A stretch of DNA of 64,000 nucleotides, from the NCBI GenBank assembly GCA_029953675.1, contig JAMWBK010000004.1, positions 2,604,001 through 2,668,000 of the forward strand. The letters are read 5' to 3'. Positions within the stretch are counted from its first letter, which is position 1. Every line of letters starts with the position of its first letter. The translations under genes and the position numbers were made by a program. Under the pieces are notes generated by a model, which made no database searches, was not told where the DNA came from, and saw only the letters and a list, made by a program, of their open reading frames with translations. Positions 1 to 64,000 of this stretch are shown piece after piece. The DNA comes from Rhodosorus marinus CCMP1338. Lineage: Eukaryota; Plantae; Rhodophyta.

Positions 1-71
1 CCATATAGCGACAGGATCCAGAATCAAATTTTCCATCAACTCGGATAGCTACTTTCCGTTTCTAGAACGCC

Positions 72-455
72 TTGAGGCGGTGGACTCGACAACTCTCAAC
101 GAGAATAAAATCCAAGTCTAGAAGTTATCGCTCCAACGTCTCGGCGACGGAACGCTCCTGCTTGTGGTACTGGCAGCCAGTTCTTTGTAGAATCTTCTTC
201 TACGAGAAAGAATTTGATCCCGCAAAGACCTTAAGCCTTGAGCGCACAAGTGCAAGAGCTACGAAGCTTAAGCGCCGACATTCTCAAAGGCTTAAATCCA
301 TGGTGAAGAAGGTTGACAGTGACGTTGAAGAGGGACTGCAAACCTTGCAAGTCGACAGCGTTCAGGAGGAAATCGAAACGCTACATGTCTCGAGGATAAA
401 TGATGTGAGAAGAGGTAGCTTGCAAGGAACAGCAGATGGTGAGTTGGGACGTTAA
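72..455 (+). CDS. Possible 3' part of a hypothetical gene entering from the left edge
   Basis: 127-codon open frame with no ATG start and no recognisable domain; its stop lies 2 nt before the DPH4 ATG. Confidence 0.3.
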
Positions 456-457
456 AT

Positions 458-961
458 ATGGTTGTAAATCATTATGAGGTTTTGGGTGTTGCCATGGACG
501 CCGATGAAACCGCAGTGAAGAAGGCGTTCAGGTCGCTTTCACTGAAGTACCACCCTGACAGGACAAGGTCGAACGATGCGGCGGACTTTCAGAGGCTAAG
601 GACAGCGTATGAAGTCATATCTTCATCTGAACTCCGTCTAGAGTATGACGCTGCACTTTTTCGTAGGTCCCATTCATTAGTTGATGCGAAAACTGGCTCG
701 TTATGGAATGATGATTCCAATGTACTCAACGTTGTGGCATGTTTCGGTGTCTTTGTAGAAGTTCAGCAGAGAATTGTATCCGACGAACTATTCCTGAGTG
801 AGATGGAAGAGACAACCGTGAATAACGCTCGGGCTTGGTGCTCACCATGTCGCTGTGGAGGATCCTATACTGTGACGGATGCGGATTTACGTTTGGGCAT
901 TAATATCGTCGGATGTGATACATGCAGTCTCGCAATTGAACTTATCGATGCGGTGAAGTAG
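458..961 (+). CDS. DPH4: DnaJ plus CSL zinc-finger protein (DPH4/DNAJC24, diphthamide synthesis)
   Basis: J domain (NHYEVLGV...KYHPD) followed by a CSL finger (CRCGGSY...GCDTCSL); intronless, 167 aa. Confidence 0.9.
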
Positions 962-967
962 CGGGGT

Positions 968-2539
968 TCATTCGTAGTCCAGCCGATATCTTTTTCTACG
1001 GTTTTCCCCGGTACCAAATTGCTGAGGGACCCTTAAAGAATCCAGCTTGCCTTCGTCGTGTCGAATATTGTGTTTAAGGCAATGTTCCGGCAAAAGTTCC
1101 AATCTTCTCGTTGGAAATGCTTGTTTCTTGAAATGCTGCATGCTACCCGTAGGAAGCTCGGGCTGCACGCGCTTCTACAAGCTCACACGAATCCCTCGGA
1201 CAGGCATTCTTCAGCTGTCATCGATAGGGATTAGCGGAGAAGAAGAAAATGTCACACGTTGCACAGAGAGTTTTTCAAGCTTGTACGTTTTGATATGTTG
1301 TTGGAATGCGTGCTGATACCGGGGCTTGCTAGAGTTCTCCGCGATCTCTATGCTATGCATCGTTCGTAATTTCTAGATTACCCAAGTAGAACTGGACGAG
1401 ACCTGAACCCGAGCCTGATGAACCTGAGAGCTCTGATTGGAGTCTGCCTGATAGCCCCAAATCGGATTAAACAAGAAGATGCTTGTCTTCGCGACGAAGT
1501 TGTTTTGCCCTGGTCAGGCTTAAAATAGTGCCGACTTTTGAGCCTTTCGAAGGAAGTCCTTCCGACTGAGGTTCACATGCGCGATACCTCTTGTCTGATG
1601 AGGGAAGCTGAGGAATCTCTAGAGCACTTGTGGACAATGCCCAATTTCTTCCCGCTAAAAGGGGAGGCGGTCAATTTTATCTGCTTTCCTTTACAGAGCC
1701 AAATCTGACCCAGAAATGCGTGCTTGACTTATGTCAGCAAGCGGTTCCTAACACCTCTTCGTTCCAAAATCAAAATGATACATCTCTGTGCAAGTTATGC
1801 GTGTGAAATGAGTTTCCGCTGTGTAAGCTGGCGGTTGGAGTAGGCGGAGAACCTCTGTTGATCCATTCTCGGAGATACTTTCAGAGGCAGGTTATTGTGC
1901 ATTCCATTGCCTCTCTATATATTAAACCTCGCACTAAATTCATCACTTCTAGAGTTTGAGTCTTCCGTTGAGGTTTTGCTGAAAACTGATCAAAACTTCA
2001 ACAAGCTTGACGGGTTCGTTTGCCTTGGCTCGGATGTTTGACAAGTCTATCGGTATTGCCACAGTATTGCAGGTCTTCAATTCCACTTATGCTCTCCTAG
2101 CCCCACACCGCATTCAACAGACTTCTCGGTCTTCTATCGAGCATGCTCCGCAGAATGATCGAAACTTCATAACCCAATGAGAGGATTAGCCCTGGTTCAG
2201 GGGTTGGGCAAAAGCTTGTTGATACTCCAACATTGCCACAACGCGCTAGGACTGGATAATAGTACTTCCCGTTAGGAGTTGACCAATCCGTTGCCTCCTC
2301 TCCGCTCTGTTCAGAAGCAGCATCCATCAGTCTTGCATTAACTTCTCCATCAACCTGTGCAATAGTCCCCAAGGGAACATGAGCCAATGGACCATGCTTA
2401 CGATGGCCAAGAAAAATCTTCGAAACTTCAAGCAATTTAGATCCGTTCTCAGCCATCTTATATACTCTTCTTGACGGTTAACTCCATCCACGTCATCGTC
2501 ATTGGCTTTGATTGCAAGCACAGAAATGATATTATCCAA
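968..2539 (-). CDS. Hypothetical multi-exon gene, structure unresolved
   Basis: Several protein-like minus-strand frames (2327-2539, 2097-2456, 968-1168) with plausible GT-AG breaks; converges on the DPH4 stop and lies divergent from THF1 across an AT-rich spacer. No domain recognised. Confidence 0.35.
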
Positions 2540-3284
2540 TCATATCCGTATAAGTATCTCGGTAATAGCTGAAAATACAAAATAAAAACCGTAATCTATC
2601 CACGACGACCTCCCTGCCTTCCTTCCCATTGGTTCATCTTCTCCAAGAAACGCAAAAAAAAGACAACCCTAAGAAACCCCTCACCAACTGAAAACAACCA
2701 AATAAACGGTATAAAAATCTTCAAATACAATTAATATGCAGTATTAACAATAACGTCAACTGAATATAAACTATACGCGGCCCAAAGCTATTAATCCAAA
2801 AAAAAAACGGAACCTGTGCACTCGCGGTTGGATCTTCTCCAATACCCCCCCCCCCTCGCGAAATTTTCCGTCGGACCTCAATATCCTCAATAATATTTAT
2901 CCAAAACTATAATATGGCCGTACGGGTACGAAACTAATCCGAAGGGGAAGGGTTATTTCCAATCAATTTTAGAATGTTACAATATATTTTAAATTTTTGG
3001 TGTTACAGACTGTCCTATTTAATCGTCCTAGGAGGAGATTTTGTGTGGCTGTGGAAGATGCTTCCTGAATGGTTGGTTTCTTGAGGGTTTCTTTATTTTC
3101 CGATCCTTTTTGGGCCTGTCTTGCAGTGGGTGTCGAAGAAAGAATTGCTCTTTTCACAGACGAGAATGTGCGCGGTTTTTGAGGTTGGGATTATATATAT
3201 AGATTTGGTGCAGGGGGGATAGAGTAGGGAGAAGGAAGGGTAACGAGTGAGAGACGGAAGGGCGGGTAGGGGGAAGGTTTGTTC

Positions 3285-3304
3285 GTGTGTGTGTGTGTGT
3301 GTGT
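3285..3304. repeat. (GT)10 microsatellite in the THF1 leader
   Basis: Direct reading of the sequence. Confidence 0.9.
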
Positions 3305-3345
3305 TTGGTGTTGGGTGAAGGTGTTTTTCTTTTTTTGAGTTGAAG

Positions 3346-4424
3346 ATGGTAGGATTTGTGTCTGGGGGTTGGGGACTGAAGTCCTCAGGGGCTTCTGTGA
3401 GGGTAAACAAGAGGCGGACTGTTATGGTTGCACAAGAGATGGAAGCCAAGTCGAAGATGTGGGGGGATGGAACTGATGGATCTGCCTGCGTGCCGGCTGA
3501 TACTGACTTTGCCAAGAAATTTGAGAGCATCAGGGACGCCAAGGTTCCCACTGTAACTGACACGATGGCCAAGTTCAATGAGACGTTCGCTAGACCTGTA
3601 CCGTCCGTTTACAGATCGATTGTAAACGAAATTATTACCCTCAACCATTTGACGACTGTGTGCCCGATGTGGCACTATGACGCTGTTTTTGGCTTCGGGT
3701 TCACGGAAATTTTGGAGAAATATTTCTCCTTTTACCCTAGCGCAGAGGAGAAGGAGAAGCTCTTCTCCTGCATTGTTGGCTCATTGTCTGGATTGGACCT
3801 GCAGAAGATGAGAGATGTAAGTGTTGCTCAAAGCCTGCCCTCAACTTTGGAGATTCTCGATATCCTGTACTCTTCTCTAATGGTCCATCCATGTTTCTTG
3901 TGCTTGTCCAATCAGGATGCCAAAGCGGTGGAAGCGTTCGTCGCTGGGAAGACCGAGGACGAGGTCTTGGCCATGATCGAGTCAGGGAGCAGCGAGGGAC
4001 CTGTTCTCAGTGCTTTTCAGTACATTAAGGAATCCGAATTCTACGACTGGTACTATTCAAGAAACTTTGGCTTCGGCGTAATTTTCATCATTGAAAAACT
4101 TGGAGGGGAGTTGACTGATGCGAACGTCGAAAGATGGGCGAGGGCAATCGGTGCTTCTGAGGTACAGTTGGTTGCTAAACCTACAGTCGAGTGATGAACG
4201 CAACTCGCGCTGACAAGAAAGTGCTGTTTTCTGTGGACTCGTAGGTTAAGGTTAAGGACGAGTTAGGTGTGTATCTCTCGTCCTTGGAAAGATTGAAGCA
4301 GGCTGAGCAGATGTTTGCGGACTTGGCCGCGAGGGAGAAGAAGAAGGCTGCAGACCAACTCGCTGTTGACGCGAAGGCTGCCCTTCAAGAAGCTGAGGAG
4401 GCCAAGAAGGCCGTCGAAAACTAA
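3346..4424 (+). CDS. THF1: Thylakoid formation 1 / Psb29 protein, plastid-targeted
   Basis: Exons 3346-3816, 3916-4161, 4245-4424. MVGFV transit peptide; PTVTDTMAKFNETFARPVPSVYRSIVNEII, YDAVFGFGF and YYSRNFGFG motifs; charged C-terminal helix. Confidence 0.9.
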
Positions 4425-5557
4425 CTGACTCAGCTTTCGACATCGCGAACTGTGTATTTCGAGAAGACGAGCTTGACGCTCTTATAGGGTATTATAAGTC
4501 TTGCTGAGTTGCACAAAGCTACGCCTCAAGTTTTGCATACCACAGCGCAGAAGGACTGCAGACGAGATTGTGGCGGTCAAAATAGTCAATACTCTGGGTC
4601 AATGTTCAATTAAAATAAGCATGTTGATTTTACGCAAATCCAATGTTCGCACTTGCTGTCGTACAAGTCATTCACGCCCGAACCGCGCGTCTTGTGGCGA
4701 GTTGTTGAAGGGAGGCTTCTGCGGAAGGAGGAAATGCGTCACAGAAGCATTGTGAAGGCGTGGAATTAACAGACCAAAGTCGGCAGTGAGGACACTTAGT
4801 GAGCACTCAGGAGGTTACATTTGCATGGTTCTTGTTGAATCAGCGCCTAACCATTCCTCGCTATCGAGAACGGATCGAAGCGTCAAAACCTCTACAGCTC
4901 TGCGCGAGTTGCTTGAAGTCTCCGCCCGATAGGAAATCCACCCCGAAAAGAATTCAATACCGGCGATGTATCCGCAAATGCGACATTGACAGTTCTCTGT
5001 ATGAAGGTACGCAACTCATGCCACGGCTTTGCCGGACGCAGACACACTGAGGGGAGGAAAAGTAAGATACTATTAAATGGTTAGTAGCCGTACGACCTCC
5101 TCGGGTGCTTGTGATCCATCCAACCTCTTGAGAAGGGTTTCTTCCTACTGCCTCTTTCAAGCTTTACTCGCTCATGGTGGACTAGTCTTCCTCTATCGCC
5201 TTTGGTAGACCGCGTAGGCGGCGACGTGGGTCTGGAGGCGGTTTGATGCCATTGGGGAGGTGCAACTCTGCAACAGAATCTCGATCAAGGAGTGGAGATT
5301 TCCTGGGACGATGTGTTTCCCATGGCAGGTCTTTTAAGTTGATAACCCTCTATTAGAGAGGACAAGGGTGTTCAGAGCCGAAACTTTATGCAGCTCCTCC
5401 CCATGAGGTTCCTTATTTGAACAAGAACAACACTGGGGCTTTGCCTGTTAGGAAGACTCATCGTCTCGCTTGAGTTGTTCTCATGGGCACGTCTTGTTTG
5501 CTTTCGTTTCACGTGATCTTATAACGTTACTAGTGCATACTTTACATGACAACAAAA

Positions 5558-6233
5558 TCAGGGTTTGAAGATGCCAATGAATGGCAAATGTCGCATCGAC
5601 TGGTCATAGTCCAGTCCGTATCCAACGACAAATTGATCCGGAATTGTGAATGCGGTGTACTTGACGCTCAAATCTTTCGTCCTTCTCTCTGTCTCCTTCA
5701 GTAGCAGCGTACATATCTCGACTGAGGCCGGCTTCTTCTCAAATAAAATGGGTAGCAGCTTTTCCAACGTGTTTCCAGTATCAACAATATCCTCCACTAT
5801 AATAACGTGTCTTCCTGAAATATCAATACTCTGTATAGCGAACGAAACAAGCGCAGCAGAGTGGTCGAGAGGATAAGTTCTCAGCCGTCTGCCAATATTC
5901 TTACGTCCATCTTATCGTCTATATACTCACCTCCAACCCTTCCAGCTTAACCTTTCCAGTACTCTCCGTTCCCACATATGATTTCGCCCTCAGAAAAGCA
6001 ATCTCATGTTTACACTCAATCTCTCTGCACAGGTCTGACAGAAAGACGAACGATCCTGTCAAAATTCCCAACAGCAACGGGTCCTTTCCCTTACAGTCTT
6101 CCGCAATCTCTCTCCCAAGAGCTTCAATCCTTTCCCGAATTTTCTCAGCGCTAATCAGCACCGACGCAATCTCCCCCCTCACGTACTCAGGGACCTCATC
6201 CTGAACGCCCTTCATGCCATTCATTTCCACCAT
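5558..6233 (-). CDS. hpt: Hypoxanthine-guanine phosphoribosyltransferase
   Basis: Exons 6233-5931 and 5830-5558. LLGILTGSFVFLSDL, AKSY, PRPP motif IIVEDIVDTGNT, FVVGYGLDY. Confidence 0.92.
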
Positions 6234-8823
6234 CTTCGCCTGTTTCTTCTCACACCAACCCCTCACGAAATGCTTCTCCAAGCCCCCGCTCACCCCTCCT
6301 CACAAAAACAAAAACACTGTTCAAATACCACAAAGACCAAGCATTCCTACCTCCTCTCACCTCACTCTGAACTTCAAAGAAAAAGTTTTCTGCTCTCCTA
6401 CGCCCAAAGACCACCACCCTCACACCATTCCGAACTCTTTCCCTACAAACAAAACCATTCTGACACATCACCCATACTGATCATATCGATTCTTCGTACA
6501 TGAAACAATATATTTATATATAGTTTCATACCACGTATATATGAATAAATAAAATTAAAAACGGTATATGCATAAAATAACATTGAAATGTATAAAGATG
6601 ATATGTATATTTCAAATAGTTTAGTAGGTCGACGACGTAGGGGGGGGAGGGTAAGCGAGTTGTTGCTTTTTTGTCGAAGGGCTGATGGTTAAGAGGTAGC
6701 TCGTCCAAGAGCTGGGTGTCTGGAGGTACGTTGTTAGGCTTTTTTGAAGAAGCGATAAGACTTTGGACGACTGAAGACAAAAAAACACGAATAGTCATTG
6801 GAGGGAAAACACATCTGTGTTTGGTTTGGCTTTGTCCCCGGCGAACGGCAGCCTGTCGACTGGATGCTGCAAAGCAGCTTGCGATTGTACGAGCTGACGT
6901 GGGTAGCGTTGGATGACATGCCAATGCCACCCGAGCCTGAAGAATAGACTAAATCCACGGTGCCGCCCTACACGGGAAAATAACATCATAGCGTCCGTGT
7001 TGTGACGAGAGCGCCCTGGCGCTGGCCAAAGGAGCTCGGAAGACACAATGTTCTCCAGACGGGCGCTTCGTAAGCCTAAAAGATGTTGTCAATTAAAGCT
7101 CCCAGATGATCATTAGTAAATTACAACATGCCGGCAATCGATTTGCATGGAATCGAAAAGCTTCTACACTCCCACGCCAGCCCAACCCAAAGCACCCCCT
7201 CCCCCCCCTCCCAACACCAAAAAAATGTTTGGTGTACAATCTATAGTCCTTGCCGGTTCGGAAACTAACGGCTATGACGGCTCGCATCCCTCCATCCACT
7301 CATGGCCGTCTCTTCTAGCATAAAAAAAAACAGTCTACCTCAAAAATAAGTTTTAAACAAAATTCTCCACAAACGAATTGATAATAAAATAATTCAATAT
7401 TTGAGAAGAATGGACGTTGCCGCGAACACGGACGCTCGAGAATCCAATTATTCACTCTTGCGATTCATAACCACTATTCATTGGATGAAAGCATTCCAAC
7501 AACATTTCATGACTAGCTAGTATTATTCATATTTGAAATATAATAGTTGTATCTCTTTTATTTATTGTGTAATCAGATATTTGGAAAGCGTTTATTGGTA
7601 AGCTTCTTTTGATTGTGAAATGTAGAATATTAAATGAATTATGGCAATGGCTTGGATGTTCTTGGTGAAGGACAAAACTACTGATCTTGAGCTACATTGT
7701 AAAGGTGGGCGTGAGGCACATTGGGAGGGGGCGCCCATGTCAACAATTCTAACCGGCTCGTACAGATTCTGATACACTCTGGGGCCACCAAATTCTGATT
7801 CTGCTTTCCTATTAACCTCATCACTGGTGCAGGATTTTCAAAGGTGTCGACGAATGGATGCGATAAAGGGTCGAGCTTGTCAGACAACTTCTGTCGGATG
7901 TTGGTTAACGGTGTGGGAATACCGGCACGCTGCGGCGAGCAAGGATGGCTTTGCAGAACTGTGGCTGTAGGGAGGGAAATGAAAGCCTTCGGTTTAGAAT
8001 CAGTTGAGTAGTTTTTTCTATCCTGCATGTGTGATCGAGCGAGGAGCTCATGGGCAGAGGCCCCAAAGCCAAGTTGCCCCCCGAAATTCAGAGACCCATC
8101 GATTTTTTATCGTTCTCGACTGTTGGCACAAAACGTTCTCCCGGGGGAAGGGGCGGGGGCATGCCCACAAGCCGCCAGGGCTCCCTAAAACCTTTACGAA
8201 ATTGTATTTATAGTACAACGTAGTATTTCCTACTAGGAAAACTGGCCTACCTTTTTTGTAAGAAAAAAGCCTACCTCGCATTGTCAACAGAGGCGAATGT
8301 CTTCTTCATTGCAAGAAGACACTGAACGCGCACGAAGCGGGTCACGCGTAGTTGACTGATTCTAATATGAAGCTCGAGATGCAGAATATCATCAACGATA
8401 AAAACTTAGAATAATGATACAAGCCGGCGGGGTCTTAAAATGACTCACAAGTGCCGGAGACAACCCCCAAGCAGGCTGAGCTGCCACATCTGTCGTAGTT
8501 CCCATAACCTAAGATTGAGTCCAAAACCGAGTTCAGTCAAGTGCAAATCCTCTCAACTAAGGCTGGCGATGAGGGCATTCTTTCAATTTGACTCTATAGT
8601 CAGAATCGTTAAGCTTGATGACTAATTTTTTGGTTGAATACCCTAGCCCAAGCCTTGGAGGATAGCAATCTCCTCGTTCCCATTACCTGACCCCGAGACC
8701 GGTGAGAAAGGGAGCGGTGGAGTTGCAGCAGCTTTCAGAGGGGGAAAAAGCTGGAGTTAAAGTTAACGGATCAAATAGATCATTATTTGAGCTTGAATGA
8801 CGACGTGAGACAAGAGCTAAGGG

Positions 8824-9932
8824 ATGCTTTTGTTTTGCGTGACAGGCGCCTCTCAAGCTGGAGCGTTGAGCCATGTCAGCGGGAGGCCGTCGTCAGGAGC
8901 GGGATTGTGCGCCGCGCGAAGGAGTCGGCATTCAGAGCTCGTGATAGTGCATAATCGGCCGCAAGAGAAGCTCAGCGATGATTTCTCACTTGAGAAGCTC
9001 GGTTATATTGAAGTCGGAGTTCTTCTTGGGCCACATGGATACAAGGGTGCTGCCAAGGTAGACAGCTGGCCCTGGAAAATAATCCTCAAGGTCCTCACGG
9101 ATAAGCTGAAGTTCTTGTCTGCCTCTGCCATTCATGGTTAGGTGCGATCTTTGTCAGATTTTCCGAAGCAGAGGTTGGCGGAGGAGAACTCCCTTCGATA
9201 CCTCAAGTCACCTAATCGTCTGTATCCAAGACCGATAAAAATCCTCCGGGGCCAGAAAGCTGCTCAGGTATCTCGGAGCTCATGACCTCTTGGTTTAATG
9301 ATCTGAAACTCACATTTTCGGTGGCTACTCGTGCTCAAAACAAAATTTCAGGAAGAGACGTGGATAGTCTGGCTCGAGGGATTGACATCTCCGGAGGAGG
9401 TGAAGACTTTGAAGGGAGGAAGGATATGCGTCAAAGTTGGAGACAAGCCGAAGGTTAAGAGAGGAGAGTACTACGTACGCGATCTTGTTGGCTTAAAGGT
9501 AATATGATCTGGCCTGTTGTATCCTTCAGAGTGGTTAAAAACAGAAGAAAGGATCTGAAATTTGAGGTGAATGTACACTTTTGTACTGGCTAGGTCAGAT
9601 TGTATGGAAAGGGCGCTCTTCTAGGGGCCGTGAACGATGTTTATACTCATGAAGAGCTTACCAAGCACATCAGGAATCCTTCCAAAGTTGGGCATGATAT
9701 GCTCGAGATCATGATCGACGACAACGAGGAAGACCTTGTCCTGGTTCCGTTTGTGAAGCAGCTCGTACCGGTCGTGGATATCGAGGGCGGGGAGATTCTC
9801 ATAGACCCACCGGAAGGTCTTCTAGATGTGGCGAAAGTCAACCTCATTGTGAGAAGAGGCGCCCCAAGACTTTTCCTTCGAGCCGCTGAGGGAACTGCGT
9901 TGGAATCGGAGGAAGGCCGGAACGAGTCATAG
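8824..9932 (+). CDS. rimM: Organellar (probably plastid) ribosome maturation factor RimM
   Basis: Exons 8824-9057, 9142-9267, 9352-9498, 9594-9932. EVGVLLGPHGYKG, EYYVRDLVGL and LVPFVKQLVPVVDI motifs. Confidence 0.88.
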
Positions 9933-10544
9933 CAATGCCATGGAGAGGAACGTTAAGGCGGACTCGAGAGGCATATGAGGACTCAGTTGAATTATCTAGG
10001 GTATTAATTGACCATTAACGGGGGTAGCGTTGGAAGCTCAAAGTTGTATTGGGTACATCATCGGCAATGCTCCGGACAATAATGTATGGAGGTATCTATT
10101 TGGTCCAAAAAGGCTCCACTGATAGATGTTGAAGTATTTGACCGTTCTACAAACATCAACTCAACGGAGTTCGAGCTCACCAAGAAGATCTCTGGTGGGT
10201 ATCGTGCCATACCTACCACAATGAGTGTGGTCCAGAGTATAGCAGTAGTTTTTTCGAGAAGTGCACGTAAGCCAAGACGTCGCCAAGAACTGTCCATTCA
10301 ATCTACGCCTCCTCTTAAACAATATCCATGCTCATGGTCCCCATCGGTAGCCCCAACCACTTGAACTAGGCTTTTCGCCGCATAACAAAGCAAGATCGCG
10401 ACAACATGAGTACAAAGGAGATACATTGGATACCTTCATCGTGTTCGTCAAAAGCCTAAGCAAAACCCAACCTCTGTCATCTTCATGAGTCCAGCCTCGG
10501 AGCTGGGGCGCGAGAACGAAACAGGCAACTTTGGTAGGAAAAAA

Positions 10545-10617
10545 AGATCAGATGCGTTATGTTCTGAGTGTTCATCAAAGTACCAGCATCTGCAGCCTCT
10601 TTCATGATCATCAATCC
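10545..10617 (-). ncRNA. Candidate box C/D small RNA
   Basis: Minus strand: C UGAUGA (10613-10608), D' CAGA (10592-10589), C' UGAUGA (10577-10572), D CUGA (10551-10548), short terminal stem, then a T7 run. No target verified. Confidence 0.4.
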
Positions 10618-10667
10618 ATTGTTAGATGTGTTTGACTACCCTACGACCCTACGAGGCGCGTCGGCGG

Positions 10668-10676
10668 AAACCCTAG
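10668..10676 (+). promoter_or_regulatory. Telo-box-like motif AAACCCTAG
   Basis: Lies between the candidate C/D RNA and the LARP7-like gene. Telo-boxes are known promoter elements in plants; function here is inferred. Confidence 0.3.
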
Positions 10677-10812
10677 TGTGAATGTGTTAGGAATGGAGAG
10701 AGAGGGGTTGAGTGCAAGCTGGTAAGATTGGTAGGGAGAGAAAGGAATGGACGAGCTTGGACGAAGAAGCAAAGAATGAGAGTGAACGAAGAGGGCCTTG
10801 GGTGATCAGAAG

Positions 10813-12378
10813 ATGGAAACCCAGTTGGAGGAGGAGGAGAAGCGAATGGAGGGCCATTTGGTTAACTGGCTGAGCGGTGAGGTTGGGGGGAGCTCGATTA
10901 GTCTTGACAAAGATGGCTACGCTGAAGCTTCTTCTTTGGCATCGCTGAGACGATCCCGTAGGATGGGATTTAGCGTCGATATGATTCTCACCGTGGGAAG
11001 GAAGAGCAAGCTGCTGGAGGTGCACGAGAACCAGATTCGGAGGAGTCAGAGGGAAGCGAAAAAATCGGCTATTGTAAAGCTTCTGGAGTTTTGGTTTGGA
11101 GCACACAATTTGAGGCGTGACAAGTTCTTGGGCAAGCTCCTTAGAGAAGCAGCTGATGGTATGGTGTCGGTAGACAAGATCCTCACCTTCAACAAGGTAC
11201 GAAAATCTGTGCTCCCTCAGAGGAATGGCAACGGACTCCATGAACTGTTCTGATTCCGGAAATTTCTCCTTCCTGTACCGCCAGCTGAAAGTTTTGAATT
11301 CGACAAAGGAAGAGCTTTTGTCGGCCATGGAAGCTGTGCCGAGCTTGTTAAAGCTGTCGGAAAATCGTGAGAGAGTGGGCAGAGTCAAGCCGATGGAAGA
11401 GGAACCACTGCCAGAGGGGAATCCGGACCAGAGAACAGTTTACATAGAGACTATTTCACCTGAAACAACACATGAAAAGATCGCGGAGCTTGTGGAGGTA
11501 AGAATAATGGTATCATCTGGGTACATTCCTCAACAGCCCCTGAGTACTAGTCGATGTACGCCGTTTCTTTGTCACTCCTTTAGAAATTTGGAAAGGTTGG
11601 GTATATTTCAATGCCGCGATTCAAGGATGGTACGATTAAGGGCTTTGCCTTTGTTGAGTTTGAGCTAGAATCGTCAGCCAAAGCCTGTGTCGAACAGCGG
11701 ACTCTGAAAACAACTCACGATGAAGAGCTCATCGTCATTTCAAAGCTGCAATGGCTTGCAATGAAGGAGGAGCTCAAATCCGCTAGAAAGGAGAGAAAGG
11801 AGCGTGGAATGCACGCCAAGCAAGTTCAAAACTTTGGATATCCAATCGGAACGTTGGTCAAGGTTGGCGGATTGTCAGAAGCTGTGAAAAGACAGGAGAT
11901 ATATGACGCACTTCAGACAATCACGCCCGTTGCATTCGTGGATTTTAAACGGAGTACTCCGGAGATCTGCTTCGCTCGCTTCTACACAGCTTCATCAGCA
12001 TCAAAAGTTGAGGAGGCATTGAGCGGCGGCAGTTTACAGATAGGTTCTAGAAAAGTTGTCGCGAGAATTTTGACTGGACAGGAGGAAAGTGATCAATGGA
12101 AGATCATCCACAAGCAAACTGAGGAGAAAGAGGAAAAGAAGAAGAAAGGCGGTGGTGATCCGGCAACAAAAGAGGACGGGTCGGGAACAGAAGAACTCCC
12201 GCGTCAGGAACGCGCGTGGAACAAGGATGAAAAGGGCGAAAGGGACTTGGGCGAGTCAGAGGTACGTCTGAACAAAGATGTACAGGGCGATTCCAAAGGT
12301 GTAAAGCGGCCAGCAGAAGAGGACCCAGCTGAGCTCAATGAGAGCAAAAAGAAGAAAACGAAGAAGAGGACTACTTAA
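10813..12378 (+). CDS. LARP7: La-related protein, LARP7/p65-like (La motif, RRM1, C-terminal RRM2/xRRM) with an extra N-terminal La-like motif
   Basis: Exons 10813-11196, 11285-11497, 11584-12378. LEFWFGAHNLRRDKFL La motif; RTVYIE and YISMPRFK..KGFAFVEFE as in LARP7 RRM1; second RRM GTLVKV...VAFVDF; basic tail. Confidence 0.82.
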
Positions 12379-12564
12379 CACCGGGAGAAAAGAACAGCGG
12401 TCCGTGAGCTCACTATGTTTCTCGCCTGCTGGAGACCCGTTAACGATAGGTGTGACGGCTCTCATGTATCATAACTAAAGATGAAGTGAAACACTAGAGG
12501 GAAGCTGCCTTGTTGGGATCGAAGCTCTTATTCCTCATCTGGACACACAACTTATCTCATTTTA

Positions 12565-13673
<1,109 letters not shown>

Positions 13674-16127
13674 TCAGATCTTCAATCAAGCCCTTCAAAT
13701 ATCCAAAACGAGAACAAACACAAGCAAAACACACTGCTCGTACCACAGACCAGCCCCGCTCCACTAGACCCGTAAACCAAAGATCGGGGGGTCTTCCAAA
13801 CACAAGATCAACTCCCCCTACAAAAAAAACACTCTGTCACTAAACCAGTCCTTTTGTAGGATCCTAGGTACGTCTAGATCTTCGAACCAAATCCCTCTTC
13901 AACCGCTCCCAAACTCTCCAACCCCAAAGTATCCAGAAGTCCAACCTGGTGTTTTGCTCATGAACGAACAGGCCTGTCCATCTTCCCCAGATTCGATTTT
14001 CGCATCGTTTTCACCGATTTCCATTCGGATAATTGAAAATTCATTTAAATTGATCAATATAGTGACGTTTATAATGATTTTTGCCTTAATCCAAAAACTA
14101 AGAAATCTTTCCAATCTGCTTTTAAAGCGATGAAACAACCTTCGGGCTGTTGGCGTAAATATTTTATCTGTCATCTCATTTTATGGTTTGTCTATAAGGT
14201 GGGTAAGAATGCTAACACCAGAACTCCATTCCACATATTTTGAATCTTTTATGAGATTCTTAGATTTCTTGCAGTGGACAGCATCCTTAAGAGGCTGCAC
14301 TATAACCCCCCTGATATCGCAAGCAAGTTTACCCCTGGGAAGAGCTAAAGGGACTGGTTTAGTACTTGCTTTGTATCTGTACTAATTCAAAATATATCTT
14401 TTGTATGTGAATACCTTTTTTTTCAATAGAGTAGTAACGGTACAGTAGTTTAATTAGTTCATTTTTATACGGTTATTTAGCTAATCCGTGAGAATTTGCA
14501 GAGGGTTACATCTGTTTTCTAGGGGCGGAAAATATTGGCAACTGGCCTCCTGCGGTTAGCTAGGGAATTCTGAGAAACTGTACAAGGGGTCGAGGGCGAA
14601 GGCATTTTTTGTATATACGATACACAAATCAACAAATAGATATATTTCTGACAGTAAATGCCGAACTCGTCATCGGGTCCAGACTTGCCTTTGGAATGTC
14701 AACTTATTGTTCTCGGACATTGTAGAGGAAGCTGTTCCCACGCATCTTTAGCCCGAGAGTTGACCTTGTGTAGAATTTAGATTGACTTTCTGTGTGTCTC
14801 CCCTCCATTACATCGTACAAGATTGACCCGTGGGATAATCACGACGCATGTACCGCGTTCAGCAGATCTGCGGTATCCTACGCCTGTAGAGATCGTAATT
14901 TTTGATATACTAGCGCGAACAGAGGATGTAAATGCTGTCGACATAAGCTGAAATGCCTACTTCAATACACACTGTGTCCGTCGAAACGAGCGTGCGGAGA
15001 GCATCGATTTCCTTCACCTTCAACCTCCTCGCTTGGGACCCACGTGAAAAACCTGAACACGCTGCACAAGTTTAAAAAACCCAGCGTCACCTTGCCCCTT
15101 TATTTTTGAGCCGCTGAAGCTCTGCAAAGCGATGTGATCGCTCCTCGCAATCGGGCCACGTCTGTAGGCTATACGTCGCACATCTAAAGGGCTGGAACGG
15201 CAACAAGCTCACACCAGCCCCCCCCGGCCCCCCCCAAAAAAGCAAAAAAAAAGAGAAACAAGACTGTCGGCGTGTACATCGGACTCCAACACCAAGTCGC
15301 CATAGCCAAACACTCCCCGAACAATCCGGAGCTGCTTCTTCGGCTCATCCAACAAATCAACCCCCAAAACCACCCTGAAAACTCCACATATCAGGAATCT
15401 ATCTAAACAATTCAAAAAAACAAAATACGGCCATTGCACGATAATTTAACACCCTTATCCCTAATACCTATTTCATGAAGAATACATAAATGTCTTATAT
15501 CTGTAAACAATTGTCCCTTCAGAAAAAGTTATCCTCAAATTTACCCCCTAGGAGATTGGAGATGAAATGCTTTATAAAATGGCTTTACTAGGTGCAATTG
15601 TTTTTCTTTAGAAATTGTGAAATGGGTCTCTAAATTGGGTCTCTTAATTGGATCTCTAATCGGGGAAGGTGATTGACGAGGTGGGCGGAAGAAGTTTAGG
15701 TATTTTAGTAGGTGAAAGGGGTGGGAGGGGGAGAGATTTTTTTTCAGGTTGGGGGAGGCTGTGAGAGGAGATGGTTGTTTGGGTACTACTCGGGGAGTTC
15801 TAGGAGGAACGACTTCTGAAGGAAGTTAAGGTTTTCAGTTGAATGAGATACTGCGAGACTTTTGTAAGTGAATAAGGTTTTTTGGTTTTTTTTTTTTTTG
15901 GAGAGAGGGAGCTCGCTGGGACGGCGTGTAGAAGCACAACGGGTCTTTTTTGGGAGAAGGTGTTGGTGAATTGTTCTTGAGGAGAACGGTTCTAATTTGC
16001 TTTGGTTGTGGAGAACGTGCTAGTTGAAGGAGATTGCGGGGCAGGTTTCGGAGGGAAGGAGGATTTGGAGGTTGTTTTTTTTGGTCTGAAGAGACCCGAG
16101 GGGAGTGTGTGTCCTATGGAGGATAAG

Positions 16128-17160
16128 ATGGTGGGCTTCGTGGGCAGTGGATTGGGGTTGAGTCGGGTTGGGTCGACAAAGTTGGATTCGAGTCAGTGTC
16201 GGAGTAGGGTGCCGCGCAAGCTCGGTAGAAATGGATCGTGGGTGAGGATGTCTGCTGAGACGGTTCTCGAGGAGGAGGTGGATCCAGGAGTTGTGGAGGT
16301 GAGCTTGCTTTCTTTCTTATGATCAAATTTTTTGAAGATTTTACTCGAGGAGTATTCCCCCAGCTATCCACTGACTTTGTTAAGTCAGACCGCTAGATAT
16401 CTCTCCCTTTTCATACCTTCTGGAGAAGGAGAGAAGCCTAGCAATCCTCGTCGATGAAGCCAGTGGATAACTGTTGGCATATGCTATCGAGATCAGCAGC
16501 GGTGTACTTACGAGGTCTGAACATGTTCATGAAACAGGGAACGGGTTTGTCAATTGTTAAGTATCCTCATCCTGTCTTGCGGAGAGACAACGAAGAAGTC
16601 ACTCTGTTCGATGACGAATTGGCAAAGCTTGCTCGGAACATGTTCAAGGTGATGTACGCAAGTAAAGGTGTGGGACTTGCGGCTCCACAGGTACGTCTGA
16701 GCTCTGTTTGACGTGCCCTTCCGTTCGGAAACGGATGATTTCGCAATTCTAAGGCTTTCACCTTTTCGTGCTACCCCAGGTCGCAAAGAACATTCGCCTA
16801 ATGGTGTTTAACGCCGAGGGAAGCGAGAAGGCTTGGCTTCAAGAGACTGTTTTGGTGAATCCCAAAATTGTTTCGACCTCGGAGAAAATGAGCACTGAGC
16901 CGGAGGCTTGCCTGTCTTTCCCTGGAATGGGCGGACCTGTGAAGAGACACCACTGGATCAAGGTCGAGGCAAAAACGCTAAAGGGAAAGAACTTCAAAAT
17001 GAAGTTCACAGATTGGAAGGCTAGAATCTTTCAGCATGAATATGACCATTTAGAAGGCACCGTGTACATAGACCATCTTGCCAAAGAGCATCGAGCAGAA
17101 GTTCAGCCGGTGCTGGACGGCCTTATTAAGGCGTTCGATGGGGATGAGCCAATGCTCTAA
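16128..17160 (+). CDS. def: Peptide deformylase, plastid-targeted
   Basis: Exons 16128-16298, 16538-16690, 16780-17160. Motifs GVGLAAPQ, EACLS (variant of EGCLS) and QHEYDH; MVGFV transit peptide. Confidence 0.93.
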
Positions 17161-17230
17161 GGAGCCAGACAAAAATTCGTACAGGACAGTATTTCCTTTA
17201 AATTAGAAATCTTATGATACTCTTCAGCGA

Positions 17231-18849
17231 CTAGCTAGCAACTGTGGAATGGCTACAGAGGATTTGAAAGCCCTTATCCAGATCTTCCATGAGGTCCAGC
17301 GGGTCCTCAAGACCGATAGACAACCTCAGTGTTTCTCCCAACTCAGCTCCATAATCCCAGTTTGGCAGTTCCGTGATGGAAATAAGACTGTTTAACCCAC
17401 CCCATGAGAATCCGAGGGAGAAAAGCTTCAGACTTTCAACCATGGACACCACCGCAGCGTGTTCAAAGCTGCGCAGTTGAAATCCGAACAGAACAGAAGA
17501 ACCAGAAAAATCTCTTCGGAATAGTTCATTCTGGGGATGCGACTTCAGCGCCGGATGCATGACCCTCGCAACCTGTATGTTGCACAGTGCGGGTTGGAAT
17601 TTGATAAAGACCGAGGATTAGAAACGGTGGAGAGTGAAACATGCTTGTGACAATACAGCACCTGCAGGCTTACCTCAGTTCTAGATTCCAACCATTCCGC
17701 GATTCGTAGAGCTGATTCGGCTTGATGCTTCATGCGGATGCCAAGAGTTCTAAGTCCTCTTAGTGCATTGTAGCAGTCATCTGGTCCTGGGGGGCACCCG
17801 AGGTCCGTCACCATTTCCTTAACTTTTCGATACGTCTGCTCATCTTTCGCACTTATCAAGCCGAGGATGAGGTCGGAATGGCCTCCAATTAATTTCGATG
17901 CTGCGTTAGTGACGACATCGCAGCCCAGATCGTGTGGTTTGAATATACTTCCGCCCCAGCTATTGTCACAGACCACAACTGCTCCTGCCTGCTCAGGGTT
18001 TCCCAAACGGGTAGGGTCTCAGCGAAATGCGTCTGCCATTCTATTGCGATCCGTTTGTTCTAGAGGATCCATAGACCTCTTGCTGCCTCGTTCCGTACGT
18101 ACCTCATGAGCACTTTGCACAATCATAGCGACGTCGGAGAGTACGAAGGAGTTGGACGTAGGGGTTTCAACGTACACAGCCTTCGTATTGGCCTGGATGA
18201 GCTTCGCGAACTCTCTAGCACTGATGTCAGGCGGGTAGTAGGTTACCTCCACGCAGAACTTTTTCAGAATTCGCTTCGAGAATAGCTTCGTCGGATAGTA
18301 CGCCCCATCTGTCATGAGAATATGGTCGCCGGCTTCGACGAACGCCATCAGCGCAGCGTTGTTAGATGCAAGACCTGAGGAAGTGGCAACCGCAGAGTAA
18401 CCCCCTTCGATGATTGCGAATGCCTCTTCAAGAGCGAAAGAAGTAGGATTCCCATGAATTCCTATACAGGGTTGAATGCGGAGTGGGAACCAACTACGAG
18501 AATTTAGTCCCGAAGCGCGTCAGAGAAACTTCTGAAGAGGGCTCAAACCCCGATCATATATACCGTAGAGCATGCCGGTGAACGCAATGTCCGACATAGA
18601 GTAATCCAGCGATGCGACGGACTTGAAAGTAACGGTTGAGTTGTGGTACACGGGTACGTTCAGTACAGATCTTCCCAAGGGGTCCGTAGTCCATGTCTCA
18701 TTGTGAAAAGCAGCCCGAACCATCTGCGTGTCCCGTCTCAGAGATTTGACCTCGTCGTCCACAACTCCTCTTCTATGCATCTTGATGTTGGGATGCTCGA
18801 GGATAGTCTCCTCATCAACTCCATCGATGATATTTCTATTCTCTGCCAT
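17231..18849 (-). CDS. metC: Bacterial-type cystathionine beta-lyase-like paralog B (no transit peptide, diverged active site)
   Basis: Exons 18849-18564, 18461-18103, 17988-17674, 17572-17231. SKLIGGHSD (PLP Lys), DDCYNALRGLRTL, GFSWGG, LRLSIGLED. Confidence 0.87.
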
Positions 18850-20174
18850 CTTCCTTTGAGAGCAGTCGTATCCTACGATATGTTCGCTATTGTCACAAGT
18901 ACGTCTGCTCCAGTTCTAGACGTTTAGCAACCCGAGCGAGGCCCTCAACGCTTACTAGGTTGCCAGTCCCAAATCACCGTCGCTACTATAATGGCTGGCA
19001 ATGGTCCCCGACTGGGATCTTCAGACCCTGTTTTGGGGTCATCCATCCCATGAAGGCTCGAAAGTGTTAGGTCAACGTCCCACTCTACACGCATTGGAGC
19101 GGGAACGGCCAGGAGCTGATGAGAAAGCTCGTCATTAATACGAAAAGACAAACTGAGCACAGGACAGATTTGGGAAGAGCGGTGAATTTGCAGAAACCTG
19201 TAGCCCGCAGCTTTAGTCCGTATGTGGTCCTTAGGAAGGATGTATAAGGTGGCACTTAGACAACGGTTCGTTGATCTGGCTCAGTTGAAACTACTAAGAC
19301 AATTAAGGCGCATAGTAAAACATGCACATGCTCGTTGAGAAAGCACAGCTGCAGTCAAGGATAGCTGCCCTATTAGATACCATGCTATCGTTCGCGTACG
19401 CACTTGGTCAACAGAAGTGTGAGGACTCAGTTGCTGGCTTACCTCCACTATCGGCGGGGTCCAACCTGTTCAGATACGAGAGTAATCTTTGCCCGGGATA
19501 GGATGAGGGTTCAGCGCTTACTATGACGGAATACGAGGACAACGACAGCGCTCATGTAGGTTCTCGCGAGTCGAGATGAGATCAAGATCGCAATTTTCTC
19601 TGGGTTCGTACTCAGCAAACGCCTGCTGACAGACGGCATTCATATTGGTCAACACTACCGATGTTGTTGATATGCGGGTTTTTCTATCATCGAGACTGCT
19701 TTTCGTTTACCAGTGCCTTCAGAGCCTCCTCCCTGAAGCTGAACCCTTCGGTAGTTAACAAAACGCAGTTGCCGCTCCATACCAAACACACGATTGAATT
19801 TATATATAACAAAACGATATGGTCCATGCATGGGGAAAAAAATCTTCTAAAGCACCGGCTTGGATTGTATATTTCAAGTAAAAATATTCGATCGGGCAGT
19901 AGGGTCAACGCTATTCAGGATATTGAGTATTGTAAAGTAAATCAACTTCTCGAGAGCTCTAACATAGCTCGCTTGTGCCCTACATGGCTGATGAATGGAA
20001 GGCTTTCTGCTCCTTCCCCTGGGTGCGAACGAGATTGATGCCCTGTTTCCACGTTAGGAACAGAGTTTCTACCTCCCTACTACCCACTCAGGCAATTCCT
20101 TGCGCAGGAGAAGCCAGTCATTCATCGACCGGAGGAGCTTGAAAGTACAGATACCTTCCGAGATTTTGTGGGCA

Positions 20175-21732
20175 CTAATCAGCTGCGTTGAGTCTCTTGA
20201 AACCTTCCTCAATATCGGCAATGAGATCTTCCACAGACTCAAGTCCAATGTTTAACCTCAGTGTCGGTCCTAATCCTTCTCCATAGTCCCAATATTCAAC
20301 CGACCTAACGTTATTGATCTTGGTTGGCATGACGATGCTCTCATAACCCCCCCACGAAAAGCCAATGGCAAATATTTTCATGTTGTCAATCATGGATTCC
20401 ACAGCCTTCTCGGAATATGGTTTCAACTGGAAGCCGAAGAGTCCGGTCCCTCCTGTGAAGTCACGTTTGAATAAGTCATGCTGCGGATGAGAAGGCAAGC
20501 CCGGGTGCATCACTCTCGCAACCTATGCTCACCATCAACGGAAGTGCACGTTCGTCAGCTATGGAAAACTTCCGGCGACCTCGAGGAGGGATTCCCATAT
20601 CACTTACCTCTGGTCTTTCCTCAAGCCACTGAGCAATTTGCAACGTCGCTACGTCATGCTGACGCAGACGAACACCGAGCGTTCTAAGCCCTCGCAGGGC
20701 CAGATAACAATCATCGGGCCCCGGCGGGCAGCCCAGTTCCCTGACCGAATTTTTCACCTTCCGATAAAGTGTTTCATCCTTCGCGCTGATCAAACCGAGC
20801 ATTATATCCGAGTGTCCACCAATGTACTTCGTCGCCGCGTTGATCGTGACGTCACACCCCATTTCATGGGATTTGAACACAAGCGGGCCCCAAGTATTGT
20901 CACAAAGAACAACAGCTCCAGCCTAGTAAAACAGTAGAAGAAGCGCAACATCAGTGAAGCATTCGACGAAAAGATGCAGAATCTATCGCCCAGCATAGGA
21001 TGGTAAGGTTCGTACATCGTGCGCAACTTTGGCCAACGCAGGGATGTCCATGATCTCAAAAGAAAGCGAAGAAGGGCTTTCCACGAACACGATCTTGGTA
21101 TTTGGTCGAATCTCTTTGGCCAGCTCGTCCGGTGTGATTAGTGGGGACACGTATGTGGTCTCCACTTTAAATCTCTTCAGAAATCCGTTGCAGAACTCTC
21201 TTGTTGGGTCGTAGCACCCATCAGTAACTATCAGATGATCTCCGGACTCCACGAACGCGAGAATAGCGGCATTGTTTGCAGCGACTCCTGAGCCCGTGGC
21301 GCAAGCAGCGTATCCACCTTCAATCACCGCGAACGCCTCCTCAAGTGCCCACGAGGTGGGATTGCCATGACGGCCGTACCACATTCCAGTGAAAGGCCAG
21401 TCGCTCGCGGCATACTTGTACGCCGCTGTCGTCTTGAAAAGAACTGTTGAGTTGTGATAAACAGGGGGATTCACCACCGTCCTCTGCAGCGGATCAGTAC
21501 TCCATTCCTCTGGATGGGATCCACCCTTCACAACCTTCGTGTCCTCCCCATATTTCTGCACGTCATCGTCTAGTATGCCCTGTCGGTGGAACTTTACGTT
21601 GGGATGCTTCTCGATCTCCTCAATCGGTACGCCCTGGACAACACCATCCTCGGACTTCATCCGAACACTACGGTGCTGGTTCCTTCGCGAGTGGAAATTA
21701 GACGCTGGTAGAGAACAGGGAACAAAAGCCAT
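20175..21732 (-). CDS. metC: Bacterial-type cystathionine beta-lyase paralog A, plastid-targeted
   Basis: Exons 21732-21016, 20922-20608, 20522-20175. MAFV transit peptide; YGRHGNPT, TKYIGGHSD, DDCYLALRGLRTL, GFSWGGYES, LRLNIGLE. Confidence 0.92.
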
Positions 21733-23456
21733 CTGGTTTGTCCAAGCTGCTAGTAGCTCGCTGCCAGGTGTTACGTATCCCCTGTCGATTCAGGACCTTG
21801 TCAAACCCACCGCTACGATCCTGTGGTACTCCTTCACGGGTTTCTAGTCGTGTCGCGTATTCTGATCTTCGATCAACAAAGAAATACTCCGTATTCTCCA
21901 GCCTCGTCCCGATCAGCGTCCCAGATATGTCAATTATCAATCACCTTTGCGGTCGATTCCAGATTTACATCCGAGCCATCATCAGGAAAAGGGGGAACAG
22001 TGGAGTCAGGGTATGAACGGCTTGAGCGTTCTTGACGTTGCTTCGAATATATAGTACGTCAAGAAAGCTCAAGTCGATTGTAAATCGGGGTGTTTTTTAC
22101 GATCCGGATAACTCTCAGGCGCATCAAGCACTCGGGGCATTGCCAACCCTCCATCCGCAGAGAAGCTGGTATCGAACACTTCCAGGACACTCACAGGTCC
22201 CTCACAGGTCCGCGGGCGGCAACTGTGGCTGAAGCTGTAGAAGGCACACGACTATGGGGAAATTCACGACGAAGCTCCGCACGTTCTCTGAAGCAGGACT
22301 ATGAGAAGTCGAATGTCGGGCTGATTCCCTTAGAACATATTCGTTCATCTTGAGGACTTCACTTTGCAGCTCTTGCAAGTGGTGGGTTGAGAAGGACCCT
22401 ATCCCTGCCGAAATAGAGCTTAGAGTACTCAACCTTCTTACGAGGGATCTACCGAAGCTGAAGGCAAGTGCCCTACCTCAGCCGGTCGCCCCGTAGCGAA
22501 GTTTAATAATTTAGGACGAATAGGACTTCTTTACGTACATTTAGATAAACTCCTGCTAAATATGGTTCTATCCAACCCAGGTAGTCGTTCTTGCCGCAGT
22601 ACGACGCTAAACTTTGAATCCGCTGTCCTATTGTCTTCGTACAAGAGCATTGCTTGTACTCAGATGCATCACTAGCCAACTTACTCAAAAACCGCAATCG
22701 ACAAAAACGTGTCATATATTGAATATATTTAAGAGCAGGGGAATGTGGGAAACGCAAATATACCAGATAAACGATACTAGTATTGTTTCGTAAATATAGC
22801 TTTTTCATTTCGAAGAAAAATTCCGGTCAAGTCTCATGTTGGACTACAAGAGCCTAAATTAAGATCAACGGATCTTTTGTTCTAGATGTTCTACGGAAAT
22901 ATGCAGTACCATTTGTAAAACGTCCTTAGAACTAGAACTACTCTCTCCAATGAACGTGCGGCGACAATCCTATGCTTACTACCATTGGCTAAAATTCTCA
23001 ATCACTATTGTAATGTTGACTGATATCGGAATTATAGGACAATGCGGGGCTATGGTCCCGTCGTCGGTGTCGACGGGAAAAAGGTTTGCTATTTCATCCA
23101 TTATTCTTCAAATGGTGTTCTTATTTTTCGTGAATCTTTTCCTCTACATGAGGATGTTCGTTTTTTAGTAATTTTAGAGCGGTTTTGGGAGTCGTCAACT
23201 ATTGTCGCTTTTGAGGTGAAACTCTTCTTTCCATTTTTATTTTTTTTTTGAGTTTTGCGGAAGGTGAGGATGTGACGGCGGGGAAAAGGGAAGGGAATGA
23301 GGAGGGGAGAGTTCGGGCTGGTGTTGGTGAGGGGGAGGGCGGGGAAGGATTGAAGGCTTGGTGTGTTTAGTTTCTTCTTCTTTTGTGTGAAGAAGGGTTT
23401 TCGCCTCTTTTTTGTCGTACGAGTATTTCTGTGGTAATTTTTTTATTTCAATCGAG

Positions 23457-24242
23457 ATGCAGAGATCGATTACTGGGTTTACGGTAAAGGATGTCGCTCC
23501 TGCGGACTTCGTTTCGGCTTATTCGGCTCATTTGAAGACCCAGGAAGACTTTGAATTGCCGAAGTGGGTGGATATCGCGAAGACGGGAACACACAAGGAG
23601 TTGGCTCCGTACGATCCGGATTGGTTTTACGTTCGAGTTGGTAAGTACTTTTGCTTCATGGAGTGGCCTTTGGGTGGTTGGATTATTGCCTGCTTCTCTT
23701 GGATGGGAGTAGTAATATGTACGAGAGGGAGGGAGTACAATCCCACGGATTGTTTTTCATTTATGCGTGCTTGGAATGCCCGCAGCAGAATGAAAAGTAG
23801 CCAAAGTGGTGCAGTCTTCTGACGTCGTGCTTGTTTGTTTTCTTCGATGAACAGCTTCCCTGGCGAGAAAGGTCTACTTGAGACAAGGTACCGGAGTTGG
23901 CGCATACCGAAAGGTTTACGGTGGGAGCAAGAGCAACGGAACACGCCCGTCGCACTTTAGAAAGGCCTCCGGTGGGGTTATTCGAGCTGGCCTCAAGCAG
24001 CTCGAGAAGCTTGGAATTATTGAGAAGCATCCTAATGGGTAAGGAACGATCTCTTGCGAGCGTTGGCACTTAATAATTTTACCGAAAATTGATATATGCG
24101 TTGATATCTAATCTGCTTCTTGCCTCCGGTGTTTTTACTGTGTAGTGGTAGAAGAGTGACGAGAAAGGGACAAGTGGAGATGGATACCAAGGCCAGTGAA
24201 ATTCTTGCAACCCAGATCGAGGCCACGGGCGGTGCAGAATAA
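23457..24242 (+). CDS. RPS19: 40S ribosomal protein S19 (eS19)
   Basis: Exons 23457-23640, 23855-24038, 24146-24242. [37 protein letters not shown]. Confidence 0.97.
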
Positions 24243-24527
24243 TTGAATATGAATTGAATGTCCGAAGGATAACACCATGTGTTTAGATCGGTGTATTGCT
24301 GTTCCGAGAAACTACTACTACTAAAAAGAGGTGATTTGATTTTTTTCTTAAGATGAATGGACTGGAGAAGAGTAGACTGAGCATGACGACGTCCGCTGGG
24401 TGGTTTTTTCGCCGGCACTTCTGTTACGGATCGTTCTTGAGGGTCAGTCAACAGAGTCCACTTTAGTACTAGTGCAAAAGGGGAACACCTCTAGACAGCT
24501 TCGGAAGCGAATTCATGTTTAGTTGTT

Positions 24528-25589
24528 TTAGTTTCGTGAAGACAAAGTTTTCCTCGGGAGCTCAGTGAAAACTGAGTCAATTTTTGCTCTCAGTTTCCTC
24601 TGCATGTGACGAGTCCAGTCAATTTCCTCCTGTATATGCTTGTTCGCTAGTTGCATGGATTCAATCTTCATGGCACTCATCAGGCAATCGAACAACGCCG
24701 CCAGCGAGTTTTCAGTTCCAACGGCTGGATCATCCTCGAAAGCGCTTCGACGAGTGCGCTTGCGAGGTGACGGCGGGCTATCTCCATTCGCTCCGTCCGA
24801 TTCGAGAGGTGGTTTGCTCTCTGTATCCCCAGCTGAACCCGGATTTTCCACTCCATGCTGAATATTCATGCGACTAAGCATGAGGTTTAATACATTAGGG
24901 GAGCCCTCATGGCTCCTATCGAATACGTACTGCAAGCTAGCGTCCCCGGCAGTGAAATCGGCGAACTTTGACGGATCGTTCTTGAATTTGCTCGCCCACA
25001 TGGAGTATGCGCGTCCAAACCTTGCTTTGATCTCGTTGAACTTCTTCCTGAGCACTGCCCCGGATCGGTGGTATCTCACATTTCTCCCATGAACCTCCGG
25101 ATGAGCCTTATGAAATGCGGCCGGTGGCGGCGGAGTAAAGTTTCCATCGTTGAAAGTGGAAGGAATCTGTTCTTCCCAGGGGCCAGGTGCAGTTGAGTCC
25201 CGCTTTCCTCTCTTGCTTGGTAAAAGCTTATCTACGTTGAGCTTAGAAACGATCCTGGACAAAACCTCAACCAGCCTTGCGAAATCGCAGGCAGAGAAAT
25301 TCGGCTCCCTGTTGCTTGGTTCCACACCCTCTGGAACTTGTTCCGAAATTCTTGATAGCCTTAGTATCAGCTCGTCTTTCCTACCCCTGATCGCGAGACC
25401 TTTCTCTTTGCATCTACTCCGAAGCTCTCTTATAGACAGGCCTTCGATTACATCCGATGGCCCATCCTCACCGCGGTCGTCTGACGACTCCTTGTTCTCC
25501 GGCGTAGATTCATCATCCTCATTCTCATTCGGTTCTTCAAGACTCTGTTCGGTGTTGCTTCCATTCTTGTCAGCAACACCATCGCCCAT
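24528..25589 (-). CDS. SAP-domain protein with a Myb/SANT-like region and C-terminal coiled coil
   Basis: Intronless ORF, first Met at 25589. SAP motif LSIRELRSRCKEKGLAIRGRKDELILRL; trihelix-like RSGAVLRKKFNEIKARF segment. Confidence 0.7.
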   Translation of the reverse strand: MGDGVADKNGSNTEQSLEEPNENEDDESTPENKESSDDRGEDGPSDVIEGLSIRELRSRCKEKGLAIRGRKDELILRLSRISEQVPEGVEPSNREPNFSACDFARLVEVLSRIVSKLNVDKLLPSKRGKRDSTAPGPWEEQIPSTFNDGNFTPPPPAAFHKAHPEVHGRNVRYHRSGAVLRKKFNEIKARFGRAYSMWASKFKNDPSKFADFTAGDASLQYVFDRSHEGSPNVLNLMLSRMNIQHGVENPGSAGDTESKPPLESDGANGDSPPSPRKRTRRSAFEDDPAVGTENSLAALFDCLMSAMKIESMQLANKHIQEEIDWTRHMQRKLRAKIDSVFTELPRKTLSSRN

Positions 25590-27060
25590 TTCTGCGCGAT
25601 CCCCAGGGTTGACCAAATAATAATAAAAAACACCCACGAATTGCTGCTACTTCAGCAACCTACAGAGCGCGCCTACAAGCACCTAAAACATTCAACCCAC
25701 CTGTCGCTTCCTTTAGCCGGAATCAACGCACTCCATCCAATCCGACTCGACTCACATTCCAGGACATTCCCGCGCTATTCCACCGAGGCCAAGAGGATCA
25801 GTCCAGACCAAGTGTTCCAAGTATTCGGCCCAAGCTCAATGGTGATCTCACCAAAAACCTTAAGCCAAAAAAGAAGGTCGACAAACTATTCTTCCGCCCC
25901 GTACTCAGCTTCAGGATAACAAGTCCCTGAATGGATCCATGCAATTTATCATATTACACCATCGATTTCCTCGGCCAACTTACTTAGCACAACCGCCGCG
26001 TACGATCCTCCAAGCACGTAAAATCCAGAACCCTAAACCGCATCGAGCTAAAACTAGACTTTTCGTCATTCATATTAATTCCACACGATGTCATAAATCA
26101 GAGAAGCGGGTAAATTTTACTATTTTATGACTACACAACACATACTCCAATAGCGACAATAGATAATTAATCATACTGTTAATAATAATAAAGTAAGGAA
26201 CGTAAATAATCTGTACATTAGCCGCAAACCACCTTGAAAACGACATATTAATAATTTTATTATGGCATTTAAATTAATAATTTATGGTACATTATTAAGT
26301 GAACTTTTGATCTTAATTTAGTTTAATTTGGAATAATTCTCCATATATGCTCTCTTTTCTTATATTATGAAACTATTTTCTAAAATATGCGGTATCTCCA
26401 TCCAGCCGACATTGAATGCGCGGAGATAAACCCTAAGATGTCAAACGTGTAGCGGGGGCAGAATCCCGACTAATAAAAAGAAATTCTTAAATTATATAAA
26501 TAAAACACAGTTCTCTCAGGTACATCGAATTTTTAGCATGGGGGGGAGGGCGGATATCGGATAGAGGGAAATTGCCTCATTTATTTAAAAAACGGGGTCC
26601 GCGACTCTGAGCCTGAACGGGTTGACCCAGGGGTTGAATTAGTTGTTTCGCATGTAAATATTGAAATAATAAAACTATTAGCCCTTTTTGTTTGGTATTC
26701 AGTCGAAAAAGTGATATAGAGAGCCATTTAGACCGTCAGCTGACAGGTGAAAATTTTGGATAAAATTTTCTCGGAATGGTGACGAGTAAAATGGATCCAA
26801 GGTTTTTCATGCTAGAGATATCTTAGTACACTTGCATCCCACTTGAAATTCAAATAATGAATAATTTTATAGAGGATGATCGCAATGACTAGTCACTAAT
26901 TTGCTTTCTTGCTGTACTAAAAGGGTTTTTTGGTCGTTTCGATCCGAATGGTGTGAAATTTTTCTAGGGTCGTCGAGGCGCGGTCGCATCTGGGAAGGCC
27001 GGTGAGGCTTTGGAGGGGTAGCTGGGTACGCGTGGGGGGGTTTGAGGAGGGGGATGGGGA

Positions 27061-27177
27061 AGTTTGAGAGGGTCGAGAGGGGGGAGGAAGGGGGGGCTGG
27101 GAACAGTTTGAGAGGGTCGAGAGGGGGGAGGAAAGGGGGGCTGGGAACAGTTTGAGAGGGTCGAGAGGGGGGAGGAA
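27061..27177 (+). repeat. G-rich 44-bp tandem repeat, about 2.7 copies
   Basis: Units start at 27061, 27105 and 27149 (AGTTTGAGAGGGTCGAGAGGGGGGAGGAA...GGGAAC). Confidence 0.9.
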
Positions 27178-27591
27178 AAAGGGGGTGGGATGTGGATGGA
27201 ATCGTATTGGAACCACAAGCTGGAATTTAGGTTTTAGGGAATTGGAAGTTAATATGATATTGCGGTTGTTGGATTTTGAATGTTTTAGTGTATTTGTCTT
27301 TGTTTTGCCGTCTCTTCAGGCTTGTATATGGAACGGGTGTTTTTCTGGTTTGTGTTGTTGAATTTTGGGGGGGTGTTGGAGGTCCAGTGGGGATCAAAGT
27401 ATTGTCGGATGTTATTGACAGAGTACGAGAAGGGCATTTTTGGGATGTGATTTTCGAGGACGTGATTTTAGGCTCTTTTTTCCGCGCTCGGGTTGTTTTC
27501 TGAAGAGGAATTGGCCATCAATCGATCCTCGTTTTCTTGGACTGTCGGGGCCCTGTTGAGCGGCATGTCCTGGGGAATTTAGTGCAGTAAG

Positions 27592-30500
27592 ATGTCCTCG
27601 ACGACCTATACGAGCTTGTGTTTTCATGGAGGATTTGGAATATCGGACCGGAGATCTAGGAGGGGGTTCTCGCATCGGAGAAAACCTGCTCACCCCGTTA
27701 TAAAATCCTCGTTCAGACACGGACACAGGAAGGACTACTTCGTGAAAGCGAGGATATGGGATCAGCGAAATGACGAGGAAAAACTAGCGCGGAGGAAACC
27801 TCTTGGAATTCCAGACAGAATTGTGACCGAGGTTGAACAAGCTCTTTCGCATACGTTCAAGCACAAGCAGCTTATTCGTACAGCGCTAGTGCACAATTCA
27901 GTGTCGCAAGAACGACTCGTTTACGTCGTGAACGGCAAGGACCCGGTTAAGATCGACAATGAAAGGCTCGAGTTTCTCGGGGATGCTGTGCTGTACATTG
28001 TTCTGGCAGAAACTCTATACAGACATAAACCTATTCTGTCGGAAGGTGACATGACCAGTATCAGAGGGAGGGTAAGCTAGCTTTCTGCCCCGTAAGTTTC
28101 CCGGCTTCTCGGTTATTCAAACGGCTCGCCTGGACTAATCCAATATATTGCATATTTTTGATACAGCTTCTTACCAGGGAAGCTTGCGCAGCTTATGTGA
28201 AAAACCTCGGCCTAGATAAGTATGTGGTTTTCGGGAGGTTCGTCAGACGTCACGAGCTTCGAAAGTCTACCACCGTGCAAGGCGACTTTTTTGAAGCTCT
28301 GTTGGGAGCTTTATACCTCGATGGCGGGTTCGCAGCGGCGAAAAAATTCTTGAACGAGAAGGTTCTCCCGACGGTTCCAGATTTTCTCACCGTCACTGAA
28401 GAAGCTGAAGACTCTGCGAGGAGAAACTATCGCAACATCTTGCAGTCTTACCTGCAAAAGAGGTTTAGGTGAGGAGGGTGAAACGGTCCGATGGCTGATG
28501 GGAACGGAGCACGGAAAAACATTCAGTGCTTCGTCTCCGCTGATTGCAAGCTGACAATTCGCTTTCTGATACGCGTTGTTTCTTCTGCAGAGGGCTCCCA
28601 TCCGTTGCGGAAGAGAAGGTAGAAGGACCGGACCACGAGAAAAGGTTTACATATTCAGTGTACTTCAAGGACAAAATCTTGGGTACCGGCGAGGGTGTGA
28701 CGAAGAAACAAGCGGTCAACGTTGCGTGCCTACACGCGCTACAGAACCTGGGCGTTAACCCGGAAGTTGATGAGGAAACGGAGGAGGAGGAGGAGGAGGA
28801 GGACGTTGTGGTTGGGGACAGTTCCAGTTTGACAGAAGATGGTTTACTCCCTTTGTGGCCCAAGTTTGACTTCAAGAATACTATGCTCAACTATGCGAGG
28901 GACCTATACGGTTCAGAGCCTAAGCTTGTACCGTTGGAACGAGCTGAGGAGTACGTAGAGCAAAACGTTCTCAACGAACGGGTCGATGGCTTGCTGCGAC
29001 CATGGAAGTTTCCGATTCTCACACTGCTATCGTTCTCTGTAGTTTCACCGCTGAGGACACAGAGGATCGATTTATTTACGCCGTGAGCATGGACGGATCC
29101 TTGATGGCAGCTGGCAGCGGGAGAACAAAAAAGGAAGCTGAGCAGCGTGCCGCAAGGCGATTCATCCCCTTGCCAACGGTTCTCTCCCTCGTGAAGAAGG
29201 CTGAGAACTGTTGCACACCAGAATCTGTTCAGGGTAAGACATCAGAGCAATTGATGCTCCTCTCCTTGGCTTGTTCAGTTCTGGGCTGATTGCATTTCTC
29301 GTCACCTTTCCCCAGCCATGCTTAGAGACTTGACCAAAGTGGCAGAAGAGAACCTAGCACATCAGAGGGAGAGAATGCGGTTTGAGCGCGAACCCGAGAG
29401 CGAACAAGCACACACCAGGGAAGAAGTTGCCGTGCAATTGGAACCAATAGATGTGGAGAACGCGCCAGAAGCTGACGCTGAAGGAGCGCAGGATGAGGTG
29501 TCCCCAATGACTGAAGCCGACCTTGCAGAGCACGTGGAAGCAGAGTCTAGGCACGAGCATTTTCGTGATCCTCCACCACGACGGAGGGGCGTTTTGGCGG
29601 AAAGCTTGGATGTACTTTACGACTATGGCGTGGTGTATGCCCCATGCTTGGACCTAGTTCAGGAGAGCCCGGTCAACATTGTACAACTGATCAGAACAGC
29701 CGAGCGAGTGGGGAGAATGTCTGGGAGGACTGCGCTTGTTCTGTCGTATCACTACATCTCAGTGCTCAAAGTGTTTGGTTGCTCGAAAATACATGCGAAG
29801 CTCAAGCAGGAGTTGTTTTCAGAGGTAGTTTCGCGGAGGACCATCTTATGTAATCTAGATGCGATTGGTACTGTGGAAGTTACCACTTTGCCAACTGGAC
29901 CACCGGCGTTTTCAATTCGAGCAAAGGCGACCTCCCCAGTACTAGACGCAGACCAGGTCGGATTTTTCCTCGTTAAGGTGTACCCGGATGAGGCCAGCAT
30001 GAGGTCCAACGTCGACGCCGCTGAGATCCTGGTTCCAGTCAACCACCAGGTGCATTGCAAACAGTTATCACCGGATACACACGAATATGAGGTGTTCTTC
30101 GAAGGTACAGAAGTTCTCTGGCCCTTTTTGCTGTCCGGTTCAGTGAAGAAGGAATACGCAGATGTCAAGGAGACGAGTTCTGGCTACGTTGAGGAAGGTA
30201 GCCCAATTCATGGCTTAGATGGGCATGTACCAGTACCGGAGGGCGAGAATTCAGCAGCTGAGAATGGAGAGGATTCAGAACAGACTCCAGTGTTTAGCGA
30301 TGAGCAACTTAACGTATTGCACTCGCTCTTGGTGGCCGCGGTTGAGTGTGGAATTTCTAGAATTGGATTGCGCCTGCTGGGCGCCATGGGCATCACCCAG
30401 GAGTCTTCCATGGAGGAGTCTCGCGAGCTCTTGATGAACAGCGTGCATGCCTGGGAGTCATGGACAGATGGAGAGACACCGGAGCCTGAACAAGTGGAAA

Positions 30501-30688
30501 AGGTACGAGAGCTCTCGCACAAGCTCGCCCGCGCTTCTTCCAATACATTGGCAGTAATCTCATCACGACTGGGAGAAGCTGAACTGGCTGAGGGTCTGCC
30601 GGACGCGATCGGGGATGTAATAGAGAGGATCCAGGAGGAGAATTTGATCATTCAGACTAGGAAGCTCAAGTTCGAACCCCACTGTTAA
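27592..30688 (+). CDS. rnc: Bacterial-type RNase III (catalytic domain plus 2 dsRBDs) with a long C-terminal domain of unknown function
   Basis: Exons 27592-28071, 28167-28468, 28591-28950, 29043-29233, 29316-30688, all in frame. NERLEFLGDAVL and GDFFEALLGALYLD intact; dsRBD motifs GEGVTKKQA and GSGRTKKEAEQ; N-terminal transit-peptide-like region. Confidence 0.85.
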
Positions 30689-31505
30689 GTTAAGACAAGA
30701 TAGTCGCATTACATTACAGTTTTCATCAATTATGAAAGTAAAACTCGTATATAGATATATATTTCGAATGTGGCATACGGACAGGCTAAGCTGTAGAGCT
30801 CGATAATAGTCCCTGCTAGTCTCCAGCAGTTGCAGTGTCTGTCTAGTACGCCGACCCTGAGCAAGAAGGATACAAAATTCTTAACAGCCGAGTTAAGGTC
30901 TCACGCGCGCTGCCAGGTAAATACGGACTATCAGTTGCAATCTTGCAACCTGACAACTGTTCTGGCGAGCGCTACGCGTTAGCAGCATTTCGAGCTCGAA
31001 AGTCGATTTGCGACATTCCCTCAGGACCCACTTCAAGTTGTTTCATAGCGGTGAGGAAGAAGCCGTAGAGCCAAGAACGACCTCACAAGCAGTCTATTTG
31101 CGTTCTACCAATCCAATAACCTGACCTTCTCTCGTCATGAGAAGGACAATAGCCATCGACAACCGCTCCTGAAGACGACTGGGTGTCGAGAGTTGCTTGC
31201 CAGCTCTCGAAGATGACGCCACCAGTAGCCAAGTTCAGTTTCGGACGGTGGTGTAAGCGGCTCGTTAAAAAAGTTCTCGAGTAAGAATTCGAAGAACTGG
31301 CAACCTTGGGATTCATGACGAGGGGCCCGGTCATCATCGTCAGACTCTGAAGTGACAACGGGCTGGTGGCTTTGTCAAAAATCTGGCTACTATTCAGTGC
31401 TTATAAAAACCGTCAGGTTTTTGAGTATGTATTCCGAATACTAGGAACTTCGGCGACGCTTGGCAGATCTGCTGAGGGTATGGTCTGGTTTTTTTTTCCG
31501 GGGTT

Positions 31506-31727
31506 GGGTTGGTGAGGTGTGGTGTGGGTTCTAGAGATTTACTGGGCAAGCTTGGATGATTTGTTTAGTTGGAATGGAATGGATGTTTGGATGGAAGCGT
31601 TAGAATGAGCGAAGAGGGTTGGTGAGGTGTGGTGTGGGTTCTAGAGATTTACTGGGCAAGCTTGGATGATTTGTTTAGTTGGAATGGAATGGATGTTTGG
31701 ATGGAAGGGTTAGAATGAGCGAAGAGG
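31506..31727 (+). repeat. 110-bp direct tandem duplication covering the RecQ leader and start codon
   Basis: Copies start at 31506 and 31616; one mismatch seen (C/G). Confidence 0.95.
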
Positions 31728-33673
31728 ACGAGGTATGGGCAATATCAAGTTCTGAGAGCGTTTCAGAGGTGGTGGTGGACGAGGAGGATGATGACGATGA
31801 CAGGGATGGCGTTGAGAGAAGGTTTAGGGAGGCGAAAAGTGAAGTTGAAACGGCGAGGAGGGAGGTTGAGAGGGTGCGAGCGGATTTGAGGCGGGCGGAG
31901 GCCAAGTTGGCGAGAGCAAGGACTGTCCGGGAGCGTCATGTGCGTCGAGCAAACGTTGAGCGGAACAAAATTGCGGTCAGTGGGCTGAACAACTGGAGAT
32001 CATGGGATGGTTCAGTTGATGAAGTGGCCCGTACAGTTTTTGGAGTTACCAGCTTCCGATTCATGCAACGAGAGGCTATAAACGCAGCTATGGAAGGCCA
32101 AGATGTTCTTGCTCTAATGCCAACTGGTAGTGGCAAAAGCTTGATCTATCAGATAACAGCTCTGTCCCTCGGAGGAGTCTCGCTAGTGATCTCGCCGCTC
32201 CTGGCCCTTATTCATGACCAAGTCGAGGATTTGAAACGGAAAGGCGTCACCGCACGAATGCTCTGCTCTGACACACCACGACCGGAAAGCACAGCAACGC
32301 TGAAACTCATCGAGACCTGTGATCTCGCCGCCGGCAAGGGAGCAATCGTTTACCTAACTCCTGAGAAGGTGGTTAAATCAAAAATGCTTATGAACAAGCT
32401 AGAGAAGGCGTATCAAGCTGGCAAGCTTATGAGGTTCATTCTAGACGAGGCCCACTGCTGCTCCCAGTGGGGACACGACTTTCGGACAGACTACTCTCAA
32501 CTTGGAATACTCAAGAACCAGTTTCCTAAGGTCCCAATGATTCTGGTCACCGCCACGGCCTCCAGGAAAGTTCAAGATGATATTGCACAGATTCTTCATA
32601 TCTCAACTCCGATCGTGCTACAGGCCCCCATGGACCGTCCCAACCTTTACTACGAAGTCAGGCACAAGGCGGACAAGGATGAGATTGTAAAGGAAATTGC
32701 CAGCATCGCAAACTCACAAATGTACAAAAGTTCCAGCGGAATAATCTACGTTTTCTCTCGTCGGGACGCTGAAGATTTAGCCTTCGACCTTCGGAGCGTT
32801 TACGACATTCGGTGTAAGGCCTACCACGCGTATCTTGGCCCGGATGAGCGAAAGAGAGTACACGAAGGGTGGGCACGAGGAGACGTAAGGATCGTGGTTG
32901 CTACGATTGCTTTCGGGCTTGGAATCAACAAGCCGGATGTTCGTTTTGTGATCCACCACTGTGTATCGAAGAGCATTGAGAGCTACTACCAGGAGTCTGG
33001 GAGGGCAGGCCGAGACGGAAAGCAAGCACTTTGTGTTCTCTTCTGGAGTCCCACGGACCTGTTTCGGTTGTCAACCATGGTTGCTGGCTCAGCCAATCGT
33101 GCTGCAGCGATAAAGTTGCTGTACGCCATGTGCAGGTACGCCACTGCGAGGACTTGTCGGCGAGAGTTTCTGTTGGAGACTCTGGAAGACGAACGTTCTC
33201 GTAGCGGTGAGACGAACAACGAAACGTGCTGTGACAACTGCAAGAAACCGAGCCAAGCGGATGACGTCACTGAGCTTGCGTACAGTTTGTGGCGGATCGT
33301 CTCAAACGTTGAGGCTCACTCGGGCGGAACAATCACTGATCTTCTCACGGCAAAACAGCTGGTAGATGTGTGGAGTGGAACCGCACCTCCAGCTATCAAG
33401 GCGCGAAACGGTGAGCCTCGTGCGCCGACGTCCATGACCAAGATGGACAGGCTGGCGCTTGTCGTTCAACTCGTTATTGACGGTTTTCTGTCGGAGGTAT
33501 TTCACTATACCCCGTATTCCATTATCTCCTATATCCAGACGGAGCCACTTGAGAACGCCCGCAATGGAATGATCCTCATGACGCGCCCCCAAGGCAATGG
33601 GGTTCAAGAGCAAGGACGCAGACGTACGAAGCAGAAACTGAAGAGATCGAGGATAGAATCAGATCCCGTATAG
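31715..33673 (+). CDS. RECQL: RecQ helicase, RECQ1/RECQL-type
   Basis: Intronless. MPTGSGKS, LDEAHCCSQWGHDFR, YYQESGRAGRDG, Zn site CRR...CCDNC, winged-helix hairpin FHYTPYSIISY. Confidence 0.92.
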   Translation: MSEEDEVWAISSSESVSEVVVDEEDDDDDRDGVERRFREAKSEVETARREVERVRADLRRAEAKLARARTVRERHVRRANVERNKIAVSGLNNWRSWDGSVDEVARTVFGVTSFRFMQREAINAAMEGQDVLALMPTGSGKSLIYQITALSLGGVSLVISPLLALIHDQVEDLKRKGVTARMLCSDTPRPESTATLKLIETCDLAAGKGAIVYLTPEKVVKSKMLMNKLEKAYQAGKLMRFILDEAHCCSQWGHDFRTDYSQLGILKNQFPKVPMILVTATASRKVQDDIAQILHISTPIVLQAPMDRPNLYYEVRHKADKDEIVKEIASIANSQMYKSSSGIIYVFSRRDAEDLAFDLRSVYDIRCKAYHAYLGPDERKRVHEGWARGDVRIVVATIAFGLGINKPDVRFVIHHCVSKSIESYYQESGRAGRDGKQALCVLFWSPTDLFRLSTMVAGSANRAAAIKLLYAMCRYATARTCRREFLLETLEDERSRSGETNNETCCDNCKKPSQADDVTELAYSLWRIVSNVEAHSGGTITDLLTAKQLVDVWSGTAPPAIKARNGEPRAPTSMTKMDRLALVVQLVIDGFLSEVFHYTPYSIISYIQTEPLENARNGMILMTRPQGNGVQEQGRRRTKQKLKRSRIESDPV

Positions 33674-34276
33674 TAGCCATGATCAAATTATGAGTTCAGT
33701 GTTTTTCTGCCTCACGGGAGTTGCTCGGTCGCTTTCTGGACTTATTAGAAGACGAGACTCTAAGGCCGGACTCGAAAAGCGGGGAATCGCGTGGTAAGAG
33801 TCTTCATTGCAATACTATAGATAAGAGTTTCTTTTCGTGACACAGGGAGTCGATTATCCGACACCCGGGATGAAGAACTTGTTCAAAAGGTTGTATATTT
33901 TTCCGCGATACGTTATATTAAGTAATTAAAAGCCGAGTTAATAAGTATGAAAATTAAAATCAACAGACTCCTCAACGGCCGTCCTACCCGAAGACCTCCA
34001 GATAGTGAAGATTCGGGGATCCTCGTTATACCTATGTATATATATGTAGCTTCCTCATTAGCCTACCCTCCTTGGAATCCTTTGCTCAACGCAGAACAAA
34101 GAGGCGCTCCAGCAACAGAATCGAATGGACTACCACGCTCTCCATAGTTTTTAGAAAAGGAATTGCAGGTGTGCAAACTCAGACAATCTCACCCAAACAC
34201 CAGTTACCCTAGGTGTTTTGTCCCTTCCCTTCTCAGTGGTGGACGGTAAGCACACTGCAGTTTTCCCTTAAGCGGG

Positions 34277-35056
34277 TTACTTGCTCATCTGTTGAACGAG
34301 CTCCCTATGCTCCCTATTCTCTTCTCTCATGGACTTGAGCAAGTCCACGAGTTGCGACAACGTTGCAGTTTGCCGATCCAAAATTGTGCTCTGTTGCGAA
34401 AGGATCTCTTCATGCCTTTCCAGAGTCGCTGCTAGATTGCGATAAGGTTCGCGCTCAGATCCTCGACCAAATTGGTACTCAACAAGGTGCTCCAATACCC
34501 TCCTGACCAACTTGTCCTCGATGTACTTGGAACGAGCGAATTCCTTGCTACCTTGGGAAGATCCACTGGACTCGTTTGAAGAGTTTCTGGGTTTCGATGC
34601 GTGTCCACGAATCTTTAGATCGCGTGCCTCCGCTTTTATGTCCGCATCCATCCCACTCGCTCCTCCCGTTTCCAATTCCTTAACACCCTTAACTCTATTC
34701 ATCTGTTCGACGATGCTATCAAGAAGCTGTTCTCTCGAAGTTGCTTCCTTTGGCCTAAGTGCATCAGATTTTACATCGTTTCGCTTATGCAACTCTATCA
34801 GAAGATTGAATCTTTCTAAACAGTTCTTCGCGTCCACATGCCACGGAAATAATTCCGACTCATTCAAACGGTCAGCAGTAGTCGCAAAGCGCTTCATCTT
34901 CTCCCCATAAGGAGCCAAGTGTGCTCTCACTTCAAGTATGCATCTTAGCAGGGAGAGATCCTGCGCTTCAGAATAACGCCTTCGCTTCTTCGCTCGCGCT
35001 TCTCCTTCAATGTTGACACCCGACACTTCCTCGCTCCTCTTCTCGGAACCAGGCAT
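34277..35056 (-). CDS. Myb/SANT-like DNA-binding protein with C-terminal coiled coil
   Basis: Intronless. RRRYSEAQDLSLLRCIL...KRFATTADRL...KNCLERFNLL trihelix-like pattern. Confidence 0.62.
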   Translation of the reverse strand: MPGSEKRSEEVSGVNIEGEARAKKRRRYSEAQDLSLLRCILEVRAHLAPYGEKMKRFATTADRLNESELFPWHVDAKNCLERFNLLIELHKRNDVKSDALRPKEATSREQLLDSIVEQMNRVKGVKELETGGASGMDADIKAEARDLKIRGHASKPRNSSNESSGSSQGSKEFARSKYIEDKLVRRVLEHLVEYQFGRGSEREPYRNLAATLERHEEILSQQSTILDRQTATLSQLVDLLKSMREENREHRELVQQMSK

Positions 35057-38000
35057 CTTGGGTGCTTCCTTCTTCACTCTCCTCCTCAACAAAAACCCAA
35101 ACAAAACTCAGCCAGGCCTATCCCTCCCAACGACCACCAAGCTCAATGAAAAAGAAATCTTGGCGCGCCCAGGACGACTTACAAACACATGACTTAGCGC
35201 ATCAGCACCACCCACCCTTTACCTCGCCATAGGCAATTTGGCATCCGCTCGTGGTTGTCAGCCAATACGAACGGACGTTTAGAGCATCAAAATCCTTCTC
35301 AAACACCAACACCAAAAAACAACCAAAAAAAAATCGTGCTCACGCTCAACTCCAACTGTGCAGCACCACCTCGCGACGTTATCAACCAAAACGGATCAAA
35401 GCACTTTACTGAAAACCAAACTTCAGCCCTCAAAAAAACAGTTTCAAAACATATCAAACAAACAAGACTTCTCCATATATGCAAAATTTGACTCGACTTC
35501 CTATTAAGAAAATCCCTCTCCTCATCCTACTGCCTCCCTTCCCTCACTTGACCTTGTTCGTTCCTCCCCCACCCTCCCTTCCAACCCCAGTTAAGCCTGC
35601 GGGTCCCAAACGAAAGCCCGCTTCCCCTTTATACACTACCTCAGGTCCCCCACCCAACGCTCCTCTCCCCTCCCCCCCCCCTCTCAGTCAGAAGAGAAAA
35701 ATCTAGCTGATTGAAAGTGTCTACCAAATGAAAAAGAAATCTCTTTCCACACCAGAAAGTAGGAGTTCACCATCAGTGCTGGACGTATTCCCCCTTACTC
35801 CAAAAATGTAAAATATAATTTTCAATCAAATCCCAAGATAATAACAACAAAACATCACAAACAATAATAATAACAAAACATGAAAATGGAACTTCTTTAT
35901 TAGCTTTAAAAAAACAAATGGTCTCCGTCCCCTGTTGAAAAAAACAATCCGTTCTCTCAGCTACAAAACGCATTTAATGTACCAAAAAACCAATTTATTG
36001 ATTGTTGGTGAAATTACTATACCCCTCAAGCACTGGGGGGTATTCATTCCTTTTATTCGTTTTTTAAAAGTTTATTGGACGAAAGAAAGTGGGACTTGTA
36101 TTGAAATTACTTTTTACTAGGTTTCTAGATACATCTAAAACCCAACCCCTCCTTTCGATTTTTCCTTTTCTTGAAATCTATCAATTTTTAATTTTTTGCC
36201 GAAATTGTGCAGGATCCTCGTCTTTTTTTAAAACCCGTCGATGGACATGTTCAGAAATAGACTATAATTTATTAAATAATTAACTGTAAACAAAACTCAT
36301 TTTCAATTTTTAAATTATAAATACATGCTTTTTCTTCGAAGAGACGATTACATTTGTCGAGAGCTTGAAGAGAGTGGGAAAATTATGATTTTTTTGATTT
36401 TGTTTTTTTGGTCCAATGCCATTGGCCACTTGAAAACGAGAAATGCCAGCTTGGGACCTAAGTTTAGAGTATATATTCTGAAATCTAGATAGTGACCTTA
36501 TTAATTAAGTTTTATTTGAAGTTTTGGTAAAAAGGACTTATTTTAGATACTGGAGTGTACATCTAGACAGGAAGCAGGTTGTCCATGTATTACTCCGAGG
36601 AAGCATTGTTAGGGTGTTTCTTTTTTTTTAACGTTGTTGAATGAACGTAGGAGCAGCAACAGGTGAGGACACAGACCACCTGCACGCGGGAAGAGGACCG
36701 AGAAGGTACGTGTGCGCGAACAGGTTCCGATTCCAGTTCCCGCACCGAGTTATATGTTGGAAACCAAAAAAAACACCAAAAGCACCGCATCACGGTGCGT
36801 ACGTATTGTGCGTGGAAACGTGTCACCGTCACCCTTTTGGACGCATTGGAGGGAAACCTCGGGCGCCACGGCGAGTATTTTTATCAGTCGTCCAGCTTAG
36901 AGATATCGTAACCGAATCAATCTTGATGTCAGGTTTTGTTTTATTCTCCCAACGTATCTCCCATCCAACATCCCGAGCTCGTTCGGACAGAACCCCTCCG
37001 CTCCCTCCATAACCCGTATGTACAGACTCTTGCCTTTTTTTAATCAAATATCGTAATTAAATTCCACTCCGCCGGAGGTTTTCTGAATTTGTAAATAATT
37101 TACAACATCTGATGGCAGTAGGCGCTTTTATCAAATTTGGACGTAAAATTTAATCCGTCGTGAGGATCCTTCAATGTTGTTTTCAATTTATTTCACATCA
37201 TTCCCTGTAAACACGTAGTCGCAGGGCATGAGGTAGAGACCGGGGTCGGCTGTGGGTTTGTTTGGGTGACAGACTCTTCTGCGTTGGTGGTGGAAGCTAG
37301 TTTTCTCGAGAGGAGCTGCTAAGATCAAAGCTGAATTAGGAGAGGCGTGGGTCCCGGGTGAGAAACTGCTCCGTATGAGAGGCGGGGGAGAGGATTGGAA
37401 GTTTGGAGAACTTGATTGGAAAGCTGGGCCAGGAGCTGGATTAGGGTTTCTTTTGTTTTCTTGAAAAAGAGGACATGGTGAGGAACGGTTTTGGATTGAG
37501 AAAAGAAAAGGTGGATGAGTATGCAGGGCTTAGTTCCGAATTCTTTTCTTGTTTTTTCTGACCAGCAGCACGTGGATGGAAGTTCACACAAGTACAGTGC
37601 TCGGCTCGAAGGGTTACACAGAAGCGGGTGTCTCCACGTATACTTGATGGACACTCCCAGGATGGTCAGCCTTTGTTTCACATGAGGTGCTTGTAACCTC
37701 TTTTAAGTGCTGGAATGTCCAGCACTTGCTCTTCTAATTAAAAAAGTTTGGAGGTATTATGTCTTGGACATGAGGTCCTCAGCTAGGGCAAACGGTTCTT
37801 GTAAGGTTCCTCGAAGGCGATCTATGTTGCGCTCTCTGCCGATGCAAAATCTGTCCATGACGTGTCGTCTGGTTCTCCATAGGAGCCAGAGGATATTCTA
37901 TGATGTTCGCACGGACACATGCTTGCAAAAATTACCAGTGCTCTGAGGAAGTGCAAAGGAGGAGGTCTCCGCTGGCTGGATACACGGTCCCTGGATGCTC

Positions 38001-39221
38001 GGGTGGAGTGGAGACAAAAAAAGTCCAAAAAAAATCCAACACGAGGCCTGCTGTCAGTAAACATGTTCGCTACTGTGAGTGGTGGGGATGGTTGACGCAA
38101 AGACGTCCCAAATATTTTCGACAAGTTTGCGTTCTGGACCCGTTGAACCAGCACTCTGTGGAGAACCGACATCATGCAACGCGTTCCACTATGCACCCTA
38201 GATCAATTTCCGAACAATTGCCAAGGTCGAACACCTCAACGAACCTCGTTGGTGAAAGGACAAATAAACATCAGAGAAACAGAACAAGAAGTCTCTAAGC
38301 TATAATGCTGAACATCAACCCTCGGGAAGCGGAGTTGGATAGCTGGCAAGCTCAAAAGGGGAGCTATACCTTCTCCTGACTACACACGTCACGATCGGCC
38401 CTCACACCTTCCCACGAACTTTGTTGATGTAAATATTGATCCCTGATCGTGATGTATGTAGTCAGGTTACCCGTTGCACTTTAATAAACGGGTTTTTTTT
38501 TCATGAAACACAAAAACGCTGACCACTCCTTTGTCTTGCAACGCCGAATTACCGAGGACTGGAAGCTTGTCCCTGCCATAACGACGTTCCAGCCGGATAC
38601 GGCCAGGAGGTCCAACTGTACACCGCGATTGAATTTCGCTTCCGCTAGCGGTGCTATCGTCGGGTGCGTTTTCCGTACTCCCAAGCGTTGAAAGAGTTCG
38701 GTAAAGTTCTGGATCTCTTTCAGCTCCAGCACGTCTCCCCCAGATTGGTTCTCCTCCGGGTCTGCTCTCTGGCTGAGACTTTTCTCTACTTTCGCGCTAA
38801 TGTAGTACACCCTATAGGAACGTCCCTACTAGACTGATGAACGCTCAGCACGTTCAGATAGATGAAACCTTCCCTGTTTAGTTGAAGGAACATTGGCTGA
38901 CTGGTTGGCCCCAATCCTAGTATCATCGGCCAGTTTTCCTCGGCGGAGAATTATGTATCGAAAAACACGGATCGAAGAACGTGCTTTCGAGCTTTATCTT
39001 GGAGGGGATTTGGGGTAACTTGGAAGAGGGAGGGATGGTAGAAGGGGACATATAGGGGCAGTTGCACGATTAAGGCTTATGCGGAGAAGTGTGAGGCTGA
39101 AACGTGAATCATCAACATTGGACCTGTAGGAGAAACAGAGTTGTTTTGTTTACTTTGGACTGTTTTTAAAGTGTTTTCGAACAGGAGAGATGTAAGTGAG
39201 ATCTGACGTGGAATAAAACGG

Positions 39222-41627
39222 ATGTCAAGCTTCGAGGATGAGAATTCTATCTCCCTGAGCCTTTCTCTTGATGATTCTAAGCAAGGTCTCGAAGAAAGTC
39301 ATGTTCTGCAGACTGTGCAGGACCCGGAATCCGTTTCGATGGCGCAGGATGATGATACCTTAGAGCTGGATGAGGCGGACGATATTGATGCAGATAAGGA
39401 TGTCGCTGACGATGAGGCTATCATTGATCCATTTCTCATGGAAAAGGAGGATATTCCAGATGACGGATCAGGAGCAACTCCTTCGAAAGAAGCGATGTAC
39501 TCACCCGGGGAGTACTTCAAAAGCCGATCTGCTAGGCTCGAGCAGCCAGACTTCAACGAGGATGCTTTCTTCCCCCTCGAAAAGCCCAAGTTTGAATTCG
39601 ATTCACCTGCAAAACCTGTCAGAGAGGAGGAGTCACTTATCCTGCCGATAACGCGGCGGGATAGTCTGCTCGTGCCGAAGTGGTTGATGAGTAACGGGGC
39701 GATTCTCAGAACGATGACTAAGGGAGCATCTCAAACTTTTACCGTGCAAAACATATCCCAAGCCACTGTGACCATTTCTTTGAAGCTTAAGGGGGTAGAC
39801 GATGCCATGAACGGCATGGGAGTATTCCCGAAAGAAGCTGCAATTGAACCAGGAGCCGTGATAAATTTCACAGTTAGCATCCCAAAGGATGCGAAAATTG
39901 AATCACCTCTAGCGGGTGCACTACTGTTGGAAGCTCTAACCAGTGGAGAAACGAAAACGTTCAGCTTCAAGCTTGCCGCACTCTCGAGTGCCGCGGAGCC
40001 TCAACAATTGACAGGAGCTGTGTCTGATACTCCGTCGCTGACAAGAAGTGATGTTGAGACTGGAGAGGTCCTGGTGGATGTGGGAGGGAGCAGTGCTAGT
40101 GCTTCTCAAGCGACCAACAATAGAGGCGCCTCGCTAGATGAGTCTCTAGAGGATTCACGGGTGCAGAATGCAGTCTCTCAATCAATGGAATCTGATGAAT
40201 TGGATATCCAACCAAACGCAGTGGTTTTCGGGGGAGTACAAGACTGCGGGTGTGCGAGGATGCTTTACTTAAGGAACCCAACAGCTCTGTCCAGGATGAT
40301 CGATCTGAAGGTCACCGGGTCCGACACTGACAGGAGCATGTTTAGACTCGATGAGAGCGAAGTTTTAATCAAACGGAGCTCCGAGCACTCGGTTTTCGTG
40401 CGTGCCATTCCGCCAAGCACCGGAGCTGGCCCGGCGCAGGCTTCGGCTTACCTCACTGTTCTGGAGAAAGGAACTCCTCTGGGATCGATACTCCTGGACG
40501 CGTATTTCGGGCGCTCGATGCTTTCTTTTGAAAGCATCTCCAAGAGTAGTAAGAAGCAGAAGTCTTTCCATCTGAATTTATTCAATTCTGGTGTGAGGTG
40601 CGCATACGTGATACCAATGCTCTTGGGAAACGCGACAGTGGAGTCGTCGGACAGAGTAGCAACTAAAGGGTTTGTGCTCCTTAGCAAGCAACGCGAAAGG
40701 ATTCTCGTTGAGTTCAAGGACTTTGTCCCAAAAGAACTAACTTTACACTGGGGTGATGAGATCTGCAGAAGGAGAAGGAGAGCTAGTCGTAGTATGCGGA
40801 CAGAGGCCGATCGATTTGATGCTGTCCTACACGGAGAAGATACCTTTGATGACGTAGAGGGTGAATCCAGGGTTCCTCGCGCGGAAGATGAGATGACCTT
40901 CGTGAAACAGAAGCAAGTTTTATTGCTACCGCTGCCTCAGGAGGATGAGGAGGACCCGCTGCCAGAATTGAACTTGTTGAATCTTAGTGGGAGGGTGCAC
41001 AGATGTCTTGACATTGCGGAAACCGGCCTGGGTTTTCCGAGGACAGGGTTTGGGGAATCGTCTGGCGGTGCTGTTTGGATTATGAACAAATCTGCCTCAA
41101 CCATTAATTGGGACATTGTGTTCTGCCCTCCTTTGATACTGGCAGCCAGTACAAAAGGAACAATTCGAAGCGGCCGAGGAAAGCCACTGTCATTCATTTT
41201 TAGACCCGACACTACCGACGTTGAGTCGGTAATGGCAGAACTTGGAGACGTTGTCCTACGTTGCGGGAGGGAGCGGTACACAATTCCTTGCAGAATAGTA
41301 TCAGACTGGGAGGTTGGTCAAACTAGGGGCAGACCAGAGCTTACATTCGGGGTGAACAGGCTCATATTCTCGGGCCAAGCATCGCATATAAAAGTACAAC
41401 TCTGCAACAGAAGTACTAGAGCGATAACAGCGGCTGTGGCCGAGGTTCCAGCTCCATACTCAGTTTCTGTGAAGATTCTGCGGTTGCCTCCTAGGTCTTA
41501 TGTAAGAATTCCGGTTACCTGTTCCCGTTCAGAAGTCATGGGTTTAGGATCCGTGCACAACCTGGCCGTCATTGGCAGCGCCGGCTGCTCTACGTCTGTC
41601 AAGCTCGTTCATCTGGATGATACCTAG
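39222..41627 (+). CDS. CEP192: CEP192/SPD-2-like protein (acidic N-terminus plus tandem ASH/PapD-like domains)
   Basis: 801-aa intronless ORF. Ordered motifs match the human CEP192 C-terminal region as recalled: VVFGGV..YLRN, LDAYFGRS, NSGVRCAYV, WGDEICRR, FPRTGFGES, VQLCNRS..PYSV..RSYVRIPV. Confidence 0.72.
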   Translation: MSSFEDENSISLSLSLDDSKQGLEESHVLQTVQDPESVSMAQDDDTLELDEADDIDADKDVADDEAIIDPFLMEKEDIPDDGSGATPSKEAMYSPGEYFKSRSARLEQPDFNEDAFFPLEKPKFEFDSPAKPVREEESLILPITRRDSLLVPKWLMSNGAILRTMTKGASQTFTVQNISQATVTISLKLKGVDDAMNGMGVFPKEAAIEPGAVINFTVSIPKDAKIESPLAGALLLEALTSGETKTFSFKLAALSSAAEPQQLTGAVSDTPSLTRSDVETGEVLVDVGGSSASASQATNNRGASLDESLEDSRVQNAVSQSMESDELDIQPNAVVFGGVQDCGCARMLYLRNPTALSRMIDLKVTGSDTDRSMFRLDESEVLIKRSSEHSVFVRAIPPSTGAGPAQASAYLTVLEKGTPLGSILLDAYFGRSMLSFESISKSSKKQKSFHLNLFNSGVRCAYVIPMLLGNATVESSDRVATKGFVLLSKQRERILVEFKDFVPKELTLHWGDEICRRRRRASRSMRTEADRFDAVLHGEDTFDDVEGESRVPRAEDEMTFVKQKQVLLLPLPQEDEEDPLPELNLLNLSGRVHRCLDIAETGLGFPRTGFGESSGGAVWIMNKSASTINWDIVFCPPLILAASTKGTIRSGRGKPLSFIFRPDTTDVESVMAELGDVVLRCGRERYTIPCRIVSDWEVGQTRGRPELTFGVNRLIFSGQASHIKVQLCNRSTRAITAAVAEVPAPYSVSVKILRLPPRSYVRIPVTCSRSEVMGLGSVHNLAVIGSAGCSTSVKLVHLDDT

Positions 41628-41762
41628 TAGTAATTCATACTGGCGTTTGTACTTTAACTTTGGATAGCGCACTAACATCTGTACATAAGCTCACATGGCT
41701 GATCTGGTTTCGGTTCAAAATATTCCAAATCATCTTGGTGAGAATTTTTCTAAAACCGGAAA

Positions 41763-42455
41763 TTAAAGACTTGCGAAGTCCACGCTCTTCAAAATCTGCA
41801 ACATCGAAGATAAAAACCGTCCATCGACCTCGTATGCCACCCAGACCAGGGCTCGGAGGACATCCCGAGTGCGCTTTAAAGTCGATTCTTGGGAAACTGA
41901 TGATTGCGTTGAGTATAGATCGCTGGCGAGGTACGAGCTACTGATTCCTCTCGATCCGAGCACGATCTGTCCGACTAATCTCGCTCTATGAAGATGGTAC
42001 GAGGACGTAATTACCTGGACGTAGCGTATGTTTCGCCGCTTCAGCTCGTCAACCAAGGTCGAATAATTTGTCAGCGTATCCACGGCACGCCTGTCCACAA
42101 CAACTAGGTCCCTTACACCGTCAAACAGTGTATCGTTCAATCTGAAGCTCCCGGAGGACACAAAGGTCAGTCGCGGACGGCTCTTCAACAGAGAGACCGC
42201 GAAGGATTCCCTCGACGGCTCCCCTCCAAGCACAAGGTTCGCGTCCACATCCTCCCCAATTCTTCTCCCCTCATGTGCCCTGTACCAAGCCCGGCACAAT
42301 CCGAAACACAGTCTCAAAGCTCCAACAGAGAAAAAAAGGCCTACGAAGAAGACCAAGAGGACAGCCAATTCCATCGAAGCCTTCGACCGATTCCGCATGT
42401 TCCAGCACGGGTCAGTGCATCTGCGATTCCATATGACTCCGAACGTTTCTTCCAA
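41763..42455 (-). CDS. DUF218/YdcF-family membrane-anchored protein
   Basis: N-terminal hydrophobic helix; DTLTNY, VITSSYHLHRAR and RDVLRAL motifs typical of cyanobacterial-type DUF218. Confidence 0.72.
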   Translation of the reverse strand: MEETFGVIWNRRCTDPCWNMRNRSKASMELAVLLVFFVGLFFSVGALRLCFGLCRAWYRAHEGRRIGEDVDANLVLGGEPSRESFAVSLLKSRPRLTFVSSGSFRLNDTLFDGVRDLVVVDRRAVDTLTNYSTLVDELKRRNIRYVQVITSSYHLHRARLVGQIVLGSRGISSSYLASDLYSTQSSVSQESTLKRTRDVLRALVWVAYEVDGRFLSSMLQILKSVDFASL

Positions 42456-42851
42456 ACCCTTTAGTTTTCACCAGCACGAGCTTGCTCTCAACGCCTCCGT
42501 CAGGGGCAGGTGAGCTAACTGTATTCCATCACAAAAATGACAAGTACAGGAACAACAGATGCAAGGAGCAAACACGTCTACAAAGTCAACATCTCCGTGC
42601 CCCTCCCTCCCCCCCCCCCACGAAATCCGGAGTAGGATGGTGAGAACGGTCAAGGACCTCAACGCTCTTTTCTGCTGGAAATACCGGAGGATGGTGACAT
42701 TTCTATGTACGGACAGAAGCTCACGTTTTATTTCTTAAATAATAATCTTAGTATACATCTGTTGGATTTATCCTGGGAGGGACTTGGTGGCTGGGAATGT
42801 TCCTGGCGCGGGGCGAAGCAGACTTTTGGGGGCTATATGGACGGTGTCAAC

Positions 42852-44537
42852 TTAGTCGCGTAGTGCGTGAGCTAGTACGTCTTGAACCTCATGTCGCTCA
42901 TCCACTCCCAAATCTTCTTCTCCACCCCTGACAGTCCTTGCGTTTTCGAAAAGTTCAGATAGACGTCTCGAGGCTTCTTGAATACCACGTCCGGATATGA
43001 ATCCTCCGTTTTCGATCTTGCAGAGGGAGTCCACCAGCGTGATTCGGACTAGTCTTGGGATACCTGTCCCGCATTTTCTAACCATTTCGACTATTGTTCT
43101 GCGCAGAGAGCTGGTATTGTTGCGGTCTGTATGGGCGCGGACCAGGGGTAGGTACGTCTGAAAGTTCGGGTTTTTCGTCTCCGCAACAAGGTTTTCTGCT
43201 GTCTTGAGATGCTCCGTACTACCGCTGTTTGCATATGCCGCGATGAGCAGGTTGCGATGAACCATGGTCGGATCAAAACCATACTTCCTTGCAAGCGACC
43301 GATAGACTTCTGAAGCTTGCTCCGCTTCTCCAGCGGCAGCTAGAGTTTGCATTAACATGCCAGCAGTGATCTCGCTCGGTTTAACACCCTTTTCTAGCAT
43401 TTCCTGAACGATGCGCTCCACTTCGCTTGTATCCCCTGCCTTGGACGGACCAATGAGCAGACAGTTGTAGAGGGAAACGTTTGGTTCGATTCCGGATTTC
43501 AACATTTTCTCGAAAACTTCACGTGCAGACTGATATTCCCCAGCCCTACTATGAGCGACGACCAGAGTACTGAAAGAGTATTGAGTGGGCTCAATACCGA
43601 AGATTTCTAGTAGTTCACGATGGCGCTTCAAAGCATACTTCGGTTTTCTCCCGCGCGTGTACGCACTCACAACCCTGTTTAGACACCGTTCATCGGGCCT
43701 GATGTTCAGCTCTGACATTCGTTTCAAAACCCGCTCTGCTGCCTCGTAATCCGCGTCCCTGTCCATCAGCTTCAGAAGCATGTCGAAGTGGACACATGTT
43801 AATTGCCGACCTTCCTTGAACATCCTGCCCAAAGTGCGCTGGAGACCACTCCTGTTCCTAGCCTGCAAGTACGCATAGGCTAGATAGTGGAACTCAGAAT
43901 CGAGGACACTCTTCCGTTCTGCCAACAATTTCCCCAGGAGCAACTCTGACGCACGATAGTCTCCTTTTCGAGAAGAAGAAAACAGGGCTTCCCTCAACGC
44001 TCTAAGTTTCGTCGATCCTTGCGGACGACTTCTCTTCGTTTTCACTCTCTGCTTTAGCTTCACACCATCCTCTGGGTGTCCTCGAAGGTTACCTTGGATA
44101 CTCTTCTTACATGCGGATGCCTCCTTCCATAGATCTCTTGCCTCACCTAGTCTGCCTTGTCCTTCCAACCGATTGCACACAAGCCGAACCGTTTCATGCC
44201 CTATATCCACCTTTCCGTTCAAGGATTGCTGCACTACACGCCTAGCTTCTTCGACCTTTTCATTTCCATTGTTCAGCAGCTCGACGATCAAGAACTTTGC
44301 GACATTCTTATCCAGCGCGATCCCTTGCCTCTCGAGAAATCTCGTCACGCCAACTCCACCCCGCAACGCTTTCCTAATAATCCGAGAGCCTTCAAGATTC
44401 ATATCTACAGTGAAGAAGGTAGACCAAAGTACAGCTGGCTGAGATTCCTTCCCGAACCTTCGCCGTTCGAGCAGTAGCCTGCTTCTTCCCGACCCAAGCG
44501 CTTCTACCCCAATGCTTTCAAGACCATAACTAGCCAA
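42852..44537 (-). CDS. Pentatricopeptide repeat (PPR) protein, N-terminus unresolved
   Basis: Tandem 35-aa repeats (PDERCLNRVVSAY, PTQYSFSTLVVAH, PNVSLYNCLLIG, PSEITAGMLMQT, PTMVHRNLLIAAY). Confidence 0.87.
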   Translation of the reverse strand: MASYGLESIGVEALGSGRSRLLLERRRFGKESQPAVLWSTFFTVDMNLEGSRIIRKALRGGVGVTRFLERQGIALDKNVAKFLIVELLNNGNEKVEEARRVVQQSLNGKVDIGHETVRLVCNRLEGQGRLGEARDLWKEASACKKSIQGNLRGHPEDGVKLKQRVKTKRSRPQGSTKLRALREALFSSSRKGDYRASELLLGKLLAERKSVLDSEFHYLAYAYLQARNRSGLQRTLGRMFKEGRQLTCVHFDMLLKLMDRDADYEAAERVLKRMSELNIRPDERCLNRVVSAYTRGRKPKYALKRHRELLEIFGIEPTQYSFSTLVVAHSRAGEYQSAREVFEKMLKSGIEPNVSLYNCLLIGPSKAGDTSEVERIVQEMLEKGVKPSEITAGMLMQTLAAAGEAEQASEVYRSLARKYGFDPTMVHRNLLIAAYANSGSTEHLKTAENLVAETKNPNFQTYLPLVRAHTDRNNTSSLRRTIVEMVRKCGTGIPRLVRITLVDSLCKIENGGFISGRGIQEASRRLSELFENARTVRGGEEDLGVDERHEVQDVLAHALRD

Positions 44538-44698
44538 GATGCTTCTGCTTTGCTCTGATCACGCCAATGTGTCAGATGAGATTGGCATCCTCGCGGAACA
44601 GTTTGGCTGTATTCGTTCCATCTTCCAAGGCAAGGGACATTGCGTGCCAAGCTTGCCCACCTCCACTCTCCATCTCTTCCCATCTCCTTTGGCCATGT

Positions 44699-44960
44699 CG
44701 ACGCGTGAGGAAACCGGGTTTCCTTTTTTGAATATTGGCCGTTTTCTTTGGCCAAACGAACGACGTGAGAATCCTGGGTTTCTGTTTGGGAACATTGACC
44801 GCATGCCCTGGCTCGAGAAACGACGTGAGAAAGCCGGGTTTCTGTTTTGGTACATTGGCCGTTTGCCTTGGCCCGAGAAACGACGCGATGATGTAGCGTT
44901 CTTGTTATGGATCATTGGCCGTTTGGTTTGGCCCGAAGAACGAGACGAATATGTTTGGGC
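44699..44960. repeat. Degenerate 60-bp tandem repeat, 4-5 copies
   Basis: Units start near 44699, 44761, 44821, 44881 and 44941; on the minus strand they encode a 20-aa repeat (SRRFSGQGKRPMYQNRNPAF) in the PPR frame. Confidence 0.85.
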
Positions 44961-45427
44961 GTTTCTGATTTGAAACGCTGAACTATTTTTCCTTTTCCGA
45001 AAGCTGAAGAGGACAGGTTTCCGTTTTCAACTTGTGTGCTTCATGTGGCCTCCGGTGAGCCTAACGTAACAACCATCCTCTGCTGAATTGGTCAACTTCT
45101 AGCCTTTGATGCCTGGACTGCCCCGCTCATCCTCTTCTTCGAGTTTGAGGGTAAGCTATTAAGATTTCCGCGCCCGATACTGGACTTTCAGCTCTGGCAA
45201 AAACAGCCTTGACTTGTAGACGATTCGATTCCACCGGGTTTAGCTTTCACTTTTGAAACATAATAAAATATTACGGTACACTCTTCTCCGTTTCAGGAGT
45301 CGTATGACTGTGTAGTACACGACCGTTCTCTGTTACCTCACTGCGCGAGTAGAAAGTTTGCCATCGTTCAGGAGTGGGAACAGAAGATACCTGAGATATG
45401 TTTGGTATCATGCGCGCCCAGCATCTC

Positions 45428-46903
45428 TTACCATTCCTCGGGCCAGCTCCAGGTCGGGCCCGTGTAGTCGGCCTTGATCTTACTGGGGGGTTTCTTTGAA
45501 AACAAGGAATAGGCTATGTTTGAGCATCCTTTTCTTGCATACGGGTTCTCTCCGGCTTGAGTGTACGTGCCCTTGAACTGTTGGATAAAACATAGCAATA
45601 TTTTCAGTCTCAGCCTCTGGCTATCATAATTAGAACGCCAGCCCTTGCTGTACAGAATCCCTACCTTCTCTGATGTCGAATTGTTTATGTACATAAGATG
45701 CAAGTGGAAAAACGTTAAGAACCCTGTAAAGGCACCAGCCAGGATCGCCAGGAGCATCACTGGAATCAGCGACTTTGTACAGGTGATACAATGCGAGAGT
45801 GCTTAGGTTAGAAAAGGATCACACAGCTGCTTGAGAGCCCAATGAAAAGCATTTTTTTGGGCCAATTTACCCATGCGCCGCTATTGTTGAAAGAGGCTAG
45901 AGTGGCTTGGCCGGCATCCAAGCCATCGTCAAGTTGGTACACGACTGCTTTCCATATAATGCTTAACAGCGACGTTCCGATAACTACGACGCACATAGTC
46001 GCGCTAATTGACACAAACGAGAAGTACAGGCGATAGTTCCTGCGGCCTGCATGCCATGCCAACGGAACCATCATCCACGGGAAAGTCAGAGCGCTGTTGA
46101 CCACTTTTCCAATCCAGAGGGCTCATTTGAGCATGAGTAGGCAGCTAACGGAATTCTCACCGACGCAGTTCGAGAGGTACGGACAGTGATGGTCGAACTT
46201 CTCTACACAGTTGTTACAGATTGAACAATGCGATGCTCTCGGAGGCCGCCATATTTTGCATGTTTCTGTTCGTTTGAGTTGGAGAGCACAAAGTCAGAAT
46301 ACAGGTCTACGGAAGCTCTCCGAGAATCAGTGATTTCATAGTCGCGATTACGAGGAGGAGTGAGATCAAATGCAGCGGAATCCCAGCCGCTGGACGCTCT
46401 TAAATCAACCAAACGAAATTAGATATCCCTGTTCTCATCATACCACAGTATTTCATCTTCAAGGATACTCCATTAACTTGAATAGTTCGGTTTTCCATGT
46501 AAACATCCTCGTCACGGTCCTCCACTTCCTCGCCACGCGGGATAATCCCGGGATCACTCGAATAAGCGAGAATCAGCGTTGTCATACTCGCGATCACGAG
46601 GAGGAGTGAGATCACAAGAAGCGGAATCCCAGCCGCTGGACGCTCTTGAATCAACCAAATGAAACTAGTTTCATTATTGCAAGCCAGAGAAAGCACTCTG
46701 AGTCAGCTCCGTTGTCTTCTGGGGAACAAGCACTTGCAGCCTCGTACTTACGCCGCGGGAAAGTACAGGGCGCTAGCCACGAGGATTGTGATGAGCAGGA
46801 GGATTCCATTCCAGTAGTCGGGGCCTGTGATCCATCTACCGTTCAACCAGAACTTATTGTTCCCCTGGAAAACCTGCTTTTTGTACCTACCGCGTGTTCC
46901 CAT
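45428..46903 (-). CDS. DHHC palmitoyl acyltransferase (ERF2/ZDHHC9-like) with an apparent 1-nt frameshift in exon 1
   Basis: Exons 46903-46752, 46664-46444, 46265-46161, 46046 to about 45871, 45772-45665, 45577-45428. [51 protein letters not shown]. Confidence 0.85.
46321..46422 (-). pseudogene. Degenerate duplicate (pseudo-exon) of the 5' part of DHHC exon 2, inside intron 2
   Basis: Colinear with 46567-46668; acceptor TAG changed to TAA and codon CAA changed to TAA. Confidence 0.85.
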
Positions 46904-47760
46904 TCGAACGTTCCCGCTCAATCCTCAAACTCGCTCAAGAAGAACAACCCCCGGCAACCTCACCGTCCACTCTACACAGCCAAAACTGCCTTTGATGCTC
47001 TTGAACCACTCCCTCCGAAGCAAAAAACACACGGTGAAACAGCAAGCACACAAAAAGCAGCACAACCGAAAATCCAGCTCCAAAGAAGAATTACATATAT
47101 GTATTCCCGTGAAGCAACTTCTCCACCTACACCAAAAACCCAACCCCTCAAAAAACCAAACACAAAAAAAAAAAACAACCCAAGCTCAAAATAAAAACTA
47201 TTGCAACAACCTCCTCCTCTTCAGGCTCCCACAATCAACCTCCATCCGTCAAGGAATTGCGCTTTTTCCTTTCTTCATCAACCAAAAAGGAGGGTCTGTC
47301 TGCTACCAAAAAAAAACACGAAACACTGATCACCTTCCCGAAAAAGCTAAAAAAAGAGCTTTGCCCCTCAGTAACCCCTCCCCCAAACCCTTGTCGGACC
47401 GGAAACCATCCCCGTCACATTCTCACCAACGTCAGTCAACGCAAAGCTAAGCGTACAGAAAAACGGTTCTATCCCCTATGAAACCAAGTCATAAATTCGG
47501 ATTCGTTGGAAACAATAATAACAAAAGCTTTATGATCCTTGGTTTCGTGTTTTTCATGTGACCCCTGTTTGTGACCAAATTTTCTTTTCCGTTTTCGACA
47601 TTGAAATCTTTTTTTTGTGCTGATTTGGTGGATTTTTTTTTTTGAGGGTTTGCTGAGTAGCTGGTGAAGCCATTGATGATGACTGGGTGGAAGGTTTTGG
47701 GTCGCTAACGCTCTACAGATCCGCTTATCGGTTTCATGTTCAGCAAAACTTCGTCAGAGG

Positions 47761-47944
47761 AACGGTGAGCATGCTAAGTAGTGTTCGCGATATCCCTAGC
47801 TCAAACCGAATTTCCAGGTCCAGACGAGCCAGGGAACGGGCCAAGGAACATGGCCGTTGATGATGCAATTGGGAATAAAAATTTCGGGAATACAAGCCCT
47901 GGAGGTAACACAGGAGCGATTGCTGCTTGTGGCGTGAAGAGGGT
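47761..47944 (+). ncRNA. Candidate structured ncRNA, copy 1
   Basis: Diverged direct repeat of 48131-48312; differences preserve five helices (one compensatory change, several G-U-consistent changes). Confidence 0.5.
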
Positions 47945-48130
47945 GTATTCTACATACACCGAAAAAGTGGACAGAACCACCAACCTCTCGCTCTCAAACT
48001 CAACTGTTCTCTCCGCGATCTCGAGATCGACGATGCTCTTGAATCCGCAACCTGTGAACAAGGCTCATAGCGACACTGAAGTTCTACAGAACCGCTCCAT
48101 GCTTAATGCTCTGCGACAAGCCATCAGATA

Positions 48131-48312
48131 AACGATGAGCGTGCTAAGTAGCACTCGCCATGTCCACGACTCAAACCAAATCTCCAGGCCCTTACGGGCC
48201 AGGGAACGGGCAAGGGAACATGGCCGTTGATGTCTAAGTGGGAATAAATTTCCGGAATACAAGCCCTGGAGGTCACACAGGAGCGATTGTTACTTGGTGG
48301 CGTGAAGAGGGT
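48131..48312 (+). ncRNA. Candidate structured ncRNA, copy 2
   Basis: Same fold as copy 1; the plus-strand frame that is open in copy 1 is broken here by a stop and indels. Confidence 0.5.
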
Positions 48313-48726
48313 CGTTTTCTCCCTCGAGGAGTGTTCTTCAAAATGGATAAGACAGCTTGTTGGGGGACGAGAAGGACTAGTTGAGGTTTGGGTGGGAGCG
48401 ATAGGACCTGGCGTTGGAGCAACTTGTTAAGGACAAGTGAAGTTATATTCTAGTTATATACTATGGTGATGGAGGTTGGAATATTCATCGAATTGGTCTA
48501 GGGTGTGATTTTCCCGACAGGAATGAGGAGAAAGCTGTGTTCGGGGTCGAAAACGAAGGGACTATGATTTAACTTGTTGAGGTTTCCGCGGGTGAAGTTG
48601 GCTGAGTGTTCGGGATTTTCTTTGGTCGTGGTTGCGCTGTTGTGTTGACGGGGTGAACTGCTTTGTTTTGTTTTAGCAGGCCCCCCTGGTTGGTCTTGTT
48701 GATTGTTTGGGGAGGTGTGAAGAGAG

Positions 48727-50157
48727 ATGGAGAGGAAAGTAGCTGGGTTTGTTGAGGTTGGGACTGGAGGGATCGGGTTCCTTGGACATAGTGTTCGTGC
48801 TTCATGTAGGAAACGGTTCAAGCTTCGCTCGCTTAGGAGAGGGAGGGTGGGTTTTGAGCGTGCGGGAATGGCAAGGGAAACTGTAACGAGTACGGAGAGG
48901 TCAGAAAGGCCCGAGAACGAAGGACCCGGGCTGTCTGAGGAGGATGGGGAGGAGAAGACGGACGTTAGAAACGAGAATTCTGGGAAGTTTGATGATGGGG
49001 AGGAAGATGCTGGGGGTAGATCCGAGATTCCTCCGGAGGATGTCAGTAGCATTCGGCTTATCTTTGGCTCGGAGACTTTCTTCGCTACGGAAGTGCTAAG
49101 TCCCCCCGGGGGTTTAGTTTTTCGGGGAAATTTGAGGGGGGAGCCCGCGGTGACGCTGTCAAAGCTTGAGGAAAGGCTATCGAATCGCTTTGGAGACAAG
49201 TACACGATCTGCTTGGCTGAAGGGGAAGATGATCTGAAGCCGGTGGTTGTGGTCGTGCCAGCGCTTCGCGACTCGGAGCCATCCTCTACGAGACAGCGAC
49301 AAACCGCAGTAGCAGCTTTGCTGGCCTGTGTGGTTGGGTGTATTTGTAGAGTGGGGTACGGCCTCTTTGGCGTTGACATGCTTGCTAATCCGCAAACAAT
49401 CTCATCCGCCGTCGTCCGCTACCAGATCCTCCCCTTGTCGTTTGGTATATTGGGCATAGTTCTTCTCGGGTGTATCTTCCAGAGATTTGTTGCGCAGAGG
49501 CACAACACAGTTTTGTCTCCTCCAGTACTCCTTCCCTCCTATGCCTTCGGCTCGTTCGGCTCGATCACGAGCGTGAGAAACGCAGTATCTTCTCGTGGGG
49601 TGCTGTTCGATGTTGCATTTTCTGGTGCAGGCCTGCTGCTGGTGTTGTCGCTCTTGATGTTCGTCGCAGGCCTTCTTATAAGCGCAAACCCCGGCAACGT
49701 TCTCGTTGTCCCGAGTAGCGTCCTCACAGATTCCATGCTGCTGTCGTTCATGACCAAGCAGATCATGGGAGCCGAGCTTCTGAGAAGCGCATCAAGAGAC
49801 TTTGTAGGGCTGCATTGGCTTTCTGTCTTGGGGGCAAATTGTTCGATGATCGCAGCTCTAAACCTTCTCCCCATACGCCATTTGGATGGGGGGCGAATGG
49901 TTGCCGCGCTTTTCGGTCGCAAGATGGCTGTTTTAGGATCAAGAGTGACAGTCCTCTTATTGCTGATGTCGACACCACATGCCTCGCACCTGCTGTTCTT
50001 CTTAGGGTTTGTCCTTTTCGGTCCTTGGGTGGTAGACAGACCAGCAAGGAACGAGCTCACGGAACCTGGAGATGTTCGAGCGATACTAGGCTTATCGGCG
50101 TTGTGTTTGATGATGCTGGTGTTGATACCCAAGCCTACAACAATGTTGCTCTACTGA
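48727..50157 (+). CDS. M50 (site-2) metalloprotease homolog, EGY family, probably inactive (EGY3-like), plastid-targeted
   Basis: IFGSETFFATE, VFRGNLRG, LFDVAFSG and NLLPIRHLDGGR motifs; no HExxH at the expected helix. Confidence 0.8.
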   Translation: MERKVAGFVEVGTGGIGFLGHSVRASCRKRFKLRSLRRGRVGFERAGMARETVTSTERSERPENEGPGLSEEDGEEKTDVRNENSGKFDDGEEDAGGRSEIPPEDVSSIRLIFGSETFFATEVLSPPGGLVFRGNLRGEPAVTLSKLEERLSNRFGDKYTICLAEGEDDLKPVVVVVPALRDSEPSSTRQRQTAVAALLACVVGCICRVGYGLFGVDMLANPQTISSAVVRYQILPLSFGILGIVLLGCIFQRFVAQRHNTVLSPPVLLPSYAFGSFGSITSVRNAVSSRGVLFDVAFSGAGLLLVLSLLMFVAGLLISANPGNVLVVPSSVLTDSMLLSFMTKQIMGAELLRSASRDFVGLHWLSVLGANCSMIAALNLLPIRHLDGGRMVAALFGRKMAVLGSRVTVLLLLMSTPHASHLLFFLGFVLFGPWVVDRPARNELTEPGDVRAILGLSALCLMMLVLIPKPTTMLLY

Positions 50158-50423
50158 TATTATTGAAAAGTTTGTTTATGGATTTGAGACTCTGCGGGAA
50201 TTTCTCTCCCCGAATTGTACTCACTGTAGCGCAAGGGTGCAAGCGTGATTTCGTTCTTGAGAGGCTGTTGATAGTGGCACGATCATGAGCCGAGCCAGGG
50301 CAGAGCGTCGGTAACTGGTGTTCGAAAGAAGAGTGCCACTTCGAAGTTTGAAGGGACTGATCTAGGCGTCTAGGCGAAGATGGATGAAGCTTTAATTGGT
50401 TAAGGTGTAATGGTAGTGGTGGA

Positions 50424-53283
50424 TTAGATCGTTACTCTGACTCCTTTTTTTGGCTGCTGCCTAGTCTGTTCAGTTTTTCGTTTAAAGCGCTCGGACAGAG
50501 AACCACCAGTGGCCCGCGCTGGGGTTGCAATTTCATTTTCTGCCGGCGCGTGATCCTCTTGGTGTACCCTCTTGATAAGGGCGGTCATGTCCGCTCCTTC
50601 AGTGTGGTTTTGAGGTGCAAGGCTGTGCGGCTTCCTTTCATCCGCTTCTTCTGCTGCCTGGACCCTAGCCTGGATGGAGAGCCTCATGCGTTCCCTCAAG
50701 TTATCAAGATGATAGTGTTCTGCCAACCGCAGTGAAAGTTTGAGGGCCCAAGCTTCCTGCAACGTGTTAGTGAGCTCCAGAGCGCGGCTGGCATTCTTCA
50801 ACTTGCACGCCTCTTCCACAGCCTTGAGCACCGCTTTCTCTGTGTCCATTTTCTGCTTGCCGAACTGCTCGAGAAGGTTATCATCCTCTTCATAGTCTCG
50901 ATGAAAGCTCTCAGACGCCTCCCTCTTTTCAAGAGCTCCTTTCAAGATTCTCAACCTTCTACGTTGGTCGAAAAGGGCTCGCCGCGTCTTGGAGGGTTCA
51001 ACTGTTACTGGGTCAAACTGAACCCTGGTGACCGGCGACCGGGGAACTACCGATGGATATCTGCACGGGAAAAAAGATCAACGCGTGTCAACGCGACGCT
51101 AGAATGACACTATGGTCGAGACAACAGATTGAAGTATCCAAAACTCACTTTTCGTCGCCGAAGAGGTTGACTCCAATGGCAGTTTGGGAATCCACTGTAA
51201 CAGGCCAAAACGCCGTAGCATCAAGTTTCTCATTGACCTTCTCAGCGAGCAAAATCCATTTCTTCTGTTTCTCCTCGAGTAGGTGGAAAGTACTTCTCGA
51301 GTCCATTACGACCAGATCATTTTCGACCTGTGAAAGACCAATCCACTGCAGCGAAGCTTTCGGGGAGATTCCAGGGGGCGAATGGTGAATTCTGGTGACG
51401 TGTCCGTCGGAATCAACTGTGTAGACGCTGGTATATACTTCACCAGAGAACTGACTCTGGGAGACAGTGCAAAGCCGATCGCGACTCGCGCAGGCGCTGA
51501 TGACCGAACCTTCAATGGATGAAACGTCGGTTTCCATCCCGCTCAAGTTGAACACGCGGAGCAGCTGTTTCGAGGTTCCAACTACGACAAAGTGACCACC
51601 TAGTGCAACTGCTTCAGCGCGCTCAACCTGTCGGAGCCGAGCAGACCACTCCGCGTTGGTTGTCCATGATTCGAAAGGTTTGTAGACTACCATGCTCGGG
51701 TGCTCTTCCTTTGCGTGACATGCGAATACTGCGCCATGTTCATCCATAGTACCTAGAGAAAGATCTAGAAAAGACAGATTCTCGGGTTGGAAACAATCGC
51801 TTAACATCCTAATCATGCTAGGAAAAGGTCACTTACCGAAGTGATCGATGAAGCGGAATGGCCTTTTGCCTTGATCATTAAAATCCACTTCTATGGATTG
51901 ATGAGTTTCTTCATTGAACACGACGATGACGCCTACTCGATTCCAGCACATGATCCTCTTTCTGGATCGTGAGGTCAGTGGTGTTGCCGAAGGCATGAAC
52001 GGAGAGACTGGTACAATTTCGTGACCTGTGAGCTGGCGCTTGTGGGTCTTTCGAGGGCCCATGTATTCTCTCGATGCGTCTTCCAGAATAGCCTCCTCGT
52101 TGAGACTGTAAGGTGATAGAGACCCATCATCGACAACAGAACCCTCCGAGACATGTGTGTCCTCTTTCTTCCTCAGTCGCTTTCTGCGAGAAGGCGTCTT
52201 CACCTCCTCATCCTCGCTATCCACTGCTACGTTGGCATGATGCGTCACCCTTCCATCCTTCCCCTGCGCATCATCTGCCAACACATTGTATGCCTTGGGC
52301 ATGTGCTCTGCCACGGCGTCGTGGAACATACAAGCCTGCCCTTGGTCGTCTAATGCAATGAATGAGTTGCTTGTGGGGTTCCAACGTACGAATTGGATAG
52401 GGAGATCAGCACTCCACCTATCCAGTATCGTCCTCTTCCCAGCATCTATCAACATGCACTGACCGGCGGAGTCCCCGCAAAGCACGTACTCTCCGCTTCC
52501 GCTCCAATCTACCGATTTGACCGTGGCGCCGATGAACCGACCAGTGTTAACATCTCCAGAGCCCAAGGCTTGCCAGCTGTTCCTCGCAATAAACTGAATT
52601 CCCCCCTCTGTGCCGACGACGAAGGAATTTCCATTGGGGTGCCAACTTGCGCTTGTCGCCTTCTTTCCGCCGAGCTCCACTGCAGTAACAAATTCCTGGT
52701 TCCCAATTGACCAAACGCAAACACCACCACGTTCTCCCACAGAAATTATGAAGTCCCCTAATGGATCATACGCTAGGGCGTCGACCGCGTCTTCCTGGGT
52801 CTCTCCTCCCGAACCACGGAAAATCGTATGATTCCGGATGTTCGTCCTGTTGATCATCTTGATTACACCGGGCTCCTCACCAGCAGCGATGAAGGCGTTT
52901 CCCGTGGGCGAAAAATCCAGGGCTCTAACTGCTCCGCTGAATCGCACCATAAATGGTACTGCCTGGATGCCTGATTCGTCCGAATCCCAGTCGATGGAAG
53001 TTTTTTGCGGCAGGGAGAAGAGCCTCACCCTTCCTTCGTCATCGCCAGTCGCAAACCCCCAACCATTCGGAGCAATTGCTATGGAATTGATACTCTCAAT
53101 CTGTTCATCTAAAATTCTCGCCACACGTTTGGGTTTGTGAACCGTCTTCGCAACCTTCGCCCCATCATGCGCGAGAACAAACGCATCAGTACCGCAACTC
53201 AGCGCCCACGAACCATCCGGCATGAACGCAGCCCGACACCTCCCACCCGCATGTACAGGCAACAAATTCAGTTTCTTGCTCAT
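50424..53283 (-). CDS. WDHD1: CTF4/AND-1 (WDHD1) replisome adaptor
   Basis: Exons 53283-51837, about 51764-51149, 51060-50424. N-terminal WD40, SepB region PFMPSATP...RIMCWNRVG...IEVDF, YKPFESWTTNAEWS, helical C-terminus. Confidence 0.9.
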
Positions 53284-54254
53284 TTCTCAAGCAAATTAGC
53301 TAAAAACGCGCACCCGCCACCTACAAACTTCTTCACACCGCTCCCCAAAAAGCTGTTTTCAAACAGTTCCGGCCAACCCACGCTAAATCAACCCCAGCAA
53401 ATCTTTGATCCCTCAAAAACAAACAAAAAAAGCCTCCAAATTCAACCTAGAACAGGATAATTTCTCATGTTAACTTTTCTATGATACACGTCCACCCCAG
53501 AAGCTTCTTACCAGGCTTCCCTTCCCACCCTCCGGATCATCTTCACCAACCCCAACTCCGTAACCAACATGTTACCGCCGCTGACACTAATGCAACGGAA
53601 AAACGTACCTCATTTAGAAGAACATTCAGATGCACAGGTCTATGGATGCATTGTCGTTTCTATTTTCACTTGTTTGGTACGAAAATAGTTTAAAAACCCC
53701 TTGTTAGTGACAGTTGTTGGATATGGATTGGTATTTAGGGATCAAAGAAGTATTTTTTGGGACGGATTCAGTCATTTTGGAATTTCAATGCGCGGGAAAT
53801 CGTTTAGTACTATTGCTGTACGAATGAATGGGTTTATCTCGGCTGGGGATGGTGTCCTAGAGGTCTTGAGGGATACTGGTTCGCTGAGCAGAAGAGAACT
53901 GCTCAGCAACCCCAGGCTAACGCAACCCCAGTATCCTGCAAGCATCCTCTGACGTGCATGATTAGCTGAGGATTGATTTGGGGGGAGGGATAACTGATGT
54001 TTCTGGGAGACGCGGGTGCCCTTCGAAAGAATCCCTCACATGGGTGCCCCAAGGTCGGATTGATCTGATCTCTTCCGGAACGGACGTTGGTCTGTGGTTA
54101 GAATACATCGGTTAGAATACATCGAAAGAGAAAACCCTTCGCGGTGAGAGTGAACCTGCTCGAACCTTCGCGGGCTTTATGAGGTCACAGGCTGGCTAAT
54201 CACGATCTTGTAGTTCAACGCGAGAGCTGGAGGGTTTCTAAGTCTTGTCAGGAT

Positions 54255-56764
54255 CTATGACAAGCCCACGACTCTTCCAGTTTCCGGATCTAGATCGATT
54301 TCGTAGTAGCAGGGTCTGGTTGGGAGACCGGGTATGGTTGGCATTTCGCCGACGAGCGGATACACGAACCCTGCGGCACGAATACCATTCAGAAAGTTGT
54401 GGCAAGCAACATCTGTAGTACTAGATTAAAAACCACAAATCTCACCTGCTCCAGCACTCAGGCGGATGTCTCTCACAGGTATAACGAAATCCTTGGGGGC
54501 ACCTTTCAATTTTGGGTCCGCGGAAAAACTGTATTGCGTCTTTGCCATGCAAACGGGCAACTTGCCATATCCTAGCTTGTTGTACTCCTCAATCTTGGCC
54601 TTCGCCTCATCCTGAAATGAAACAATTGACAGATCACGAACTAGGGCTCAGGGCTAGTTAAAAGGGTCCGAGCTTCGTTGTTGAATTGCCAATCCATTAC
54701 CGACAGTTCTACATCCCCCCCTCCATAGAAATCACAGGATAATTTCCGGATTTTGTCCTCTAGACTCATTTCGTCAGGATACAGCAGTTTAAAATCTGCC
54801 TTGGCCTCGCAAGCTCGTACAACCGCCTCAGCTGAGGTTACCAATCACAAAAGCCAGAAGCCGGGTGTCAGGTAAGGCCTCAACACATCCTCTGAGGAAG
54901 TATTAAGGTGTTTTTACTCACCCAATGCCTTCGCACCTGCGCCTCCTTTAGCAAAATGTTCGGAAGGAACAGCGTCAAATGCGCCAGCAGCCTTTGACAG
55001 TCGAACCACAGTTTCAATCTCGCGATCTGTATCATTCTTGAAACGATTGATACATACAACTACAGGAACGCCAAACCCGATGGTGTTCTTGATATGCCTT
55101 TCCAGGTTCTAGGGATTTCATCCAAAAAAAAAACACCACACGGACAAGTCAACACTTATGTCCGACTGATCCGACACTGATGGAAGTCTTTAAGAAAAAG
55201 GCGACTTACTGCAAAACCATTTTCAACCATCTCAACGTCCTCCTTTGAATACTCCACGGGCAGTGGGGTACCTGCGCTAACTGCTGGGCCTCCCTGTCAT
55301 GCCAGAAATTCAGTCGAAGTGTTATCCAATGTTTGCTGAATTGGAAGGGACGGAACGAACTTCACTTACTCCATGAGACTTCAGTGCTCTGACCGTCGCG
55401 ACCAGAATAGCAGCGCTCGGCTTCATGCCGCTTGACCTAGAAGCAAGGCACAAGATCATCAGGATGATTGGTTTATTGATTTCTGCACAAAGGTTCAATT
55501 GTTCTGTTTTTCCTTTCCTACCTGCACTTGATGTTGCAGAACTTTTCCAGCCCTATGTCAGCTCCGAAACCAGCCTCGGTAAACACGTATCCTTCTGGTC
55601 CAACAATTTTCATGCCGATTTGGTCTGCGACAACTGAGGAGTTCCCATGTGCGATGTTTGCGAACGGGCCTAGAGTGATGCGGAGCAAAGTCAAGAAACA
55701 GGATCAGTTCTCATTCGGTTATGTTTCAGTTCTCTAGATGCCCTGAGATGTGTACCTGCATGTACGAATACAGGAGTACCCTCCAAAGTTTGCATGAGAT
55801 TCGGCATAATTGCGTCCTTCATCATTACAGTGAGAGCTCCACCGACGCCAAGATCGTCCGCGGTAACCGGATCTCCCCGACTCGAAAAACCCACAATTAT
55901 CGCGCCAAGACGCTCTCTCATGTCCTTGATCCCTGTGGTAAGCGCTAAAATTGCCATGATTTCCGAGGCAACGGTGATGTCAAAACCCGTATCCCGCATT
56001 CTACCCTTCTCCGTGGGGTTCAAGCCGACAGTGATCTTCCTCAGGAACCGATCGTTCACATCCAAAACGCGCTGCAGTTTGATACTTGATGGATCGATGT
56101 CCAACCGAACAAACGCGCTGATCTCAGCTTCGGTCAGCTCGTTGGGGTCTGTCTTATCGATACCGAGCTTTTTCAGTCTCCGAAACATTACAGGAGCGAA
56201 TCTTCGTGATCCATCTGCAGCGGGGGGACACAGTCTTCTAAACAGCGCTTGATCGCTCTGTGTGGACTCATGGAACATCCTCGTTTCTAGAGCAGCACAC
56301 AATAGGTTGTGGGCTGCACTGATCGCGTGTATATCTCCAGTCAAGTGCAGATTGAACTCTTCCATTGGGATGACTTGAGAAAAACCACCACCAGCTGCGC
56401 CGCCTTTGATCCCAAATGTCGGCCCCTGAGAAGGCTGCCTAACGCAAGTAAACACATTCTTCCCGAGATGTGCACCCATAGCCTGACTAACGCCAACCGT
56501 AGTCGTACTTTTACCTTCTCCAAGCGGAGTTGGAGATATACCGCCGATCACAATCAGCTTGCCATCTTCCCTATCCGCCAGCTCGTCCAGCACAGAAAGA
56601 TTCACTTTGGCCTTGTACTTGCCATAGAGCTCTAGAACATCCTCACTCAAGCCAATCGCACTAGCTATCGTCCTCACATCGATCACATCAGCAGCCTGCG
56701 CAATCTCAATATCCGCCGGTACCGGATCCAACGCCGTCAGCTTCTTGTACGTTGAATACCCCAT
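54255..56764 (-). CDS. fhs: Formate-tetrahydrofolate ligase (FTHFS)
   Basis: Eight exons: 56764-55756, 55669-55522, 55436-55370, 55293-55210, 55108-54922, 54831-54701, 54611-54446, 54370-54255. [52 protein letters not shown]. Confidence 0.96.
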
Positions 56765-57696
56765 TTTGCAGAGATATCTCACAATAGTACGCCTTGAAAC
56801 TTCCTTCAATAACCAGTAGTATTGACTATATTAACAAATACAACCAAAAAAATTCTGCACAAGCTCTTCCCCTCCCTCTAAACCCTCCTAACCTCCACGA
56901 GTGCTTAGCAAGCCCCAACCAATGCAATCCATCCAAGAAACGGATCCCTTCAAAACGATCTCACATCCACTTACCTATCAAACATAAAATACCCAAAAAA
57001 CTTCCCACTCCAGAAACCCAAGGCTTCCTACCCAAAATCATTAAGGGGTGGACACTTGTCAATATCTTTCTAAGCAATTCGTTCATATACCCATCTTGAT
57101 ATCCGGTAAAAATCATTTATTCATATTTTATAAATATTTAGTGGTAATATATTTTTAAATACATGGGGGATAGTTGAATCATAATTCGTTCGCGTCTCTT
57201 TTGGCGATTTACAGAGGGGGCTACAAGGATGAGAATATCCAGTGTTGTATGGAAGGTCGAAAAAAATGCACACTTTCCCTTTTTTGTTTTAAGTATTCAA
57301 TATCTAATATACCATTTATCAATCACCGCGTGTCCGAAAAATCAGGATTCTAACCAATAGGTAGGCGAGAATATGCGAGCTGAAAGTCACCGCGATTAAT
57401 CCAATGAAAATATACTAAGTGTCCTCTAAATTGATTTTATCCAATGGTGTGTTGAATTGGATCGGCAGTTGAAGCTCCGCCGAGATTTCCTTTTTTTGGC
57501 TGTTTCCCGAGCGTGGAGATGTTGGTAGGAGAGAAAGCAGTTAGTATTTGAAGCGGGTGAGAGTCTGTGTTAGGACTGTTTTCGGTTAGACGGGGTTTCA
57601 GGTTTGGGAGATAAGGGACGTGAATCTTTTCTTTCGGACAATTGGATTTATTAGGAACCTCGTTTGTTGTTTTTTCTTTGTGTTTGGTTTGGTAAG

Positions 57697-59435
57697 ATGG
57701 CGTTCGTTGTGAGTGGATTTGCAGGGGAGCCGGTGCGTACTCGTGCGAGCCGACGAACCCAGGGAGTGAGCATGGTGGCTGCGGAATCATCGTTGAAGAC
57801 GGATGAATCTGCGAGGATTATGAAGGAGGCGCAGGATCTGATGCCTGGCGGTGTGAATTCTCCCGTGCGTGCGTTCAAGTCCGTAGGCGGCGGACCTGTT
57901 GTCTTCGACAGGGTGAAGGGATCCAAGGCTTACGATGTGGACGGAAATGAGTACATTGACTATATCGGTTCCTGGGGTATGTAAGGAGGTCGCTATTAAA
58001 TGAGCAGTCTGTCAACACCGATCTCTTGTCTGGTCGGACACAGGCTGTCTTCTGTTCCACTGGCATGCACGAAAGCGTGTGACCACGGATGGTATAGACC
58101 AGTCGATCGATCGAACATCAGCTAACGAATTTTTTTTTGATTCTTCCCACCACAGGCCCTGCGATCGTCGGAGCAGCCAACGAGGAGGTCAATGAGGCGT
58201 TGGTGAAGCAGATCGAGAAAGGAACCTCTTTCGGAGCTCCATGCGAACTTGAAAACCAGCTCGCCCAGGACGTCATTGACGCGGTACCCTCCTTGGAGAT
58301 GGTCCGATTTGTGAACTCTGGTACTGAAGCATGCCTAAGCGTAATCCGAGTCATGCGAGCTTTCACGGGGCGACAGAAGTTCATCAAGTTTTCCGGATGC
58401 TATCATGGCCATGCTGACATGTACCTGGTCCAGGCCGGATCTGGGGTGAGCTTATTTTAATCCACGTACAGCTTGGGATGGTCGTTCGATAATGACGCTT
58501 GCCTCTCTTTAACATCTCTCGTTGTGTTGCTCTAGGTTTTGACCCTCGGCTTACCAGATTCCCCAGGAGTTCCCAAGGAAACAACTGCTCCGACGCTTGT
58601 GGCCAAATACAACGACCTCGACTCTGTCAAGGCAATCTTCGAGGCAAACAAGGACGAAATTGCAGGCGTCATTTTGGAGCCTGTTGTTGGAAACTCTGGA
58701 TTTATCCCGCCGACAATGGAGTTCCTCCAAGGGTTGAGAGACCTCTGCACGGCCGAGGGAGCACTGCTCTGCTTCGATGAGGTCATGACTGGCTTCCGGA
58801 TCTCCTATGCTGGTGCCCAGGGACACTTTGGGATCAAGCCTGATATGTCCACCTTCGGCAAAGTCATCGGTGGAGGGCTCCCAGTTGGTGCCTATGGAGG
58901 AAGGAGGGATATCATGGAGATGGTAGCTCCGGCCGGTCCTGTTTACCAGGCAGGAACGCTGAGCGGTAACCCCCTCGCAATGACTGCTGGACTTAAGACC
59001 CTTGAAATTCTTCGACGACCTGGATCGTACGAGTATCTGGATAAAATAACCTCTCGTCTCGCAGCAGGAATGGTCGACGCCGCGAAGGATGCAGGGCATG
59101 ATGTAAGTTTCTCCATCCAGAACACATTCGCAAGTGATTTGGTATCTCTAACTTAAGTACTGGCTTGGACTCACCCTCGATAGGCTGTGGGCGGAAGCAT
59201 CTCGGCTATGTATGGAATGTACTTCACCAAGGACCCAGTTCACAACTTTGAACAAGCTAGCCAGAGCGATATGAAGAAATTTGCACCTTTCCACAGGGGC
59301 ATGCTCGAATCGGGGATCTACCTCGCTCCTTCTGGGTACGAGGCTGGATTCACCGGTCTCGCTCACACGGAGGAGGACATTGACAAGACCATTGAAGCGG
59401 CGCGCAAGGTTCTGAGCACGATCCCACCGAACTAG
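57697..59435 (+). CDS. hemL: Glutamate-1-semialdehyde 2,1-aminomutase, plastid-targeted
   Basis: Exons 57697-57976, 58156-58445, 58536-59102, 59184-59435. [49 protein letters not shown]. Confidence 0.97.
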
Positions 59436-59789
59436 AGAGGACCGAGGACAAGGAGCGGCTAGCAGCCTCTACTACAGGTGCTGATGAAAAATTCACGAAT
59501 AAAACTTGAAAAAAAAACAACAGAGAACTTGGAATCTTTTGTCAGGAACGCCGTTTATAATAATGTAAACACCTCTCACTCTCTCTCTCCCCCCTCGCTT
59601 AGAAGAAGGCTGCGTGCATTGAATCTATATGCAAATGTTGCCAAGGGCTTGAACAGTGGTAATTTTTTTCAGTCTTTCCATGTTCAGCCATGGGATCCCT
59701 CGTTCTTTTCCTTCTCAAAGAGTGGCGCGGTCTCGCACTGGTGGAGTTTTCTTTTAGATCCACTCCAGAGCCCTGCCCTGCCCTTCGCT

Positions 59790-61444
59790 TCAATCTCGTG
59801 TAGTTTGTCCTCCTGCTTTCCCGTCGAGCAGGGGTAAATTTGAGCTGCTCCCCGCGGAGAGCAGTTTCACTCCAGTTCTTCTGAGACTCGTGTTCTTCCC
59901 CTGGCCGTGAACTGTGCCCTTATCCGCAGTATTCTGTGCCACACCCGCTCCTGGCTTCTCTGTCATCTCGTCCCTGGCGTTCGGGGAGAAGTCTCCCACA
60001 TCTGGAGAACGCAGGTCCATCCAAATGTCGCCCTCCTCGTCTCTCATCATATAATCGTGCCACCTGGGCTCAACCCGTTCAGGTTTATCATAACCAGCAT
60101 ATTCCCACAGATCTTCATCCAAAAGTTGTTCCAATCCGAGCCTTTTCCTTGCTCCCTCGATCTGAGAGATTCGCTTCGGGGCCCAGGCGAAAGGACTCTC
60201 AAGAGCATCCATTCTTTTGGCGTAAACAACATCCTCTTCTCGAACATGTTCCCTGTACCTCAACACGTTGTGGTGCGGGAAGCTAAGTTGTTCGTCCGGC
60301 GAAAACGGATGCACAGATGTTGTAGGACCATTGTATCTCAAAAACAAGTCTTCGGACGGGTCACGAGTAACGTCTATCTTCTCCACCTCTAAGTCAAACT
60401 CCCCGGACGGGCCCTTTGTCATTATTCCCATCGAGATGATGTCTTTGACGTTCGGGTGAACGAAGGACCCCTACAAATGCGAGAGATCCATTTGAGCATC
60501 ACAACAAACGGCCATTACACCTGTTGAGAAGGCTTGTGATCAACCGTCTAGGACTACCTACCGATAACATTCCAAAGGTGCTCTGCATGAAGTTGGCGTA
60601 GGGGATCTACATCCCAGGGGTATTTGTACAGGAGAGAAACAGTAGAGCTTAGTGAACCATTTCACGGGGGAAGACGTTAGCAAACACCAAACGCAATTTC
60701 CATATGTTTCTTACCCTGTGTTCTTCCCACTTGTTCCCCCCAGAAGTCTCGAAAGGGAACTGATACAGCGAGCCAGTCTCCGAGTCAAAATAGGAGTGAG
60801 TTGTTATGTTCAAGTACCATTTTCTCATTTCTGATGATCTTAGTCTCAGGATGAACGCAGTCGTTCCGTCTAGGTTGAGAAACTCTTCGAAATACATGAC
60901 CGCATAACCACTCCTAGCGTACTTTTCTTCGCCAGGGTAGGCGTATACGTGTTGCTTGAGCTTTTCAGTAATAGTGAAATCTATTTTACCCTGAAATTTC
61001 GCTGTCCCTGTGTTGAATGCCTGCGGGAGCGACATTTCAGCTACAGATTTGCCGCCAAGACTCGAATCACTTTCCACTCTCCATTTGTTGGGGAATCCTC
61101 TCTTCATGGCATCATAAAGCCAGAAATCAGGACCCTTCAGATCCTTCTTAATCCATCCAAATTGGACGAGAGGCCTTCGATCAGTTCTTAATTTCCCACC
61201 TTACGACACCGAATAAGGCGAAGGAGAAACATCAGTGCGAGAAAACCAGCTCGCTCAAGAGGACGACTAACAGAAAACCGAAGCTTTTGCATCCCAAAAT
61301 CCGGGGAGGAAACTCCTCAAAAGCAGGTATCAGCTGGACAAAGAACTGAATCCACCCGCCACACTCACCTCCAGGTTCCCGAAGAAACGCCCTCCTAGCC
61401 TTCAGAAACTCATACCTCGTCGCCAGGCTTATACCGCTCGCCAT
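59790..61444 (-). CDS. NDUFAF1: Complex I assembly factor NDUFAF1/CIA30-like, with long C-terminal extension
   Basis: Exons 61444-61369, 61199-60715, 60606-60562, 60470-59790. WRVESDSSLGGKS, RSGYA, LRLR..WYLNI, LYQF..W..IPY, ISMGI..G.F.LEVEKI. Confidence 0.75.
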
Positions 61445-62252
61445 CCTTTCTTCCAACACAAAGCCAAAAACAAAATCCCACGAAAACCACAGAAAACGAA
61501 ACAAACCAAAGTTTCTTCCAATTGTCTCTGCGGACTATTCCATTCCATCCTAACCGTTGAGAGACTACCTCCCACCCAAAAAGACCATATCCTATCCTCC
61601 TAACCTTATGCACCTCCCCCAACTTCATGAAACCTGTTTTCCCAGGCAAGAACACAGTCCTTGCTCTTACTCTTAAAACACACTCTCTCGATTCCGCCCC
61701 AAAACGATTTCCTCATAAAACATGCGTTTTTCACAGAATTGTCGTTGCCTTCGTTTCAGCCTGGAAATGACCTTTCCAAGCTCATATTACCTTAACTTTT
61801 AGTAAGCTTTTTTGTGAATGGTCTAAAACCATGCTTTTCAGAGAGATCCACAATTCCTCGATTTTTAATTAGTAAGCAAGGTCGTTTTAACGGAATCAGT
61901 TTTATGATTAAAATTAGTTTGTTTCTTTTGTTGGACGTCCGGACGGTGTCTCCACGAAGAGTGCGGGAGCATTCGACCGGCTCAAGAAACTCTGCAGTCT
62001 CCGCAGAATAATGAGTGGATCTGGCATTTTCCCCGTGAAGAAGCGTTGTGCATCGTAGGGTACTTGGTTTTATCAACTTTTCTTATCCGGTTCCGAGACT
62101 TGGGCGGTGATGTGTTCGATACTCGCATCCAAAGTGTCAATGACGTGGTTTGGCTTTTCGATCCTAACGGAGCTCTGGTTCCTTTTCCTGATCCACTTGT
62201 GATACTAAACTTGCAAAGGAAAAAGCTTTCAAATGATCGCATTTCCTGTGCC

Positions 62253-62763
62253 AGCTGATCTGAGCGATCTGTTCTCCCACCTGCGATTCCTTTGCTTTTT
62301 CAAAACTTGGATCACGAGGATCTTCCGCCGTGACATTCAACAGCCACAGCTCAGGTACCTCGAGCTCAGCTTTGAAGATAGTTGATGATCGTGAATCCAC
62401 ATCAAATGGAGCGAACATTCGTTTTTCAATCCGTCGTTCCGCACCTGACGATCAACAATGCGGGAACAGAAGAGGAGTCCTACAAGGCTAGACTTGTGGA
62501 GCAGGGTTTCAAAGACCTGGATCGAAAGTCTTGACGACGTATGAAAGAAAAAAAATTAGATGAGCGTCGACATGGGCTTGAGAGAGACAACCCCTGGCAA
62601 GGATAACATTCTGGAATGCACAGTCTTCTCCAGCGCGTTGCCGGGCCTTGATACAACGTGTGGTACACTGAATGCATCCCAATACCTCAGAGCTAGCGAG
62701 CCTGGCTATAGCGGTCCGCCGGAGCTTCGTCGAGACCCGTCTTGCTTGTATTTTAGTTTTTAG
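62253..62763 (+). mobile_element. Degraded Ty1/copia reverse transcriptase fragment
   Basis: NGANI...(frameshift)LTINNAGTEEESYKARLVEQGFKDLDRK at 62445-62531 and DPSCLY near 62734, with stops and frameshifts; the preceding DPR..FE.AK block is on the opposite strand. Confidence 0.62.
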
Positions 62764-63065
62764 GTATGGGCTCAGTGTGCGCAGCGACGAATGCTCTCTA
62801 TGATGTCTTTACTATAGAATATTGTGCGTTTTTGGGCACGTAGCCTCTTCATTGTTTTTTGTTTCCGAGACGTGATCCATGTACGAGAAGAATCTAACCT
62901 CGGATCCAACAAAGCAAAAATTTCTCACGGGATTCGTTCAGCAGCGACGCAGCATGTGAGTTAGAAGTCATTAGAAAGAGTGTACTCCGCCGGAGGAATA
63001 CAGAGAGCCTTGACATGTCCCCTAAGCAACGCTGGATGATCCACACGCTACCACTGTCGGCTTTC

Positions 63066-64000
63066 CTATTCCTCTTCATTGAGATCTACAAACCTGTCTT
63101 TGGAGGCACCGCATTGAGGACAAGCGAAATCGCTTCCGAAAAACTTAAACTCCCTTCCTGCAGCTGGGAATAGCGTATACCTGGTGGATCGAAGCAAAAG
63201 GGATGCTTAGCTTTCGAAGGGAGAAAACCGCCCCTGTGAATCTCTAATGGTGAGCACCAAGATACCCGCAGTCAAGGCACTGGTAAGCGTGAACTGTTGG
63301 TTGCTGCTCAATCGGTTCCACTGGAGCCTCTAAGTTTTCTCCAGAGCTCAGTGCCTGCTCCTCTGCTTCGAGAGCCTTCGCTGCTTCCTCCTCTCTCAAT
63401 CTTTGACGCTCAAGGACAACGCTACGGAAAATACTCTCCGCTTCTCCTTGAGAAAGCTTCAAGACGTCGGCCTCCCGAGCTGGGGCCATCGTAGCTTCCT
63501 CCTCGTCCAATGCATGTTCGCAAGCCTGTCAAAATTCTTAGACTTAGTTGTGATTCCGATTGCATGCCATTATTCCGCAAACATTTCTAAATCTTACCTC
63601 ACGATAAACACGGTCAAGGACAGACCTCTGCAAATCATCGACGGTGGAACTACCATAGCGGAACATCTTCCTGATTTCCAGCTTTTCCAGGGCCTTTGCG
63701 CCAAGAATTCGCTCCGCTGCGAACAGGATCTTTCCAAGAACTGAGGGTTGCGACCTCACCTCCAGTCCTACTTCATTGAAGCACAGCACCGCCTTTGAAT
63801 CTGAGATCTTGAGGAGCTCTTTCGCGTCCTGTACTCTCTCGATCGTTTCCACCGACATGACACCACCTGTGAACAACTCGCGTGTGAAAGACTTGAACAT
63901 CTGGCCTCGGAGAACGCCAGGCCCAAGCTTCTTCTTGAAAGTCCGAGTAATCTCGCGCATATTTTCATATGTATTCCCGTACAACGCGACGTCCTCGCCG
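63066..64000 (-). CDS. Partial gene (5' end outside the window): helical protein ending in a rubredoxin-like domain
   Basis: Exons >64000-63598, 63525-63266, 63180-63066. C-terminus YQCLDCGYTLFPAAGREFKFFGSDFACPQCGASKDRF (CxxC...CPxC). Confidence 0.75.

Follow-up and report, generated by a model that had tools for sequence, protein, structure and literature searches.

A complete, intronless CEP192/SPD-2-like coding sequence was identified at positions 39222..41627 (+ strand) of the window, i.e. the whole 64-kb stretch of Rhodosorus DNA analysed, and encodes 801 aa from an ATG start to a stop codon according to the ORF list. The best explanation, to which we give a probability of about 0.7, is that this ORF is a highly diverged genuine member of the CEP192/SPD-2 family with a likely role as a spindle-pole scaffold. 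Taken separately, homology to CEP192/SPD-2 is very probable on the basis of the profile and alignment comparisons, and a scaffold function at the spindle pole, suggested by analogy with characterised relatives, has about even odds. The protein is a fast-evolving yet recognisable relative of CEP192/SPD-2, and it adds to the family a new member from an unexpected supergroup, Archaeplastida.

In the literature, CEP192/SPD-2 has been placed in animals and Amoebozoa alone (PMC3144413, PMC8467581, PMC10499817 supplement, PMC11922060 supplement), with choanoflagellate and chytrid CEP192 added in 2025 (PMC11922060 supplement), and the state of CEP192 in the last eukaryotic common ancestor was scored as “?” in a 2023 profile (PMC10499817 supplement). 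The earlier note on this DNA named animals and Dictyostelium as the groups where CEP192 is best known, in agreement with these sources (PMC3144413, PMC8467581, PMC10499817 supplement).

Locus, host and distribution of the gene

The reading frame proposed in the earlier note was uninterrupted, with exactly the coordinates 39222-41627. Two Rhodosorus marinus transcriptomes contained orthologs of 800 aa, which were colinear over their full length and 82–83% identical, and due to this end-to-end colinearity with transcriptome-derived proteins the gene is regarded as intronless and expressed. The gene is located in a 3.19-Mb Rhodosorus contig and flanked by ordinary nuclear genes, and gene order around the locus was the same in two other R. 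marinus strains, as seen in their transcriptomes. The contig, the orthologs and the conserved gene order bear out the red-algal host that had been presumed, and the nuclear neighbours together with the shared gene order rule out contamination. No tRNA or Rfam elements were found in the 64-kb window. Strain comparison gave a whole-protein dN/dS of ~0.32, with amino-acid divergence of 17–24% at dS 0.26–0.35 among the Rhodosorus strains. It is a real and expressed gene on which purifying selection acts.

An exhaustive HMMER search against 1.84 billion representatives yielded a single further sequence, P0003 (E = 2.4e-8), which was 28% identical to the window protein, and returned no homolog in other red algae or in any other named organism. 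The known distribution is thereby extremely patchy, comprising three Rhodosorus strains and one other cultured eukaryote, the source of P0003, sequenced as contig Ga0186080_100413 of JGI sample 3300016811. Word-indexed homolog searches, whose index cannot reach such remote relatives, recovered nothing beyond the two R. marinus orthologs or the query, and two metagenome pattern scans yielded 209 and 246 pattern matches, none of which was confirmed.

A patchy distribution of this kind, for which the exhaustive search revealed neither further red algae nor other archaeplastids, and the intronless gene structure would fit horizontal transfer of a CEP192 member into the Rhodosorus lineage from an amorphean or other donor, in which case the gene would carry no information on the ancestral eukaryote. 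However, the very large divergence from every sampled CEP192 (17.7 bits to human) argues against recent transfer, and the fast evolutionary rate alone can explain why the gene goes undetected elsewhere. Transfer is therefore considered improbable, and its milder form, in which the gene would be a contaminant, is excluded by the contig and the gene order.

Domain architecture and family assignment

Like human CEP192, Drosophila Spd-2 and C. elegans SPD-2, the red-algal protein has a probably disordered N-terminus followed by a C-terminal array of colinear ASH domains, and as in the human, fly and worm proteins the array ends in an ASH8-like domain. Worm SPD-2 is about 820 aa long, which is similar in size. 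The ASH domains number five against eight in human, a reduction also seen in ecdysozoan proteins, and as judged from domain models and alignments they are the counterparts, one after another, of human ASH3, ASH4, ASH5, ASH7 and ASH8 in a shortened version of the family architecture. Equivalents of ASH1, ASH2 and ASH6 were present in P0003 and have been lost in the window protein.

The N-terminal acidic, Ser-rich region (aa 1–84; 39222..39473, + strand) contains 35% D+E with a net charge of −26, and is probably disordered on the basis of its composition, the lack of a Pfam match and the lack of secondary structure in a low-confidence AF2 model. It is followed by the most constrained segment (aa 85–150; 39474..39671, +), with the lowest dN/dS of all regions (0.05–0.19). 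This segment includes the aromatic-rich linear motif YSPGEYFKSRSARLEQPDF (aa 93–111; 39498-39554, +), which is common to the distant relative P0003 (52% identity of the motif segment to P0003 residues 5–29) and is a candidate partner-docking motif. No PDB chain matched the motif, in a collection where a CEP192 peptide of at least 20 residues would appear if it had been deposited.

The first ASH/Ig-like domain (aa 151–256; 39672..39989, +) is ASH3-like, preceded by a conserved VPKWL, and aligns with P0003 residues 366–494. It matched Cep192_D3 below threshold, both within the complete sequence (E = 4.5e-4) and as an isolated segment (E = 3.5e-3), and contained beta strands in the low-confidence AF2 model. 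On this domain alone, the unrelated family IalB slightly outscored Cep192_D3. The Ser-rich and acidic linker that follows (aa 257–324; 39990..40193, +) is the least conserved region, with 62–74% identity between strains and dN/dS of 0.42–0.53.

The Spd-2 domain (SP2D) is composed of an ASH4-like first ASH (aa 325–431; 40194..40514, +), ending in a degenerate motif 1, and an ASH5-like second ASH (aa 432–584; 40515..40973, +), containing motif 2. The ASH4-like segment scanned alone gave no Cep192 Pfam match, and its counterpart in P0003 matched Cep192_D4 over the full model (E = 3.7e-5). Cep192_D5 was the top Pfam match for the ASH5-like segment (E = 1.3e-4), as was Cep192_D7 for the subsequent ASH7-like domain (aa 585–702; 40974..41327, +; E = 0.015). 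The C-terminal ASH8-like domain (aa 703–801; 41328..41624, +) carries the conserved LRLPPRSYVRIPV, and includes the best Pfam match of the window protein, Cep192_D8 at aa 718–768 (E = 1.3e-5). Cep192_D8 was the best Pfam match in all four family members (E = 1.3e-5, 6.1e-6, 6.3e-4 and 1.2e-4), and it is in this region that the alignment with P0003 scores highest (45% identity over 44 aa).

The Cep192 matches of the window protein were thus colinear (D3, D5, D7, D8), and all remained below the curated Pfam gathering cut-offs, which are operational thresholds and not biological features: D8 25.8 bits (cut-off 33.5), D5 22.0 (27), D3 20.7 (27) and D7 15.6 (27). P0003 in turn matched D4, D5, D6 (32.2 bits against a cut-off of 35) and D8, and D7 was narrowly outscored there by a generic Ig model. 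When the two proteins are taken together, ASH positions 3–8 each drew the position-matched Cep192 model as the best or near-best hit. Pfam models of Hydin/CFAP65/ASPM-type families gave no match to the window protein at E ≤ 10, and weak matches of HYDIN/CFAP65-type Ig models were restricted to the ASH6 and ASH7 positions of P0003.

In three sequence searches of the PDB (177,635 sequences), a CEP192 construct came first each time, with E-values of 0.018 (7PTB), 0.046 (9FH8) and 0.13 (6FVI); these top matches represent the human and honeybee SP2D and human ASH7. With the full-length profile, CFAP65 (E = 0.32) came next after human CEP192 ASH7 (6FVI, E = 0.13), and the SP2D searches returned no ASH-family protein besides CEP192. 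Single-sequence phmmer found no match in the PDB, and therefore profiles were needed. Of the six segment pairs by which the earlier note had aligned the protein with human CEP192, five were recovered in alignments to PDB sequences: the 7PTB alignment contains VVFGGVQ/LAWGGVP with MLYLRN/KLALRN, ILLDAYFGRS/IPLSGYGGTS, LFNSGVRCAYV/VRNTGSRAAFV and LHWGDEICRR/LFGGDEISRQ, and the 6FVI alignment FPRTGFGES..IMNKS / FPTTEPGET..LENHG. The sixth pair (KVQLCNRS.. / KVNLRNNS..) belongs to the aa 718–768 stretch matched by Cep192_D8.

These scores could also be read as those of a generic multi-Ig (PapD/ASH-like) protein, with CEP192 matches that are convergent, due to chance or due to shared beta-sandwich features. 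Every Pfam score falls under its gathering cut-off, CFAP65/HYDIN-type models score about as well as Cep192_D7 at the ASH7 position, and the IalB match and a fold search that gave generic sandwiches only, from unusable AF2 models, point in the same direction. On the other hand, the matches are position-specific and colinear over six positions in two proteins of 28% identity, and CEP192 SP2D structures top the PDB list with no competing family near. Hydin, CFAP65, ASPM and MSP have in common with the window protein the Ig-like beta-sandwich as a building block, but lack the SP2D motif pair and bridge, and none of them is its best match. Hydin and CFAP65 function in cilia, and an organism that has none would not be expected to encode them. 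The profile-profile comparisons of the SP2D halves, presented below, further oppose the generic reading, which is considered very unlikely.

The Spd-2 domain and its motifs

In hhalign comparison, the profile of the SP2D region aligned with the human/bee/fly SP2D over 184 columns with a probability of 97.35% (P = 1.5e-11). The score of 79.8 compares with ~17 for reversed profiles, 13.4±2.6 for column shuffles and 22.5±6.2 (maximum 45.6) for block shuffles, and the SP2D similarity is well beyond chance. After deletion of both motifs and the poly-Arg tail, the probability was still 95.9% (P = 6e-9), and a motif-only or poly-Arg artefact is rejected. Separately, ASH-a matched animal ASH-a at 93% (P = 3.3e-7) and ASH-b matched animal ASH-b at 83% (P = 9e-6), whereas crossed halves stayed below 1%, and all cross-domain and other-ASH comparisons, including the animal a–b pair, at ≤3.7%. 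Generic ASH similarity is rejected, as each half matches its own counterpart alone. The placement in CEP192 rather than in another ASH family, as the earlier note had it, is thereby upheld by the position-matched Pfam models, the three first places in the PDB and the 97% hhalign probability.

The window protein alone gave 71% against the animal profile (P = 3.6e-5), and the strong SP2D result thus depends on the bridging sequence P0003. For calibration, phmmer gave 27 bits between human and bee SP2D and 12.8 bits between human and fly ASH1; by these scores, genuine animal orthologs appear barely more similar to one another.

Profile-profile comparison makes the domain a homolog of the animal SP2D (7PTB, 9FH8), with an intact GDExxR and the key Tyr of motif 1 retained. 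Motif 1 is the degenerate LDAYFG (aa 425–430; 40494-40511, +), placed by the 7PTB alignment on LSGYGG. Compared with LxGYGG, which lies in the last strand of the first SP2D ASH, LDAYFG retains the L, the contact Tyr and the final Gly and has A and F in place of the other two of the three Gly; the P0003 sequence is MWGYGG. Motif 2, GDEICR (aa 511–516; 40752-40769, +), aligns to human GDEISR. The GDExxR consensus, which in the second SP2D ASH lies on the bridge helix (PMC11922060), is invariant in all four family members. At +4, where the second conserved Arg belongs, the protein has R520, and the residues that stabilise the cradle are retained, namely Y428, G511, D512, E513, R516 and R520. After GDEICR come RRRR and a run of acidic residues, in the place of the ‘bridge’ insertion. 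The spacing of the two motifs is shorter, at 84 aa, than in human (111 aa) or bee (113 aa).

An extended cradle fold may be predicted for the red-algal SP2D from these correspondences. The AF2 model of the full-length protein (pLDDT 28.7, input of three sequences) was unusable, and that of SP2D (pLDDT 40.2, pTM 0.40) was unreliable, its confidence being too low with an input of four sequences only. In this unreliable SP2D model, a helix starts at WGDEICRRRR and a strand extends over motif 1. Foldseek comparison of the AF2 model with the PDB returned generic beta-sandwiches and nothing at E ≤ 0.001, a result that is meaningless since the models were unusable.

Proposed role and age of the family

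Red algae are defined as lacking centrioles, and have polar rings instead (PMC6492006). The host is in this respect unlike animals, and sequence identity to the animal proteins is at the detection limit. As a CEP192/SPD-2 relative in an alga without centrioles, the protein is a candidate component of the spindle pole in red algae. By analogy, the best functional precedent is Dictyostelium Cep192, a core component of an acentriolar centrosome that recruits corona components (PMC8534566) and belongs to the outer core layer of the nucleus-associated body (PMC8467581, PMC8534566). In Dictyostelium, ASH4, ASH5 and ASH8 alone are clearly assignable (PMC11922060 supplement), and the clearest signals of the red-algal protein and P0003 are at the same positions, with ASH6, in P0003 alone, as an addition. 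Dictyostelium, however, belongs to Amorphea, where CEP192 was already known, whereas the red alga belongs to Archaeplastida, and the ultrastructure of the polar ring is unlike that of the layered nucleus-associated body.

On the model of animals and the acentriolar Dictyostelium centrosome, the protein would sit at the polar ring or nucleus-associated organelle. The family-defining SP2D (ASH4+ASH5), which in the fly promotes scaffold assembly (PMC11922060), may there promote scaffold self-assembly at the spindle-pole organiser, and the N-terminal region may dock partners, e.g. mitotic kinases or gamma-tubulin-complex tethers. Docking elements for Aurora-A, PLK1 or PLK4 could not be recognised in the window protein, and it has no canonical S-[S/T]-P site for Polo-box docking.

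The missing Polo-box docking motif and the degenerate motif 1 are also what may be expected of a true CEP192 descendant that, since the loss of centrioles, no longer works at a microtubule-organising centre, and is kept for another ASH-type role such as membrane traffic or a Golgi-associated scaffold or is slowly decaying. The fast evolution (dN/dS 0.32), the loss of the ASH1, ASH2 and ASH6 equivalents present in P0003, and the lack of a detected homolog in other red algae, which would make the gene dispensable in most of the phylum, agree with such a fate. Nevertheless, SP2D interface residues and the C-terminal ASH8 are still constrained, animal CEP192 evolves fast too though it is essential, Dictyostelium exemplifies the family at work in a centrosome without centrioles, and no signal was found for any alternative function. 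Loss of the centrosomal role is accordingly regarded as rather unlikely, and the spindle-pole scaffold is preferred.

Unless gained by horizontal transfer, a red-algal member sets the minimum age of the family at the Amorphea–Diaphoretickes split. A tentative reading, which we hold to be possible yet somewhat doubtful, is that CEP192/SPD-2 predates this split and that the last eukaryotic common ancestor probably had it, with the red-algal polar ring or nucleus-associated organelle as a true descendant, free of centrioles, of the ancestral centrosome. If so, the red-algal organiser would still be built on a CEP192-type SP2D scaffold, and absence of the family elsewhere would reflect loss or extreme divergence instead of origin within Amorphea. 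The extent of divergence seen here within the CEP192 family bears on the numerous publications in which centrosomal proteins are said to be missing from particular lineages. The red-algal spindle-pole organiser, which we found described at the ultrastructural level only, gains in this protein its first scaffold candidate known by name, and the question of whether acentriolar organisers in separate supergroups are remnants of the centrosome, homologous to one another, is opened to direct study.

Gene, host and surroundings

The CEP192/SPD-2-like gene claimed in the earlier note was borne out as an uninterrupted ORF of 801 aa with an ATG start (39222–41627, +), in a 3.19 Mb contig of assembly GCA_029953675.1. 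The sole close relatives of its product were two proteins of 800 aa encoded in the Rhodosorus marinus transcriptomes MMETSP0011 and MMETSP0315, with full-length identities of 83% and 82%, respectively. The former is named "Uncharacterized protein" in UniProt (A0A7S2ZL11), but a weak precomputed Cep192_D8 match is attached to it. In both transcriptome contigs the CEP192-like gene is followed by an opposite-strand ORF of ca. 205 aa and then by a PPR gene, and the genes around it in the window are of ordinary nuclear kinds (RecQ helicase, PPR protein, Ctf4/WDHD1, formate-tetrahydrofolate ligase). Because of the shared gene order and these neighbours, a contaminant origin was rejected, and the gene is genuine: it belongs to the nuclear genome of a red alga, lacks introns and is expressed. 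The full-length orthologs and their gene order also upheld the red-algal host; R. marinus belongs to the stylonematophycean red algae, and red algae by definition have polar rings in place of cilia, centrioles and basal bodies (PMC6492006).

An intact RecQ-type helicase gene with DEAD, Helicase_C and RecQ_Zn_bind domains (31679–33673, +) is situated on one side of the locus, and the PPR-repeat protein gene (42852–44537, −) on the other. The directly downstream, convergent ORF of ca. 205–230 aa (41763–42455, −) is conserved and syntenic in all three Rhodosorus strains (also 2807–3418 of transcriptome contig L003 and 2710–3345 of L004), has a hydrophobic N-terminus, and produced a sub-threshold DUF218 hit (E=0.0017) as its sole Pfam match. 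The Ctf4/WDHD1/Mcl1 gene (50424–53283, −) is broken into three ORFs, which encode the WD40 region and the start of Mcl1_mid (51829–53283, −), the remainder of Mcl1_mid (51145–51816, −), and Ctf4_C (50424–50954, −). The first two share a frame and are 12 nt apart. The in-frame TGA and a canonical GTAAGT overlap, with TTTTCCTAG coming next, and the break has the look of a very short spliceosomal intron and not that of a pseudogene. The formate-tetrahydrofolate ligase ORF (55691–56809, −) matches only model positions 2–270 of 556 (E=8e-124), so the remainder must be encoded further downstream, in a different exon or frame. Scans of the whole 64-kb window returned neither tRNA genes nor Rfam matches.

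At the CEP192-like locus the three strains (the window, L003 and L004) show 76–83% amino-acid identity to one another and dS of 0.26–0.35, though all are labelled Rhodosorus marinus, and the two MMETSP strains diverge more from one another than either does from the genome strain. Divergence of this degree suggests that the species label covers cryptic species.

Domain order and the Spd-2 domain

In the whole-protein Pfam scan all matches were sub-threshold, nearly all were to Cep192 models, and they followed the correct order: D3 at aa 164–223 (E=4.5e-4), D5 at aa 432–528 (E=4.8e-3), D7 at aa 596–648 (E=0.19), and D8 at aa 718–768 (E=1.3e-5, the best of the scan). When segments were scanned singly, D5, D7 and D8 ranked first, the ASH3-like segment returned D3 second after a chance IalB match, and the ASH4-like segment gave zero Cep192 matches. 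No Hydin, ASPM or CFAP model appeared in the Pfam scans of the window protein, in agreement with the assignment to CEP192 and not to another ASH family.

The similarities to human CEP192 listed in the earlier note proved real. The profile of the SP2D-like region (SP2D, the Spd-2 domain, comprises ASH4 and ASH5) had as its top match among all PDB sequences 7PTB, the human CEP192 SP2D crystal construct (E=0.018), with FLAWGGVP...KLALRN, IPLSGYGGTSNL, VRNTGSRAAFV and LFGGDEISRQ in the alignment. The full-length profile had 6FVI, human CEP192 ASH7, as top match (E=0.13), with ITFPTTEPGETS...LENHG facing FPRTGFGESS...IMNKS, and the sixth pair falls in ASH8, in the same stretch as the best Pfam match, Cep192_D8.

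The CEP192/SPD-2 family is defined by SP2D, a pair of ASH domains that two motifs hold in an "extended cradle" (Hu et al. 2025, PMC11922060). Motif 1, LxGYGG, occupies the final strand of the first ASH domain, and motif 2, GDExxR, belongs to the bridge helix, which emerges from the second. Motif 2 is intact in the Rhodosorus protein (GDEICR, aa 511–516) and invariant in 4/4 family members, with R520 corresponding to the second conserved Arg, and motif 1 is degenerate (LDAYFG, aa 425–430), retaining its Leu, its contact Tyr and its final Gly. Tyr-to-Asp spacing is 84 aa, and 78 in the distant relative P0003; the human and bee spacings are wider (111 and 113 aa).

Against an alignment of human, honeybee and fly SP2D fragments taken from PDB alignments, hhalign gave the SP2D-like profile 97.35% probability (P=1.5e-11, score 79.8, 184 columns), and paired each motif with its counterpart. 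Reversed profiles scored ~17, column shuffles 13.4±2.6, and motif-keeping shuffles of 8-column blocks 22.5±6.2 (maximum 45.6). When the profile was stripped of its poly-Arg tail and of both motifs, 95.9% remained (P=6e-9). Multiplying the P of the intact comparison by 177,635, the number of PDB sequences that were the source of the animal fragments, still left ~3e-6. The first SP2D halves matched each other at 93% and the second at 83%, crossed pairs at 0.1–0.6%, and the remaining red-algal ASH domains reached ≤2.2% against either animal half. Generic Ig resemblance was rejected, as each half matches its counterpart alone and the signal survives shuffles and motif removal; since these controls hold, the similarity is best read as that of orthologous domains. 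The strength depends on the bridging sequence P0003: a Rhodosorus-only profile reached 85%, falling to 71% (P=3.6e-5) when the window protein was used by itself. Scores are low throughout because genuine animal orthologs score low among themselves (human and bee SP2D, 27 bits; human and fly ASH1, 12.8 bits, E=0.61).

AlphaFold2, with four family sequences at most, yielded pLDDT of 28.7 (full length) and 40.2 (SP2D). The low-confidence SP2D model placed a strand over motif 1 and a helix start at WGDEICRRRR, and Foldseek returned generic beta-sandwiches alone.

A distant relative and family distribution

An exhaustive HMMER search of 1.84 billion representative proteins gave no homolog in any other red alga and a single further relative, P0003 (E=2.4e-8), a fragment of 1049 aa found in JGI sample 3300016811, with 28% identity to the window protein and no relative of >50% identity among the same representatives. 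Judging from its sequence, P0003 is the nearer of the two to canonical CEP192: its SP2D motifs are near-canonical (MWGYGG, GDEILR) and it carries WGDEILRRRRRR. In single-domain scans D4 was the top match over the full model length (E=3.7e-5), as was D6 (E=1.3e-7, 32.2 bits, cut-off 35), and D5 and D7 ranked second after an unrelated family or the generic Ig family; D8 was obtained in the whole-protein scan (E=1.2e-4). P0003 appears to retain all eight ASH positions, whereas the Rhodosorus protein is without the two N-terminal ASH domains and ASH6; combined, the two cover ASH3 to ASH8 in order. In Dictyostelium, ASH4, ASH5 and ASH8 alone are clearly assignable (Hu et al., PMC11922060), and the clearest signals here are at these positions, plus ASH6 in P0003 only.

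The P0003 gene (1–3150 of contig L002) runs convergently with a gene for a Met-tRNA synthetase of organelle type, the product of which has a presequence-like N-terminal extension. Transcriptome-sample contigs L002 (5073 nt), L003 (5609 nt) and L004 (3392 nt) carry two or three opposite-strand genes each, which suggests either that the genomes are very compact and their transcripts overlap, or that genomic DNA was carried over into the libraries.

CEP192 is absent from Arabidopsis, Trypanosoma, SAR and yeasts in the table of Graf et al. 2021 (PMC8534566), was not detected in chytrids by a 2025 chytrid study, and its LECA state is marked "?" in a 2023 phyletic profile (PMC10499817); sampling in Hu et al. 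covers Amorphea only (PMC11922060). For further comparison, see Carvalho-Santos et al. and Pitzen et al. Our literature search found no published link between CEP192 and red algae. The window protein is, as far as its domains tell, a highly divergent CEP192/SPD-2 member in an unexpected supergroup; the gene may also have been gained by ancient horizontal transfer.

Constraint and proposed role

The protein evolves fast under purifying selection, with dN/dS of 0.32–0.36 and dS of 0.26–0.35 in codon-level comparison of the three strains. Constraint was strongest at aa 85–150 (dN/dS 0.05–0.19), followed by the ASH3-like domain and the second SP2D ASH domain, and weakest in the aa 257–324 linker and the ASH8-like domain. 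The aromatic N-terminal motif YSPGEYFKSRSARLEQPDF, strongly constrained and common to P0003, follows a tail that is very acidic (84 aa, net charge −26). The motif had no match among PDB peptides, and a sequence scan of the window protein found no canonical Polo-box docking site.

The comparisons show, at the level of sequence, an SP2D-bearing CEP192 relative with conserved interface residues. Fly SP2D drives scaffold assembly (PMC11922060), and in Dictyostelium the outer core of a centrosome that has no centrioles is formed by Cep192, which recruits CDK5RAP2 and gamma-tubulin complexes (PMC8534566). On these precedents we propose a similar part for the red-algal protein: it would self-assemble at either the polar ring or the nucleus-associated organelle, and its N-terminal region may dock partners there.
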